The translations under genes and the position numbers were made by a program. Below are positions 1 to 64,000 of a stretch of 64,000 nt of DNA, piece by piece. Origin of the DNA: Escherichia coli (GTDB lineage: Bacteria > Pseudomonadota > Gammaproteobacteria > Enterobacterales > Enterobacteriaceae). The DNA lies in the NCBI RefSeq assembly GCF_003018235.1, contig NZ_CP027437.1; one strand, 5' to 3'. The notes under the pieces were generated by a model that had not been told where the DNA came from, made no database searches, and saw only the letters and a program-made list of their open reading frames with translations. Numbering within the stretch: position 1 is the first letter of the stretch; every line of letters begins with the position of its first letter.

Positions 1-5730
<5,730 letters not shown>

Positions 5731-7380
5731 GTGAACTGGCGCAGAATCGTCTGGCTATTGGCGTTGGTTACTCTGCCAACGCTTGCGGAGGAGACGCCGT
5801 TACAACTGGTGCTGCGCGGTGCGCAGCACGATCAACTGTATCAGCTGTCGTCATCAGGCGTGACTAAAGCCTCGACATTACCTGACTCGCTCACCACGCC
5901 GTTAGGGAGTTTGTGGAAACTGTATGTTTACGCCTGGCTGGAGGATACCCATCAACCGGAGCAGGCCTACCAGTGTCGTGGAAACTCCCCGGAAGAGGTT
6001 TATTGTTGTCAGGCTGGGGAGAGCATAACGCGCGATACCGCGCTGGTACGTTCCTGTGGGCTCTATTTTGCGCCGCAGCGGTTGCATATTAGCGCAGATG
6101 TGTGGGGGCAATACTGGCAACAGCGTCAGGCACCTGCGTGGTTAGCGTCTCTTACTACGCTGAAGCCAGAAACCTCGGTAACGGTTAAATCACTGCTTGA
6201 TTCATTAGCGACGTTACCCGCGCAAAACAAAGCTCAGGAAGTCTTACTGGATGTGGTGCTGGACGAGGCGAAAATCGGTGTCGCATCCATGCTCGGTAGT
6301 CGGGTACGGGTGAAAACCTGGAGCTGGTTTGCCGATGATAAGCAGGAAATCCGTCAGGGTGGTTTTGCTGGCTGGTTAACCGATGGTACACCGCTGTGGG
6401 CTACTGGCAGTGGCACCAGCAAAACGGTACTAACCCGTTATGCGACGGTGCTTAATCGAGTTTTGCCAGTGCCGATGCAGGTTGCCAGTGGGCAATGTGT
6501 AGAGGTGGAACTGTTTGCCCGCTATCCGCTGAAGAAAATCGCAGCGGAAAAGAGTACGACGGCAGTAAAACCCGGCGTACTTAATGGGCGCTATCGTGTG
6601 ACGTTCGCCAATGGTAACCACATTACGTTTGTCAGCCACGGTGAGACGACCTTACTGACCGAAAAGGGCAAACTGAAATTGCAGTCGCATCTCGATCGTG
6701 AAGAGTACGTTGCCAGAGTTCTGGATCGCGAGGCGAAAAGTACGCCCCCTGAGGCAGCGAAAGCCATGACCGTGGCGATTCGCACTTTTTTACAGCAAAA
6801 CGCCAATCGGGAAGGCGATTGCCTGACCATCCCCGACAGCAGCGCCACGCAGCGTGTTTCTGCTTCGCCAGCGACCACGGGGGCGCGAACGATGACCGCC
6901 TGGACGCAGGATCTCATCTATGCGGGCGATCCGGTTCATTATCACGGCAGTCGAGCTACCGAAGGGACGCTTTCCTGGCGGCAAGCCATGGCCCAGGCGG
7001 GGCAGGGGGAGCGTTACGACCAGATACTCGCGTTTGCTTATCCCGACAACAGCCTTAGCCGCTGGGGAGCGCCACGCTCAACCTGCCAGTTATTACCCAA
7101 AGCGAAAGCCTGGCTGGCGAAAAAAATGCCGCAGTGGCGGCGTATGTTACAAGGCGAGACGGGGTACAACGAACCAGACGTGTTTGCGGTCTGTCGTTTA
7201 GTCTCAGGTTTCCCCTATACCGATCGGCAGCAGAAACGGCTGTTTATTCGTAACTTCTTTACGCTTCAGGATCGGCTGGATTTAACCCATGAGTATCTGC
7301 ACCTGGCCTTTGATGGTTATCCCACCGGGCTTGATGAGAACTATATCGAAACGCTGACTCGACAATTATTAATGGACTAA
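5731..7380 (+). CDS. yfaQ: YfaQ (DUF2300) protein, with a GTG start
   Basis: 549-aa ORF with a signal-peptide-like N-terminus, directly after yfaS. The length matches K-12 YfaQ. Confidence 0.7.
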   Translation: MNWRRIVWLLALVTLPTLAEETPLQLVLRGAQHDQLYQLSSSGVTKASTLPDSLTTPLGSLWKLYVYAWLEDTHQPEQAYQCRGNSPEEVYCCQAGESITRDTALVRSCGLYFAPQRLHISADVWGQYWQQRQAPAWLASLTTLKPETSVTVKSLLDSLATLPAQNKAQEVLLDVVLDEAKIGVASMLGSRVRVKTWSWFADDKQEIRQGGFAGWLTDGTPLWATGSGTSKTVLTRYATVLNRVLPVPMQVASGQCVEVELFARYPLKKIAAEKSTTAVKPGVLNGRYRVTFANGNHITFVSHGETTLLTEKGKLKLQSHLDREEYVARVLDREAKSTPPEAAKAMTVAIRTFLQQNANREGDCLTIPDSSATQRVSASPATTGARTMTAWTQDLIYAGDPVHYHGSRATEGTLSWRQAMAQAGQGERYDQILAFAYPDNSLSRWGAPRSTCQLLPKAKAWLAKKMPQWRRMLQGETGYNEPDVFAVCRLVSGFPYTDRQQKRLFIRNFFTLQDRLDLTHEYLHLAFDGYPTGLDENYIETLTRQLLMD

Positions 7381-7384
7381 TGCT

Positions 7385-8161
7385 ATGCGAAAGATTTTTC
7401 TTCCGTTGTTACTGGTGGCGCTTTCGCCTGTTGCCCATGGCGAAGGTGTGCAGGAAGTCGAGATTGATGCACCACTCTCTGGCTGGCATCCGGCAGAGGG
7501 CGAAGATGCCAGTTTTTCACAATCGATCAATTACCCGGCGTCGTCCGTCAACATGGCAGATGATCAAAATATCTCAGCGCAGATCCGCGGCAAAATAAAG
7601 AATTATGCTGCGGCGGGTAAAGTTCAGCAGGGCCGGCTGGTGGTCAACGGTGCCAGTATGCCGCAGAGAATTGAATCCGATGGTTCATTTGCACGCCCTT
7701 ATATTTTCACTGATGGCAGCAACAGCGTGCAGGTCATCAGCCCAGATGGGCAAAGCCGACAAAAAATGCAGTTTTACTCAACGCCGGGCGCTGGAGTGAT
7801 CCGCGCGCGTTTACGGCTGGTTCTCTCCTGGGATACGGACAATACCGACCTCGACCTTCACGTTGTTACACCTGATGGCGAACACGCCTGGTACGGTAAC
7901 ACCGTGCTGAAAAACAGTGGTGCACTGGATATGGATGTCACGACGGGGTACGGCCCCGAGATTTTCGCCATGCCAGCGCCGATTCACGGACGTTATCAGG
8001 TGTATATCAACTACTATGGCGGACGCAGCGAAACGGAATTGACGACCGCCCAACTGACGCTGATCACCGATGAAGGATCGGTCAATGAGAAACAGGAAAC
8101 ATTTATTGTACCGATGCGTAACGCTGGCGAGCTGACGCTGGTGAAAAGTTTTGACTGGTGA
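7385..8161 (+). CDS. yfaP: YfaP (DUF2135) secreted protein
   Basis: 258-aa ORF with a signal peptide; last gene of the yfaS cluster. Confidence 0.7.
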   Translation: MRKIFLPLLLVALSPVAHGEGVQEVEIDAPLSGWHPAEGEDASFSQSINYPASSVNMADDQNISAQIRGKIKNYAAAGKVQQGRLVVNGASMPQRIESDGSFARPYIFTDGSNSVQVISPDGQSRQKMQFYSTPGAGVIRARLRLVLSWDTDNTDLDLHVVTPDGEHAWYGNTVLKNSGALDMDVTTGYGPEIFAMPAPIHGRYQVYINYYGGRSETELTTAQLTLITDEGSVNEKQETFIVPMRNAGELTLVKSFDW

Positions 8162-8169
8162 TTAATGGG

Positions 8170-8235
8170 GTTACCTTCGCCGTCGATGTTCAAGAAAACG
8201 CCCGATAACTTTCGCTATCGGGTGTTTTTATTGAT
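8170..8235. terminator. Bidirectional hairpin terminator between convergent yfaP and atoB
   Basis: cccgata...tatcggg inverted repeat followed by tgttttta, located between two stop codons. Confidence 0.5.
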
Positions 8236-9419
8236 TAATTCAATCGTTCAATCACTATCGCAATTCCCTGACCGCCACCAATGCACAGCGTTGCCAGACC
8301 CAGCGTTTTATCGTGTGCCTGCATTGCATGTAGCAGTGTGACCAGAATACGTGCACCGCTGGCACCGATAGGATGCCCCAGCGCGATAGCCCCGCCGTTG
8401 ACATTCACTTTCTCAGGATCAAAGCCCAGCGTTTTCCCTACAGCAAGGAACTGCGCGGCAAATGCTTCATTGGCTTCGATGAGATCAATGTCTGCCAGTT
8501 GCAGCCCCGCCAGTTGTAACGCTTTTTGCGTGGCAGGTACTGGCCCCATACCCATCATTGAGGGAGCCACGCCGCCGCTGGCATAACTTTTAATGCGTGC
8601 CAGTGGGGTAAGGCCTGCTGCCAGTGCCGCAGATTCTTCCATAATCACCAGTGCGGCAGCACCGTCGTTAATGCCAGACGCGTTCCCGGCGGTGACTGTT
8701 CCTGCTTTATCGAAGGCCGGGCGCAATGCGCCTAACGCTTCAGTCGTAGAATCCGCTTTCGGGAATTCGTCTTGACTGAAGACGAAGGTTTTCTTCCGAG
8801 TGACAACATTTACCGGGACGATTTCGGCTGTAAAAGCACCGGACTCAATTGCGGCTGCCGCTTTACGCTGTGAATGTAGCGCCAGTTCATCCTGCATTTC
8901 TCGGGTAATTCCGTACTCTTTGGCCACGTTCTCGGCGGTAATCCCCATATGATAACCATGGGTGGCGCACATCAGACCATCGCGCAGGATTACGTCATAA
9001 ACCTGTCCGTCTCCAAGACGATAACCAGAGCGTGCTTTTGCATCGAGTAAGTAGGGCGCTAAACTCATATTTTCCATACCCCCCGCCACAATGCTTTGCG
9101 CCTGACCTGCCTGAATTGCCTGGGCGGCAAGCGCCACACTTTTAAGACCCGAACCACACACTTTATTGACCGTGAATCCGCACACCGTTTCTGCCAGTCC
9201 GCTTTTTAACAGTGCCTGACGTGCCGGATTTTGCCCCAACCCGGCTTGCAACACGTTACCCATAATCACTTCATCAATGTGTAGTGAATCGATTTTTGCA
9301 CGTTCAATGGCGGCTTTAATTACTGTCGCCCCCAGGTCGATGGCGCTGGTGGAAGCGAGTGAACCGTTAAAACTACCGATAGCAGTACGTACCGCACTGA
9401 CGATGACACAATTTTTCAT
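8235..9419 (-). CDS. atoB: Acetyl-CoA acetyltransferase (thiolase II)
   Basis: 394-aa thiolase with the motifs VCGSGLKS and [17 protein letters not shown]. Last gene of atoDAEB. Confidence 0.9.
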
Positions 9420-9449
9420 TTTTTATTCCTTCTGTCTGTAGGGTTGCCG

Positions 9450-10772
9450 TCAGAACAGCGTTAAACCAATGACGAAAATGACGCCGGAGAAGAGCAGGGC
9501 AGTGATGCAATAGCCCATGATGTCGCGGACACCGAGTCCGGCGATTGCCAGTGCTGGCAGCGCCCAGAATGGTTGTGCCATGTTCATCCATTGCTCGCCG
9601 TAGGCGATCGCCATTACCGATTTACCGAGATCAGCGCCCAGCGCCTGGGCTGCGGGTATCACGAAAGGTCCCTGAATAACCCAGTGACCGCCGCCAGACG
9701 GAACGGCGAAGTTAATCAGTGCAGAACTAAAAAAGGTCATTACCGGGAAGGTGTCTTTGTTCGCAACATTGATGAAGAATTCGGTAATGAGTCCGCCCAG
9801 ACCGGAATGCTCCATCATCAGTTGGATCCCAGCGTAGAAGGGGAATTGCACCAGAATACCGGCAGTACTGCGTGCTGCCGCGCTGATAGCACGCATATAA
9901 GCCATTGGCGTTTTATGTAGCAGCAGACCCGCAATCATAAACATCAGGTTGACGGTATTGATGGTGATGTTGAAGCCATGTTCGCTGAAGTACATCGCAA
10001 GGTAAGCGATACCGAGTGCGCCGATGATCAACGTCAGAATGCGGCTTTCTTCCAGTCGCTCGGATGGTGGGGCATCTTTCGGTAGCTGCTTTTGAAAATC
10101 AGCCTCTTCCATGAGTAGTTTCGGATCGATACTCACCACGTCAGACGGTTTTGGCATCATCATGCGGGTGATAAATGGCATCACCACAATCAACGCCACA
10201 GTGATGAAAATGTTAAAACCACTGAACAGAGTATCGCCCACCGGGATCAGCCCGGCGATATGCTCAACCGGGTTGCCCGGTGTTGCAGCCAACAGAGGCA
10301 TTGAGCCAGAGAAACCGCCACCCCAGGTGAGAAAACCAATGTAGGCGCAGGCAATGAGCAACGGATAATCAGAACCGGGTACTCGGCGGGCGACTTCACG
10401 GGCAAACATTGCGCCGACAACCAAACCAAATCCCCAGTTGATGACACAAGCGACTGAACCGAAGAAAGTGACCAGCATGACGCCCTGTACGGGCGTCTTT
10501 GCGGCGGAGGCGGCAGTACGCAACAAACTTTTTACCGGAGCGGAGCTGGCAAGGGCATGACCGGTAACGATGATAAGCGCCATCTGCATACCAAACGCCA
10601 GTAAGTTCCAGAAACCGTCACCCCACATTTTCACCATGCTGATCGGCGTTTGTGGTGTTAACCAAAGCGCGATCACGAAAGTTAGCAATGTCAGCAACAT
10701 GGCAAAGATCAGTGGATCGGGAAGCCACCGGCTGACAAAACGCGTCATAAAACGCGATATGCGACCAATCAT
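9450..10772 (-). CDS. atoE: Short-chain fatty acid transporter
   Basis: 440-aa polytopic membrane protein between atoA and atoB. Confidence 0.85.
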   Translation of the reverse strand: MIGRISRFMTRFVSRWLPDPLIFAMLLTLLTFVIALWLTPQTPISMVKMWGDGFWNLLAFGMQMALIIVTGHALASSAPVKSLLRTAASAAKTPVQGVMLVTFFGSVACVINWGFGLVVGAMFAREVARRVPGSDYPLLIACAYIGFLTWGGGFSGSMPLLAATPGNPVEHIAGLIPVGDTLFSGFNIFITVALIVVMPFITRMMMPKPSDVVSIDPKLLMEEADFQKQLPKDAPPSERLEESRILTLIIGALGIAYLAMYFSEHGFNITINTVNLMFMIAGLLLHKTPMAYMRAISAAARSTAGILVQFPFYAGIQLMMEHSGLGGLITEFFINVANKDTFPVMTFFSSALINFAVPSGGGHWVIQGPFVIPAAQALGADLGKSVMAIAYGEQWMNMAQPFWALPALAIAGLGVRDIMGYCITALLFSGVIFVIGLTLF

Positions 10773-11419
10773 AAATCACCCCGTTGCGTATTCAGATCGG
10801 CGGCGACTTCAAACCGAGCTTCTGTTTTGGCACGCACGGTGGCTAAATCACACCCGTCGGCAATTTCGGTGAGCCACATTTTGCCGTCAATAAAACGAAA
10901 GACAGCCAGTTCAGTAACCAGCATATGCACCGCATGTTGCGCAGTGAGTGGCATGGTGCAGCGGCGCAAAATTTTTGCTGAACCATCTTTGGCGCAATGT
11001 TCCATGGCGATGATCACTTTGCGCGACCCGGTCACCAGATCCATCGCGCCACCCATACCGGGCACCATTTTCCCAGGCACTACCCAGTTCGCGAGGTTTG
11101 CTTCTTCGTCTACTTGCAAACCGCCGAGCACGCAGGCATCAATATGACCGCCGCGGATTAGCGCAAATGACATGGCGCTATCAAACATGGCTGCACCGGG
11201 TAAAACACCGCACGGTTGTCCGCCAGCGTTCACCAGATCTGGATGCGCTGTCGTGACCGGGCCTAAACCGAGGAAGCCGTTTTCCGATTGCAGAGTGATA
11301 TGAATACCCTCCGGTAAATAATTGGCGACCATTGTGGGTAAACCGATCCCTAAGTTAACGATGTCACCATCACGAAGCTCTTGCGCCACACGGCGCGCAA
11401 TACGTTGTTTCGCATCCAT
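10769..11419 (-). CDS. atoA: Acetate CoA-transferase beta subunit
   Basis: 216-aa 3-oxoacid CoA-transferase B subunit; it overlaps the atoE start. Confidence 0.85.
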   Translation of the reverse strand: MDAKQRIARRVAQELRDGDIVNLGIGLPTMVANYLPEGIHITLQSENGFLGLGPVTTAHPDLVNAGGQPCGVLPGAAMFDSAMSFALIRGGHIDACVLGGLQVDEEANLANWVVPGKMVPGMGGAMDLVTGSRKVIIAMEHCAKDGSAKILRRCTMPLTAQHAVHMLVTELAVFRFIDGKMWLTEIADGCDLATVRAKTEARFEVAADLNTQRGDL

Positions 11420-12081
11420 TATTTGCTCTCCTGTGAAACGATGATGTGGTCGATAACGGCACCAGGGGTGACAATATGGTCAGGTTGCAGCTCGCCGGTT
11501 TCGACCAGTTCATCCGGCTCTACCAGCGTGATATCAGCCGCAAGGGCTATCAGGGGGTTAAAGTTGCGGGCGCTAAGGTGATAGGTCAGGTTGCCAAGTG
11601 TGTCGCAACGATGAGCGCGAATTAGCGCCAGGTCGGCGCGCAGCGGGCGTTCAAGCAGCCAGGTTTTACCGTCGAGTGTCAGTGTCTGTTTGCCTTCCTC
11701 TACGACGGTGCCGACACCCGTTGGGGTGAGAAAACCACCAAGTCCAGCTCCACCACAGCGAATTTGCTCGATTAGCGTACCTTGCGGCACCAGAACGACG
11801 TCCATCTCACCAGATATCATGCGCCGACCTGTTTCCGGGTTGGTGCCGATATGTGAAGCAATCACTTTGCGGACTCGACCATTGACGATGAGCGGACCGA
11901 TGCCAGTATCAACAAACGCGGTATCATTGGCTATCAATGTCAGGTCGCGAACACCAGATTCCAGTAATGCTTCAACCAGGCGGGATGGAGTGCCAATCCC
12001 CATAAATCCGCCCACCATGATGGTCATGCCGTCACGAAAGAAGCCGGTGGCATCTTGTAATGTCATCAATTTTGTTTTCAT
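11419..12081 (-). CDS. atoD: Acetate CoA-transferase alpha subunit
   Basis: 220-aa CoA-transferase A subunit; first gene of the operon. Confidence 0.85.
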
Positions 12082-12126
12082 TTTTTATCCCTCTTGCATA
12101 CACCGTTGTGGGTACAGTCAGGGAAT

Positions 12127-12143
12127 AGCAAGGGGAGTGCCAG
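12127..12143 (-). promoter_or_regulatory. Sigma54 (-24/-12) promoter of atoDAEB
   Basis: Minus strand reads TGGCAC-tcccc-TTGCT, a textbook GG-N10-GC element about 45 nt upstream of the atoD start. The adjacent atoC encodes a sigma54 enhancer-binding protein. Confidence 0.75.
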
Positions 12144-12276
12144 AATGAGATTATTGGATTTTGTTATTTAACTAATTGAATATGAAGGGATAAATTGGAT
12201 GGGGATTTATAAGGAGAATGAGCGGCTATGCAGAAAATTGCGCACTGTGCAAATTTCTGCATAGCAAGTTTTGGCG

Positions 12277-13662
12277 TTATACATCCGCCGGATCGATACC
12301 GTATTCCTGGAGTTTATACATCAATGCACGGCGACTGATGCCCAGCATTAAAGCAGTGCGGGTTCGGTTTCCTTCTTGTTGTTCCAGCACTTCCATAATG
12401 ATGCGTTTTTCGACGCGTTTAATTTCCTCTTTTAAATTACGCTCTCCGACAGGGGATGTTTTTACCTCGCCAGCATTACAGACTGGCTGACGAATCTGCG
12501 GCGGAAGATCCTCAGAAAAAATGATCGGGCCTGAGTTCATCACGACGGCGCGTTCAATAACGTTGGAAAGCTCTCGAATATTTCCCGGCCATGACCAGGC
12601 GGTAAGCAGTGACATTGCCATCGGATCGATGTCGATAATATCGCGCTGATTCTCACTACTGAATTTTTGCAAAAAGTGATTAGCTAACAGGGAAATATCT
12701 TCCCGGCGATCGCGCAGAGGCGGCAGTATTAAATGAATAACGTTAAGGCGATAAAAGAGATCTTCACGGAAGGTGCCTTCTTTTACCATTGCCTGCAAGT
12801 CACGGTTGGTGGCAGCAATGATGCGGATATCAACTTTTATGGTCTGATGGCCGCCAATCCGTTCAAATTCCCGTTCCTGCAGAATGCGTAGTAATTTGGC
12901 TTGCAGTACGAGCGGCATTTCGCCAATTTCGTCGAGGAGAAGAGTACCTTCGTTGGCACGTTCAAATAATCCCTGACGCAAGGTTTGTGCACCAGTAAAT
13001 GCACCTTTTTCATGACCAAACAGTTCACTTTCGAGCAACGATTCCGGCAGCGCCGCGCAGTTGACTTTAATGAACGGCCCCTTTGCCCGCCGCGAATTGT
13101 AGTGAATCGCTCTGGCAATCAACTCTTTCCCGGTGCCGCTTTCACCGCTAATCAAGACGCTGGCCTGAGAAAGGGCAATTTTGGCGGTGTCTTTGCAGAT
13201 ATCCATCATCGCCGGGCTGTTGGTGAGAATGTGCCCCCATTGCCAGCTGGTGCTCAGTGCCTGGTGCAGATGACGGATCTCTTTTTTCATTGACTGGAGT
13301 TGTAAAGCGCGCTGAACGATTAAATTCAACTCATCGAGATCAAACGGTTTAATAACATAGTCGAAGGCCCCGCAGCGTAGCGCTTCGACGGCGGTTTCCA
13401 CTTCAGCATAGGCCGTCATCAGAATAACGGGGGTCCGTGTCTCATGGCTGCGCATCTCCTTGAGTGCCTTGATGCCGTCCATCTCTGGCATGCGGATATC
13501 CATCAACACCACGTCAGGGTGAATATCGACAAACAGGTGTAATGCTGTGCGTCCGTTGTTCGCACAATGTGTTTCGAATCCTTGTAGTGCAAAAGCGGTG
13601 CTCAGCATACGGCGAACATTATCTTCATCATCCACAATAAGGATGCGATTAATAGCAGTCAT
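12277..13662 (-). CDS. atoC: Sigma54-dependent response regulator AtoC
   Basis: Receiver domain (IVDDE...D), AAA+ sigma54-interaction domain (GESGTGKE) and C-terminal HTH; 461 aa. Confidence 0.9.
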   Translation of the reverse strand: MTAINRILIVDDEDNVRRMLSTAFALQGFETHCANNGRTALHLFVDIHPDVVLMDIRMPEMDGIKALKEMRSHETRTPVILMTAYAEVETAVEALRCGAFDYVIKPFDLDELNLIVQRALQLQSMKKEIRHLHQALSTSWQWGHILTNSPAMMDICKDTAKIALSQASVLISGESGTGKELIARAIHYNSRRAKGPFIKVNCAALPESLLESELFGHEKGAFTGAQTLRQGLFERANEGTLLLDEIGEMPLVLQAKLLRILQEREFERIGGHQTIKVDIRIIAATNRDLQAMVKEGTFREDLFYRLNVIHLILPPLRDRREDISLLANHFLQKFSSENQRDIIDIDPMAMSLLTAWSWPGNIRELSNVIERAVVMNSGPIIFSEDLPPQIRQPVCNAGEVKTSPVGERNLKEEIKRVEKRIIMEVLEQQEGNRTRTALMLGISRRALMYKLQEYGIDPADV

Positions 13663-15485
13663 ACAGTCTGATTTCCCTGCGGGTTGATCGGTAAAATAAG
13701 CGTGAAGGTTGCGCCGTAGCCCGGCAAACTGGCGACGCGAATATCACCCTGATGGGCATTAATGATGCGTTGACTTAACGCCAGACCAAGCCCGGTTCCA
13801 GAGGCTTTGGTGGTGAAAAAGGGATCGAAGATCTTTTTTTGCAGCGAGAGATCAATGCCACAGCCGTTGTCCTCTATCGAAATGGCCTGTTGTGAGTCGC
13901 TGTATTGCCAGGTTTGAATGCGAATTTTCCCTCGTGCGCTGATAGCCTGGACGGCATTGATCAGGATATTCAGTAGTACCTGTTTGAGCAGTTCACGATC
14001 GGCGTTAATCGGGCTTAATTCATTATCCAGTTCGCTTATGAAGTCGATCCGCGCTTGTACGCCAGCGGTTTGTACCAGTACCAGAGTTTCTTCAACCAAT
14101 GCATTGAGGCTGACTTGTTGCCATTGACTGTGGCGTGGACGTGAAAATTCGAGCAATTGCTGAATAACTTTGTTAATTGAATCGATTTCTTTGAGTACTA
14201 CGGACAGATATTCCTGATGTATTGGGTCGCTGGTTTGTTGGCGCAAGATCTGTACATAACCACGAATAGCCGTTAGCGGATTACGCACTTCATGCGCGAC
14301 GCCAGCCATCAGCTCACCCAGTGTGGCGAGGCGTTCTGCTTGCGCCATGCGGCGCTGGGTTTCTTTGCGGGCAGTTAAATCAGAGAAAATCACCAAAGCA
14401 CCTATCATTTCACCATGCGTGTTATGAATACGACTGGTAGTGACACTGAGTTCAATGGTGCGGTCACGGCCTGGAAAACTGATCTCCAGCGCTACATGTT
14501 CGGTGCCATGTTCCAGCGTATCCAGTACTGGACTGTAGAACTGAGTATTGTCGAACAACATGGAGTAAGGCTGCCCTACCAGTTCATGACGTTGATAGCC
14601 AGTGATGACTTCTGCTGCCGGGTTCATGGTGGTTACATCACCCTGGCGGTCAATGGCAATGACGCCATCGGCAGCGTTTTCAATAATCAGATCGTTAAGT
14701 GTCCGCGTTTCACGCAGTGCCTGGGCGAGGTTGTTAACACTCTGACTGATTTGCCCCATTTCACCGGGCAATTGTGGTAATCGAGTGGGAATATTTTGCG
14801 CCAGAGTCGAGAGGCCATCGGTGATGATATCAATATTGGCGCTCAGGCGACGGGAGAAAAGGACAATCAACAGCAGGCTTATCAGCAAACCGGCGGTGAG
14901 CACAATGATAATCCTCACATCCATTTTCCAGGCCTGGCGGCGAATATCTTCGGTTAATTCATTGGCCCAGATATAGCCGAGGATTTCACCATTACGCTCA
15001 ATGGGGATCATTGAATTCAAAATATCGCCGCGCACCTGCCTGCCTGAATAAACCAAAGGGGTATTTGTACGCATGACTTCGCGACCAGGGTGATCTGCGG
15101 CAATGGTAACGCCGACATTATTCTGATATAGCGCTGAAGGCGCGTAGGTGATTATCGCATCCAGCGTTTTGTTGTAATAACCAGCGCCGATGCCAGGGAA
15201 GGCGTGAGTGATATTTTCGGTAATGGGGGCAAGTTCTGCATTTAATGCGCGGATACGCTCCTCACGTGGTAAGTCGATGTAGAGATCATAGCGATCGCCT
15301 AGTGCCTGATTAAGCAGGTTGACCACGGCAGAAAGTTTTTTCTCTTTTTCAGATAAGACTGCTGAACGTCCTTCTGTTTCTACGATATAACCAATAGTAA
15401 GCGTTGGGACAATGACCATCAGGATTGCCATCAGAATCATTTGATTGCGTAAGCGGCGTGGATAAATCCACTTCATATAATGCAT
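13659..15485 (-). CDS. atoS: Sensor histidine kinase AtoS; the ORF extends to 15497 but the start is more likely the internal Met (MHYMKW...)
   Basis: Two TM segments, PAS, an H-box (HEVRNPL) and an ATPase domain; it overlaps the atoC start. Confidence 0.85.
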   Translation of the reverse strand: MHYMKWIYPRRLRNQMILMAILMVIVPTLTIGYIVETEGRSAVLSEKEKKLSAVVNLLNQALGDRYDLYIDLPREERIRALNAELAPITENITHAFPGIGAGYYNKTLDAIITYAPSALYQNNVGVTIAADHPGREVMRTNTPLVYSGRQVRGDILNSMIPIERNGEILGYIWANELTEDIRRQAWKMDVRIIIVLTAGLLISLLLIVLFSRRLSANIDIITDGLSTLAQNIPTRLPQLPGEMGQISQSVNNLAQALRETRTLNDLIIENAADGVIAIDRQGDVTTMNPAAEVITGYQRHELVGQPYSMLFDNTQFYSPVLDTLEHGTEHVALEISFPGRDRTIELSVTTSRIHNTHGEMIGALVIFSDLTARKETQRRMAQAERLATLGELMAGVAHEVRNPLTAIRGYVQILRQQTSDPIHQEYLSVVLKEIDSINKVIQQLLEFSRPRHSQWQQVSLNALVEETLVLVQTAGVQARIDFISELDNELSPINADRELLKQVLLNILINAVQAISARGKIRIQTWQYSDSQQAISIEDNGCGIDLSLQKKIFDPFFTTKASGTGLGLALSQRIINAHQGDIRVASLPGYGATFTLILPINPQGNQTV

Positions 15486-15651
15486 GCTGAAATCCACTAG
15501 TCTTGTCCGGTATATGACGATTATCAGAGGTTAAGGTGATGATTTCTCGGCGGTGTATCATATTCCAGAGAAGAGAGAACATTGCGGTAACACGCTTTTA
15601 CCGCTACCTTAACCACACTCCATCGGTCACCTGAGGCGGAGCTTCGCCCCT

Positions 15652-18496
15652 TTGAAATACCTTGCTTCTTTTCGTACAACCCTGAAAGCCTCGCGCTACA
15701 TGTTCAGAGCATTGGCGTTAGTGCTCTGGCTGTTGATTGCTTTTTCATCCGTTTTTTACATCGTTAATGCGTTACATCAGCGAGAATCGGAAATTCGTCA
15801 GGAATTTAATCTGAGTTCCGATCAGGCTCAGCGCTTTATTCAACGCACCTCTGATGTGATGAAAGAGCTGAAGTACATAGCTGAAAATCGCTTATCGGCA
15901 GAAAACGGTGTGCTTTCCCCGCGTGGACGAGAAACGCAGACGGATGTGCCTGCGTTTGAACCGCTGTTTGCTGACTCTGATTGTTCCGCAATGAGTAACA
16001 CCTGGCGAGGCTCTCTGGAGTCATTGGCGTGGTTTATGCGCTACTGGCGCGATAATTTTTCTGCGGCTTACGATCTCAACCGGGTATTTTTAATCGGCAG
16101 CGATAACCTCTGCATGGCCAATTTCGGTCTGCGTGATATGCCAGTGGAACGCGATACCGCGTTGAAAGCGTTGCATGAACGCATCAATAAATATCGAAAT
16201 GCACCACAAGATGATAGCGGCAGTAACCTCTACTGGATCAGCGAAGGTCCGCGCCCTGGCGTCGGGTATTTTTACGCGTTGACGCCAGTTTATCTGGCGA
16301 ACCGGTTGCAGGCGCTTTTGGGTGTCGAGCAGACTATCCGGATGGAGAACTTTTTCTTACCTGGTACGTTGCCGATGGGGGTTACCATTCTTGATGAAAA
16401 TGGTCATACCCTGATTTCGCTTACCGGACCAGAAAGCAAAATTAAGGGCGATCCTCGCTGGATGCAGGAACGCTTCTGGTTTGGCTATACGGAAGGGTTC
16501 CGGGAGCTGGTGCTGAAGAAAAATCTGCCACCCTCATCGCTAAGCATCGTGTATTCGGTGCCGGTTGATAAGGTGCTGGAACGCATTCGCATGTTGATCC
16601 TTAACGCAATTTTGCTGAATGTGCTTGCCGGAGCTGCATTGTTTACTCTCGCGCGGATGTACGAGCGACGTATTTTCATTCCGGCGGAAAGCGACGCCCT
16701 GCGACTGGAAGAACATGAGCAGTTTAATCGCAAGATTGTCGCCTCCGCGCCAGTGGGTATCTGCATTTTGCGTACCGCTGATGGCGTCAATATTTTAAGT
16801 AACGAACTGGCGCATACCTATCTCAATATGCTTACGCATGAGGATCGCCAACGGCTGACACAAATTATCTGTGGGCAGCAGGTCAATTTTGTTGATGTCC
16901 TGACCAGCAACAATACCAATCTGCAAATCAGCTTCGTCCATTCGCGCTATCGTAATGAAAACGTGGCCATTTGTGTGCTGGTGGATGTTTCTTCGCGCGT
17001 GAAGATGGAAGAGTCGTTGCAGGAGATGGCACAAGCAGCGGAACAGGCGAGCCAGTCAAAATCGATGTTCCTTGCCACCGTCAGTCATGAGCTGCGAACG
17101 CCGCTGTATGGCATTATCGGTAACCTGGATCTGTTGCAAACCAAAGAGTTACCGAAAGGCGTCGATCGGCTGGTGACGGCAATGAACAACTCTTCCAGCC
17201 TGTTGTTGAAAATTATCAGCGATATTCTCGATTTCTCGAAAATTGAATCAGAACAGTTGAAGATCGAACCGCGTGAGTTTTCACCGCGTGAAGTGATGAA
17301 CCACATCACCGCCAACTATTTGCCGCTGGTGGTACGCAAGCAGCTAGGCTTGTACTGCTTTATTGAACCGGATGTGCCAGTGGCCTTAAATGGCGACCCA
17401 ATGCGTTTACAGCAGGTCATCTCCAACCTGTTGAGTAACGCCATAAAATTCACCGATACCGGCTGTATAGTTTTGCATGTTCGCGCTGATGGCGATTATC
17501 TCTCTATCCGTGTTCGCGATACCGGCGTGGGGATTCCGGCGAAAGAAGTCGTGCGCTTGTTTGATCCCTTCTTCCAGGTCGGAACGGGCGTACAGCGTAA
17601 CTTCCAGGGGACCGGTCTGGGTCTGGCGATTTGTGAAAAACTGATCAGCATGATGGACGGCGATATCTCGGTAGATTCAGAACCGGGAATGGGCAGCCAG
17701 TTTACCGTGCGTATTCCGTTGTACGGCGCTCAGTACCCGCAGAAAAAAGGCGTGGAAGGGTTGAGTGGTAAACGCTGCTGGCTGGCGGTCCGCAATGCGT
17801 CGCTCTGTCAGTTCCTGGAAACCAGTTTGCAGCGCAGCGGCATCGTCGTTACAACATACGAAGGGCAGGAACCGACTCCCGAAGATGTGTTAATTACTGA
17901 CGAGGTAGTGAGTAAAAAATGGCAGGGTAGAGCGGTAGTGACCTTCTGTCGTCGCCATATTGGTATTCCGCTGGAGAAAGCGCCAGGGGAGTGGGTACAC
18001 AGTGTGGCTGCCCCGCATGAGCTACCGGCATTGTTGGCGCGTATTTATTTGATCGAGATGGAGAGCGACGATCCTGCTAACGCTCTGCCGTTAACGGACA
18101 AAGCGGTCAGCGATAACGACGATATGATGATTCTGGTCGTGGATGATCATCCGATTAACCGGCGTCTTCTGGCAGATCAGTTGGGATCGTTGGGCTATCA
18201 ATGTAAAACCGCGAATGATGGCGTCGATGCGCTTAATGTACTTAGCAAGAATCATATTGATATCGTGCTTAGCGACGTCAACATGCCAAATATGGATGGT
18301 TACCGCTTGACGCAACGCATTCGTCAGTTGGGACTGACGTTGCCGGTAATCGGAGTAACTGCTAATGCGTTGGCTGAAGAGAAGCAGCGGTGTCTGGAGT
18401 CCGGTATGGACAGCTGCCTGTCGAAGCCGGTAACGCTGGATGTGATAAAACAGACGCTAACGGTATATGCCGAGAGGGTCAGGAAATCGCGGGATT

Positions 18497-18501
<5 letters not shown>
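15652..18501 (+). CDS. rcsC: Hybrid sensor kinase RcsC
   Basis: 949 aa with an HisKA H-box (SHELRTP), ATPase domain and C-terminal receiver. It is convergent with rcsB. Confidence 0.9.
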
Positions 18502-18700
<199 letters not shown>

Positions 18701-18702
<2 letters not shown>

Positions 18703-19351
18703 AGTCTTTATCTGCCGGACTTAACGTCACTGAAGAGAGATAATTCAGCAGGGCGATATCGTTCTCGACACCCAACTTCATCATCGCAGATTTCTTCTGG
18801 CTACTGATGGTTTTAATACTGCGGTTCAGCTTTTTAGCGATCTCGGTCACCAGGAAGCCTTCCGCAAACAGGCGCAGAACTTCACTCTCTTTTGGCGAGA
18901 GACGCTTGTCACCGTAACCACCAGCACTGATTTTTTCCAACAGGCGAGAAACGCTTTCCGGGGTAAATTTCTTCCCTTTCTGCAGCGCGGCGAGAGCTTT
19001 CGGCAGATCGGTCGGTGCACCTTGTTTCAGCACGATCCCTTCGATATCCAGATCCAATACCGCACTAAGAATCGCCGGGTTGTTGTTCATGGTCAGAACG
19101 ATGATCGACAGGCTTGGGAAATGGCGCTTGATGTACTTGATTAAGGTAATGCCATCGCCGTACTTATCGCCAGGCATGGAGAGATCGGTAATCAACACAT
19201 GCGCATCCAGTTTCGGCAGGTTGTTGATCAGTGCTGTAGAGTCTTCAAATTCGCCGACAACATTCACCCACTCAATTTGCTCAAGTGATTTGCGAATACC
19301 GAACAAGACTATCGGATGGTCATCGGCAATAATTACGTTCATATTGTTCAT
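18701..19351 (-). CDS. rcsB: Response regulator RcsB (LuxR/FixJ family); the six-frame ORF runs to 19396 but the start MNNMNVIIADDHP at 19351 is the likely one
   Basis: Receiver domain plus C-terminal LuxR HTH; 216 aa from the internal Met. Confidence 0.9.
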
Positions 19352-19367
19352 GTAATAGGCTACCTTG

Positions 19368-22040
19368 CTACAGCAAGCTCTTGACATAACTGTCAATGTC
19401 GCTGATGTATTTTTCTATTCCTGGAACATCCTTTTCACGAATCAGATGTTCCAGCGTTTCACATAACTGCTTGCCGGGTACCAGATTTAGCATGGCAAAT
19501 ACGCCTTTAAGACGATGAGCCGTTTGGGCTAACGCAGCAAAGTCACTGGTTGCTGCTTCAGTATACAGCCTCTTAACATCATCCGGTACTGTGTCTACAA
19601 AGAGCGCATAATAGCCGCTGGCATGGAGTTGCGCATTTTCATCTCCGCCCAGAGGCGATTCTGTCACCTCTTCCTGCGCCAGTTGCACTTCAATTAATTG
19701 TAAGACCGCTTCCTGCATAGCGTTGCTCATATTGAAGTTGACGCACAATTGACCAGGCCCAATTTCCCGTACGCCAGACTCATCATCGCTTAAAAGCAAG
19801 CCAGAGGCAGTAAGATTAGACGGATTATCCGTTAAAAAGATATCATAATCTTGACTAATTAATCTTTCATCGGGTGTGATACAGGTTGCACCCCAATTTT
19901 CTAACTGGCGAGTGACAATATTCCGAATTTCTGCCGAAGTAACATCCACCATTACGCAGACATCATCCAGTAAACGCTCTTCTTCCTCTTCAACTTCTGG
20001 GTCAGCTGCGAGCATTTTGATATGCACAGAGTAACGTGTACCAAGCCCATCCCGCGTTTTGATGTTTAAATGACCGCCCAGTTTACGTGCCAGTTGATCG
20101 CTCAGCCAGAATGCCAGCGGGTCCGCCTTGCCATAGCGATCGTTTTGGGTCTGGTTGATAAACGGGAAGTGCAAATTATCCATTTCATGAATGCTTACGC
20201 CTTCTCCGGTGTCAAGAATGCGGAACGTCAGGCGGTCTTCGGAGGACTCATCCTGATCAACCTCAAGGGTGATTTTTCCCAATTGCGTTGAGGTCACGGC
20301 ATATTGCATCAGTAGCAGCAAAATACGTCGTAAGGCATCGCGATCGCCGCGGCGCATATCGTGTGCTTTCAGATGATTGTTAATCAGCAGTTGCAGACCT
20401 TTACGCTTGATGGCAGGCAACACTGAAGGCACAACTTCATCAATCAAATCCTGCACGGAGAACAGCACCGTCTCACTTTTCCAGCTATCGTCCGCAAGCA
20501 TGTTCGCTAACTGTATTTCATCGACCAGCCGCACCAGCACATCTGCCTGATTCGCCAGTTGTTTGCTTTCCGGGGCGTTGAGTTTAGCCGCGCTCTCTGC
20601 CAGGGACTGTGCGGGTTCTTTCAGCGCATCGCCAATGTTTTTCATAAAGGTCATCCGCCCCTGCTGGTTTTTCTCATACAGACGCTGCGCCTGCTTGAGT
20701 TTCTTGTTTACCAGCACTTCGCGATCCTGATCGCGAATAATGAAAATTTGTGTGCGCGGCGCAACCTGGCTGCGGAACATGCGGATCTCATACAGCTCGT
20801 TATTGATCGTCGCCTGAATAATCCCCTGATGCTGTTCCGCCATGGTGGTGATGTTTTGCAGATTCAAATGCGGCAGCAAATGATCGGCAATTTTGTTACT
20901 TATGACAGTGCGGTTCGATTCCTGATCGTGAACCAGCAGGCCAAGCGGCAGCAGTGAGACTATCTCTTCATTGATTGCCCGTAAAATGCGCAATTCGTTA
21001 TTGACCGCCGTGCTGGGGACGCTTTCTGTACTGCGGCTGGAGAAATGGCGGAATGTGGTATAGCCAAATAACGCCAGCGCCAGCAAACCAATGTTCAGCA
21101 GCAGTGGCAGCAGAATGTTTTGCAACGTATCCAGCAATAAGGTGCCATAAGGAACCTGCCAGACCAGGCGCATATCGGTAGAGTTGAGTGCCGAGGAGAT
21201 TTCAATCTTCGTACTGTTAAAGTGGATACTGACGCTATCCGTCCCTTCTTTCTCATTATCATTGTTTCCCGTTGCCGTCGCGTCTGGCTCAAGGCGGAAA
21301 CTGTCCAGCGGCATACCCGGTGGGATCAAATCATTAATCGGCAGATCAAAAGCCACGACCGTTGCCAGATGTCCCGGCTGGTTGAACGTGGTACGCAAGG
21401 TAAAGTAATGACCGTTCTGCCAGGCCAGGCGGCGCATGTTAGAAAAGCTTTCGCGTTCATCGAGGGCGTTGGCCTGTTGCAACATCTCTGCACGACGTGA
21501 ATCAACAATGTCGCTGACGGTCGATTCTTTAAATCCGGAGGTGAGATCTTTGAGGGGCAGGGTTGAGATCAGCACCAGACTGTTATCCTGACCATTCAGG
21601 TAATACATCGACCACGGTACATTTTCTGCGCCCCACAATGTATCCAGATAAGTGGACATCCGTTGAGTCATCTCAAGCGTTGAGTTGTCGTGAGAGCCAA
21701 AGATTAACGCTTCCGTTTTGCGGCGTGGTTTCTCCAGATAGTAGACATCCTGTTTCAGGCGCGTCTCTTGTAAACCTTCGCCGGAGGAGGGGGAGGTCGT
21801 CGCGGCAATGTTGTCGTAGATCTGCCAGGTCACGTAACGCCAGGTATCGACGCGCTTTTGGATAGCGTGGGTAATGTCGACAATCTGGTAACTTTTATCT
21901 TTCAGCCAGGCGTTAACGGCGCTTTGTACCATTACCCCCATCGTCACCAGTAACACAATGATCAACAGTAAAAAGAAGCGGGTAATGCTCCCCGGTAGGA
22001 GTGAAAAGCGGGTCGTGGCCGTTGTCTCTTTCTGACGCAT
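19368..22040 (-). CDS. rcsD: Phosphotransfer protein RcsD (YojN)
   Basis: 890 aa with an N-terminal TM/periplasmic domain and a C-terminal HPt-like domain, immediately upstream of rcsB. Confidence 0.85.
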   Translation of the reverse strand: MRQKETTATTRFSLLPGSITRFFLLLIIVLLVTMGVMVQSAVNAWLKDKSYQIVDITHAIQKRVDTWRYVTWQIYDNIAATTSPSSGEGLQETRLKQDVYYLEKPRRKTEALIFGSHDNSTLEMTQRMSTYLDTLWGAENVPWSMYYLNGQDNSLVLISTLPLKDLTSGFKESTVSDIVDSRRAEMLQQANALDERESFSNMRRLAWQNGHYFTLRTTFNQPGHLATVVAFDLPINDLIPPGMPLDSFRLEPDATATGNNDNEKEGTDSVSIHFNSTKIEISSALNSTDMRLVWQVPYGTLLLDTLQNILLPLLLNIGLLALALFGYTTFRHFSSRSTESVPSTAVNNELRILRAINEEIVSLLPLGLLVHDQESNRTVISNKIADHLLPHLNLQNITTMAEQHQGIIQATINNELYEIRMFRSQVAPRTQIFIIRDQDREVLVNKKLKQAQRLYEKNQQGRMTFMKNIGDALKEPAQSLAESAAKLNAPESKQLANQADVLVRLVDEIQLANMLADDSWKSETVLFSVQDLIDEVVPSVLPAIKRKGLQLLINNHLKAHDMRRGDRDALRRILLLLMQYAVTSTQLGKITLEVDQDESSEDRLTFRILDTGEGVSIHEMDNLHFPFINQTQNDRYGKADPLAFWLSDQLARKLGGHLNIKTRDGLGTRYSVHIKMLAADPEVEEEEERLLDDVCVMVDVTSAEIRNIVTRQLENWGATCITPDERLISQDYDIFLTDNPSNLTASGLLLSDDESGVREIGPGQLCVNFNMSNAMQEAVLQLIEVQLAQEEVTESPLGGDENAQLHASGYYALFVDTVPDDVKRLYTEAATSDFAALAQTAHRLKGVFAMLNLVPGKQLCETLEHLIREKDVPGIEKYISDIDSYVKSLL

Positions 22041-22351
22041 TCGTGTTTATGACCTGTTAAAACTTCGCGAAGTGATAGGGCAGTATAAAGGGTACAGTGT
22101 GAAATTCCAGACTCTTACCTGATTGATGATTTTCTATTCTCCCGTGATATTTATCATCCTGCATTGGGGGAAATAGATGTACAAGCGCCATTTTGCTGTA
22201 CAAATAACCTACAAAAAGCCCAACGAAATTAATTGCAAATAAACGAAGATTGCTGGAAATTATGCTGATGTTAATTATTTGTGAAATAGTTAACAAGCGT
22301 TATAGTTTTTCTGTGGTAGCACAGAATAATGAAAAGTGTGTAAAGAAGGGT

Positions 22352-22444
22352 AAAAAAAACCGGATGCGAGGCATCCGGTTGAAATAGGGGTAAACAGACA
22401 TTCAGAAATGAATGACGGTAATAAATAAAGTTAATGATGATAGC
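22352..22444 (-). ncRNA. micF: MicF antisense sRNA
   Basis: The plus strand carries the exact reverse complement of the micF body (…gctatcatcattaactttatttattaccgtcattcatttctgaatgtctgtttacccctatttcaaccggatgcctcgcatccggtttttttt), divergent from ompC. Confidence 0.9.
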
Positions 22445-22763
22445 GGGAGTTATTCTAGTTGCGAGTGAAGGTTTTGTTTTGACATTCAGTGCTGTCAAAT
22501 ACTTAAGAATAAGTTATTGATTTTAACCTTGAATTATTATTGCTTGATGTTAGGTGCTTATTTCGCCATTCCGCAATAATCTTAAAAAGTTCCCTTCTAT
22601 TTACATTTTGAAACATCTATAGCGATAAATGAAACATCTTAAAAGTTTTAGTATCATATTCGTGTTGGATTATTCTGCATTTTTGGGGAGAATGGACTTG
22701 CCGACTGATTAATGAGGGTTAATCAGTATGCAGTGGCATAAAAAAGCAAATAAAGGCATATAA

Positions 22764-23906
<1,143 letters not shown>

Positions 23907-24017
23907 TCTCGATGGATATCGAACAAAGGGCCTGCTGGCCCTTTTTTCATTGTTTTCAGCGTACAAACACAGTTTTTTGGTGTACTCTTGCGACCGTTCG
24001 CATGAGGATAATCACGT

Positions 24018-25073
24018 ATGGAAATAAGCTTTACCCGCGTGGCACTGCTGGCTGCCGCGCTCTTCTTTGTTGGTTGCGATCAAAAACCACAACCCGCCAA
24101 AACCCACGCTACTGAAGTTACCGTCCTTGAAGGCAAAACTATGGGTACCTTCTGGCATGCCAGCATTCCGGGCATTGACGCCAAACGCAGTGCCGAACTT
24201 AAAGAAAAGATTCAAACCCAGCTGGACGCCGACGATCAGCTGCTTTCGACCTATAAAAAAGATTCCGCGCTGATGCGATTTAACGACTCGCAAAGTTTAT
24301 CGCCGTGGCCGGTAAGTGAAGCGATGGCCGATATCGTCACTACCTCGCTACGCATTGGCGCGAAGACCGATGGCGCGATGGATATAACCGTCGGGCCGCT
24401 GGTGAATCTGTGGGGTTTCGGTCCGGAACAACAGCCGGTTCAAATTCCGAGCCAGGAACAGATCGATGCGATGAAAGCCAAAACCGGCTTACAGCACCTG
24501 ACGGTGATTAATCAGTCCCACCAGCAATATCTGCAAAAAGACCTGCCGGATTTATATGTCGATCTCTCTACCGTCGGTGAAGGTTATGCGGCGGATCACC
24601 TGGCACGCTTGATGGAGCAGGAAGGGATTTCCCGCTATCTGGTGTCGGTGGGCGGCGCGCTGAACAGCCGTGGTATGAACGGTGCAGGCCAGCCGTGGCG
24701 GGTAGCGATTCAAAAACCAACCGATCAGGAAAATGCGGTTCAGGCGGTGGTGGATATCAACGGTCATGGCATTAGCACCTCTGGCAGCTACCGTAACTAT
24801 TACGAACTGGACGGCAAACGTCTTTCCCATGTTATCGATCCGCAAACCGGGCGTCCCATCGAACACAATCTGGTATCCGTGACGGTGATTGCTCCGACGG
24901 CGCTGGAAGCCGATGCCTGGGATACTGGCTTGATGGTACTCGGGCCGGAGAAAGCCAAAGAGGTTGTTCGCCGGGAAGGGCTGGCGGTTTATATGATCAC
25001 CAAAGAAGACGATAGCTTTAAAACCTGGATGTCACCACAGTTTAAAAGCTTCCTTGTCAGCGAAAAAAATTAA
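24018..25073 (+). CDS. apbE: FAD:protein FMN transferase ApbE
   Basis: 351-aa lipoprotein (LAAALFFVGC) of the ApbE family. Confidence 0.85.
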   Translation: MEISFTRVALLAAALFFVGCDQKPQPAKTHATEVTVLEGKTMGTFWHASIPGIDAKRSAELKEKIQTQLDADDQLLSTYKKDSALMRFNDSQSLSPWPVSEAMADIVTTSLRIGAKTDGAMDITVGPLVNLWGFGPEQQPVQIPSQEQIDAMKAKTGLQHLTVINQSHQQYLQKDLPDLYVDLSTVGEGYAADHLARLMEQEGISRYLVSVGGALNSRGMNGAGQPWRVAIQKPTDQENAVQAVVDINGHGISTSGSYRNYYELDGKRLSHVIDPQTGRPIEHNLVSVTVIAPTALEADAWDTGLMVLGPEKAKEVVRREGLAVYMITKEDDSFKTWMSPQFKSFLVSEKN

Positions 25074-25146
25074 AGCGCAAGATTGTTGGTTTTTGCGTGA
25101 TGGTGACCGGGCAGACTAAAGGCTATCCTTAACCAAGGAGCTGATT

Positions 25147-26211
25147 ATGAAAAACGCCACATGCTTAACTGACGATCAACGCTGGCAATCTGTCTTAGCC
25201 CGCGACCCGAATGCCGACGGCGAATTCGTTTTCGCCGTGCGCACCACGGGTATCTTTTGCCGTCCGTCTTGCCGCGCCAGACATGCCTTGCGGGAAAATG
25301 TCTCCTTCTACGCAAATGCCAGCGAGGCACTCGCCGCCGGATTTCGCCCCTGCAAACGTTGTCAGCCAGACAAAGCCAATCCCCGGCAACATCGCCTTGA
25401 TAAAATTACCCACGCCTGCCGACTGCTGGAACAGGAAACGCCTGTAACGCTGGAGGCCTTAGCCGATCAGGTGGCGATGAGTCCGTTCCATCTGCATCGA
25501 TTGTTTAAAGCCACCACCGGGATGACACCGAAAGCCTGGCAACAGGCCTGGCGCGCTCGCCGTTTGCGCGAGTCGTTAGCGAAAGGGGAGAGCGTGACTA
25601 CATCTATTCTTAACGCCGGATTCCCCGACAGCAGCAGTTACTACCGCAAAGCCGACGAAACGCTGGGCATGACGGCTAAACAATTCCGTCACGGTGGCGA
25701 AAATCTGGCGGTGCGTTACGCGCTGGCTGATTGTGAGCTGGGCCGTTGCCTGGTGGCAGAAAGCGAGCGGGGGATTTGCGCGATATTGCTGGGCGATGAT
25801 GACGCGACACTAATCAGCGAGTTGCAGCAGATGTTTCCCGCTGCCGACAAAGCGCCTGCCGATCTGACGTTTCAGCAACATGTGCGTGAAGTGATCGCCA
25901 GCCTCAATCAACGCGATACGCCGCTGACGTTACCGCTGGATATTCGCGGCACTGCTTTTCAGCAACAAGTCTGGCAGGCACTGCGCACGATACCTTGTGG
26001 TGAAACCGTCAGTTATCAGCAACTGGCGAACGCCATCGGCAAACCGAAAGCGGTACGTGCCGTTGCCAGCGCCTGTGCCGCCAACAAGCTGGCTATCATA
26101 ATACCCTGTCATCGGGTGGTCCGTGGTGATGGCACACTTTCCGGTTACCGCTGGGGCGTGTCGCGCAAAGCGCAACTGCTGCGCCGCGAAGTTGAAAATG
26201 AGGAGAGGTAA
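25147..26211 (+). CDS. ada: Ada: O6-methylguanine-DNA methyltransferase and AraC-type regulator
   Basis: N-terminal Zn Cys cluster (CRPSCRARH), AraC HTH, and C-terminal PCHRV active site. Confidence 0.9.
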   Translation: MKNATCLTDDQRWQSVLARDPNADGEFVFAVRTTGIFCRPSCRARHALRENVSFYANASEALAAGFRPCKRCQPDKANPRQHRLDKITHACRLLEQETPVTLEALADQVAMSPFHLHRLFKATTGMTPKAWQQAWRARRLRESLAKGESVTTSILNAGFPDSSSYYRKADETLGMTAKQFRHGGENLAVRYALADCELGRCLVAESERGICAILLGDDDATLISELQQMFPAADKAPADLTFQQHVREVIASLNQRDTPLTLPLDIRGTAFQQQVWQALRTIPCGETVSYQQLANAIGKPKAVRAVASACAANKLAIIIPCHRVVRGDGTLSGYRWGVSRKAQLLRREVENEER

Positions 26212-26861
26212 TGTTGGATCTGTTTGCCGATGCTGAACCGTGGCAAGAGCCACTGGCGGCTGGAGCGGTGATTTTACGGCGTTTTGCTTTTAACGCTGCG
26301 GAGCAACTGATCCGCGATATTAATGATGTTGCCAGCCAGTCGCCGTTTCGCCAGATGGTCACTCCAGGCGGATATACCATGTCGGTGGCGATGACCAACT
26401 GTGGGCATCTGGGCTGGACGACCCATCGGCAAGGTTATCTCTATTCGCCCATTGATCCGCAAACAAATAAACCGTGGCCCGCCATGCCACAAAGCTTTCA
26501 TGATTTATGTCAACGTGCGGCTACGGCGGCGGGCTATCCAGATTTCCAGCCAGATGCTTGTCTTATCAACCGCTACGCTCCTGGCGCGAAACTGTCGCTG
26601 CATCAGGATAAAGACGAACCGGATCTGCGCGCGCCGATTGTTTCTGTTTCTCTGGGCTTACCCGCGATTTTTCAATTTGGCGGCCTGAAACGAAATGATC
26701 CGCTAAAACGTTTGTTGTTGGAACATGGCGATGTGGTGGTATGGGGCGGTGAATCGCGGCTGTTTTATCATGGCATTCAACCGTTGAAAGCGGGGTTTCA
26801 TCCACTCGCCGGCGACTGCCGCTACAACCTGACATTCCGGCAGGCAGGTAAAAAAGAATAA
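26211..26861 (+). CDS. alkB: AlkB Fe(II)/2-oxoglutarate DNA dioxygenase
   Basis: 216 aa; its start overlaps the ada stop (ATGTTGGAT). HxD...H motif context. Confidence 0.9.
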   Translation: MLDLFADAEPWQEPLAAGAVILRRFAFNAAEQLIRDINDVASQSPFRQMVTPGGYTMSVAMTNCGHLGWTTHRQGYLYSPIDPQTNKPWPAMPQSFHDLCQRAATAAGYPDFQPDACLINRYAPGAKLSLHQDKDEPDLRAPIVSVSLGLPAIFQFGGLKRNDPLKRLLLEHGDVVVWGGESRLFYHGIQPLKAGFHPLAGDCRYNLTFRQAGKKE

Positions 26862-26936
26862 AAATAAGAATTATTATTGCTGTGTGCGCGAAGATGTTTA
26901 AACTGCGGGCTGTAATTCATTGTCCGGGTTTTCTGC

Positions 26937-28580
26937 ATGGAACTTCTTGTACTTGTCTGGCGGCAGTATCGCTGGCCATTTATCAGTGTGATGGCGCTAA
27001 GCCTCGCCAGTGCGGCTTTAGGCATTGGCTTAATTGCTTTTATCAATCAGCGCCTTATCGAAACGGCGGATACCAGTCTGCTGGTGTTGCCGGAGTTTCT
27101 GGGATTATTGCTGCTGTTGATGGCAGTCACTCTCGGATCGCAACTGGCGCTCACCACTTTGGGGCATCACTTCGTTTACCGACTGCGTAGTGAATTTATC
27201 AAGCGGATTCTTGATACTCACGTCGAGCGCATTGAACAACTCGGTAGCGCCTCGTTGCTGGCGGGATTAACCAGCGATGTGCGCAATATCACCATTGCTT
27301 TTGTGCGTCTGCCGGAACTGGTGCAGGGGATCATCCTCACTATCGGTTCCGCGGCGTACTTGTGGATGCTGTCGGGCAAAATGTTGCTGGTAACGGCTAT
27401 CTGGATGGCAGTCACCATCTGGGGCGGTTTTATACTGGTGGCGCGGGTGTACAAACATATGGCGACCCTGCGTGAAACCGAAGATAAGCTGTACACGGAT
27501 TTTCAAACCGTACTCGAAGGGCGCAAAGAGCTGACTCTGAACCGTGAACGCGCCGAGTATGTGTTTAACAACCTCTACATTCCTGATGCGCAAGAGTATC
27601 GCCATCATATTATCCGCGCAGACACCTTCCATCTTAGTGCCGTGAACTGGTCAAACATCATGATGCTGGGCGCAATCGGCCTGGTGTTCTGGATGGCGAA
27701 CAGTCTCGGTTGGGCTGATACCAACGTTGCCGCGACCTATTCGTTGACGCTGTTATTCCTGCGTACGCCGCTGCTTTCGGCGGTTGGCGCATTACCGACG
27801 CTGCTGACGGCGCAGGTGGCGTTTAACAAGCTGAACAAATTCGCGCTCGCACCTTTCAAAGCAGAGTTTCCACGCCCACAGGCGTTTCCCAACTGGCAAA
27901 CGCTGGAGCTGCGTAACGTGACGTTTGCTTATCAGGATAATGCGTTTTCCGTTGGGCCGATTAACCTCACCATTAAACGTGGCGAGCTGCTGTTTCTGAT
28001 TGGTGGCAACGGTAGTGGAAAATCGACGCTGGCGATGTTGCTGACGGGCTTGTATCAGCCACAAAGCGGCGAAATCTTGCTGGATGGCAACCCTGTCAGC
28101 GGCGAACAACCGGAAGATTATCGCAAACTGTTTTCGGCAGTGTTTACCGATGTCTGGCTGTTTGATCAACTGCTGGGGCCGGAGGGGCAACCCGCTAACC
28201 CGCAACTGGTTGAGAAGTGGCTGGCGCAGCTGAAAATGGCTCATAAGCTTGAGTTAAGTAACGGGCGTATTGTTAACCTGAAGTTATCGAAAGGGCAGAA
28301 AAAACGCGTGGCGCTGTTGCTGGCGCTGGCAGAAGAACGCGATATTATCCTGCTGGATGAATGGGCGGCGGATCAGGATCCACACTTCCGTCGTGAGTTT
28401 TATCAGGTGCTGCTGCCGCTGATGCAGGAGATGGGTAAAACGATTTTCGCCATCAGTCATGATGATCATTACTTTATCCACGCTGACCGCCTGCTGGAAA
28501 TGCGCAACGGGCTACTTAGCGAGCTGATAGGCGAAGAGCGCGATGCTGCTTCGCGTGATGCCGTTGCCCGGACGGCATAA
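26937..28580 (+). CDS. yojI: ABC exporter fusion protein (microcin J25 efflux) YojI
   Basis: 547 aa with an N-terminal 6-TM domain and a C-terminal ABC ATPase ([25 protein letters not shown]). Confidence 0.85.
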
Positions 28581-28785
28581 TATTACGACGCTGACCTGGC
28601 GGACTGCTGCCGCCAGGTTAATATGCTAAAAATCCCTTCATTTCTAATAACCCTATAATTAATCAACGAAATTATAATGTTTCTAAAATTAGAATATAAT
28701 TTATAAACATTATTTAAATGTTGTTACTTAAGTGTTACCGTTGATGCCGCGCAAATCTCACCTGCAATAAAGCGACTAAAAGTAA

Positions 28786-30444
<1,659 letters not shown>

Positions 30445-30449
30445 TGATG

Positions 30450-30575
30450 TGCCACATCCGGCATGGTATGCCGGATGTGGCGTATGCTGATAAGACGCGC
30501 CAGCGTCGCATCAGGCAACCGGCTCGGGCGTTGGATCGGATGCGGCGTGACCGCCTTATTCGGCCTACGGGTTGC
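30450..30575. repeat. REP/BIME element between mqo and eco
   Basis: gccggatgtggcgt... / gatgcggcgtgaccgccttattcggcctac palindromic units. Confidence 0.8.
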
Positions 30576-30591
30576 AGCACTTCACAGTAGT

Positions 30592-31080
30592 TTAGCGAAC
30601 AACCGCGTTGTCAATTTTCTCTTCCGCCTTCCAGACGCGGTACTTCACATCCACATTGTCTGGCGTATACACCACGATCGGCAGCTTGCTGTTGTAACGC
30701 AGCATTCCGGCATCGCCCAGATACGCGGTGACAAATTTCTTCTCTTTCTTGCCATCCGGGCAGGCCATCATCGTGGAAACCGGCGAGCTAACTTTATCAA
30801 AGACATAATAATCATAACCCCAGCCTTCCAGCGTTTTGCTTTCCAGCTTCCCGCCGAGACGATGCAAATTGCAGTCGACTTCCAGCGTCTGGCCGATTAA
30901 CAGTTCTACTTTCAGGGTAGATTCATCTTCTTGCGGGGTTAACTGAATCACCTGGCGCTTCATGCCTTTTTCAGCTTGTGGATAAGGCGCGATTTTTTCC
31001 AGTGGCTGGACGCTTTCTGCCGCCCAGGCGGAAGTGGTGGCGAAAGCGGCAAACAATACTGCAGGTAGAATGGTCTTCAT
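30592..31080 (-). CDS. eco: Ecotin, periplasmic serine protease inhibitor
   Basis: 162 aa with a signal peptide. The sequence matches ecotin. Confidence 0.9.
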
Positions 31081-31487
31081 TTTTTTGCTTTCCTTCTTTA
31101 TTTATAGGTTTTCACCGATGATGTCGCTGAAGGTTAACATATTCATCAGATTTATTAATTTGCTTTATGAATAACTTAAAGAACATTCAGACAATTTTAC
31201 CTGCTCTTTTAGTGTTAAATTCTGATGAGAGAGCAAACCAACAGAAATATTTCTGGTTAATTAATCGCTATATAAATATGTTTATAACCATTTGAAATGT
31301 GAGCAAAAGCCCGTTTTTGCCACGCTTCCCGCCACTCTTTTGATCCTGCTACAGGTTTTACCCCGATCGGGGTATGCATCTTTGACACATCCTTTAATAT
31401 CTTAGCGGCTATAAAAATGGCTTATTAATTATGCGGTTTATTTGGTCGCTCTCAATTTTCAGAGCGCGTTAATGATGGAAGGTCAAT

Positions 31488-31982
31488 GTGAAGATTGATG
31501 CATCCCGTCGGGGCATACTCACTGGTCGCTGGCGCAAAGCCAGTAACGGTATCCGTCCGCCCTGGTCCGGTGATGAATCTCATTTTCTGACCCATTGCAC
31601 CCGCTGCGACGCCTGTATTAATGCTTGTGAAAACAACATTCTGCAACGCGGCGCGGGCGGCTATCCGAGCGTTAATTTCAAAAATAACGAGTGCAGCTTC
31701 TGTTACGCCTGCGCGCAGGCTTGCCCCGAATCGCTATTTTCTCCGCGCCACACCAGGGCCTGGGATTTGCTGTTCACCATCGGGGAGGCGTGCCTGGCGT
31801 ATCAAACAGTTGAATGCCGCCGCTGTCAGGATAGCTGTGAGCCAATGGCAATTATCTTTCGCCCGACGCTCTCCGGGATCTACCAGCCGCAACTTAATAG
31901 CCAACTTTGCAACGGATGTGGAGCATGTGCAGCCAGCTGTCCGGTATCAGCCATAACTGCGGAGTATCTCCATGCACACTAA
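31488..31982 (+). CDS. napF: Ferredoxin-type protein NapF
   Basis: Four CxxCxxCxxxCP 4Fe-4S motifs; 164 aa. Confidence 0.9.
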   Translation: MKIDASRRGILTGRWRKASNGIRPPWSGDESHFLTHCTRCDACINACENNILQRGAGGYPSVNFKNNECSFCYACAQACPESLFSPRHTRAWDLLFTIGEACLAYQTVECRRCQDSCEPMAIIFRPTLSGIYQPQLNSQLCNGCGACAASCPVSAITAEYLHAH

Positions 31983-32235
31983 CTGGCAAGTTTGCAGCCT
32001 GGTCGTGCAGGCCAAAAGCGAACGAATTTCAGACATCAGCACCCAACTGAACGCCTTTCCCGGCTGTGAAGTTGCTGTCAGCGACGCGCCGAGCGGTCAG
32101 TTGATTGTGGTGGTGGAAGCAGAAGACAGCGAAACGCTGATCCAAACCATTGAGTCAGTACGCAACGTAGAGGGCGTGCTGGCGGTGTCGCTGGTTTATC
32201 ACCAGCAGGAAGAGCAAGGTGAGGAAACACCATGA
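31972..32235 (+). CDS. napD: NapA chaperone NapD
   Basis: 87 aa between napF and napA. Confidence 0.85.
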
Positions 32236-34718
32236 AACTCAGTCGTCGTAGCTTTATGAAAGCTAACGCCGTTGCGGCCGCTGCGGCGGCTGCCGGTCTC
32301 AGCGTGCCGGGCGTTGCCCGCGCCGTTGTTGGTCAGCAGGAAGCCATCAAATGGGATAAAGCGCCGTGCCGTTTCTGCGGTACTGGTTGCGGCGTTCTGG
32401 TCGGAACGCAGCAGGGGCGTGTGGTGGCCTGTCAGGGCGACCCGGACGCACCGGTTAACCGTGGTCTGAACTGCATTAAGGGCTATTTCCTGCCCAAAAT
32501 CATGTACGGTAAAGACCGTTTGACGCAGCCGCTTCTGCGTATGAAAAACGGTAAATATGACAAAGAAGGCGAATTTACCCCAATCACCTGGGATCAAGCC
32601 TTCGATGTGATGGAAGAGAAATTCAAAACCGCCCTGAAAGAAAAAGGGCCGGAATCGATCGGTATGTTCGGTTCTGGTCAGTGGACTATCTGGGAAGGTT
32701 ATGCCGCGTCCAAGCTGTTTAAAGCGGGATTCCGTTCGAACAACATCGACCCGAACGCGCGTCACTGTATGGCGTCGGCGGTAGTTGGCTTTATGCGTAC
32801 CTTTGGTATGGATGAGCCGATGGGCTGCTATGACGACATCGAGCAGGCTGATGCGTTTGTGCTGTGGGGCGCGAACATGGCGGAAATGCACCCGATCCTC
32901 TGGTCGCGCATCACTAACCGTCGTCTCTCTAACCAGAACGTCACCGTGGCGGTGCTTTCTACCTACCAGCATCGTAGCTTCGAGCTGGCGGATAACGGCA
33001 TCATCTTTACGCCGCAATCAGACCTGGTGATCCTGAACTACATCGCCAACTATATCATTCAAAACAATGCGATAAATCAGGACTTCTTTAGCAAACACGT
33101 TAACCTGCGCAAAGGGGCGACGGACATCGGCTACGGTTTACGTCCGACCCATCCGCTGGAAAAAGCAGCGAAGAATCCAGGTTCTGACGCCTCCGAACCG
33201 ATGAGCTTTGAAGATTACAAAGCCTTCGTTGCTGAGTATACGCTGGAAAAAACCGCCGAAATGACCGGCGTGCCGAAAGACCAGTTAGAACAACTGGCGC
33301 AGCTGTATGCCGATCCGAACAAGAAAGTCATCTCCTACTGGACGATGGGCTTCAACCAGCATACCCGTGGTGTATGGGCCAACAACCTGGTCTACAACCT
33401 GCACCTGCTGACCGGCAAAATTTCCAAGCCGGGTTGCGGTCCGTTCTCCCTGACCGGGCAGCCTTCCGCGTGTGGTACTGCGCGTGAAGTGGGCACCTTT
33501 GCTCACCGTCTGCCTGCGGACATGGTGGTAACTAACGAGAAACATCGTGATATCTGCGAGAAGAAGTGGAATATCCCGAGCGGCACCATTCCGGCGAAAA
33601 TCGGTCTGCATGCGGTAGCACAAGACCGTGCGCTGAAAGACGGCAAGCTGAATGTTTACTGGACCATGTGTACCAACAACATGCAGGCCGGGCCGAACAT
33701 CAATGAAGAGCGTATGCCGGGCTGGCGCGATCCGCGCAACTTCATCATCGTCTCCGATCCGTATCCGACAGTCAGTGCGCTGGCAGCGGACTTGATTCTG
33801 CCGACCGCAATGTGGGTAGAGAAAGAGGGGGCTTACGGTAACGCCGAACGCCGTACTCAATTCTGGCGTCAGCAGGTAAAGGCACCGGGCGAAGCGAAAT
33901 CGGATCTCTGGCAGTTAGTCCAGTTCTCCCGCCGCTTCAAAACCGAAGAAGTATGGCCGGAAGATCTGCTGGCGAAGAAACCGGAACTGCGTGGCAAAAC
34001 GCTGTACGAAGTTCTGTATGCCACCCCGGAAGTGAGCAAATACCCTGTATCCGAACTGGCGGAAGATCAGCTGAACGATGAATCCCGCGAGCTGGGCTTC
34101 TATCTGCAAAAAGGGCTGTTCGAAGAGTACGCATGGTTTGGTCGCGGTCACGGTCACGATCTGGCACCGTTCGATGATTACCACAAAGCACGCGGTCTGC
34201 GCTGGCCGGTAGTGAACGGTAAAGAAACGCAGTGGCGTTACAGCGAAGGTAACGACCCATACGTGAAAGCGGGCGAAGGCTACAAGTTCTACGGTAAACC
34301 GGATGGCAAAGCGGTGATCTTCGCGCTGCCGTTCGAACCGGCGGCGGAGGCACCGGATGAAGAGTACGACCTGTGGCTCTCTACCGGACGCGTCCTGGAG
34401 CACTGGCATACCGGCAGTATGACTCGCCGTGTACCGGAACTGCACCGTGCCTTCCCGGAAGCGGTCCTGTTTATTCACCCGTTGGATGCGAAAGCGCGCG
34501 ATCTGCGCCGTGGCGACAAAGTGAAAGTGGTTTCTCGCCGTGGCGAAGTGATCTCGATTGTCGAAACGCGCGGTCGTAACCGTCCGCCGCAGGGCCTGGT
34601 GTACATGCCGTTCTTCGACGCCGCACAGCTGGTTAACAAACTGACGCTGGATGCGACCGATCCGCTCTCGAAAGAGACGGACTTCAAGAAGTGCGCGGTC
34701 AAACTGGAGAAGGTGTAA
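32232..34718 (+). CDS. napA: Periplasmic nitrate reductase catalytic subunit NapA
   Basis: 828 aa with a Tat signal ([15 protein letters not shown]), a Cys cluster (CRFCGTGCG) and a molybdopterin domain. Confidence 0.95.
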
Positions 34719-34724
34719 GCCATT

Positions 34725-35420
34725 ATGTCCCGGTCAGCGAAACCTCAAAATGGTCGCCGCCGCTTTCTGCGCGATGTCGTTCGCACAGCTGGCGGGCTGG
34801 CTGCCGTGGGTGTGGCGCTGGGGTTACAACAGCAAACCGCACGCGCATCTGGCGTGCGGTTGCGCCCGCCCGGAGCCATAAACGAGAACGCCTTTGCCAG
34901 TGCCTGTGTGCGTTGCGGTCAGTGTGTTCAGGCTTGCCCTTATGACACCTTAAAACTGGCGACGCTGGCTTCTGGCCTGTCGGCGGGCACGCCATATTTT
35001 GTCGCACGGGATATTCCTTGCGAAATGTGTGAGGACATTCCGTGCGCCAAAGTGTGCCCGAGCGGTGCGCTGGATCGTGAGATCGAATCGATCGACGACG
35101 CGCGGATGGGGCTGGCGGTACTGGTGGACCAGGAAAACTGTCTCAACTTTCAGGGGCTGCGCTGCGATGTTTGTTATCGCGAATGCCCGAAAATTGATGA
35201 GGCAATCACCCTGGAGCTGGAGCGCAACACGCGTACCGGTAAGCACGCCCGCTTTCTGCCGACGGTTCACAGCGACGCCTGTACCGGCTGCGGTAAGTGC
35301 GAAAAAGTGTGCGTGCTGGAACAACCGGCAATCAAGGTGTTACCGCTGTCACTGGCGAAAGGGGAGTTAGGTCACCATTACCGCTTCGGCTGGCTGGAGG
35401 GGAACAATGGCAAATCGTAA
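34725..35420 (+). CDS. napG: Ferredoxin-type NapG
   Basis: 231 aa with a Tat signal and multiple 4Fe-4S motifs. Confidence 0.9.
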
Positions 35421-36270
35421 ACGTGACGCCGGGCGCGAGGCGCTGGAGAAAAAAGGCTGGTGGCGCAGCCACCGTTGGCTGGTGTTACGTCGCCTTTGTC
35501 AGTTCTTCGTGCTGGGGATGTTTTTGAGCGGTCCGTGGTTTGGTGTGTGGATCTTGCACGGCAACTACAGCAGTAGCCTGTTATTCGACACCGTTCCGCT
35601 GACCGATCCGCTGATGACGCTGCAAAGTCTTGCCAGCGGTCATCTGCCTGCCACGGTGGCGTTGACCGGTGCGGTAATTATCACCGTGCTCTACGCCCTG
35701 GCAGGAAAGCGATTATTTTGCAGCTGGGTCTGCCCGCTGAACCCGATTACCGACTTAGCGAACTGGTTACGCAGGCGCTTTGACCTCAATCAGTCTGCGA
35801 CGATCCCTCGCCACATTCGCTACGTGCTGTTGGTGGTCATTCTGCTGGGATCGGCCTTAACCGGCACACTCATCTGGGAATGGATCAACCCCGTTTCCCT
35901 GATGGGGCGCAGTCTGGTAATGGGATTCGGCAGCGGCGCGCTGCTTATTCTCGCGCTGTTTTTATTTGATCTACTGGTCGTTGAACACGGCTGGTGCGGG
36001 CACATTTGTCCGGTTGGCGCGCTGTATGGCGTGCTGGGTAGCAAAGGTGTCATTACCGTTGCGGCCACCGATCGGCAGAAATGTAACCGCTGTATGGATT
36101 GTTTTCATGTTTGCCCGGAACCGCATGTGCTACGTGCCCCGGTGCTGGATGAACAAAGCCCGGTGCAGGTCACCAGCCGCGATTGCATGACGTGCGGTCG
36201 CTGCGTGGATGTCTGTTCTGAGGATGTATTTACAATAACTACACGATGGAGTTCGGGAGCGAAATCATGA
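35407..36270 (+). CDS. napH: Membrane ferredoxin NapH
   Basis: 287 aa with TM helices and C-terminal Cys clusters. Confidence 0.9.
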
Positions 36271-36716
36271 AAAGCCATGACCTGAAGAAAGCGCTGTGTC
36301 AATGGACGGCGATGCTGGCCCTGGTGGTGAGCGGCGCGGTTTGGGCGGCTAATGGCGTCGATTTTAGCCAGTCGCCGGAAGTATCCGGGACGCAGGAAGG
36401 GGCCATTCGGATGCCAAAAGAGCAGGATCGGATGCCGCTGAACTATGTGAATCAGCCGCCAATGATCCCGCATAGCGTTGAAGGTTATCAGGTAACGACC
36501 AATACCAACCGCTGCTTGCAGTGCCACGGTGTCGAAAGCTATCGCACCACTGGCGCGCCGCGCATCAGTCCTACTCACTTTATGGACAGCGACGGCAAAG
36601 TGGGCGCGGAAGTGGCTCCACGTCGTTACTTCTGTCTGCAATGTCACGTGCCGCAGGCTGATACCGCGCCAATCGTGGGGAATACCTTTACCCCGTCAAA
36701 AGGTTACGGGAAATAA
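36267..36716 (+). CDS. napB: Diheme cytochrome c NapB; start taken at MKSHDLKK
   Basis: Two CxxCH motifs (CLQCH) and a signal peptide. Confidence 0.9.
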   Translation: MKSHDLKKALCQWTAMLALVVSGAVWAANGVDFSQSPEVSGTQEGAIRMPKEQDRMPLNYVNQPPMIPHSVEGYQVTTNTNRCLQCHGVESYRTTGAPRISPTHFMDSDGKVGAEVAPRRYFCLQCHVPQADTAPIVGNTFTPSKGYGK

Positions 36717-36725
36717 GAGGTTATT

Positions 36726-37328
36726 ATGGGAAATTCTGACCGTAAGCCTGGTCTGATTAAGCGCCTGTGGAAATGGTGGCGTACCCCCAGCCATCTGGCG
36801 CTGGGGACGCTGCTGTTGATCGGCTTTGTTGGCGGCATCGTCTTCTGGGGCGGCTTTAACACCGGGATGGAAAAAGCCAATACCGAAGAGTTCTGCATTA
36901 GCTGCCACGAAATGCGTAACACGGTGTATCAGGAATACATGGATTCCGTGCACTACAACAACCGTAGCGGCGTCCGTGCGACCTGTCCGGATTGTCACGT
37001 TCCGCACGAGTTTGTGCCGAAGATGATACGCAAGCTCAAAGCAAGTAAAGAGCTGTATGGTAAAATTTTTGGCGTTATTGACACGCCGCAGAAATTTGAA
37101 GCTCATCGCCTGACGATGGCACAGAATGAGTGGCGGCGCATGAAGGACAATAACTCGCAGGAGTGCCGTAACTGTCACAACTTCGAGTATATGGATACAA
37201 CCGCCCAGAAATCGGTTGCCGCGAAGATGCATGACCAGGCGGTGAAAGATGGGCAAACCTGTATTGATTGCCATAAAGGGATAGCGCACAAGCTGCCCGA
37301 TATGCGCGAAGTCGAGCCAGGTTTTTAA
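36726..37328 (+). CDS. napC: Tetraheme cytochrome c NapC
   Basis: Four CxxCH motifs (CISCH, CPDCH, CRNCH, CIDCH) and an N-terminal TM anchor. Confidence 0.9.
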   Translation: MGNSDRKPGLIKRLWKWWRTPSHLALGTLLLIGFVGGIVFWGGFNTGMEKANTEEFCISCHEMRNTVYQEYMDSVHYNNRSGVRATCPDCHVPHEFVPKMIRKLKASKELYGKIFGVIDTPQKFEAHRLTMAQNEWRRMKDNNSQECRNCHNFEYMDTTAQKSVAAKMHDQAVKDGQTCIDCHKGIAHKLPDMREVEPGF

Positions 37329-37340
37329 CAGGGTTATTGC

Positions 37341-37964
37341 GTGGGTATGCTTGAAGCCAGAGAGTTACTTTGCGAGCGGGATGAACGAACCTTATTTAGT
37401 GGCTTGTCATTTACGCTGAACGCAGGAGAGTGGGTACAAATCACCGGTAGCAACGGCGCGGGGAAGACAACGCTTCTCCGTTTGCTGACGGGGTTGTCTC
37501 GCCCTGATGCGGGAGACGTTCTCTGGCAAGGGCAGCCCTTGCATCAGGTACGCGACAGCTACCATCAAAACCTGTTATGGATAGGCCATCAGCCGGGGAT
37601 CAAAACCCGGCTGACGGCGTTAGAAAATCTGCACTTTTATCATCGCGATGGCGATACCGCACAATGTCTGGAAGCCCTGGCGCAGGCCGGGCTTGCCGGA
37701 TTCGAAGATATTCCGGTAAATCAACTTTCTGCCGGGCAACAACGCCGCGTCGCTTTAGCGCGTCTGTGGTTGACCCGTGCCACGTTATGGATCCTCGACG
37801 AGCCTTTTACCGCGATTGACGTTAACGGCGTCGATCGTCTGACCCAGCGTATGGCGCAGCATACGGAGCAGAGGGGGATTGTGATTCTGACTACCCACCA
37901 GCCGCTCAACGTTGCTGAAAGTAAAATTCGCCGCATTTCACTGACGCAAACGAGGGCCGCATGA
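37341..37964 (+). CDS. ccmA: Heme exporter ATPase CcmA
   Basis: Walker [10 protein letters not shown], signature LSAGQQRR, Walker B ILDEP. Confidence 0.9.
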
Positions 37965-38623
37965 TGTTCTGGCGCATTTTCCGTCTTGAGCTGCGCGTAG
38001 CGTTTCGCCATAGCGCCGAAATCGCCAACCCGCTGTGGTTCTTCCTGATTGTCATTACCCTTTTTCCGCTCAGTATCGGTCCGGAGCCGCAACTGCTGGC
38101 GCGTATTGCACCGGGCATTATCTGGGTTGCTGCGCTGCTTTCATCCTTGCTGGCGCTGGAACGACTGTTCCGTGACGATTTGCAGGACGGCAGTCTTGAA
38201 CAATTGATGTTGTTGCCGTTACCCTTGCCCGCCGTTGTGCTGGCGAAGGTGATGGCGCACTGGATGGTAACCGGTCTGCCGTTACTCATCCTTTCGCCAC
38301 TGGTAGCAATGCTACTGGGAATGGATGTTTATGGCTGGCAAGTGATGGCGCTGACGCTGCTGCTGGGAACGCCTACGCTTGGCTTTCTCGGTGCACCGGG
38401 CGTGGCGCTGACAGTGGGACTTAAGCGCGGTGGTGTGCTGCTCAGCATACTGGTGTTACCGCTGACTATCCCATTACTCATCTTTGCCACCGCCGCGATG
38501 GACGCGGCTTCCATGCATTTGCCCGTTGACGGGTATCTGGCAATTTTAGGCGCGTTGCTGGCAGGCACCGCGACATTAAGTCCTTTTGCGACGGCGGCAG
38601 CGTTACGAATCAGCATTCAATAA
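37961..38623 (+). CDS. ccmB: Heme exporter permease CcmB
   Basis: 220-aa polytopic membrane protein. Confidence 0.9.
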
Positions 38624-38664
38624 CGCTGGATTACTGATTTTTGTTCGAGTCTGGTATCGAAACT

Positions 38665-39402
38665 ATGTGGAAAACACTGCATCAACTGGCGATCCCACCA
38701 CGGCTGTATCAAATCTGTGGCTGGTTTATACCGTGGCTGGCAATTGCCAGTGTGGTCGTGCTTACCGTCGGCTGGATCTGGGGATTCGGCTTTGCTCCGG
38801 CTGATTATCAACAGGGAAATAGCTATCGCATTATCTACCTGCATGTGCCTGCGGCGATCTGGTCGATGGGCATTTATGCATCAATGGCGGTGGCGGCGTT
38901 TATTGGCCTTGTCTGGCAGATGAAAATGGCCAACCTGGCGGTGGCGGCGATGGCCCCCATTGGTGCCGTGTTTACCTTTATTGCCCTGGTTACCGGCTCT
39001 GCATGGGGAAAACCGATGTGGGGCACCTGGTGGGTATGGGATGCACGTCTGACTTCTGAACTGGTGCTGCTGTTTTTGTATGTGGGTGTGATTGCCCTGT
39101 GGCACGCCTTCGACGACCGCCGTCTGGCGGGCCGTGCGGCAGGTATCCTGGTGCTGATTGGCGTGGTGAATCTGCCGATTATTCATTACTCCGTGGAGTG
39201 GTGGAACACCCTGCATCAGGGATCAACGCGGATGCAGCAAAGTATCGATCCGGCGATGCGTTCGCCGCTGCGCTGGTCGATTTTTGGCTTCCTGCTGCTG
39301 TCTGCCACGCTGACGCTGATGCGGATGCGTAATTTGATTTTGCTGATGGAAAAACGCCGTCCGTGGGTGAGTGAACTGATACTGAAAAGAGGCCGTAAAT
39401 GA
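38665..39402 (+). CDS. ccmC: Heme exporter CcmC; start taken at MWKTLHQ
   Basis: WGxxWxWD tryptophan-rich motif (WGTWWVWDARL). Confidence 0.9.
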   Translation: MWKTLHQLAIPPRLYQICGWFIPWLAIASVVVLTVGWIWGFGFAPADYQQGNSYRIIYLHVPAAIWSMGIYASMAVAAFIGLVWQMKMANLAVAAMAPIGAVFTFIALVTGSAWGKPMWGTWWVWDARLTSELVLLFLYVGVIALWHAFDDRRLAGRAAGILVLIGVVNLPIIHYSVEWWNTLHQGSTRMQQSIDPAMRSPLRWSIFGFLLLSATLTLMRMRNLILLMEKRRPWVSELILKRGRK

Positions 39403-39608
39403 CCCCTGCATTTGCTTCCTGGAATGAATTTTTCGCAATGGGCGGTTACGCCTTTTTTGTCTGGCTGGCGGTAGCGATGACCGTTATTCCGCTGGTGATT
39501 TTAGTCGTGCACTCGGTGATGCAGCATCGCGCAATTCTGCGTGGCGTGGCGCAACAGCGGGCGCGTGAGGCGCGTTTACGTGCTGCGCAACAGCAGGAGG
39601 CTGCATGA
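39399..39608 (+). CDS. ccmD: CcmD
   Basis: 69-aa single-TM protein; overlapping starts and stops with neighbours. Confidence 0.85.
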
Positions 39609-40084
39609 ATATTCGCCGTAAAAACCGCTTGTGGATTGCCTGTGCCGTTTTGGCGGGGCTGGCGCTTACTATCGGTCTGGTGCTGTATGCGCTGCGCTCG
39701 AATATCGATCTCTTTTATACGCCGGGGGAAATTCTCTACGGCAAGCGTGAAACTCAGCAGATGCCGGAAGTCGGTCAGCGTCTGCGCGTTGGCGGGATGG
39801 TGATGCCGGGTAGCGTGCAGCGCGATCCCAATTCGCTGAAAGTGACCTTCACCATTTACGATGCTGAAGGCTCAGTGGATGTTTCTTACGAAGGCATTTT
39901 GCCGGATCTGTTCCGTGAAGGGCAGGGCGTTGTGGTGCAGGGCGAGCTGGAAAAAGGCAATCATATCCTCGCGAAAGAAGTGCTGGCGAAACATGATGAA
40001 AACTACACGCCGCCAGAAGTTGAGAAAGCGATGGAAGCTAACCACCGTCGCCCGGCGAGTGTTTATAAGGACCCAGCATCATGA
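39605..40084 (+). CDS. ccmE: Heme chaperone CcmE
   Basis: 159 aa with an N-terminal TM anchor and OB-fold. Confidence 0.9.
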
Positions 40085-42024
40085 TGCCAGAAATTGGTAA
40101 CGGGCTGCTGTGCCTGGCGTTAGGGATTGCGCTGCTGCTGTCCGTGTATCCGCTATGGGGCGTGGCGCGCGGAGATGCGCGCATGATGGCGTCTTCCCGC
40201 TTGTTTGCCTGGCTGCTGTTTATGTCTGTAGCTGGCGCATTTCTGGTGCTGGTCAATGCTTTCGTGGTCAACGACTTTACCGTCACCTATGTTGCCAGCA
40301 ACTCCAATACCCAGCTTCCGGTGTGGTATCGCGTGGCGGCTACCTGGGGCGCGCATGAAGGTTCGCTTCTGCTGTGGGTGCTGCTGATGAGCGGCTGGAC
40401 CTTTGCGGTGGCGATTTTTAGTCAGCGTATTCCGCTGGATATTGTGGCCCGCGTACTGGCGATAATGGGGATGGTCAGTGTCGGCTTTTTGCTGTTCATT
40501 CTATTTACCTCTAACCCATTCTCACGCACGCTTCCGAATTTCCCGATTGAAGGGCGCGATCTTAACCCGCTGTTGCAGGATCCGGGGCTGATCTTCCATC
40601 CGCCTCTGCTCTATATGGGGTACGTCGGTTTCTCGGTGGCGTTTGCTTTCGCCATTGCTTCTTTGTTGAGTGGGCGTCTGGACAGCACTTATGCGCGTTT
40701 TACTCGTCCGTGGACGCTGGCAGCGTGGATTTTCCTGACGCTCGGCATTGTGCTTGGTTCCGCATGGGCCTATTACGAACTCGGCTGGGGTGGCTGGTGG
40801 TTCTGGGATCCGGTAGAAAACGCCTCGTTTATGCCGTGGCTGGTGGGGACTGCGCTGATGCACTCACTGGCGGTCACTGAACAACGCGCCAGCTTCAAAG
40901 CGTGGACATTACTGCTGGCAATCAGTGCCTTCTCGTTGTGTCTGCTGGGGACTTTCCTGGTGCGTTCCGGCGTGCTGGTATCGGTACACGCGTTTGCCTC
41001 TGATCCGGCACGCGGTATGTTTATCCTCGCCTTTATGGTGCTGGTGATTGGCGGTTCGCTGCTGCTGTTTGCCGCGCGTGGACACAAAGTTCGTTCACGC
41101 GTAAACAATGCGCTGTGGTCGCGGGAATCTCTGCTGTTAGCGAACAACGTTTTGCTGGTCGCCGCGATGCTGGTGGTGTTGCTGGGGACGCTGCTGCCGC
41201 TGGTGCACAAGCAACTGGGACTGGGCAGTATTTCGATTGGCGAACCGTTCTTCAACACCATGTTTACCTGGCTGATGGTGCCGTTTGCGCTACTGCTGGG
41301 TGTCGGTCCTCTGGTGCGCTGGGGGCGCGATCGCCCACGTAAAATCCGCAATTTATTGATTATCGCCTTCATCTCAACGCTGGTGCTGTCGCTGCTGTTG
41401 CCGTGGCTGTTCGAAAGCAAAGTTGTGGCGATGACGGTGCTCGGCCTGGCAATGGCCTGCTGGATTGCGGTACTGGCAATTGCGGAAGCTGCGCTGCGTA
41501 TTTCACGCGGCACGAAAACCACCTTCAGTTATTGGGGGATGGTGGCGGCTCACCTGGGGCTGGCAGTGACAATTGTTGGTATTGCCTTTAGCCAGAACTA
41601 TAGCGTTGAGCGTGATGTGCGCATGAAGTCCGGCGATAGTGTCGATATTCATGAATATCGCTTCACCTTCCGTGATGTCAAAGAGGTGACTGGCCCGAAC
41701 TGGCGTGGCGGTGTGGCGACTATCGGCGTAACGCGCGATGGCAAGCCGGAAACGGTGCTGTATGCGGAAAAACGTTATTACAACACTGCCGGGTCGATGA
41801 TGACCGAAGCGGCGATTGACGGCGGCATCACGCGTGACCTGTACGCCGCGCTCGGTGAAGAGCTGGAAAACGGCGCGTGGGCTGTGCGTCTTTACTACAA
41901 ACCATTTGTTCGCTGGATTTGGGCGGGCGGGCTGATGATGGCGTTGGGCGGACTGCTGTGTCTGTTTGATCCTCGCTATCGTAAGCGCGTGACCCCGCAG
42001 AAAACTGCGCCGGAGGCTGTATGA
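40081..42024 (+). CDS. ccmF: Cytochrome c heme lyase subunit CcmF
   Basis: 647-aa polytopic membrane protein with a [12 protein letters not shown] motif. Confidence 0.9.
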
Positions 42025-42578
42025 AGCGCAAAGTATTGTTAATTCCGTTGATTATCTTCCTGGCGATTGCCGCGGCGCTACTGTGGCAGCTGGCGCGTAA
42101 TGCCGAAGGGGATGATCCGACCAATCTGGAATCGGCGCTCATTGGCAAGCCAGTGCCGAAGTTTCGCCTCGAATCACTGGACAATCCGGGGCAGTTTTAT
42201 CAGGCGGATGTGCTGACTCAGGGCAAACCAGTGCTGCTTAACGTCTGGGCGACCTGGTGTCCGACCTGCCGTGCGGAACATCAATATCTGAATCAGCTTT
42301 CTGCGCAGGGCATCCGCGTGGTCGGCATGAACTATAAAGACGATCGCCAGAAGGCAATCAGCTGGCTGAAAGAGCTGGGCAATCCTTACGCACTAAGCCT
42401 GTTTGATGGCGACGGCATGTTAGGGCTGGATCTCGGTGTCTATGGCGCGCCAGAAACGTTCCTTATTGACGGCAACGGCATCATTCGCTATCGCCATGCG
42501 GGCGATCTCAATCCTCGCGTCTGGGAAGAAGAGATCAAGCCGCTGTGGGAGAAATACAGTAAGGAGGCCGCACAATGA
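42021..42578 (+). CDS. ccmG: Thiol:disulfide interchange protein CcmG/DsbE
   Basis: Thioredoxin-fold WCPTC motif. Confidence 0.9.
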   Translation: MKRKVLLIPLIIFLAIAAALLWQLARNAEGDDPTNLESALIGKPVPKFRLESLDNPGQFYQADVLTQGKPVLLNVWATWCPTCRAEHQYLNQLSAQGIRVVGMNYKDDRQKAISWLKELGNPYALSLFDGDGMLGLDLGVYGAPETFLIDGNGIIRYRHAGDLNPRVWEEEIKPLWEKYSKEAAQ

Positions 42579-43627
42579 GGTTTTTATTGGGCGTGCTGAT
42601 GCTGATGATCTCCGGCTCAGCGCTGGCGACCATCGACGTGTTGCAGTTTAAGGATGAAGCGCAGGAGCAGCAGTTCCGGCAACTCACTGAAGAACTACGC
42701 TGCCCGAAATGCCAGAACAACAGCATTGCCGATTCCAACTCGATGATTGCCACCGACCTGCGCCAGAAAGTGTATGAACTGATGCAGGAAGGTAAAAGTA
42801 AAAAAGAGATTGTCGATTATATGGTGGCGCGTTACGGCAACTTCGTCACTTACGATCCGCCGTTAACGCCGCTGACCATGCTGCTGTGGGTGCTTCCGGT
42901 AGTGGCTATTGGCATTGGCGGTTGGGTCATATACGCCCGCTCGCGGCGTCGGGTACGCGTGGTGCCGGAAGCGTTTCCTGAACAAAGCGTGCCGGAAGGT
43001 AAGCGTGCCGGATATGTTGTTTATCTGCCGGGTATTGTGGTGGCGTTAATTGTGGCTGGCGTCAGCTACTACCAGACGGGCAATTATCAGCAGGTGAAAA
43101 TCTGGCAGCAGGCCACGGCACAGGCTCCGGCGTTACTGGACAGGGCGCTGGATCCGAAAGCCGATCCGCTCAACGAAGAAGAGATGTCGCGCCTTGCGCT
43201 GGGGATGCGTACTCAACTGCAAAAAAATCCGGGAGATATAGAAGGCTGGATTATGTTGGGCCGCGTTGGCATGGCGCTGGGTAACGCCAGTATCGCCACC
43301 GATGCATACGCTACTGCGTATCGCCTCGATCCGAAGAACAGCGATGCTGCACTGGGATACGCTGAAGCGTTGACACGTTCATCTGATCCCAACGACAACC
43401 GCCTCGGCGGTGAACTGCTACGTCAGCTGGTGAGAACGGATCATAGTAATATTCGTGTGTTAAGCATGTACGCGTTTAATGCCTTTGAGCAGCAGCGATT
43501 TGGCGAAGCCGTTGCCGCGTGGGAGATGATGTTGAAACTCTTACCTGCCAACGATACTCGCCGTGCGGTGATTGAACGTAGTATCGCGCAGGCGATGCAA
43601 CATTTGTCGCCGCAGGAGAGTAAATAA
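42575..43627 (+). CDS. ccmH: Heme lyase subunit CcmH (CcmH/CcmI fusion)
   Basis: LRCPKCQNNSIADS motif and TPR-like C-terminal half; 350 aa. Confidence 0.9.
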   Translation: MRFLLGVLMLMISGSALATIDVLQFKDEAQEQQFRQLTEELRCPKCQNNSIADSNSMIATDLRQKVYELMQEGKSKKEIVDYMVARYGNFVTYDPPLTPLTMLLWVLPVVAIGIGGWVIYARSRRRVRVVPEAFPEQSVPEGKRAGYVVYLPGIVVALIVAGVSYYQTGNYQQVKIWQQATAQAPALLDRALDPKADPLNEEEMSRLALGMRTQLQKNPGDIEGWIMLGRVGMALGNASIATDAYATAYRLDPKNSDAALGYAEALTRSSDPNDNRLGGELLRQLVRTDHSNIRVLSMYAFNAFEQQRFGEAVAAWEMMLKLLPANDTRRAVIERSIAQAMQHLSPQESK

Positions 43628-43631
43628 TAAG

Positions 43632-43662
43632 AGGCCCGATGGTGATGCCATCGGGCTATTTT
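43632..43662. terminator. Bidirectional hairpin between ccmH and narP
   Basis: gcccgatggtgatgccatcgggc perfect hairpin, followed by tattttta. Confidence 0.6.
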
Positions 43663-44309
43663 TATTGTGCCCCGCGTTGTTGCAGGAACAGAATGGTGGC
43701 CGCCACGCGTGAGCGGACATTGAGTTTACGCAGCAGATTGCGAATGTGTACTTTTACTGTCTGCTCGGAAATATTCAACACCGAGGCAATCTGTTTATTT
43801 GACAGCCCCTGTGCCAGCTCGTGCAGAACATCCAGCTCGCGCTCCGTCAGCACGCTGAAGGGATCTTCTTCTGCGCCAAACATTTCACGTTCACGTAAGT
43901 ACTGATTGACGCGTTCGCTAAAGACTTTGCTGCCTTTCGCTCCGGCACGAATCGCTTCCAGCAACACTTCCGGGTCGCTGTCTTTCAACAGATAACCGTC
44001 TGCGCCTGCGTCTATCAGCGCAAAGACATCGCTGGAGGCATCTGATACAGTCAGGATAATAATTTGCGCGGTAACGCCATCCCTGCGCAAGGCATTGAGG
44101 GTATCCAGGCCACTCATACCTTTCATATTGAGATCCAGCAAGATCACGTCGATATCCAGTCTATTCGCCAGATCGATCGCGCTCGCGCCGTCGCCCGCTT
44201 CGGCGACCACTTCAAAGCCAGGATCAAGCTCCAGTAACTGACGAACACCGCGTCGCATAAGTGGATGATCATCCACAATCATCACCTGAAAAGGCGTTGC
44301 TTCAGGCAT
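43662..44309 (-). CDS. narP: Nitrate/nitrite response regulator NarP; start at MPEATPFQ
   Basis: Receiver domain plus LuxR HTH. 215 aa counted from the internal Met; the ORF extends to 44339. Confidence 0.85.
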   Translation of the reverse strand: MPEATPFQVMIVDDHPLMRRGVRQLLELDPGFEVVAEAGDGASAIDLANRLDIDVILLDLNMKGMSGLDTLNALRRDGVTAQIIILTVSDASSDVFALIDAGADGYLLKDSDPEVLLEAIRAGAKGSKVFSERVNQYLREREMFGAEEDPFSVLTERELDVLHELAQGLSNKQIASVLNISEQTVKVHIRNLLRKLNVRSRVAATILFLQQRGAQ

Positions 44310-44628
44310 AGTAGTCTCCTGAGGTTTTATTAGAATCATTATGTTTGAGCGTAGCGTTGGTAACGCTACCAGGCGCGTGAATGTTACCCCATTTTATGTA
44401 TGGACATGTAGCGAAAACTACAACCTTGTCGTTCGCTTTGGCATCATTTTCATTATAAAGACGGAATTTTGCATCAGCTTCTCATCAAGAAAAACAACTA
44501 AAAAATCAATCACAATACTTGTGCATTTCTTTAAACAGTTTTTAAAAACTGACTCCGGGTATGGAGCTATGGGTATTTTCTCTACCCAATGCTTTTAACA
44601 GCAATTAATTTCATAGGATGAAAGCTCA

Positions 44629-47220
44629 ATGCATCAATCTGGTTCTGTTTCTCTTTGTCGTTCCGCAATATCTGTTCTGGTGGCTACAGCGTTATATTCA
44701 CCCATAGCATTGGCATCAACAGTTGAGTATGGTGAGACAGTTGATGGTGTTGTCCTGGAAAAAGATATCCAGCTGGTTTATGGGACCGCCAATAATACGA
44801 AAATCAATCCTGGCGGAGAACAGCATATTAAAGAATTTGGTATAAGTAGTAATACTGAAATTAACGGCGGGTATCAGTACATTGAAATGAATGGCACCGC
44901 AGAATACTCAGTATTAAATGATGGTTATCAAATTGTTCAAATGGGTGGTGCGGCAAACCAGACTACCCTCAATAATGGTGTGCTACAGGTTTATGGCGCA
45001 GCGAATGATACTACCATTAAAGGCGGGCGCTTAATTATTGAAAAAGATGGGATTACCGTCTTTGCCGCTATCGAAAAGGGAGGATTACTGGAGGTTAAAG
45101 AGGGGGGGTTAGCATTTGCGGTAGATCAGAAAGCCGGCGGTGCTATTAAAACAACCACGCGGGCCATGGAGGTATTCGGAACAAACCGTCTCGGTCAGTT
45201 CGATATCAAGGATGGTATTGCTAATAATATGTTGTTGGAAAACGGCGGAAGTTTGCGAGTTGAAGAAAATGACTTCGCTTATAATACCACTGTGGATAAT
45301 GGCGGCTTACTGGAGGTTATGGATGGCGGGACTGCAACTGGCGTTGATAAAAAAGCAGGCGGAAAATTAATTGTCTCAACGAATGCGCTGGAAGTGAGTG
45401 GTACAAACAGTAAAGGCCAATTTAGTATAAAAGATGGTGTGTCCAAAAATTATGAACTGGATGATGGTTCCGGGCTCATTGTTATGGAGGACACGCAGGC
45501 CATTGACACTATCCTTGATGAGCATGCCACTATGCAATCGCTGGGAAAGGATACTGGTACGAGAGTGCAGGCAAATGCGGTATATGATCTCGGTCGATCA
45601 GATCAGAATGGAAGTATCACGTATTCCTCTAAAGCCATCTCTGAAAATATGGTTATCAACAATGGCCGCGCTAATGTCTGGGCTGGCACAATGGTTAACG
45701 TTTCAGTCAGAGGGAATGATGGCATTCTTGAGGTCATGAAGCCGCAAATAAATTATGCACCCGCTATGTTGGTGGGTAAGGTAGTGGTTTCTGAGGGCGC
45801 TTCTTTTAGAACGCATGGTGCCGTGGATACCAGCAAAGCGGATGTTTCGCTCGAAAATAGCGCATGGACCATCATTGCCGATATCACTACGACGAACCAA
45901 AACACTCGCCTCAACTTAGCCAACCTTGCGATGTCTGGCGCAAATGTGATTATGATGGCTGAGCCAGTGACTCGTTCATCTGTGACGGCAAGTGCGGAAA
46001 ATTTCACTACGTTGACCACCAATACCCTATCGGGAAACGGCAATTTTTATATGCGTACCGATATGGCTAATCATCAGAGCGATCAGCTCAACGTCACCGG
46101 TCAGGCAACAGGTGATTTCAAAATATTCGTTACGGACACCGGTGCCAGCCCGGCAGCAGGTGATAGCCTTACACTGGTAACAACGGGCGGCGGTGATGCT
46201 GCATTTACGTTGGGCAATGCCGGAGGCGTTGTTGATATCGGTACGTATGAATATACCTTGCTGGATAATGGCAACCATAGCTGGAGCCTCGCAGAGAATC
46301 GCGCGCAAATTACCCCTTCAACCACTGATGTGCTGAATATGGCGGCAGCACAACCGCTGGTATTTGATGCAGAACTGGACACCGTGCGTGAGCGTATTGG
46401 TAGCGTAAAAGGCGTTAATTACGATACGGCGATGTGGAGTTCGGCAATTAACACCCGCAACAACGTGACCACTGATGCGGGAGCTGGCTTTGAGCAAACA
46501 TTGACCGGGCTGACGCTCGGTATCGATAGCCGTTTCTCCCGTGAAGAAAGCAGCACAATTCGCGGCTTGTTCTTTGGTTACTCTCATTCTGATATTGGTT
46601 TTGATCGCGGCGGCAAAGGTAATATCGATAGCTATACCCTGGGGGCTTATGCTGGTTGGGAGCATCAGAACGGTGCCTATGTTGATGGGGTGGTGAAAGT
46701 TGACCGTTTTGCCAACACTATCCATGGCAAGATGAGTAATGGGGCAACAGCGTTTGGCGATTACAGTAGTAACGGCGCGGGTGCTCATGTCGAGAGCGGG
46801 TTCCGTTGGGTTGACGGATTGTGGAGTGTTAGACCCTATCTGGCCTTTACCGGCTTTACCACAGATGGTCAGGACTACACGTTATCAAACGGCATGCGCG
46901 CGGATGTGGGAAATACCCGCATATTACGCGCTGAAGCGGGAACAGCGGTAAGCTATCACATGGACCTGCAAAACGGTACGACGCTGGAACCCTGGCTGAA
47001 AGCCGCCGTACGTCAGGAATACGCCGATTCTAACCAGGTGAAAGTTAATGACGATGGCAAATTTAATAATGATGTGGCTGGAACCCGTGGCGTTTATCAG
47101 GCTGGGATAAGGTCATCGTTTACCCCGACGTTAAGCGGTCATTTGTCTGTCAGCTATGGCAATGGCGCAGGGGTAGAATCACCGTGGAATACTCAGGCGG
47201 GTGTGGTCTGGTCGTTCTGA
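44629..47220 (+). CDS. yejO: Intact autotransporter YejO (passenger domain plus C-terminal beta-barrel)
   Basis: 863 aa with a signal peptide, repetitive passenger domain and autotransporter beta-domain ending ...GVVWSF. It is not IS-disrupted as in K-12. Confidence 0.8.
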   Translation: MHQSGSVSLCRSAISVLVATALYSPIALASTVEYGETVDGVVLEKDIQLVYGTANNTKINPGGEQHIKEFGISSNTEINGGYQYIEMNGTAEYSVLNDGYQIVQMGGAANQTTLNNGVLQVYGAANDTTIKGGRLIIEKDGITVFAAIEKGGLLEVKEGGLAFAVDQKAGGAIKTTTRAMEVFGTNRLGQFDIKDGIANNMLLENGGSLRVEENDFAYNTTVDNGGLLEVMDGGTATGVDKKAGGKLIVSTNALEVSGTNSKGQFSIKDGVSKNYELDDGSGLIVMEDTQAIDTILDEHATMQSLGKDTGTRVQANAVYDLGRSDQNGSITYSSKAISENMVINNGRANVWAGTMVNVSVRGNDGILEVMKPQINYAPAMLVGKVVVSEGASFRTHGAVDTSKADVSLENSAWTIIADITTTNQNTRLNLANLAMSGANVIMMAEPVTRSSVTASAENFTTLTTNTLSGNGNFYMRTDMANHQSDQLNVTGQATGDFKIFVTDTGASPAAGDSLTLVTTGGGDAAFTLGNAGGVVDIGTYEYTLLDNGNHSWSLAENRAQITPSTTDVLNMAAAQPLVFDAELDTVRERIGSVKGVNYDTAMWSSAINTRNNVTTDAGAGFEQTLTGLTLGIDSRFSREESSTIRGLFFGYSHSDIGFDRGGKGNIDSYTLGAYAGWEHQNGAYVDGVVKVDRFANTIHGKMSNGATAFGDYSSNGAGAHVESGFRWVDGLWSVRPYLAFTGFTTDGQDYTLSNGMRADVGNTRILRAEAGTAVSYHMDLQNGTTLEPWLKAAVRQEYADSNQVKVNDDGKFNNDVAGTRGVYQAGIRSSFTPTLSGHLSVSYGNGAGVESPWNTQAGVVWSF

Positions 47221-47282
47221 TAACAGAAAATAAACAGGCCGTGATGTGTCGCGGTCTGTTTATCGAATTAAATGCAGATATA

Positions 47283-47314
47283 AAAAAACCAACCGCAAAG
47301 GTTGGTTTTTTTTG
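47283..47314 (+). terminator. Rho-independent terminator of yejO
   Basis: accaaccgcaaaggttggt hairpin followed by tttttttt. Confidence 0.8.
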
Positions 47315-47377
47315 GGATTTTTGCACGAGAGTAGTTTAATTGAGTATGTAACTACATGATTTAAAATAATTTGTCTA

Positions 47378-47410
47378 ATTCAACTTTTAAACCGTATAAC
47401 CAAACGTATA
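47378..47410. promoter_or_regulatory. Left-arm integrase binding repeats (cgtataaccaa / cgtataactaa)
   Basis: The same 11-mer family as the four copies between int and proL at 57450-57530. Confidence 0.55.
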
Positions 47411-47620
47411 ACTAAAATGATTTGCTGAAAAAGTGTACAATTTAAAGACAGATTTTCCCGGGGGTTATAAAACTGCGAAAATTTCGTAGTTATCCCGATA
47501 CGGGGATCACCATATCGGGATTGGATACCTGGCTTTTTTTCCGGTTAACTCTTAATCATCTGCGTGATCATAATGATGATTCAGCCAGCGCAATTTTGCG
47601 TTATCGGGAATATCAGCAAG

Positions 47621-47902
47621 TTACCGCCGTAACCGCTCCGGCTTCTTCCAGTGGTAGGTAATTTTTTCTTTCTCCCGATACATCTCCACGCGGCGCTTGT
47701 AGGCCAGCATTTCAAGAACGCGGATCCGTATGTCGCGCATATCCACATCATTAAGCTGGATACCATCACGGCGCATCACCTCAGCAACCACACACGCATA
47801 ATTTTCGGCGGTCACGCAGTCCGGCTGCGTAGCCTGTTCGTCAGCCTGCTGGCTGATTCCGGCAACTCGGCGGATTAATCGCAGTAGTTCGGCTTCTGTC
47901 AT
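47621..47902 (-). CDS. Hypothetical 93-aa island cargo protein
   Basis: ORF only; I recognise no domain. It is the leftmost gene of the island, downstream of the capsid gene. Confidence 0.4.
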   Translation of the reverse strand: MTEAELLRLIRRVAGISQQADEQATQPDCVTAENYACVVAEVMRRDGIQLNDVDMRDIRIRVLEMLAYKRRVEMYREKEKITYHWKKPERLRR

Positions 47903-48043
47903 TGTGCCCCCTCGCGCTGGTTAAGAAAACAAGCTCAGATTTTTTGTAAAGAATCTGTCACGCTAAAAGATGTCGAACAAAAAACAATCACCTTCATCAT
48001 CTTTTTTACATAAAAACAATTAAAAACAATAATTTACATACAT

Positions 48044-48141
48044 GATGATGATGGCGATAAAATCATAAAAATGCGCTTTTTTCCGCGCCGACCCGCCCCG
48101 TGGACAGGCCCACCCCACCAGGAGGACCCGCAAAAAAGGCG
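48044..48141. repeat. Copy 1 of a roughly 100-bp island-internal direct repeat (TGAT-N9-ATCA dyad ... ccgcgccgacccgccccgtgga...accaggaggaccc)
   Basis: About 80% identical to 50594..50690. Each copy sits just past the terminator of one minus-strand gene and upstream of the next. Confidence 0.7.
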
Positions 48142-48169
48142 GCATATTTGCCGCCCTGTAAACTGTGTA

Positions 48170-50065
48170 TCAGCCGGAAGCCGTACCGCTCGATTTGACC
48201 ATGCCGCGATAGTCCAGCGCGGCCACACCGGCATCAATACGAACCTTCCAGGCGACACCGTCAACGATGAAGCCTTCCTGCTGTTCAAGGTAAGGCTCGT
48301 CATTACCATCAAGATAAGCCACCTCGATTGTGTCCGTTCCCTGTGCTGAAAGCATGTACCATTGATTCACACTAACATCATCCAGACGAGGATCGACAAT
48401 AATATCCAGTAGCTTGTGATACGGGTTAAATATGCCGCTGTTTTTATCGGCCCCGAAAGGTGCGGTTGAATTAATCATTTGCAACGCGCGATCTTCCAGT
48501 GCTGCCGGAACTAACAGGAATTTAGGTGCAATGTTCAGCACCTCGCCGTTTTTATCTTTCTGTATGCGCATAGCGTGACGTGCTGCACTAAGCCCCGGCG
48601 TCGTCATGCCAAGATCGATAAGGTTGTTGTGTTTTTTATCAAACAAGGCCACACCATCAGACAGCTTGCCGTTTCCTGTAAGTACCAGATTAACCAGATT
48701 GCCAACCGTTCTGGCTGCTGCACGCCCCATAGCCATTGGCACGGTAGACAACTGATCAAGGTCATCATTGATTATCGCCTGGCGGGTAATACTGAAAATA
48801 TTCCCGTATGTAGCCAGCGCGATTGGCTCACCGCGATCGCTGGTGGTGATGTATTTATATTCTGCCCCTTCCGGCACTTTGTTTAATGTTGAAAAACCAT
48901 TCAGGCCAACGCGGCGGGCTTCACGGAAGTTTGACAGAGAACCTTTTTTAGTCCACTGGCGGAATGTTTCGCCGCTGTGCTCCCAGCCTGCCAGCACTGA
49001 TTTTTCAGCGCCACCAGCCAGGATGTAAGTAAAATCGCTGCTGCTGTGAGTGAATGCCGCATTAACAATCTGCGAACGCGTGCTGTAGCTGCCTGTGCTT
49101 ATGCCACGATGGGTTAATGATGCCTGTGCCATATCGAAAAGGCTCATCATGGCGTAAGGATTGCCGCGTTCGGCCTGTTCGTGACCAAGACGTGCGTTAA
49201 GCCCCTGACGCATGGCATCGCCGGTTATGTTGCCGTTATCCGTATACGCGTAGTAAAGATTTGCGGGGGTGTTTTTGTTGGTGGGTGTCGATTCCTTGCC
49301 CATAGCCAATAAAAGGCGTTCGCGCGCATCCTCAACGCTACAACCTGCGTCTGCCAGGCAGTTAATAGCCAGGTCGTTATATTTCCCGTTGAACGTGCCA
49401 AACAATTCGCGAATGCCGTTTAGTCGTTCCTGTTCGCCGCTGGCTTTGTTCTGGTTGATCATGTTTTTGATACTTTCCGGCATATTTGAAAAATCTCCGA
49501 TTCGTTTTGATTCAATTCTGGCCATTGCTGTAATCGCGGGTATAACCTCATCTGCGAAGCCGTTAGCCTTACACTCATTGCCATCCATCCAGGTTTCCGC
49601 CTCCATCATGGCGGTGATTTCCTGTTTGCTTTTTCCCGTTCTTCCGGCGTAGGTTTCCGCCATCGTGTCGCCCAGCTTGTCCATCAGGTCAGCAAAGCGG
49701 CGAACGTCGCCCGACACGCCAGAAGTAACACCACGGGGGGCATGTATCATCATCATTGCGTTAGCGGGCATCACGATGTGATCGCCACACATGGCAATAA
49801 ACGAGGCCATAGAAGCCGCTATGCCTTCAATGTGTACGATTTTTTTCGCCGGATGATTTTTCAGGGCGTTATAGATAGCCAGCCCCTGAAAGATGTCGCC
49901 GCCTGGTGAATGGATACGCAAATGGATTTCAGACACGTCACCACACGCGCTTATCTGGTCGGTTAATGTTGACGCCTGTACACCGTAACCGCCTATTTCG
50001 TCATAAATGCGAACGTGAAGGGCGTCGGCTTTTGCCTGTATGCTGTACCAGGATTTCATAGCCAT
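48170..50065 (-). CDS. Prohead protease (ClpP/S49-like) fused to an HK97-fold major capsid protein
   Basis: 631 aa. The N-terminal roughly 200 aa have the ClpP-type motif HSPGGDIF and a Ser/His context. The C-terminal roughly 400 aa resemble HK97-family major capsid proteins. A terminator hairpin ggcggcaaatatgccgcc+T6 follows the stop. Confidence 0.7.
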   Translation of the reverse strand: MAMKSWYSIQAKADALHVRIYDEIGGYGVQASTLTDQISACGDVSEIHLRIHSPGGDIFQGLAIYNALKNHPAKKIVHIEGIAASMASFIAMCGDHIVMPANAMMMIHAPRGVTSGVSGDVRRFADLMDKLGDTMAETYAGRTGKSKQEITAMMEAETWMDGNECKANGFADEVIPAITAMARIESKRIGDFSNMPESIKNMINQNKASGEQERLNGIRELFGTFNGKYNDLAINCLADAGCSVEDARERLLLAMGKESTPTNKNTPANLYYAYTDNGNITGDAMRQGLNARLGHEQAERGNPYAMMSLFDMAQASLTHRGISTGSYSTRSQIVNAAFTHSSSDFTYILAGGAEKSVLAGWEHSGETFRQWTKKGSLSNFREARRVGLNGFSTLNKVPEGAEYKYITTSDRGEPIALATYGNIFSITRQAIINDDLDQLSTVPMAMGRAAARTVGNLVNLVLTGNGKLSDGVALFDKKHNNLIDLGMTTPGLSAARHAMRIQKDKNGEVLNIAPKFLLVPAALEDRALQMINSTAPFGADKNSGIFNPYHKLLDIIVDPRLDDVSVNQWYMLSAQGTDTIEVAYLDGNDEPYLEQQEGFIVDGVAWKVRIDAGVAALDYRGMVKSSGTASG

Positions 50066-50250
50066 GCCCCTAACGTGTGCCCATACCAGTACTCTACCGC
50101 GCTGCGTGCAATTTGCCCTTTGGTCGGTACTGGCATTCCTGGGTGATTTTCCCTTATGAACTGCTGATAGCGTTCAATCTTCTCCATCGTTCCGGCGTCT
50201 ATGTGCACTGTTGCGCTTTTATCCGGTTTTCTGGTGTTGTTCTCTGGCAT
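50056..50250 (-). CDS. Hypothetical 64-aa protein translationally coupled to the capsid gene (MPENNTRKPD start)
   Basis: A strong GGAGG RBS lies 7 nt upstream of the ATG at 50250. It overlaps the capsid start by 10 nt. The six-frame ORF extends to 50283. Confidence 0.45.
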   Translation of the reverse strand: MPENNTRKPDKSATVHIDAGTMEKIERYQQFIRENHPGMPVPTKGQIARSAVEYWYGHTLGAWL

Positions 50251-50406
50251 AAATCCGCCTCCGTTTTGATTAACGGGCATCATTATTGATCGATAAAAGT
50301 AATAGATAAATCATTTTCTACCTAAAAATCAGATTATGATTTTTCTGATTATTTCGAGAAAAGCAAATCATTTGACGCATTATTGCTATTTTGGCAATAT
50401 TAAGTC

Positions 50407-50482
50407 TCATTCATTCCGGTAGTAGAAGTTCGTTTGTCGTACTAAAGCGCCTCCGGTAGCACCATCGGGGGCGCTTTTTTTG
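50407..50482 (+). ncRNA. Candidate small RNA, antisense to the leader of the capsid operon
   Basis: TTGACG-17 bp-CAATAT promoter-like element at 50372-50400. A GC-rich hairpin gcgcctccggtagcaccatcgggggcgc followed by ttttttt lies at 50447-50482. There is no ORF in this 425-bp gap. Confidence 0.35.
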
Positions 50483-50593
50483 TGCCTGTTTTTTTTGTAA
50501 ATATTTTCGGGAATGTTCCAGTGGTGAACAAAAAACAACCATAATCGACACTGAAATTTTTATCAGCCAAATATATCAATAAGTTATGTTAGT

Positions 50594-50690
50594 GGTGATG
50601 GTGCCATAAAAATCAAAAAATGCGCCTTTTTCCGCGCCGACCCGCCCCGTGGATGCCCCCACCAACCAGGAGGACCCACAAAAAAGCCGG
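50594..50690. repeat. Copy 2 of the roughly 100-bp direct repeat (TGAT-N12-ATCA dyad ... ccgcgccgacccgccccgtgga...accaggaggaccc)
   Basis: See copy 1. It is located after the perC-like terminator and 340 bp upstream of the capsid operon. Confidence 0.7.
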
Positions 50691-50708
50691 ATTGCTCCGG
50701 CTGTGTGC

Positions 50709-50984
50709 TCACTTCTGCGGGTAGTTGCGCCATACTGCTTTACCAATACCAGCTATCCCCATTTGTTTTTCAGTGCGATTAACTGACCTTTTCAGAGCGC
50801 CTAAATCATCCGGCGGCTCCGGTGGCCTCTGTGCCTTCCTGGAACATTCCTGCCGTCGCATTGCCACCTGTGCGCGTTCCTTGTCTGTCTCCACCAGCAT
50901 CATCACTTCACCCCATCGCGCCGCCGCCCTCCTGTAAAATCCTTTCGCCTCGAGTTCCTCCGCTATACGGTCATGTACCATCAT
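50709..50984 (-). CDS. PerC-family transcriptional activator-like protein
   Basis: 91 aa with the N-terminal motif VHDRIAEELEAKGFYRRAAARW, typical of PerC/Pch-like proteins. A terminator hairpin gccggagcaatccggc+T6 follows the stop. Confidence 0.55.
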   Translation of the reverse strand: MMVHDRIAEELEAKGFYRRAAARWGEVMMLVETDKERAQVAMRRQECSRKAQRPPEPPDDLGALKRSVNRTEKQMGIAGIGKAVWRNYPQK

Positions 50985-51994
50985 TCACCACCTCCCGCAG
51001 ATGGCGATAAGCTGGCTTTGCCTCCAAGTGGATTAAACCTTATCGCCTCTGTCAGAAAATCCGGCGCAAAATGCGCGTAAACCATTGTCTGTTGTATGCT
51101 CGCGTGCCCCAGTATCCTTTGCAGTGTGATTATATTCCCCCCGTTCATCATGAAATGTGTCGCGAATGTGTGCCGTAATACGTGGGTGGCCTGGCCTTTT
51201 GGTAAGTCCGGTTTTACTGACTTGATGACCTCCCTGAACTCCAGATAATCCACATCAAACAACTGTCCCTTTTTACCTCTCGTTACAAGTTCCAGAACGT
51301 CATCAGACACCGGAACAGCTCGCGCCCGTCCGTTCTTCGTCTCCGTAAACATTACCTTGTTACTGACTATATTTTCCCGTCGTAGCGTCGATGACTCCCC
51401 ATAACGCGCCCCCGTCGAAAGACACAAAACAGCCAGCGCGAGACAGTCGCCTTTGGCAATATTCAGTAAATGATTAACCTCATCATCACCAAGAAAACTC
51501 ATAGCCTTGTTTGGTGCTTTCAGCTTGCGTAATCCACTCAAAGGGTTTTCACCGTGATACATACCGCATTCGATTAGCCCCCTGAACATTCCTGATATAA
51601 CCGACAAATCACGGTTAACAGTCAACGGACTAAGGCCGCATCCCAGCTTGTCGGCTCTGTATTCCATGAGCATTGCGCGGGTTATGTTGCAGATTCGTGG
51701 ATCCCCCATTTCACGGATAACCTTCATCATGCGCATAAACGATTGTTCGCCGTATTCCTCCGATCTTCCGATAAACTCCATCCATAAGTTAGCCAGATCA
51801 GATAACAGGCGAATATCTGCGGCGCGTGACTCCCAGGGCTTATTATGACAATGAAGCAGTATGTATTTTTCGTAATCACGGGCTTTTGTCTGCGAGGGAA
51901 AAATCTTTCTTATCCGTCGCCCGTAAGCGCCATTTGGCCTTACGTCAACCAGCCAGCGACCATCCTCACACTTCCTTATCGCCATGCTCCACAC
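50981..51994 (-). CDS. Internal tyrosine recombinase (phage integrase family)
   Basis: 337 aa with a C-terminal catalytic region HVLRHTFAT...HASIQQTMVYAHF (H-x-x-R ... Y). Overlapping start and stop with flanking genes. Confidence 0.75.
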   Translation of the reverse strand: MWSMAIRKCEDGRWLVDVRPNGAYGRRIRKIFPSQTKARDYEKYILLHCHNKPWESRAADIRLLSDLANLWMEFIGRSEEYGEQSFMRMMKVIREMGDPRICNITRAMLMEYRADKLGCGLSPLTVNRDLSVISGMFRGLIECGMYHGENPLSGLRKLKAPNKAMSFLGDDEVNHLLNIAKGDCLALAVLCLSTGARYGESSTLRRENIVSNKVMFTETKNGRARAVPVSDDVLELVTRGKKGQLFDVDYLEFREVIKSVKPDLPKGQATHVLRHTFATHFMMNGGNIITLQRILGHASIQQTMVYAHFAPDFLTEAIRFNPLGGKASLSPSAGGGE

Positions 51995-52226
51995 CCTTAA
52001 CGTTGATGGTTGTTACCTGTTCCGCTTCGGCTATCTCCCGTTCGGTCAGCGTGGCAAAGTTTGCCGCCGCTGTGGTCATGAATGCGCTTATCAGTTCGGG
52101 ATGTGCTTTCGCGTATCCTTCTCCCGTGTTGCGGTCTATCGTTCTGATTGCCACCTTTAAGGCGTGCTCTGTCATGTCTAATGCGCGATATTTTGGCGCT
52201 GCCTTATCTCTGGTTTTTCTGGTCAT
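51966..52226 (-). CDS. Hypothetical 86-aa protein
   Basis: ORF between the iterons and the internal recombinase; it overlaps the recombinase start. Confidence 0.4.
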   Translation of the reverse strand: MTRKTRDKAAPKYRALDMTEHALKVAIRTIDRNTGEGYAKAHPELISAFMTTAAANFATLTEREIAEAEQVTTINVKGVEHGDKEV

Positions 52227-52234
52227 TCCTCACC

Positions 52235-52430
52235 ACTCCTCACTTTTACTCCTCACTTTTTGTTATTCCTCGCCTGCTCCTCACCTGTTTTTTTTGCTTC
52301 TGTAATGCGTTGTTTTGCAATGTATTTTTTATTCCTCACTTTTTGACCTATATACAGGTGAGAAAGTGAGGAGTAGCGCTGATTTTTTGTTAAATTACTC
52401 GCTACCCTCACTTTTACTCCTCACTTTTTA
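52235..52430. repeat. Iteron array (CCTCACTTTTT, at least 6 direct copies and 1 inverted) - candidate origin of replication
   Basis: Copies at 52237, 52249, 52280 (variant), 52333, 52405, 52417 and an inverted gtgaggag at 52361. They lie immediately 3' of the rep gene, AT-rich, as in SaPI/PICI origins. Confidence 0.7.
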
Positions 52431-53828
52431 CAGTGGGTGCACATCATCGCCATCAATAGCGATTACGCCGTCACCTTCCAGCTTGTACAGCCAGCGCCGG
52501 AAATTTTTCATCTCATACCCCAGCTTTTTCATATCGTCGCGGAGAAGGGCGATAGTGCACGCCTCCCCGTGTGCTGTCCTCGTTCTGATGCACTGCCATA
52601 GCGCGGCGTGATTCTCCGTCTTGTTTCCGGCCTCCTCGATGCGCTCCAGTTCAACGGGTGGGCGCGGTTTATCCACAACCACCAGCGACGTGATTAACTC
52701 CCCGTCAGCGTCGGTAAAAAGCTCCACCACACGTAAATCGTATGCGGCCTCTTTCAGTTCCTCCGCGTCCTTCATTTTGGTGCAGGAGATAACCAGGGCT
52801 TCACAGTCCGCACCTTCACGGCGAATACGGTATTCAGCGTCCAGAGATGCACGAAATGCACTGGAACCACGCGCCCCTTTCGTCTCATCCTTGCCGGAAT
52901 GGTGAACCACCAGCACCGTGGCCCCTGTGCGTCGTTTCAGTTCGTCACATCCACGGATAAACGCCCCCATGTCACGGGAATCATTTTCATCATTGCCGCC
53001 AAAGCAACGCGCCAGCGTATCCAGAATAATCATGCGTACAGGTTTACCCGTTTCCCGCTCCACCTGGCTGGCTGCGATAACCATTTCATCAACATCAAGC
53101 GGGGCCGCCGGAAAAATGGGACGGTTTACCAGATACAGATTTTTCACCTGCTCACCGTGCACAACCTCCCAGGCTTTTACACGACGTGGAACGCCGATAC
53201 CGCCTTCACCAACCACATAGAGAACCGCACCATGTGCAACCCTGCGGCCTCCCCAGTAGCGACCTGTGGAAACGTGACACGCCCACGATCCGGCAAGGAA
53301 TGATTTATAGGAACCGCTCGCCCCGTATATGCTGCATAGCGATACCGCCGGAATAATTCCCTTAACCACGTAATCAAGTTGCGTGTCGTATCCGGCAGAA
53401 CCAATGCTCATCGGTAGTTTGGTTTTCCGCTGGTGGCTTTTTTCTTCCTCCTGCGCTTTACCGCGCTCCCGTTCCAGATATTCGCGCCAGTTCTCCCGCT
53501 TCTGGCTGTGCATCCCATCTGGGTAATAATTCGCATCCCGTACACCTGCTGCCGCCAGCTTTTGCGCTATGGCATTAATGCTCGATGGCTTGATATGGCC
53601 TGCCCTGTACAGACGGACGCAATAGCGGCCCTCGTCGATGATTCTCAGGTCTGGCAGTTCAGCCAGTTGATCATCAGCCAGCACAACGGGAGGCACATTA
53701 TCGCCAGCAAGTCGCCCGTCCTGCTCCTGCCACTGCTTCGCGTGTGCCCAGGCATCACTACCCGCAAAAATAATGACTTCTGTCATTTTGTCGTAAGGCT
53801 GTTTTCTTAAGTTCGGTGCGCTCTTCAT
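52428..53828 (-). CDS. Replication protein: RecA/DnaB-fold (RepA-like) AAA ATPase with an N-terminal extension
   Basis: 466 aa with Walker A GASGSYKS and Walker B MIILDTLAR, consistent with the RepA/primase-associated helicase-loader family of satellite elements. Confidence 0.7.
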   Translation of the reverse strand: MKSAPNLRKQPYDKMTEVIIFAGSDAWAHAKQWQEQDGRLAGDNVPPVVLADDQLAELPDLRIIDEGRYCVRLYRAGHIKPSSINAIAQKLAAAGVRDANYYPDGMHSQKRENWREYLERERGKAQEEEKSHQRKTKLPMSIGSAGYDTQLDYVVKGIIPAVSLCSIYGASGSYKSFLAGSWACHVSTGRYWGGRRVAHGAVLYVVGEGGIGVPRRVKAWEVVHGEQVKNLYLVNRPIFPAAPLDVDEMVIAASQVERETGKPVRMIILDTLARCFGGNDENDSRDMGAFIRGCDELKRRTGATVLVVHHSGKDETKGARGSSAFRASLDAEYRIRREGADCEALVISCTKMKDAEELKEAAYDLRVVELFTDADGELITSLVVVDKPRPPVELERIEEAGNKTENHAALWQCIRTRTAHGEACTIALLRDDMKKLGYEMKNFRRWLYKLEGDGVIAIDGDDVHPL

Positions 53829-54121
53829 TTGCCTTTTCTCCCTCTGGCTATCTGGTTGCGTAACTCCGCTATGTGCTGTGCTATCGTTCCTGAATCATCA
53901 CAGCAATATTTCTTTTCCTTCAGAGGCGTAAAATCCTTCTCAAATTGCAACCGGAACATCACATTCTCAAATAAATATCCAGAACGTATAAAAGTAATAA
54001 ATGTGCTGTTAACTCTCGTCACTGTCACATAATTACCGTCACCATCCAGATAAATATCACCTTTAATAATTTCAGGGCGAGGAAGGCCGCTGGCAGTTGC
54101 GCCAGTATTTTTCTTTTTCAT
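53825..54121 (-). CDS. Hypothetical 98-aa protein
   Basis: ORF overlapping the rep start by 4 nt (coupled). No recognisable domain. Confidence 0.45.
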   Translation of the reverse strand: MKKKNTGATASGLPRPEIIKGDIYLDGDGNYVTVTRVNSTFITFIRSGYLFENVMFRLQFEKDFTPLKEKKYCCDDSGTIAQHIAELRNQIARGRKGK

Positions 54122-54137
54122 GGTATTTACCTTTCTG

Positions 54138-54419
54138 TTATTCGTCGTTCTGAATAAAACGTTGTTCTCTTATTTCAGAAAGTATCCTGTAAACATTCTT
54201 ATCACTTACCACTTGATGATAATCATCATCCTCAATAAAACACATCAGCGCCTTATTACGGATATATATTTCTCTGGAAAGAAACTGTATCGCCGCGACT
54301 GCCCTTTCTTCTGTAATTCCGTTCATTGACTCACGTTCAATAATAATATTAAGTGCGGCGGATGCGTCTTCCAGTTCAATAAGGTAAGCAGCGAGGTTAT
54401 TTTTTATTCCATTAGACAT
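54138..54419 (-). CDS. Hypothetical 93-aa acidic protein
   Basis: ORF in the operon upstream of rep. Confidence 0.45.
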   Translation of the reverse strand: MSNGIKNNLAAYLIELEDASAALNIIIERESMNGITEERAVAAIQFLSREIYIRNKALMCFIEDDDYHQVVSDKNVYRILSEIREQRFIQNDE

Positions 54420-54615
54420 GGCTCACCCCCTGACAGATTTTTGCAGCGAATACAGCAACACAACCGGACGGGCAAAGGTTACGCGCTTCGCGTTCCGTCC
54501 AGGCGGTTACGTGGATGATTTGATGGTCTGACGCGCCAAAGGCAATAAAGCGCCAGGTGAATTTATTCAGGTTGTGCGAGTCCCGCCCTTGCGGGTGTGT
54601 GATATGATTTAACAT
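54412..54615 (-). CDS. Hypothetical 67-aa protein (MLNHITHPQGRD...); the real gene inside the 353-aa six-frame ORF
   Basis: ATG at 54615 with a GAGGT RBS 6 nt upstream. The rest of the 54412..55473 ORF runs antisense through a promoter region and other genes and is implausible. Confidence 0.5.
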   Translation of the reverse strand: MLNHITHPQGRDSHNLNKFTWRFIAFGASDHQIIHVTAWTEREARNLCPSGCVAVFAAKICQGVSHV

Positions 54616-54712
54616 AGCTACCTCGATACTATTGCTATCGTTGGTGGTTAGAAGCCTGTGGGTGTTAGCGGCACCTACGGGCTTCGCAGTTTCTGAACCT
54701 TGAACACTCAAG

Positions 54713-54794
54713 GTGTAAGACACAACATAAAACAACAGTGTCTTACACGTCAACCCTTTAAAATAGTTTTTTTTCGTGTATATTGTCTTACACC
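54713..54794. promoter_or_regulatory. Divergent promoter/operator region with three GTGTCTTACAC sites (one inverted)
   Basis: gtgtaagacac at 54713, gtgtcttacac at 54739 and tgtcttacacc at 54784. They lie between the minus-strand 67-aa gene and the plus-strand 61-aa gene. Confidence 0.6.
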
Positions 54795-54814
54795 AAAAAC
54801 ATGAGGGGTTAGAC

Positions 54815-55000
54815 ATGGCAACAGGTCCAAAGAATGCAAAATCACAATCTGTAACTGCACGTATTGCCCATGAAATTATTGAAGGCATGGAAAACGTGAA
54901 AGAAGATGGCGAAAGTACAGGGCAGTTTATAAGCGCAGCCATGCGTGGCGAGATCAAACGCCGCCAACGGAAAAAAACCAAAGAATCAGATAAGGAATAA
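54815..55000 (+). CDS. Small 61-aa basic protein (MATGPKNAKSQS...), candidate repressor/regulator of the switch region
   Basis: ATG at 54815 preceded by a GAGGGG RBS. The six-frame ORF begins at an upstream GTG at 54776, inside operator site 3. Confidence 0.45.
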   Translation: MATGPKNAKSQSVTARIAHEIIEGMENVKEDGESTGQFISAAMRGEIKRRQRKKTKESDKE

Positions 55001-55003
55001 CTT

Positions 55004-55147
55004 ATGCAGCAAGTACTATACTGGCTTGGCTCTTTGTTTTTATTTGCTTTCCTCCTGGGAAATTGCATCAGCAATGAACACGTCAGTAATGAGCGTGTAT
55101 GCAGGAGTGATGAAAAAAAGATTCCACGCCTCATATACAATGATTGA
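55004..55147 (+). CDS. Candidate 47-aa hydrophobic peptide (MQQVLYWLGSLFLFAFLLGNC...)
   Basis: ATG 4 nt after the upstream stop, with an AAGGAA RBS. It has a single predicted TM helix. It is below the 60-aa ORF cut-off, and a competing 68-aa ORF lies in another frame at 54945..55151. Confidence 0.25.
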   Translation: MQQVLYWLGSLFLFAFLLGNCISNEHVSNERVCRSDEKKIPRLIYND

Positions 55148-55477
55148 TTAGCTCGTGCAGCACTAAAGCAACGCAAGGCCAAAGAGCAGGAATAGCCCAC
55201 CAGCAAGCCAGCGCACTGATCACATTGCCCACCAGCCGCAAATGTGGCATTGTTGGCTATGCTCATGCGTTGGGGATAACGTGTAGCTTGTGTCGAGGGG
55301 CCACCGTAGCGGGTGGCCTTTGTTTTGCCTGTTATCCGGCAATTGTGGCGCTTCGCCACACGGTTGATATAATTCCCCTGCACTGATCCATTTTTTTCGC
55401 AGCAGGTTAATTGTTCGCAAGGGCGCTCCGGCAACGGGGCGCTTTTTGTTATGTTCATCGCGTTACGCCTCACACCA

Positions 55478-55684
55478 TTACGCAGCCGTTCCGCGCGCTT
55501 CTTCCTCGCGCTCTTTCAGCCAGGCCAGCACTTCATCTTCATACCAGCCAACACGACGCAGACCGATTTTGAAGCCTTTCGGGAATTTTCCGGCGTTGAT
55601 CATGTCCTGTAGCGAACTGTCCGCCTTGATGCGAAGAATATTTTTTACTTCCTGACGGGTGAGTATTTTTCTGATTACTTCCAT
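55478..55684 (-). CDS. alpA: AlpA-family phage/island transcriptional regulator (MerR-like HTH)
   Basis: 68 aa; ...LRIKADSSLQDMINAGKFPKGFKIGLRRVGWYEDEVLAWL... matches the AlpA/Xis-like HTH pattern. Confidence 0.7.
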   Translation of the reverse strand: MEVIRKILTRQEVKNILRIKADSSLQDMINAGKFPKGFKIGLRRVGWYEDEVLAWLKEREEEARGTAA

Positions 55685-55724
55685 CGTGTTTTACCTCATT
55701 AATCCGGCGTGTTCCGGTGATAAA

Positions 55725-55790
55725 TACGGTAAAACAGGGAAGGGCGGGAAAAACAGTACCTACCGTTTTAAAACGGTACCCACTGTTTTT
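55725..55790. promoter_or_regulatory. alpA upstream operator: 40-bp near-perfect palindrome centred on TACCGTTTTAAAACGGTA, plus an extra ACGGTAAAAC half-site
   Basis: aaacagtacc-taccgttttaaaacggta-cccactgtttt at 55750-55790; an additional half-site lies at 55727-55737. Confidence 0.6.
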
Positions 55791-55821
55791 TATCTCGTTG
55801 ATTGTGCTTCTTTTTGCAAAA

Positions 55822-55850
55822 AATAGCGACCGCAAGGGGCCGCTATTGTG
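55822..55850 (-). terminator. Rho-independent terminator between the 77-aa gene and alpA
   Basis: Minus strand reads atagcggccccttgcggtcgctat followed by tttttgc. Confidence 0.5.
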
Positions 55851-55851
55851 A

Positions 55852-56085
55852 TTACCGTCTCCACTTCTTAGGTCGCCCACCGCATTTAAGGCTGGTGGGC
55901 CTCAGCACCTTGTCGATGCTTTCAGCCAGATTTTTCGATACGCCACGTGAGCGCAAAAAACTGACTACCTCGTGTTTTGTGGGGGCTGTTGATTTGTCTT
56001 CCGGATCGTACGTTGACCAGAATTCACGGCTTACCAGTACAGCCAGTTCAAGCCCGTCACAAGTGCCATTGATGTTTGTTTGCAT
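55852..56085 (-). CDS. Hypothetical 77-aa protein (possible excision/regulatory factor)
   Basis: ORF directly downstream of int, with a basic C-terminus CGGRPKKWRR. Confidence 0.45.
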   Translation of the reverse strand: MQTNINGTCDGLELAVLVSREFWSTYDPEDKSTAPTKHEVVSFLRSRGVSKNLAESIDKVLRPTSLKCGGRPKKWRR

Positions 56086-56189
56086 GTTGATGCTCTCTTC
56101 ATGTTTGGCGGCCTTTGGGGGTAACGAGATAATGCAACTATACGACGGTTTTACATGGTTTTCATCGTTTTTGCTGGTTTTGTGTACAG

Positions 56190-57449
56190 TTATACCGCAC
56201 GGATACCCCTTTTACCACCAGCAAGGGTAACGCCCGTTGCCGCTGCCTCAACAAATTCCCCCCACCAGCGCATCAGCACAATGCGTTTTTCCAGGTAGTT
56301 ACTGCGGTTGTAGGCTCTCCTTACTTCGTTGGTGTCCACGTGGGCCAGTGCGGCCTCGATTACGTCCGGCTCGAATCCTTCCTCGTTTGCTGCTGTGCTG
56401 AATATGGCGCGTAATCCATGAGACACCAGCACGCCAGCGAACCCCATGCGCCGTAATGCTGCGTTGGCGGTCTGGCTGTTCATCGGCTGGCGTGGGTCTT
56501 TCAGGCTCGGGAAAACATGCTCGCGGTGGTGGCTGATTGGTTTCATGGCCTCCAGCACTGCCATAGCCTGACCGCAAAGCGGGATAACGTGATCACGTCG
56601 CATCTTCATACGTCCGGCTGGTATCGTCCATTGTTGCTCGTCCAGGTCGATTTCTTCCCAGCGTGCTGACGATGCCTCAACAGGACGGGTTACGGTAAGT
56701 AGCTGCCACTCAATCAGTAGTCTTGTCTGCCGTTCTGTTGCCGATACGGATAAAGCCCGCATAAGCTCCGGTAGCTGCTCGGGGCGGATTGTTGGCATAT
56801 GTTTTTTTACTGGGGTGGGGAAGGCCTTGCGCACGTTTGTAGCCGGATTGGTATCAATCATCCCGCTGTTGGCGGCGTAATCCATAACTTCATTGATGCG
56901 CTGTAAAACCCGCTTGAGCGTTTCCAGGTTGCCGCGTTCCTTGATGGGGGTGAGTATCTCCACGAACCTGCGGGCGGTGAGGGTGTCTACTGGCGTGTCA
57001 CCGATGAACGGGAATACATATTTCTCCAGCGATCTCCATATGTCTTTAATTGTGTTGGGTGCAAGATTCTGGCTGATTTTCACCTGGTACCATGCCGCTG
57101 CTACATTTTCGAACGTGTTGCCCTGTCTCCGTTCCTCTGCTTCGCGTTTTCGTCGCTCGTGTTCCTGTGGGTCGGTGCCGGAAGAAATTAACGTCCTGTA
57201 CTCGCTACGGCGTTTTCTGGCATCAGCCAAGGAAACATCATCAAGCGATCCAAAACTCAGCAATATTCTTTTTTTGTCCAATGGGCGGTAGTAGGAAAAT
57301 CGCCAGAGTTTTGATCCAGACGGTTTGACCAGGAGAAAAAGCCCTCCGCCGTCCTGTAGGGTGTACTCCTTTTCCGCTGGTCTGGCTGCTTTGATCTGCA
57401 CTGTGGTTAATGGGGTTGTTTTTCTCGCCATATGTCTATGATTCCACAC
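56190..57449 (-). CDS. int: P4-type tyrosine integrase (N-terminal DUF4102 arm-binding domain)
   Basis: 419 aa. The N-terminus LTTVQIKAARPAEKEYTLQDGGGLFLLVKPSGSKLWRFSY is characteristic of P4/CP4-57-type integrases. C-terminal HGLR...Y catalytic residues. Adjacent to the tRNA. Confidence 0.85.
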   Translation of the reverse strand: MWNHRHMARKTTPLTTVQIKAARPAEKEYTLQDGGGLFLLVKPSGSKLWRFSYYRPLDKKRILLSFGSLDDVSLADARKRRSEYRTLISSGTDPQEHERRKREAEERRQGNTFENVAAAWYQVKISQNLAPNTIKDIWRSLEKYVFPFIGDTPVDTLTARRFVEILTPIKERGNLETLKRVLQRINEVMDYAANSGMIDTNPATNVRKAFPTPVKKHMPTIRPEQLPELMRALSVSATERQTRLLIEWQLLTVTRPVEASSARWEEIDLDEQQWTIPAGRMKMRRDHVIPLCGQAMAVLEAMKPISHHREHVFPSLKDPRQPMNSQTANAALRRMGFAGVLVSHGLRAIFSTAANEEGFEPDVIEAALAHVDTNEVRRAYNRSNYLEKRIVLMRWWGEFVEAAATGVTLAGGKRGIRAV

Positions 57450-57530
57450 GAAAAAATGGGGTTTTAGTTATACGGCTTTAGTTATACGTCAGCCCGTATA
57501 ACTAAACGTATAACTAAAAAATCCGGCTGA
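57450..57530. promoter_or_regulatory. attR-proximal integrase arm-type sites (TTAGTTATACG x2, CGTATAACTAA x2)
   Basis: Four 11-mers in alternating orientation between the int start and proL. The same motif occurs at the left end of the island. Confidence 0.6.
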
Positions 57531-57649
57531 TAGCTTATAAATCCGGTGATGTCCGGTGACTAAAAACCATAAAAAAACCCGCCAATCAAGTGATTAGCGG
57601 GCTTTTCGTGTCTGAAACTGTTATTTCCGGTGGTATCCGGTGGGCGATT

Positions 57650-57726
57650 TGGTCGGCACGAGAGGATTTGAACCTCCGACCCCCGACACCCCATGACGGT
57701 GCGCTACCAGGCTGCGCTACGTGCCG
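57650..57726 (-). tRNA. proL: tRNA-Pro (GGG)
   Basis: Plus strand is the exact reverse complement of CGGCACGUAGCGCAGCCUGGUAGCGCACCGUCAUGGGGUGUCGGGGGUCGGAGGUUCAAAUCCUCUCGUGCCGACCA. Confidence 0.95.
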
Positions 57727-57800
57727 ACTCGTGGCTGCTAATACTACCGTTTTCCACACCGATTGCAAGTAAGATATTTTGCTAACTGATTTATAATTAA

Positions 57801-59561
57801 TCAGTTAGCGATAAAACGCTTCTCGTCTGTCAGTACTTGCAATAACAAACTTAACTGTGGTTTTTCATCTTTCACTCTTTCACCACGTAAGTTGTAAGTA
57901 CGGTATTTACCGTTATTGTTCAGCACCAGCGTCTTTTTCGGGGTGGTAATTGCCAGCGTATCGTTATCCGCGGCGGTAACCCAGTAATGACGGCGTTGAG
58001 GGTTGAACAAATCCTGACCTTGCGAATATTCGCTGGCAGGTGTGCTGACATGTAGCAGGCGTTGCATCAGCGTCGTCATCAGATCGGTATGATCAGTCAG
58101 AGCATTAATACGCTGCGCCGGCGTACCTGGCCAGTGAATCACTAATGGTACCTGCAGATGACCGTGGGACCAGTCAAAGGTTTCTTCCTCTTCGCTCAGC
58201 GGAATACCCCGACCGGCAGTGATAATCACCACCGTATTGTCCAGTTTGCCAGAATCACGCAGTGCATTGAGCACGCGGTTGATTTGGTCATCGACATTGC
58301 CTGCCGCCCGGCTATATTTCCGTGCAAATGCCTGCTGATTGCTGTCGTCAATGTTAGTGCCATTGAAAGAGATCCACGAGAACCAGCGGTTATCTTCTTG
58401 TGCGTAGCGGCCCAGCCAGTTGATCCACTGCGTGGCGGTCTGCTCGTCGGATTGGGTGCGTACGCTCGGCATCGAGAAATCTGACAACAATGCCTGGCGA
58501 TACAGCGGGCTGGTAAAGCCATCTGATGAGAATAACCCCAGCTGATAGCCTTGCTGATTAAGCGCAGTAATTAATGCCGCAGGCGTACGGGTCGACAGAA
58601 TACCGTCCATATAGCTCGGCGAGATGCCATAGAACAGGCCAAAGATGCCGTTGTCTGTAGTGTTGCCGGAGCTCATATGGCGCGTGAACGAAATATTTTG
58701 CTCAGCAAAACCTGCCAGCGCAGGCATCTGCTTCTCGAAGCGTGAGTAGTTCAGGCCATCGACAGTAATCAACAGCACATTCTGCCCGGTGCCCATATCG
58801 CGATAGCGCAGTTCGCTTAACGGATACTGAACGGAAACGGCGTCTGGATTACCTTGCTCAATGAGACGGCGTTGATACTCCTGCGCATCAAGCAGACCAT
58901 GCTTCTCAAGAAAACGTCGCGCCGTCATCGGGTACGAAAGCGGTAGGTTAGCGCGCTGCATGGTGATCGGGCGATAGAAGTTGGCATCGGCCCAGATATA
59001 CACCACATGCGAGGCGATAAAGGCGATAAATAAGAATGCGGCCAGCGGGCGCGCGAAGCGTCGACGACGCGTCAGGCTTCGCAGCTTTTGCCAGCTCCAC
59101 GTCGCAAACACCAGTTCAAGCAATAAAATAACCGGCACGCTGATGAACATCAGCTGCCAGTCGCGCGCCATCTCATTTTCGTCTGGGTTGATAACCAGTT
59201 GCCAGACGATGGGATTAAGATGGAGATGGAAACGAGTAAAGACTTCGCTATCGATCAGTAATAGCGTCATTCCCGCCGTTGCCAGAATGACGGACAAAAA
59301 CCTCATCAGCCTCTGGGAGCCGACGATAAAGGTCAGCGGGAAGAGGATCAGCAAGTAGGTGGCGAACACCAGGAAGCTGAAATGGCCGATAATGCTTACG
59401 TAGGAATAAATGCGACCAGCAAGCGTTGTCGGCCAGTCGGCGATAAACAGGTAACGGCTGCCAATGACGAGCGAAAGCAGAATATTGAACAGTGCAAACC
59501 AGTGCCCCCAACTGACCATCTGGGAGACTTTTTCACGGTAGCGCTGACGATGAGTTACCAT
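57801..59561 (-). CDS. yejM: Inner-membrane sulfatase-family protein YejM (PbgA)
   Basis: 586 aa with N-terminal 5-TM domains and a periplasmic sulfatase-like domain. Confidence 0.85.
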   Translation of the reverse strand: MVTHRQRYREKVSQMVSWGHWFALFNILLSLVIGSRYLFIADWPTTLAGRIYSYVSIIGHFSFLVFATYLLILFPLTFIVGSQRLMRFLSVILATAGMTLLLIDSEVFTRFHLHLNPIVWQLVINPDENEMARDWQLMFISVPVILLLELVFATWSWQKLRSLTRRRRFARPLAAFLFIAFIASHVVYIWADANFYRPITMQRANLPLSYPMTARRFLEKHGLLDAQEYQRRLIEQGNPDAVSVQYPLSELRYRDMGTGQNVLLITVDGLNYSRFEKQMPALAGFAEQNISFTRHMSSGNTTDNGIFGLFYGISPSYMDGILSTRTPAALITALNQQGYQLGLFSSDGFTSPLYRQALLSDFSMPSVRTQSDEQTATQWINWLGRYAQEDNRWFSWISFNGTNIDDSNQQAFARKYSRAAGNVDDQINRVLNALRDSGKLDNTVVIITAGRGIPLSEEEETFDWSHGHLQVPLVIHWPGTPAQRINALTDHTDLMTTLMQRLLHVSTPASEYSQGQDLFNPQRRHYWVTAADNDTLAITTPKKTLVLNNNGKYRTYNLRGERVKDEKPQLSLLLQVLTDEKRFIAN

Positions 59562-59580
59562 AACCTGTTATCTGTTTCCC

Positions 59581-59808
59581 TTAGTGCGCTTTGTCTTCGT
59601 TGATAGAGGACTGTAAGGCGCGGGCAAAAGAGTTGGCAATTGCCTGGCGTTGGGCCGGGGCAATGCTGGTGTTGATAAGGTTAGTGACCATGTTGCCTAA
59701 CACCATCAGGGAAAGGTCGGTCGGAGCCTTATGTTTTTCCAGTACGTTGAGCAGCTCTGCGAGCAATTGTTCAACCTGTTCATCACTGTAGCGGGAAATT
59801 TGTGGCAT
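59581..59808 (-). CDS. yejL: UPF0352 protein YejL
   Basis: 75 aa; position and sequence match. Confidence 0.8.
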
Positions 59809-59989
59809 AAATCGAAATCAGTTAGTTGATGAAAGGGCAACATATTACCGTAGCAACGGTTTTTTTTCTGCTTTTTTATGCGTTAAATCATTCTCGTTAC
59901 GCTGCCTTCTGTAAAATGACCGCCATCTTTTATTGCGTCGCTTAACCGGCGGTGGTTGAATACCGCCCGGTCTTAAAGGAGAGTTTATC

Positions 59990-60997
59990 ATGAGTCTGGA
60001 TGTCAACCAGATTGCTCTGCACCAGCTTATCAAGCGTGATGAGCAGAACCTTGAGCTGGTGTTGCGCGATTCATTGCTGGAACCGACGGAAACCGTCGTT
60101 GAGATGGTGGCAGAACTGCATCGGGTCTATAGCGCCAAAAATAAAGCTTACGGCTTGTTTAGCGAAGAGAGTGAACTGGCGCAGACGCTGCGCTTACAGC
60201 GTCAGGGCGAAGAGGACTTTCTGGCATTTAGCCGCGCGGCAACCGGTCGCCTGCGTGACGAATTAGCGAAATATCCTTTTGCTGACGGTGGATTCGTGCT
60301 GTTTTGCCACTATCGCTATCTGGCGGTGGAGTATCTGCTGGTGGCAGTTCTGAGTAACCTGAGCAGTATGCGTGTTAACGAAAATCTCGACATCAACCCA
60401 ACTCATTATCTTGATATCAATCATGCGGATATTGTTGCGCGTATCGATTTAACCGAGTGGGAAACCAATCCAGAGTCGACCCGCTATCTCACTTTCCTGA
60501 AAGGGCGAGTAGGGCGCAAAGTGGCGGATTTCTTTATGGATTTCCTCGGTGCCAGCGAAGGGTTAAACGCGAAAGCGCAAAACCGTGGGCTGTTGCAAGC
60601 GGTCGATGATTTCACTGCCGAAGCACAACTGGATAAAGCAGAGCGACAGAACGTGCGCCAGCAGGTTTATAGCTACTGTAATGAGCAGCTACAGGCAGGT
60701 GAAGAGATTGAACTGGAATCGCTGTCGAAAGAGCTGGCAGGCGTCAGCGAAGTGAGCTTCACGGAGTTTGCGGCTGAAAAAGGCTACGAACTGGAAGAGA
60801 GCTTCCCGGCAGACCGTAGCACACTGCGTCAGTTGACGAAGTTTGCCGGTAGCGGCGGTGGCTTGACTATTAACTTTGATGCGATGCTGTTAGGTGAACG
60901 CATCTTCTGGGATCCAGCCACCGATACCCTGACCATTAAAGGCACGCCGCCGAATTTGCGCGATCAATTGCAGCGCCGGACGTCTGGCGGCAATTAA
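59990..60997 (+). CDS. yejK: Nucleoid-associated protein YejK (NdpA)
   Basis: 335 aa; [19 protein letters not shown]... Confidence 0.85.
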
Positions 60998-61015
60998 TCG
61001 GTTTTGTGTTCTGAA

Positions 61016-61050
61016 TGCCAGATGCGGCGTGAACGCCTTATCTGGCCTGC
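61016..61050. repeat. REP element downstream of yejK
   Basis: gccagatgcggcgtgaacgccttatctggcctgc. Confidence 0.8.
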
Positions 61051-61135
61051 AAAAAATAGCAATACCGTAATCAGGCATATTCTGCAGATACAAAAAACCC
61101 CGCCGGAGCGGGGTTTTTTACAACTTATTCAGCAA

Positions 61136-61528
<393 letters not shown>

Positions 61529-61544
61529 TCAATCAAAACTACCA

Positions 61545-63305
61545 TTAACCGCGTAATTCGTGCGCCCGACGAAAACGACCTTCGTAATCGAACACTTTTT
61601 CACGCACTTGCCAGTACTGACCTTTCATGCGGGCGACGACAAAATCCGGGTGTCGCAGTAATGCTTGCTGGGCGAGGATATCGGCGGCGGTGATCCAGCG
61701 CAGAGGGATGCCCGGTGTGCGCGTATGCGGACGGATAAAAAGTTGTTCGAAGGCGGTACGCTGGGCGGGCGTTTGTAGACGGAAACGCTCACTCACATCC
61801 GCGCCGTCTTCATCGTAATAGGTGATTTTCAACCATTCGCCTTTCTCGTCGTGCCCATGCTGCAAAGACATGCCGCTACAGCGTAATACCAGCGCGTCTT
61901 TCAGTCGTAGCGCCGCTTTTAACATATCATCCGGATCAACCAGTACGGTGTCACATTCGCGGCAGCGGCGGGCGGCAATATCATTTTCTGCGTTACATTG
62001 CGGGCAATTTTTAAAACGGAAACGGAAGTCACACTGTTCTCGATGACCGTCGTCATCTTCAAACCATCCCTGACAGCGACGACCAAAGTGTTCAATCAAT
62101 GTCCCGTCAGCGGTCGTTTTCCCCCAAAAGGTGTTGGCAAAACCGCAGGCAGGGCAGAAAACCTGTACCGGGACGTTGTCACTTTTGCCTTTCGGTGTAC
62201 CAACTTCCGGCGCGTAGAGATCGTGAGGATTACCCGCATAATCAAGAATTAAGCAATCAGTCTTGCCAGGAGCGAGACGCAGACCGCGCCCGACAATTTG
62301 TTGGTAAAGACTCACCGATTCGGTAGGGCGCAGAATGGCGATAAGATCGACGTGCGGGGCGTCAAATCCGGTGGTCAGTACCGCGACGTTGACCAGATAG
62401 CGAAAACGCTGGGCTTTAAAATCTTCAATTAACACATCGCGCTCAGCGCCGGGTGTGTCTCCAGTAATCAGTGCAGCATCTTCGGCAGGCAGCAGTCCCA
62501 CTATCTCCTTGGCGTGTTCAACGGTGGCGGCGAAAATCATCACTCCTTTACGCTTTTCGGCGAACTCCATAATCTGGCTGATGATGTGGGGGGTAATACG
62601 TTGCTGTTTTTTCAGCTCACGGTTGAGATCGGCTTCACTGAACAAACCGTTACTCTGTGCCTGCAAGCGGCTGAAATCGTATTGCACTACTGGCATATCC
62701 AGTCGTTCTGGCGGCGTCAGATAGCCGTGTTTAATCATATAACGCAGCGGCAGCTCATAAATGCAGTCACGGAAAAGGGCTTTCTCATCCCCGCGTACCA
62801 TGCCGTGATAATGGAACTGGTAGATCCAGCCTTTGCCCAGTCGAAAAGGCGTGGCAGTCAGCCCCAGCAGGCGTAAGTGGGGATTCACTTTGGTCAGGTG
62901 AGTGAGGATTTGCTGATACTGGCTCTCTTCATCGTCACCAATACGGTGACATTCATCGACAATCAACAGCGAAAATTCACCCTGAAAGGCATCAAGATTA
63001 CGGGCGACCGACTGCACGCTGCCAAATACCACTTTACCGTGGCTCTCTTTGCGCTTTAGCCCGGCGGCAAAAATATCGGCTTCCAGTCCCAGTGCCTGAT
63101 ATTTTGCATGGTTTTGCGCCACCAGTTCTTTAACATGTGCCAGCACCAGCACGCGACCACGAGCCAGCCGCGCCAGTTCCGCTATCACCAGGCTTTTACC
63201 TGCACCGGTGGGCAGCACGATAACGGCAGGGGTTTTATGACGACGAAAATGGTTGAGCGTGGCATCCACGGCTTCTTGCTGATATGGGCGGAGTGTAAAA
63301 ATCAT
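61545..63305 (-). CDS. radD: ATP-dependent DNA helicase RadD (YejH), SF2
   Basis: 586 aa with Walker [13 protein letters not shown] box, and a C-terminal zinc-finger Cys cluster. Confidence 0.85.
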
Positions 63306-63454
63306 GGTCTCGCGTAGGTAGATTATTCTGCTAATAGTATGCCACGGATCTTTTTCCCTTGAGGGAAGTTATTAGACCGCTATACTGGGCAGACAACAGT
63401 TCAGATTTTCGGGTCATTACCCGACCTCCGTTTTTTACAGGCAAAATCACACAC

Positions 63455-64000
63455 ATGCGACTTGATAAATTTATCGCACAGCAACTCGGCGTTAGCCGTG
63501 CTATTGCCGGGCGTGAAATCCGCGGCAATCGTGTCACCGTCGATGGCGAAATCGTCCGTAATGCAGCGTTCAAACTGCTCCCTGAACATGATGTCGCTTA
63601 CGATGGCAACCCGCTGGCGCAGCAACACGGTCCACGTTACTTCATGCTCAATAAGCCTCAGGGCTATGTTTGCTCCACGGACGACCCTGATCACCCAACG
63701 GTGCTCTATTTTCTGGATGAACCGGTAGCGTGGAAACTGCACGCCGCAGGGCGTCTGGATATCGATACCACCGGTCTGGTGCTGATGACAGATGATGGTC
63801 AGTGGTCGCACCGCATTACTTCTCCGCGCCATCATTGTGAGAAGACCTATCTGGTGACGCTGGAATCACCCGTAGCTGACGATACGGCAGAGCAATTTGC
63901 TAAAGGCGTGCAGCTGCATAACGAAAAAGATCTCACTAAGCCGGCGGTGCTGGAAGTGATTACCCCAACGCAGGTTCGTTTGACCATCAGCGAAGGGCGT
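63455..64000 (+). CDS. rsuA: 16S rRNA pseudouridine516 synthase RsuA (5' part; continues beyond the window)
   Basis: [23 protein letters not shown]... S4 domain followed by a pseudouridine synthase core. No stop before the window end. Confidence 0.8.

What the first reader, a model, noticed from the sequence alone, without database searches (positions are those of the whole stretch)
53825..54615. Three small co-transcribed ORFs of unknown function upstream of rep (67, 93 and 98 aa)
These overlapping, coupled genes occupy the position where satellites encode derepression, helper-interference or anti-phage factors. Examples are P4 epsilon-like factors, PICI Ppi/Rpp-type factors, and E. coli host division inhibitor Icd-like proteins. 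I could recognise none of them from sequence. They are prime candidates for novel functions.
Basis: inference. Interest (0 to 1): 0.6.

Follow-up and report, generated by a model that had tools for sequence, protein, structure and literature searches.

The report
Icd-like, orphan and RgdR-like satellite genes
The three small genes are real. They form the front of the replication operon of an E. coli phage satellite (a PICI-type island); two belong to known families (phage P1 Icd and the PICI protein RgdR/DUF4222), and only the middle gene is a rare orphan, so the locus is largely ordinary.

Summary
Three minus-strand ORFs sit at exactly the stated coordinates: 54615→54412 (67 aa), 54419→54138 (93 aa) and 54121→53825 (98 aa). 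Each has a Shine-Dalgarno sequence. The junctions are −8, +16 and −4 nt, the last into the RepA-type helicase gene. dN/dS is 0.17–0.44.

"None recognisable" is wrong for two of them. ORF1 is a curated Icd-like protein (NF033153, 60.7 bits) and aligns directly to phage P1 Icd. ORF3 is DUF4222, 40% identical to RgdR (ECs1581) of the cf-PICI EcCIEDL933, a protein reported in all analysed E. coli PICIs. ORF2 is a rare acidic three-helix protein with no family or informative fold match. It occurs in 1 of 5426 complete E. coli genomes.

In all 15 related islands the layout is Icd-like, then 1–3 unrelated small ORFs, then DUF4222 overlapping rep by 4 bp. The layout parallels P1 c4-icd-ant and P4 CI RNA, Icd-like ORF, epsilon, alpha. 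ORF2 therefore sits where P1 and P4 encode derepression factors. That is positional evidence only.

Seen in passing: a covarying leader hairpin upstream of ORF1, and a divergent YlcI-like gene with operator-like repeats.

Verdict: new member of a known kind, of modest interest.

The parts
54412..54615 (-). ORF1, 67 aa: Icd-like protein, first gene of the operon
   Evidence: NF033153 at 60.7 bits against a cutoff of 25. BLASTP to phage P1 Icd gives 37% identity over 43 aa, E 4e-6; my own family HMM scores P1 Icd at E 6e-11. An identical protein is named Icd-like in public databases. dN/dS 0.36-0.44. SD GAGG.
54138..54419 (-). ORF2, 93 aa: rare acidic three-helix protein in the variable slot. 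Its start overlaps the ORF1 stop by 8 nt.
   Evidence: No Pfam, NCBIfam, PHROG or PADLOC hit. Six clusters among 5.8 billion, all E. coli. Five more distant 88-96 aa relatives among 1.84 billion representatives. DNA present in 1 of 5426 complete E. coli genomes. AF2 pLDDT 84 with three helices. Only generic helical fold matches. pI 4.65 and GC 0.37. dN/dS 0.17-0.31. Always lies directly upstream of DUF4222.
53825..54121 (-). ORF3, 98 aa: DUF4222 / RgdR-family protein. Its stop overlaps the rep start by 4 nt.
   Evidence: PF13973 at 48.2 bits against a cutoff of 27. 40% identity over 65 aa to RgdR ECs1581, E 1e-13. pI 9.5. KGD at residues 20-22, where RgdR has RGD. The 4-nt overlap with rep is present in all 15 islands examined.
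52428..53828 (-). rep: RepA-type (AAA_25) helicase, the replication gene of the satellite
   Evidence: PF13481 at 144 bits. phrog_2850 at E 8e-253. Annotated 'helicase RepA family protein' in SCU-111.
54651..54685 (-). Covarying hairpin (or inverted repeat) in the predicted 5' leader of the operon
   Evidence: 17 distinct loci, 12 pairs, 85% of cells paired, 9 pairs changed on both sides, 0 of 500 shuffles as good, slid controls 31-45%. Leader fold z = -2.99. No Rfam family.
54616..54652 (-). Near-invariant leader segment UCUAACCACCAACG...GAGGUAGCU, carrying the ORF1 Shine-Dalgarno sequence
   Evidence: Conserved across E. coli islands and in Photorhabdus and Providencia, while the preceding hairpin varies.
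54724..54753 (-). Predicted sigma-70-type promoter of the icd-like-to-rep operon
   Evidence: TTGACG-18-TATGTT. This is a consensus match only.
54713..54793 (.). Three copies of GTGTAAGACAC (54713-23, 54738-48, 54783-93) bracketing the divergent promoters; operator-like
   Evidence: These are the only three matches in the 64-kb window. The same arrangement is found in L003 and L004. L009 has a different palindrome at the same spacing, together with a diverged YlcI-like N-terminus.
54815..55000 (+). Divergent YlcI/YnfO-family gene (61 aa), candidate repressor of the operon
   Evidence: NF041551 at 64.5 bits against a cutoff of 30. Conserved at this position in related islands. The repressor role is inferred.
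55478..55684 (-). AlpA-family regulator of the island
   Evidence: PF05930 at 33.3 bits against a cutoff of 21.
56190..57449 (-). Island integrase next to tRNA-Pro (57650-57726)
   Evidence: Pfam integrase domains. tRNA-Pro(ggg).

Best explanation
The three ORFs are real genes. They form the promoter-proximal half of the early/replication operon of a roughly 10-kb PICI-type phage satellite inserted at tRNA-Pro between yejO and yejM of E. coli.

The gene order is: promoter, structured leader, icd-like (ORF1), variable-slot gene (ORF2), rgdR-like DUF4222 gene (ORF3), RepA helicase.

The cassette is the PICI counterpart of the phage P1 immI operon (c4 RNA, icd, ant) and of the P4 left operon (CI RNA, Icd-like ORF, epsilon, orf151, orf106, alpha).

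Shown here:
- family membership of ORF1 and ORF3;
- the conserved gene order;
- the overlapping stop/start junctions;
- purifying selection on all three genes;
- the variability of the slot between the Icd-like gene and DUF4222.

Inferred:
1. After helper-phage induction, the operon is transcribed as one mRNA. Induction would act through AlpA, through relief of a repressor at the GTGTAAGACAC repeats, or both.
2. Translation of the Icd-like ORF is needed for the translationally coupled downstream gene, as icd is for ant in P1. The Icd-like protein itself transiently blocks host cell division, or is toxic.
3. ORF2 occupies the position that holds the helper or self derepression factor in P1 (Ant) and P4 (epsilon). 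It is most likely a small protein-binding factor aimed at a helper-phage or host protein, which would explain why this slot is so variable.
4. The basic RgdR-like protein is made in fixed ratio with Rep. It acts as a transcription or replication cofactor, through a Tudor/SH3-like domain plus a basic C-terminal helix.
For: ORF reality and coupling.

ORF1 is Icd-like:
- NF033153 at 60.7 bits;
- direct alignment to P1 Icd;
- the P1 record states that icd inhibits cell division and is apparently required for ant expression, and that icd and ant1 overlap by 4 nt.

P4 parallel:
- the old P4 'cI ORF' carries an Icd-like domain (73.9 bits) just downstream of the CI/C4 RNA;
- it is followed by epsilon with an 8-nt overlap, the same junction as ORF1/ORF2.

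ORF3 is RgdR family. The literature reports RgdR in all analysed E. coli PICIs, as a pleiotropic regulator with weak non-specific DNA binding.

Conserved architecture in 15 islands, with a helicase, primase or DUF927 as rep.

The slot holds at least six unrelated small-protein families.

ORF2 and ORF3 are AT-rich (GC 0.37 and 0.40, against 0.52-0.55 in the flanking genes), which suggests a mosaic origin.

An Icd-like gene in a satellite-type six-gene cluster that includes a primase was the likely effector of phage-triggered growth arrest in ECOR61.

The DUF4222 model looks Tudor/SH3-like, with top matches to the UvrD/PcrA C-terminal domain and to CarD.
Against: - There are no expression or phenotype data for this locus.
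- ORF2 has no sequence or fold similarity to P4 epsilon, P1 Ant or any known protein. Its assignment rests on position alone.
- No C4/CI-type RNA is detectable upstream of ORF1, so the P1/P4 regulatory logic may not carry over.
- ORF1 and the P4 Icd-like ORF both match the HMM but do not align pairwise.
- The known RgdR phenotypes concern LEE and motility, not satellite biology. ORF3 also lacks the RGD motif.
Confidence: 0.7

Rival explanations
1. ORF2, and possibly the whole variable slot, is anti-phage or helper-interference cargo, or an anti-defence gene, rather than a derepression factor. On this reading the satellite uses the slot as a small hotspot for factors that block competing phages or host defences.
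For: - The slot content differs between otherwise related islands, with at least six unrelated families.
- ORF2 is very rare and AT-rich, as expected of exchanged cargo.
- Small acidic helical proteins are typical inhibitors that bind other proteins (my own knowledge).
- Satellites are known to carry defence hotspots (PMC13586616 abstract).
Against: - No PADLOC hit.
- The genes are tiny and translationally coupled inside the core replication operon, unlike the described P4 hotspot (near gop-beta-cII) or the accessory positions reported for Gram-positive PICIs (SaPIs), at the 3' end of the island or next to int.
- ORF2 is always adjacent to a DUF4222 gene, including in relatives only 37-45% identical. 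That suggests a linked core function.
Confidence: 0.2
2. The cassette is mainly a phage-triggered growth-arrest (abortive-infection or superinfection-exclusion) module. [quoted passage not shown]
For: In E. coli ECOR61, a prophage-type cluster of six linked genes, including an Icd-like protein and a DNA primase, arrested growth when a phage accessory gene was expressed. The effect was lost when the Icd-like gene was removed. P1 Icd inhibits cell division.
Against: - The ECOR61 protein has a long N-terminal extension, and the reconstituted effect was muted.
- The phenotype fits equally well with satellite induction by a helper cue followed by uncontrolled replication, which is itself toxic.
- No sequence comparison with the ECOR61 genes was possible.
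Confidence: 0.15
3. All three are plain replication accessories, such as a helicase loader or an origin-binding or remodelling factor, with no role in host or helper manipulation. The Icd-like and RgdR names would then reflect side effects of overexpression.
For: The DUF4222 stop overlaps the rep start by 4 nt in every island, whatever the type of rep. All three lie in the rep operon.
Against: - The same DUF4222 family accompanies three unrelated replication proteins (AAA_25 helicase, D5_N primase, DUF927), which argues against a specific loader.
- In P1 and P4 the Icd-like ORFs sit in immunity or derepression operons, not replication modules.
- RgdR changes the transcription of chromosomal genes.
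Confidence: 0.15

Closest known systems
cf-PICI EcCIEDL933 (= CP-933C / OI-51 / Sakai Sp7), genes ECs1577-ECs1582, including RgdR (ECs1581)
   Same: Same order: Icd-like (ECs1577, NF033153 at 64.7 bits), small ORFs, DUF4222/RgdR, then a 4-nt overlap into the replication gene. The island also has int, AlpA and PerC/Pch. ORF3 is 40% identical to RgdR.
   Different: Sp7 has three unrelated small ORFs in the slot, none related to ORF2. Its rep is a primase rather than a RepA helicase. It has a full capsid and terminase module, whereas this island has only a protease/capsid fusion. RgdR has RGD where ORF3 has KGD.
Phage P1 immI operon (c4 antisense RNA, icd, ant1/ant2)
   Same: ORF1 is homologous to Icd. 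It is the first small ORF of an operon, with its stop overlapping the start of the next gene. A structured RNA element lies immediately upstream of the Icd ribosome-binding site.
   Different: No C4-family RNA is detected here. The downstream gene is a 93-aa orphan, not the 347-aa Ant. The operon continues into a replication gene.
Satellite phage P4 left operon (isrK-like RNA, CI RNA, Icd-like ORF, epsilon, orf151, orf106, alpha)
   Same: A satellite early operon ending in the replication gene. An Icd-like ORF (73.9 bits) is followed by a roughly 95-aa gene with an 8-nt overlap, and an AlpA/Vis-like gene lies upstream.
   Different: ORF2 is not similar to epsilon, and ORF3 is not similar to orf106 or orf151. 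ORF1 does not align pairwise with the P4 ORF. P4 has C4 and isrK RNAs; this island does not.
ECOR61 prophage-encoded growth-arrest system (Silas et al., bioRxiv 10.1101/2023.04.06.535777)
   Same: An Icd-like protein in a cluster of small genes with a DNA primase. [quoted passage not shown]
   Different: [quoted passage not shown] Here the 67-aa form is supported by the conserved SD and ATG, and by the database annotation.

Membership tests
Icd-like proteins (NCBIfam NF033153; prototype phage P1 Icd) | Scores above the curated HMM cutoff | tested here: met
   60.7 bits against a cutoff of 25, covering profile positions 1-46 of 48.
Icd-like proteins (NCBIfam NF033153; prototype phage P1 Icd) | Direct similarity to the experimentally studied P1 Icd | tested here: met
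   BLASTP gives 37% identity over 43 aa, E 4e-6. A family HMM scores P1 Icd at E 6e-11, with the shared FxWRF...TExEAR...P.G..F.A+ core.
Icd-like proteins (NCBIfam NF033153; prototype phage P1 Icd) | Small leader-position ORF translationally coupled to the next gene | tested here: met
   8-nt overlap with the ORF2 start. Overlaps of 8-14 nt in 11 related islands. P1 has a 4-nt overlap and P4 an 8-nt overlap.
Icd-like proteins (NCBIfam NF033153; prototype phage P1 Icd) | Controlled by a C4/CI-type antisense RNA encoded just upstream | tested here: not met
   No RF01695 or RF01394 hit, even at E up to 10. The same search finds both in P4. A different, covarying hairpin is present instead.
Icd-like proteins (NCBIfam NF033153; prototype phage P1 Icd) | Inhibits host cell division when expressed | not testable with these tools
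   Needs an expression and microscopy experiment.
RgdR / DUF4222 (Pfam PF13973) | Scores above the Pfam gathering threshold | tested here: met
   48.2 bits against 27, covering domain positions 1-52 of 53.
RgdR / DUF4222 (Pfam PF13973) | Similarity to the characterised RgdR (ECs1581); about 99 aa and strongly basic | tested here: met
   40% identity over 65 aa, E 1e-13. ORF3 is 98 aa with pI 9.5; RgdR is 99 aa with pI 10.1.
RgdR / DUF4222 (Pfam PF13973) | RGD tripeptide at residues 20-22, important for LEE activation | tested here: not met
   ORF3 has K20-G21-D22. G21 and D22 are invariant, and position 20 varies (K, R or P) across islands.
RgdR / DUF4222 (Pfam PF13973) | Encoded in a PICI immediately upstream of the replication gene | tested here: met
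   A 4-nt overlap with rep here and in all 15 islands examined. The literature says RgdR is in all analysed E. coli PICIs.
RgdR / DUF4222 (Pfam PF13973) | Activates LEE1 and represses motility | not testable with these tools
   Needs reporter and motility assays.
P4 epsilon (helper derepression protein) | Sequence or fold similarity to epsilon | tested here: not met
   BLASTP and family HMMs against all P4 reading frames gave nothing better than E about 1. No phage hit for ORF2. No significant BFVD fold match.
P4 epsilon (helper derepression protein) | Position: a roughly 95-aa gene overlapping the stop of the Icd-like ORF in a satellite early operon | tested here: met
   ORF2 is 93 aa with an 8-nt overlap. 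P4 epsilon is 95 aa with an 8-nt overlap.
P4 epsilon (helper derepression protein) | Binds the helper repressor and induces the helper prophage | not testable with these tools
   Needs binding and prophage-induction assays.
Known anti-phage defence systems (PADLOC-DB) | Any protein of the cassette matches a defence-system model | tested here: not met
   No hit at E up to 0.1 for the three ORFs, rep or five neighbouring small ORFs.
PICI / cf-PICI satellites (context of the cassette) | int, alpA and rep in one direction next to a specific att site; about 10-15 kb; no tail or lysis genes | tested here: met
   tRNA-Pro, integrase, AlpA, RepA helicase, PerC and a capsid/protease fusion, in about 10 kb between yejO and yejM.
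PICI / cf-PICI satellites (context of the cassette) | Complete capsid and packaging module (portal, connectors, terminase), as defines a cf-PICI | tested here: not met
   Only a ClpP-protease/major-capsid fusion and a 93-aa ORF lie between PerC and the chromosomal yejO.
PICI / cf-PICI satellites (context of the cassette) | Induced and mobilised by a helper phage | not testable with these tools
   Needs induction and transfer experiments.

The most novel reading that the evidence does not exclude
The ORF2 family may be a new helper-directed factor, for example an anti-repressor. It would be expressed by translational coupling to the Icd-like leader ORF, as P4 epsilon and P1 Ant are. The whole variable slot between the Icd-like gene and rgdR in E. 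coli PICIs would then be a fast-evolving collection of such helper- or host-targeting mini-proteins. In addition, the operon may be controlled by two elements not yet described for Gram-negative PICIs: a covarying leader hairpin that is not a C4/CI RNA, and a divergent YlcI/YnfO-type repressor with its own operators.
Probability: 0.2. Interest if true: 0.6.

Novelty: new member of a known kind. Interest (0 to 1): 0.33.

Why it matters
As given, the finding mostly re-describes a standard part of E. coli PICI satellites. Some part of the 53700-54800 stretch matches in 1568 of 5426 complete E. coli genomes.

Its value is comparative. It shows that P1, P4 and PICIs share the same design: a structured leader, an Icd-like leader ORF, and a translationally coupled effector. 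It also shows that in PICIs a hypervariable slot of mini-proteins follows, and that the RgdR family is tightly coupled to the replication gene.

This points to concrete experiments on three open questions: how Gram-negative PICIs are kept silent and induced, what RgdR does for the satellite itself, and what the orphan slot proteins target.

Tried and rejected
1. **C4/CI or IsrK RNA upstream of ORF1.** Rfam found nothing over the island (E up to 1) or over the leader (E up to 10). The same tool finds both RNAs in P4. Rejected as a member of either family.

2. **Defence-system membership.** No PADLOC hit.

3. **Solved-structure relatives by sequence.** Nothing for ORF1 or ORF3, nor for a profile of the YlcI-like protein.

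6. **Similarity of ORF2 or ORF3 to any P4 protein.** None.

7. **A 353-codon version of ORF1.** The frame is open from 55473 (stop-to-stop from 55515) to 54412, and similar open frames recur in other islands. The upstream part has no Pfam domain. It is antisense to the curated YlcI-like gene and is conserved only where the DNA itself is conserved. The SD and ATG at 54615 are conserved, and NCBI's annotation uses them. I treat it as a shadow ORF.

8. **Wider sampling.**
   - The DUF4222 alignment had no stretch usable for a scan.
   - The ORF2-alignment scan of species genomes found no relatives.
   - The leader pattern matched only Photorhabdus and Providencia genomes, and nothing in IMG/VR or JGI metagenomes.

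9. **Second target site for the leader hairpin within the island.** Only chance-level matches of 9-10 nt.

10. **att repeat between the tRNA region and the left end of the island.** No exact repeat of 12 nt or more.
Full report
**1. The observation**

The stretch 53825-54615 holds three ORFs on the minus strand:
- ORF1: 54615→54412, 67 aa.
- ORF2: 54419→54138, 93 aa.
- ORF3: 54121→53825, 98 aa.

They are followed by a 466-aa gene at 53828→52428. All start with ATG and have purine-rich Shine-Dalgarno sequences (GAGG, GGGGGTGAG, AAAGG). The ORF1 stop overlaps the ORF2 start by 8 nt. ORF2 and ORF3 are 16 nt apart. The ORF3 stop overlaps the rep start by 4 nt.

No minus-strand terminator-like site lies among them, and a sigma-70-like promoter is predicted at 54753..54724.

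NCBI's annotation pipeline calls the same three genes in a 98%-identical island of E. coli SCU-111. Comparison with homologues from other islands gives dN/dS of 0.36-0.44 (ORF1), 0.17-0.31 (ORF2) and 0.21-0.39 (ORF3). All three are therefore protein-coding genes under purifying selection.

Co-transcription is a strong inference but has not been measured.

**2. The context**

The genes lie in an island of about 10 kb between the chromosomal genes yejO and yejM. The order, all on the minus strand unless marked, is:

1. tRNA-Pro(ggg), 57650-57726.
2. Integrase, 56190-57449.
3. A 77-aa ORF.
4. AlpA-family regulator, 55478-55684.
5. Two plus-strand genes, the first of the YlcI/YnfO family, 54815-55000.
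6. The three ORFs.
7. An AAA_25 RepA-type helicase.
8. An 86-aa ORF.
9. A second tyrosine recombinase.
10. PerC.
11. A 75-aa ORF.
12. A ClpP-protease/major-capsid fusion, 48170-50065.
13. A 93-aa ORF.

This is the organisation of Gram-negative phage-inducible chromosomal islands (PICIs) described by Fillol-Salom et al. 2018 (PMC6092414) and of the capsid-forming PICIs. Here the capsid module is reduced to a single fusion gene.

**3. ORF1 is an Icd-like protein**

- It scores 60.7 bits on NCBIfam NF033153, "host cell division inhibitor Icd-like protein", against a cutoff of 25.
- An identical protein already carries that name in public databases.
- I fetched phage P1 and compared directly. BLASTP to P1 Icd gives 37% identity over 43 residues (E 4e-6).
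- An HMM built from ORF1's relatives scores P1 Icd at E 6e-11. The shared core is FxWRF…TExEAR…PxG…FxA(R/K).

In P1, icd sits just downstream of the c4 antisense RNA and overlaps ant1 by 4 nt. The record describes it as an inhibitor of cell division that is apparently required for ant expression.

The PHROG label "transcriptional repressor" for ORF1's families most likely comes from phage P4. The old P4 "cI gene product" ORF, labelled transcriptional repressor in the record, contains an Icd-like domain (73.9 bits, residues 85-132). That ORF lies immediately downstream of the real immunity factor, the CI RNA (Rfam C4, 74.9 bits), and of an isrK-like RNA. In P4 the Icd-like ORF is followed by epsilon (95 aa) with an 8-nt overlap, then orf151, orf106 and the alpha primase.

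**4. ORF3 is an RgdR-family (DUF4222) protein**

- Pfam PF13973 scores 48.2 bits against a threshold of 27.
- The only studied member is RgdR (ECs1581) of E. coli O157:H7. It is a 99-aa basic protein encoded on O-island 51 / CP-933C. It activates LEE1 transcription, represses motility and shows weak non-specific DNA binding (Flockhart et al. 2012, PMC3378721).
- Fillol-Salom et al. state that RgdR is encoded by all analysed E. coli PICIs.
- I fetched the Sakai copy of that island (Sp7, the cf-PICI EcCIEDL933). ECs1581 lies directly upstream of the primase with a 4-nt overlap.
- ORF3 is 40% identical to it over 65 residues (E 1e-13). ORF3 is 98 aa with pI 9.5.
- It has K-G-D where RgdR has the R-G-D motif at residues 20-22. 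G21 and D22 are invariant in my alignment, and position 20 varies.

**5. ORF2 is a rare orphan**

- It has no hit in Pfam, NCBIfam, PHROGs or PADLOC, and no tblastn hit in 50,697 phage records.
- Only six clusters among 5.8 billion proteins match it, all from E. coli.
- An exhaustive phmmer search of 1.84 billion representatives adds five diverged relatives of 88-96 aa. Three further hits to long multi-stretch proteins are probably spurious.
- Its DNA occurs in 1 of 5426 complete E. coli genomes.
- The AlphaFold model (pLDDT 84) is a three-helix protein, with helices at 9-30, 38-62 and 76-92.
- It is acidic (pI 4.65) and AT-rich (GC 0.37; ORF3 is 0.40; ORF1 and rep are 0.52 and 0.55).

Wherever a family member could be located, including relatives only 37-45% identical, it keeps the same two junctions. 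It overlaps the upstream ORF by 8 nt, and it lies 16-26 nt upstream of a DUF4222 gene that overlaps a helicase or a primase.

**6. The conserved architecture**

All 15 islands examined share one plan:
- an Icd-like gene whose stop overlaps the next ORF; I tabulated overlaps of 8-14 nt in 11 of these islands;
- then 1-3 small ORFs;
- then DUF4222, overlapping the replication gene by 4 nt.

The replication gene may be an AAA_25 helicase, a D5_N primase or a DUF927 protein. The 15 islands are this window, SCU-111, W12-1, ETEC1747, MFDS1006657, Sakai Sp7, an O157 Texas strain, OkiPb01682, SCU-171, strain 4, IGC, and four draft or metagenome contigs.

An all-against-all BLASTP of the slot proteins finds at least six unrelated small families. 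The DUF4222 proteins are all basic (pI 9-10.9). Part of the queried 1.1 kb matches in 1568 of 5426 complete E. coli genomes.

So ORF1 and ORF3 are conserved frame genes of this class of satellite, and ORF2 fills a hypervariable slot between them.

**7. How it most likely works**

Shown: family assignments, gene order, overlapping junctions, purifying selection and slot variability.

Inferred from the P1 and P4 parallels:
- The operon is silent until helper induction. It is then transcribed from the promoter at 54753..54724.
- The Icd-like ORF is translated first and passes ribosomes on to the coupled downstream gene.
- The Icd-like protein itself arrests division or growth. This matches the one functional report on a satellite-type Icd-like gene. 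In E. coli ECOR61, a six-gene cluster with an Icd-like protein and a primase arrested growth in response to a phage accessory gene, and removing the Icd-like gene abolished the effect (bioRxiv 10.1101/2023.04.06.535777).
- ORF2 stands where P1 has Ant and P4 has epsilon, both of which inactivate a phage repressor. The most economical hypothesis is therefore a small protein-binding factor aimed at a helper or host protein, with slot variability reflecting different targets.
- The RgdR-like protein is produced in step with Rep, whatever the type of Rep. It probably acts as a general transcription or DNA cofactor. This fits RgdR's pleiotropic effects and weak DNA binding and the tentative Tudor-like fold.

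The rival readings are anti-phage cargo, a dedicated abortive-infection module, and plain replication accessories. They are set out with their evidence in the Rival explanations section.

**8. Regulatory elements seen around the operon**

*Operator-like repeats.* The only three copies of GTGTAAGACAC in the 64-kb window lie at 54713-23, 54738-48 and 54783-93. They bracket the predicted divergent promoters of the operon and of the YlcI/YnfO-family gene. Islands with the same YlcI-like N-terminal sequence (SQSVTARIAHE) have the same repeats at the same positions. An island with a diverged N-terminus (SQKLQARAPHE) has a different palindrome, TACTGGAATCCAGT, at the same spacing. This looks like a repressor-operator pair. 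My guess that the protein is a ribbon-helix-helix rests on the sequence pattern alone; no PDB relative was found.

*Leader hairpin.* The predicted 5' leader folds better than shuffled controls (z -2.99). A hairpin at 54651-54685 changes sequence between islands while keeping its pairing. Across 17 distinct sequences and 12 pairs, 85% of cells are paired, 9 pairs have changes on both sides, 0 of 500 shuffles reach the observed values, and slid controls give 31-45%. It is followed by a nearly invariant 37-nt stretch containing the ORF1 ribosome-binding site. That stretch is also found in Photorhabdus cinerea and Providencia heimbachae. It matches no Rfam family. A DNA palindrome bound by a protein would give similar covariation; only two G-U cells argue specifically for RNA.

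**9. Novelty and verdict**

The cassette is a standard component of E. coli PICIs, and two of its three genes are in named families. The exact ORF1 and ORF3 proteins are already annotated as such.

I rate the finding as a new member of a known kind, with interest 0.33. The more novel possibilities remain untested: ORF2 as a new epsilon/Ant-like factor, the leader hairpin as a new regulatory RNA, and the YlcI-like protein as the missing PICI repressor.

Noticed in passing
window 54651-54685 (minus strand), with the conserved stretch 54616-54652: A hairpin in the predicted leader of the icd-like operon keeps its pairing across 17 islands while its sequence changes: 9 of 12 pairs have double changes, and 0 of 500 shuffles reach the observed values. 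It is followed by a near-invariant ribosome-binding region that is also present in Photorhabdus and Providencia. No Rfam family matches, and it is not C4/CI RNA.
   Followed up: partly
window 54713-54793 and 54815-55000 (+): Three copies of GTGTAAGACAC, the only ones in the window, bracket divergent promoters between the operon and a YlcI/YnfO-family gene. A related island has a different palindrome at the same spacing and a diverged YlcI-like N-terminus. The protein is a possible repressor for a class of PICI said in the literature to lack a known repressor.
   Followed up: partly
window 54412-55515 (minus strand): The ORF1 reading frame stays free of stop codons for 367 codons upstream, back into the end of alpA and antisense to the YlcI-like gene. 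Similar long open frames (222-498 codons) recur in 8 of 10 related loci. It is probably a shadow ORF, but it may explain database entries for Icd-like proteins with long N-terminal extensions.
   Followed up: partly
window 48170-50065 (-) and the left end of the island, about 47300-48170: The island carries a single ClpP-protease/major-capsid fusion gene and no portal, connector or terminase genes, unlike the described capsid-forming PICIs. Other islands with the same int, rep and second-integrase block carry the same fusion (L002, L007) or a lambda-like capsid/decoration/Nu1 set (L008).
   Followed up: no
window 50981-51994 (-): A second tyrosine recombinase (Int_N plus Phage_integrase, 337 aa) sits inside the operon between an 86-aa ORF and PerC, overlapping PerC by 4 nt. 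The block is conserved in several related islands (L005, L007, L008, L010).
   Followed up: no
window 52353-52430 (-): A long, near-perfect hairpin lies immediately downstream of the rep stop codon. Rfam reports it only as a spurious microRNA-like hit. It could be a terminator or part of the replication origin.
   Followed up: no
window 53825-54121 (N-terminus of ORF3) and alignment A2: The first 12 residues of the DUF4222 proteins (MKKKNSGxTASG) are almost invariant, even between members only 35-40% identical overall. Flockhart et al. noted a putative N-myristoylation-like motif here. Its role is unknown.
   Followed up: no
window 47200-47650 versus 57560-57740: No exact direct repeat of 12 nt or more was found between the tRNA-Pro side and the left end of the island, so the att sites were not defined.
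   Followed up: partly
L021 (phage P4) 8168-8584 (-): The old P4 'cI protein' ORF, labelled transcriptional repressor, contains a clear Icd-like domain (73.9 bits) downstream of the CI RNA. This is the probable source of the misleading 'transcriptional repressor' label on PHROG families 6196 and 1743.
   Followed up: yes

What the first reader, a model, noticed from the sequence alone, without database searches (positions are those of the whole stretch)
54616..55150. Divergent genetic switch with triplicated GTGTCTTACAC operators and two tiny plus-strand genes, one a hydrophobic 47-aa peptide
The intergenic region between the minus-strand early operon and a plus-strand pair contains two inverted copies and one direct copy of an 11-bp site. 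The plus-strand pair comprises a 61-aa basic protein and a coupled 47-aa single-TM peptide. The third site overlaps the start region of the 61-aa gene, which is a typical autoregulated repressor layout. Together this looks like the island immunity switch. The small membrane peptide could be a toxin, a holin-like effector or a superinfection-exclusion factor.
Basis: seen in the sequence. Interest (0 to 1): 0.55.

Follow-up and report, generated by a model that had tools for sequence, protein, structure and literature searches.

The report
Satellite-island repressor switch with matching operators
A 61-residue protein of unknown function (YlcI/YnfO family) is very probably the self-regulating repressor that keeps a phage-satellite island of E. 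coli silent. The same cassette is present in the laboratory model island EcCICFT073, for which no repressor has been identified.

Summary
Three copies of GTGTCTTACAC (one inverted, one with one mismatch) lie in the 199-bp gap between a leftward operon and a rightward gene pair. They sit on the core elements of two back-to-back promoters.

The 61-aa protein belongs to the YlcI/YnfO family and models as a ribbon-helix-helix DNA binder. Across 44 related loci the promoters and the three-site layout stay fixed. The site sequence changes in step with the protein's predicted DNA-reading strand, giving 12 classes. Two nearly identical islands differ only in this cassette. YlcI is therefore the most likely operator binder, repressing the early (kil-like and replication) operon and itself. 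This is inferred, not shown experimentally.

That frame runs from alpA into the kil-like gene, as the eta/kil nested pair does in satellite phage P4. The island looks like a P4-type immunity region whose RNA repressor is replaced by a protein.

The 47-aa peptide is probably a real gene but a rare, mobile accessory, not part of the conserved switch. Its function is unknown.

The model island EcCICFT073 carries the same cassette.

The parts
54713..54723 (.). Operator O1 (GTGTAAGACAC on the + strand, inverted copy). It overlaps the predicted transcription start of the leftward promoter.
   Evidence: conserved position and class-specific sequence in 44 loci
54738..54748 (.). Operator O2 (GTGTCTTACAC). 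It lies in the spacer between -35 and -10 of the leftward promoter.
54783..54793 (.). Operator O3 (TTGTCTTACAC). It overlaps the end of the -10 and the start site of the ylcI promoter.
54724..54753 (-). Predicted leftward early promoter P_left (-35 TTGACG 54753-54748, 18-nt spacer, -10 TATGTT 54729-54724), analogous to P4 P_LE.
   Evidence: -35 TTGAnn in 43 of 44 loci and a TAnnnT -10 at 17-18 nt in 43 of 44
54757..54784 (+). Predicted ylcI promoter P_right (-35 TTTAAA, 16-nt spacer, -10 TATATT 54779-54784).
   Evidence: a TATAnT-like hexamer at a fixed -36 from the ATG in most of the 44 loci
54815..55000 (+). ylcI: 61-aa YlcI/YnfO-family protein with a predicted ribbon-helix-helix fold; candidate repressor.
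55004..55147 (+). 47-aa ORF: hydrophobic N-terminal segment and two conserved cysteines; rare accessory gene coupled to ylcI.
55296..55321 (+). Terminator-like hairpin with T-run, downstream of the rightward gene pair.
   Evidence: consensus scan only
55419..55446 (+). Second terminator-like hairpin with T-run on the + strand, just before the alpA end.
   Evidence: consensus scan only
54651..54685 (-). Leader hairpin 1 of the leftward transcript, conserved with compensatory changes.
   Evidence: no Rfam family
54624..54640 (-). Leader hairpin 2, immediately upstream of the kil-like start. In most relatives the Shine-Dalgarno sits in its loop.
54412..54615 (-). kil/icd-like gene (67 aa), first gene of the leftward operon. 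It belongs to the same NCBIfam family as P4 Kil.
   Evidence: NF033153 E = 9.6e-17; P4 Kil E = 1.6e-21
54412..55473 (-). eta-like open frame (353 codons from GTG 55473; an in-frame ATG at 55458 has a GAGG 9 nt upstream). It is the in-frame upstream extension of the kil-like gene and runs antisense through the 47-aa ORF, ylcI, all three operators and the leader.
   Evidence: only the C-terminal Icd-like domain matches any family
55478..55684 (-). alpA (68 aa, AlpA/Vis family), immediately upstream of the eta-like frame; the known activator gene of Gram-negative PICIs.
   Evidence: Pfam PF05930; jackhmmer with P4 Vis; function from PMC6092414
54541..55450 (.). Exchangeable cassette. This interval is 97.7% identical in an unrelated island backbone (L001). 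The sub-interval of about 54660-55398 is replaced by a different allele in an otherwise 96-99.8% identical island (L003).

Best explanation
The region is the immunity and early-control cassette of a Gram-negative phage-inducible chromosomal island (PICI) integrated at tRNA-Pro next to yejM.

Proposed mechanism in the silent state. YlcI, a 61-aa ribbon-helix-helix protein, binds the three near-palindromic sites. O2 (promoter spacer) and O1 (start site) block the leftward early promoter. That promoter drives the kil/icd-like gene, DUF4222, the RepA-type helicase and downstream genes. O3 blocks ylcI's own promoter, giving negative autoregulation. The island therefore stays silent without a helper phage. 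Different islands carry different protein and operator specificities, which would make them heteroimmune.

Proposed mechanism on induction. The cassette lies antisense inside an eta-like open frame that starts at the end of alpA and ends as the kil-like protein. When a helper phage switches on alpA (shown for EcCICFT073), transcription from the alpA promoter would read leftward through the cassette. Translation of the open frame would protect that transcript from termination, as in P4. It would reach the replication genes regardless of YlcI, and it would collide with and oppose ylcI expression.

Status of each step.
- Shown here: the sites, their positions on conserved promoter elements, the RHH fold prediction, operator and protein co-variation, cassette exchange, and conservation of the open frame.
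- Inferred: binding, repression, autoregulation, read-through and interference.

The 47-aa gene is an accessory passenger co-transcribed with the repressor.
For: Island identity: int, alpA, kil/icd-like, DUF4222, RepA helicase, PerC and a protease-capsid fusion, next to tRNA-Pro.

Promoter overlap. The promoter hexamers are conserved in 43 of 44 loci while the operators vary.

Co-variation: 12 classes of residues 12/14/16 map one-to-one onto 12 operator cores. All three sites change together within a locus. A Mantel test of operator against strand residues gives r = 0.60, exceeded by 0 of 5000 permutations.

Cassette exchange: the SCU-111 island has identical kil and alpA flanks (96-99.8%) but a different ylcI allele and different operators, GTGTGGCCCAC. 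The specificity determinant therefore lies inside the cassette, and YlcI is the only conserved protein there.

eta-like frame: 33 of 41 loci have zero stops in the kil frame across antisense ylcI, against about 8.5 stops in each of the other two frames. In at least 17 loci the frame begins within about 40 nt of the end of the AlpA/Vis homologue. In EcCICFT073 the count is 1 stop against 19 and 28.

P4 link: P4 Kil falls in the same HMM family. The P4 eta/kil mechanism is summarised in PMC10111431.

AlpA: it activates downstream genes, and on its own induces replication of EcCICFT073 (PMC6092414).
Against: - No binding or expression data exist.
- The promoters are consensus matches (9 of 12), and matches of that quality are not enriched over shuffles in this region.
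- Operators and ylcI are adjacent, so some co-variation is expected from linkage alone. The partial correlation of operator with the strand residues, given the rest of the protein, is only 0.30 (exceeded by 19 of 5000 permutations).
- The monomer model shows an extended segment, not a called beta-strand.
- Foldseek and sequence searches against PDB found nothing.
- Site spacings (25 and 45 bp centre to centre) do not match the adjacent half-sites typical of Arc, CopG or omega.
- The published model for these islands needs only AlpA and no repressor.
- Rho-dependent termination and interference by read-through are untested here.
Confidence: 0.68

Rival explanations
1. The three sites are bound by AlpA, or by another island protein outside the cassette, and serve activation rather than repression. 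YlcI would then do something unrelated.
For: AlpA is the experimentally established regulator of these islands and activates downstream genes (PMC6092414). alpA lies directly upstream.
Against: The window and the SCU-111 island have 99.8% identical alpA-int DNA and near-identical kil-like genes, yet their operators differ (GTGTCTTACAC against GTGTGGCCCAC). The sites cover the spacer and start sites of the promoters, which are positions typical of repressors. No further copies occur near alpA or int.
Confidence: 0.07
2. ylcI and the 47-aa ORF form a two-gene toxin-antitoxin or addiction module: an RHH antitoxin and autorepressor with a small membrane toxin. The operators only autoregulate that pair.
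Against: The peptide gene is absent from the 40 loci from other species and from EcCICFT073. It is present in only 8 of 5426 E. coli genomes, whereas the 1.1-kb region (54400-55500) containing the cassette matches in 1661. It also occurs behind unrelated regulators and truncated ylcI remnants. Two of the three operators sit on the opposite, leftward promoter. PADLOC and Pfam give no hit.
Confidence: 0.08
3. The long minus-strand ORF (54412-55473) is an ordinary protein-coding gene (an 'Ash/Icd-like' protein). ylcI and the 47-aa ORF would then be antisense artefacts, and the repeats would lie inside coding sequence.
For: The frame is open over 353 codons here and in most relatives. PGAP sometimes annotates long 'ash family' or Icd-like proteins across this region (P0108).
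Against: Only the last ~50 residues match any family. The upstream part is non-homologous between loci while the frame stays open. YlcI is a conserved family with a confident fold, 13 invariant columns, its own Shine-Dalgarno and its own promoter. P4 shows that such a frame can matter for being translated, not for its product.
Confidence: 0.05
4. Early control is exerted mainly by RNA, with the conserved leader hairpins acting like the P4 CI / P1 C4 RNA. YlcI would be a minor modulator.
For: Two leader hairpins carry compensatory changes and fold better than shuffles (z = -2.7). A related island (L002) carries true C4 and isrK elements in the same leader. The gene order matches the P4 and P1 immI layouts.
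Against: No C4 or isrK match was found in the window even with permissive thresholds. Of the 17 YlcI-family loci scanned, only L002 had such a match, while the P4 positive control scored 75 and 61 bits. The hairpins are short and no complementary target repeats were seen. The hairpins do not explain three DNA sites that change with the protein.
Confidence: 0.1

Closest known systems
Satellite phage P4 immunity region (P_LL-vis ... P_LE-CI RNA-kil, nested in eta)
   Same: The gene order is the same: an AlpA/Vis homologue, then an open frame starting at its end, an internal constitutive-type promoter, a structured leader, and a Kil/Icd-family gene as the in-frame C-terminus. Replication genes (helicase/primase) follow. 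P4 logic: eta translation from the upstream promoter prevents termination (PMC10111431; citing Forti et al. 1999).
   Different: The P4 immunity factor is the CI RNA (Rfam C4) acting with seqA (Rfam isrK). Both were detected in P4 but not in the window. Here a protein gene with three DNA operators lies on the opposite strand inside the eta-like frame, which P4 lacks. There is no DNA or BLASTP similarity to P4 beyond the HMM family.
EcCICFT073, the model Gram-negative PICI (Fillol-Salom et al. 2018, PMC6092414)
   Same: It carries the same cassette: int, alpA, then YlcI/YnfO plus a small ORF on the opposite strand, then Icd-like, DUF4222 and primase. It has three operators and an open eta-like frame. 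Its ylcI allele is the same class as in the SCU-111 island.
   Different: The ylcI allele (SQALKARVP) and the operators (GTGTGGCCCAC) differ from the window's. The downstream small ORF is an unrelated 57-aa protein. The paper reports AlpA as activator and states that a global repressor is unclear. YlcI is not mentioned in it or in PMC10111431 or PMC11773190.
Ribbon-helix-helix repressors of mobile elements (P22 Arc and Mnt, plasmid CopG, pSM19035 omega, RHH antitoxins)
   Same: Small size, an N-terminal DNA-reading strand followed by two helices, a Ser/Thr-containing helix-helix turn (usually G-E-S-T), repeated or pseudo-palindromic operators over promoters, and autoregulation. This resemblance to the known properties of these families rests on general knowledge.
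   Different: There is no detectable sequence similarity to any solved RHH. The sites are 11-13 bp near-palindromes spaced 25 and 45 bp apart, not adjacent half-sites or heptad arrays. The protein has a long basic C-terminal tail.
SaPI/Gram-positive PICI master repressors (Stl/Rpr) at divergent promoters
   Same: The repressor gene diverges from the excision-replication operon and holds the island silent until a helper phage acts (background in PMC6092414).
   Different: Stl proteins are larger HTH proteins inactivated by helper proteins. Here the fold is RHH, int and alpA are on the other side, and an AlpA-driven read-through route exists. No anti-repressor is known.

Membership tests
YlcI/YnfO family (NCBIfam NF041551) | Score above the curated cut-off of the family HMM | tested here: met
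   65.3 bits against a cut-off of 30, E = 3.8e-18, residues 9-50; also phrog_949 at 7.8e-19. PGAP gives this name to the homologues.
Ribbon-helix-helix (Arc/MetJ/CopG) superfamily | N-terminal strand followed by two helices, matching solved RHH domains | tested here: met
Ribbon-helix-helix (Arc/MetJ/CopG) superfamily | Conserved G-x-S/T/N turn between the two helices | tested here: met
   E33, S34 and T35 are invariant; residue 32 is G in most sequences (D in a few) in the 48-sequence alignment.
Ribbon-helix-helix (Arc/MetJ/CopG) superfamily | Obligate dimer that inserts a two-stranded sheet into the major groove of repeated sites | not testable with these tools
   Only monomer prediction is available. 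Indirect support: residues 12/14/16 co-vary one-to-one with the operator core.
P4-type eta/kil nested control region | First gene after the internal promoter is a Kil/Icd-family protein | tested here: met
   NF033153: window protein 9.6e-17; P4 Kil 1.6e-21.
P4-type eta/kil nested control region | In-frame open extension of kil reaching the end of the vis/alpA homologue | tested here: met
   The window frame is open from 54414 to 55515, with its first start 4 nt after the alpA stop. Conserved in 33 of 41 loci and in EcCICFT073.
P4-type eta/kil nested control region | CI RNA and seqA elements (Rfam C4 / isrK) in the leader | tested here: not met
   No hit in the window at E up to 10. The P4 control scored 74.9 and 60.8 bits, and the one hybrid island L002 scored 75 and 80 bits.
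P4-type eta/kil nested control region | Rho-dependent terminator overcome by eta translation | not testable with these tools
   Needs transcript mapping with and without a Rho inhibitor, plus stop-codon mutants.
Gram-negative PICI | int and alpA followed by a replication module, about 10 kb, at a specific attachment site, without a full phage gene set | tested here: met
   tRNA-Pro 57650-57726; int, alpA, RepA helicase, PerC and a protease-capsid fusion; the island ends near the yejO pseudogene. Same layout as EcCICFT073.
Gram-negative PICI | Induction, excision and packaging by a helper phage | not testable with these tools
   Experimental property. No second copy of the tRNA 3' end of 13 nt or more was found in the window.
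Type I toxin / holin-like small membrane peptide (for the 47-aa ORF) | Short peptide with one transmembrane segment and a charged tail | tested here: met
   Residues 4-22 have KD(19) = 1.94. The tail has 5 K+R and 5 D+E, and two cysteines are conserved.
Type I toxin / holin-like small membrane peptide (for the 47-aa ORF) | Membership of a described toxin, holin or defence family, or adjacent lysis genes | tested here: not met
   No Pfam, NCBIfam, PHROG or PADLOC hit. The only close relatives are P0110 and P0111; the only other hit in 1.8 billion representative proteins is to a repetitive 1110-aa protein. No endolysin lies nearby.

The most novel reading that the evidence does not exclude
YlcI/YnfO-type ribbon-helix-helix proteins are the missing immunity repressors of Gram-negative PICIs, including EcCICFT073. 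They define at least a dozen heteroimmunity classes that are exchanged as cassettes between islands. Induction works not by inactivating the repressor but by AlpA-driven transcription that is translated through a sequence-unconstrained frame antisense to the repressor gene. That transcription bypasses the repressed promoter and shuts the repressor gene off by convergent transcription. The switch would be a protein-based replacement of the P4 CI-RNA immunity, built from nested antisense genes.
Probability: 0.35. Interest if true: 0.75.

Novelty: new variant of a known kind. Interest (0 to 1): 0.62.

Why it matters
Gram-negative PICIs are widespread. The 1.1-kb region containing this cassette (54400-55500) matches in 1661 of 5426 complete E. 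coli genomes.

The published model has only an activator, AlpA, and states that a global repressor is unclear (PMC6092414). A candidate repressor with mapped operators, present in the laboratory model EcCICFT073, makes three questions directly testable:
- What keeps these islands silent.
- Whether islands are immune to one another.
- How helper induction overrides silence.

The analysis also assigns a likely function to an uncharacterised protein family (YlcI/YnfO). It gives a natural table of strand residues against operator sequence that could be used to study or engineer RHH specificity. Finally, it links PICIs to P4 through a shared eta/kil architecture in which RNA immunity and protein immunity are interchangeable. 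One island carries both.

Tried and rejected
Searches that found nothing:
- Foldseek of the YlcI model against PDB: no hit.
- Profile search of the family against PDB sequences: nothing below E = 1.
- blastn and tblastn of the cassette and of YlcI against 50,697 phage records: no match.
- Rfam over the island and, permissively, over the switch: only spurious miRNA or sRNA matches below threshold.
- PADLOC on six small island proteins: no hit.
- Search for an attachment-site repeat of the tRNA end: none of 13 nt or more.
- Exhaustive HMMER search with the 47-aa peptide: only its close relative P0110 and a repetitive 1110-aa protein.
- BLASTP of the kil-like protein against P4 Eta: no alignment. 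The link was found only through the family HMM.
- Literature searches for YlcI, YnfO, DUF3950, or an RHH repressor in PICIs: nothing relevant. Forti et al. 1999 is not held.

Readings rejected:
- The alternative + frame (68-aa GTG ORF 54945-55151), because it has a stop in the more distant homologues.
- The 353-aa minus-strand ORF as an ordinary protein.
- A canonical lipoprotein signal for the peptide, because the residue before Cys21 is N or Y (read from the sequence).

First-pass dN/dS on the three closest peptide variants was uninformative until more distant copies were added.
Full report
**Setting.** The window carries tRNA-Pro(GGG) at 57650-57726 (-) next to yejM. To its left lies a roughly 10-kb island, all on the minus strand:
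- a P4-type integrase (56190-57449);
- a 77-aa ORF;
- an AlpA-family gene (55478-55684);
- a kil/icd-like gene (54412-54615);
- a 93-aa ORF and a DUF4222 gene;
- a RepA/AAA_25 helicase (52428-53828);
- a second integrase-like gene, a PerC regulator and a protease-capsid fusion.

This is the organisation of a Gram-negative phage-inducible chromosomal island (PICI). [quoted passage not shown]

**The observation.**
- GTGTCTTACAC occurs at 54713-54723 (inverted), 54738-54748, and 54783-54793 with one mismatch. It occurs nowhere else in the 64 kb at up to 1 mismatch.
- Relaxing to 2 mismatches adds only chance-level hits outside the island core.
- A triple recurrence of any 11-mer in a region of this size and composition arose in 12 of 2000 simulations.
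- The site is itself a near-palindrome, GTGT-N3-ACAC.
- The 61-aa ORF (54815-55000) and the 47-aa ORF (55004-55147) have plausible ribosome-binding sites and are 3 nt apart. The first is basic (pI 9.5) and the second has one membrane-type segment.

**Where the sites sit.** A consensus scan finds two back-to-back promoters.
- P_left: -35 TTGACG at 54753-54748 and -10 TATGTT at 54729-54724.
- P_right: -35 TTTAAA at 54757-54762 and -10 TATATT at 54779-54784.
- O2 fills the P_left spacer, O1 covers its start site, and O3 overlaps the end of the P_right -10 and its start site.

Such matches are not significant on their own. However, in 44 related loci the P_left -35 is TTGAnn in 43. A TAnnnT -10 follows at 17-18 nt in 43. 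In most loci a TATAnT-like hexamer lies exactly 36 nt before the ylcI ATG. Sites on core promoter elements are what a repressor uses. This step is inference.

**What the 61-aa protein is.**
- It scores 65.3 bits (cut-off 30) on the NCBIfam YlcI/YnfO model. It has more than 100 relatives across Enterobacterales, none with a described function (literature).
- An AlphaFold2 model built on 48 sequences is confident (pLDDT 87.6). It shows an extended N-terminal segment and two helices.
- E33, S34 and T35 at the helix-helix turn are invariant, and G32 precedes them in most members.

**Operators and protein change together.** Forty loci from other genera were fetched by similarity to YlcI. Five annotated E. 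coli islands were added. All keep the three-site layout at about -102, -77 and -32 from the ATG, but the site sequence differs by class. Examples of strand residues 12-17 and their sites:
- SVTARI, SITVRV and SVTVRV go with GTGTCTTACAC.
- MTTVRI goes with GTGAAATACAC.
- KLEARV goes with GTGTCAGCCAC.
- QIASRV goes with GTGCTAACCAC.
- QLNARF goes with TGAATCGCAC.
- KMSARV goes with CTGGCACCCAG.
- KLQTRA and KIQARA go with TGGAYTCCA.
- ALKARV goes with GTGTGGCCCAC.

Grouping by the three residues expected to face DNA (12, 14, 16) gives 12 classes and 12 operator cores, one-to-one. Within a locus all three sites carry the same core, while the promoter hexamers between them stay constant.

A Mantel test gives r = 0.60, with 0 of 5000 permutations reaching it. 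Operator distance also tracks the rest of the protein (r = 0.64), and the partial correlation for the strand is modest (0.30). Statistics alone therefore cannot single out the strand.

**A natural swap experiment.** The island of E. coli SCU-111 (L003) sits at the same tRNA.
- It is 99.8% identical to the window from 55398 to 57800, which covers alpA and int.
- It is about 96% identical from 52000 to 54990.
- Between roughly 54660 and 55398 it carries a different ylcI allele, a different downstream ORF, and operators GTGTGGCCCAC.
- Conversely, an unrelated island backbone (strain 06-00048, L001) carries the window's cassette at 97.7% identity over 54541-55450.

The factor that reads the sites is therefore encoded inside the cassette. 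YlcI is the only protein conserved there, because the region downstream of ylcI is non-homologous between loci. This argues against AlpA, the kil-like protein or a host factor as the binder. It also shows the cassette-wise exchange that is typical of immunity regions.

The minus-strand frame that ends as the kil-like protein stays open for 353 codons (54412-55473). It starts 4 nt after the alpA stop, and an in-frame ATG at 55458 has a GAGG 9 nt upstream. It runs antisense through the 47-aa ORF, ylcI, all three operators and the leader.
- Only its last ~50 residues match any family.
- In 33 of 41 loci this frame has no stop from the kil start through antisense ylcI. The other two minus frames average 8.5 stops.
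- The frame continues through downstream DNA that is unrelated between loci.
- In at least 17 loci it begins within about 40 nt of the end of the AlpA/Vis homologue.

This is constraint on openness, not on sequence.

Satellite phage P4 has exactly this arrangement. kil (65 aa) is nested in-frame in eta, which starts at the end of vis. Eta is translated only from the upstream late promoter, and that translation prevents termination of the transcript (PMC10111431; citing Forti et al. 1999, which is not held). P4 Kil and the window's 67-aa protein hit the same NCBIfam model, at 1.6e-21 and 9.6e-17.

P4's immunity factor, the CI RNA, and its seqA partner are detected in P4 by Rfam C4 and isrK. They are absent from the window. 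Of the 17 YlcI-family loci scanned, only L002 carries them. The island thus looks like a P4-type control region in which a protein repressor, encoded on the opposite strand, takes the place of the RNA repressor.

**Working model and status of each step.**
- Quiescent state (inferred): YlcI holds P_left and its own promoter.
- Induction: helper-dependent activation of alpA, AlpA-dependent expression of the next ORF, and AlpA-alone induction of replication are shown for EcCICFT073.
- Read-through (inferred from the conserved frame and the P4 precedent): alpA-promoter transcripts, translated through the eta-like frame, reach kil and the replication genes irrespective of YlcI.
- Interference (speculative): this convergent transcription also depresses ylcI.

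Two terminator-like hairpins with T-runs on the plus strand (55296-55321 and 55419-55446) would end the ylcI transcript before alpA. They lack a U-tract in the leftward direction.

**The model island has the cassette.** In CFT073 the order is int, alpA, then on the opposite strand a 57-aa ORF and a YlcI/YnfO gene, then Icd-like, DUF4222 and primase. Its operators are GGTGTGGCCCAC (twice) and CTGTCCCCCACC. Its eta-like frame has 1 stop, against 19 and 28 in the other frames, over 1.1 kb. None of the PICI papers read mentions YlcI. Full-text searches found no study of the family. The library is incomplete, so prior work cannot be excluded.

**The 47-aa ORF.**
- It has only two close relatives among 5.8 billion clustered proteins and none further among 1.8 billion representatives.
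- DNA search finds it in 8 of 5426 complete E. coli genomes.
- The more distant copies (78-82% nucleotide identity) keep the frame, the start and a pattern: M-(Q/H)-Q-x-x-YWLGSLF-x-FAFL...C21-ISNE...C33. The alternative plus frame acquires a stop in those copies.
- dN/dS in its frame is 0.30-0.44 in seven comparisons, generally the lowest of the plus frames. By my rough estimate from those counts, the excess of synonymous changes in the two most divergent comparisons is significant at about 0.01-0.02. No formal test was run, and the comparisons are not independent.
- It follows four different upstream contexts: two ylcI classes, a truncated ylcI remnant, and an unrelated 64-aa RHH-like gene.

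It is therefore probably a real, mobile accessory gene co-transcribed with the repressor. That position is typical of genes expressed in the silent state, such as exclusion or defence genes (general knowledge). It is not part of the conserved switch, and no family, defence or lysis assignment could be made.

**Leader RNA.** The leftward leader holds two hairpins (54651-54685 and 54624-54640). Eleven of 14 pairs show compensatory changes across 33 loci, and the fold z-score is -2.7. In most relatives the Shine-Dalgarno of the kil-like gene lies in the loop of the second hairpin. No Rfam family matches. Their role is open: stability, translation control of kil, or termination.

**Verdict.** The reading as an autoregulated repressor or immunity switch is well supported by comparative evidence but untested biochemically. 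The peptide is a side issue. The kind of device, a small RHH repressor on divergent promoters of a mobile element, is classical. What is new:
- a probable function for the YlcI/YnfO family;
- the presence of the cassette in the model Gram-negative PICI, which is thought to lack a known repressor;
- the table of operator and protein classes;
- the nesting of the cassette antisense in a P4-like eta frame.

Noticed in passing
L002:6240-6425 (E. coli IGC_RcoliRes_1.1, same tRNA-Pro/yejM site): One related island carries both control types in series. A 338-bp insert with Rfam isrK (80 bits) and C4 (75 bits), the P4-type RNA immunity elements, sits between the YlcI-controlled leader and the kil-like gene. 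The eta-like frame is still open across it. PGAP calls part of it a partial 'ash family protein'.
   Followed up: partly
window 54624-54640 and 54651-54685 (minus strand): Two conserved hairpins lie in the leader of the leftward operon, with compensatory base changes across 33 loci and no Rfam family. A highly conserved TCTAACCAC follows the first hairpin.
   Followed up: partly
window 52333-52372: A near-perfect 18-nt-arm palindrome (TCCTCACTTT...AAAGTGAGGA) lies just downstream of the RepA-type helicase gene. It produced spurious microRNA-family hits on both strands. It could be an origin or a terminator.
   Followed up: no
window 55745-55790 (minus strand), upstream of alpA: A GGTACCGTTTTAAAACGGTA palindrome is followed by a third GGTACTGTTTT copy in the alpA promoter region. 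These are possible AlpA boxes for its reported positive autoregulation. The scan also listed part of this region as a terminator-like hairpin.
   Followed up: no
L047:2139-2183 and L047:2184-2378 (E. coli A33); the same protein in L048: A different 64-aa protein occupies the ylcI slot. It has a weak, sub-threshold HicB-family (PF05534) Pfam hit (E = 0.008) and a strand-then-helix sequence pattern that looks RHH-like. Two copies of a perfect palindrome, GGTGTACACC, lie 35 bp apart, the second abutting its ATG. The 54-aa homologue of the peptide follows.
   Followed up: partly
window 50981-51994 (minus strand): A second, shorter integrase-family gene (337 aa) lies inside the island between the replication genes and PerC, in addition to the tRNA-proximal integrase. 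It is conserved in the SCU-111 island.
   Followed up: no
L024:5461-5529 and L044:8634-8701: The Rfam int-alpA RNA motif is present between int and alpA in two related islands. It was not detected in the window at E up to 1.
   Followed up: no
L044:5320-5625 and L049:1820-2125: Longer (101-aa) YlcI-family proteins carry a C-terminal extension. They are followed by a 42-43-aa ORF whose C-terminus repeats the YlcI tail (RRQRKK.KE.DKE). This suggests recombination within the 3' end of ylcI when the peptide module moves.
   Followed up: partly
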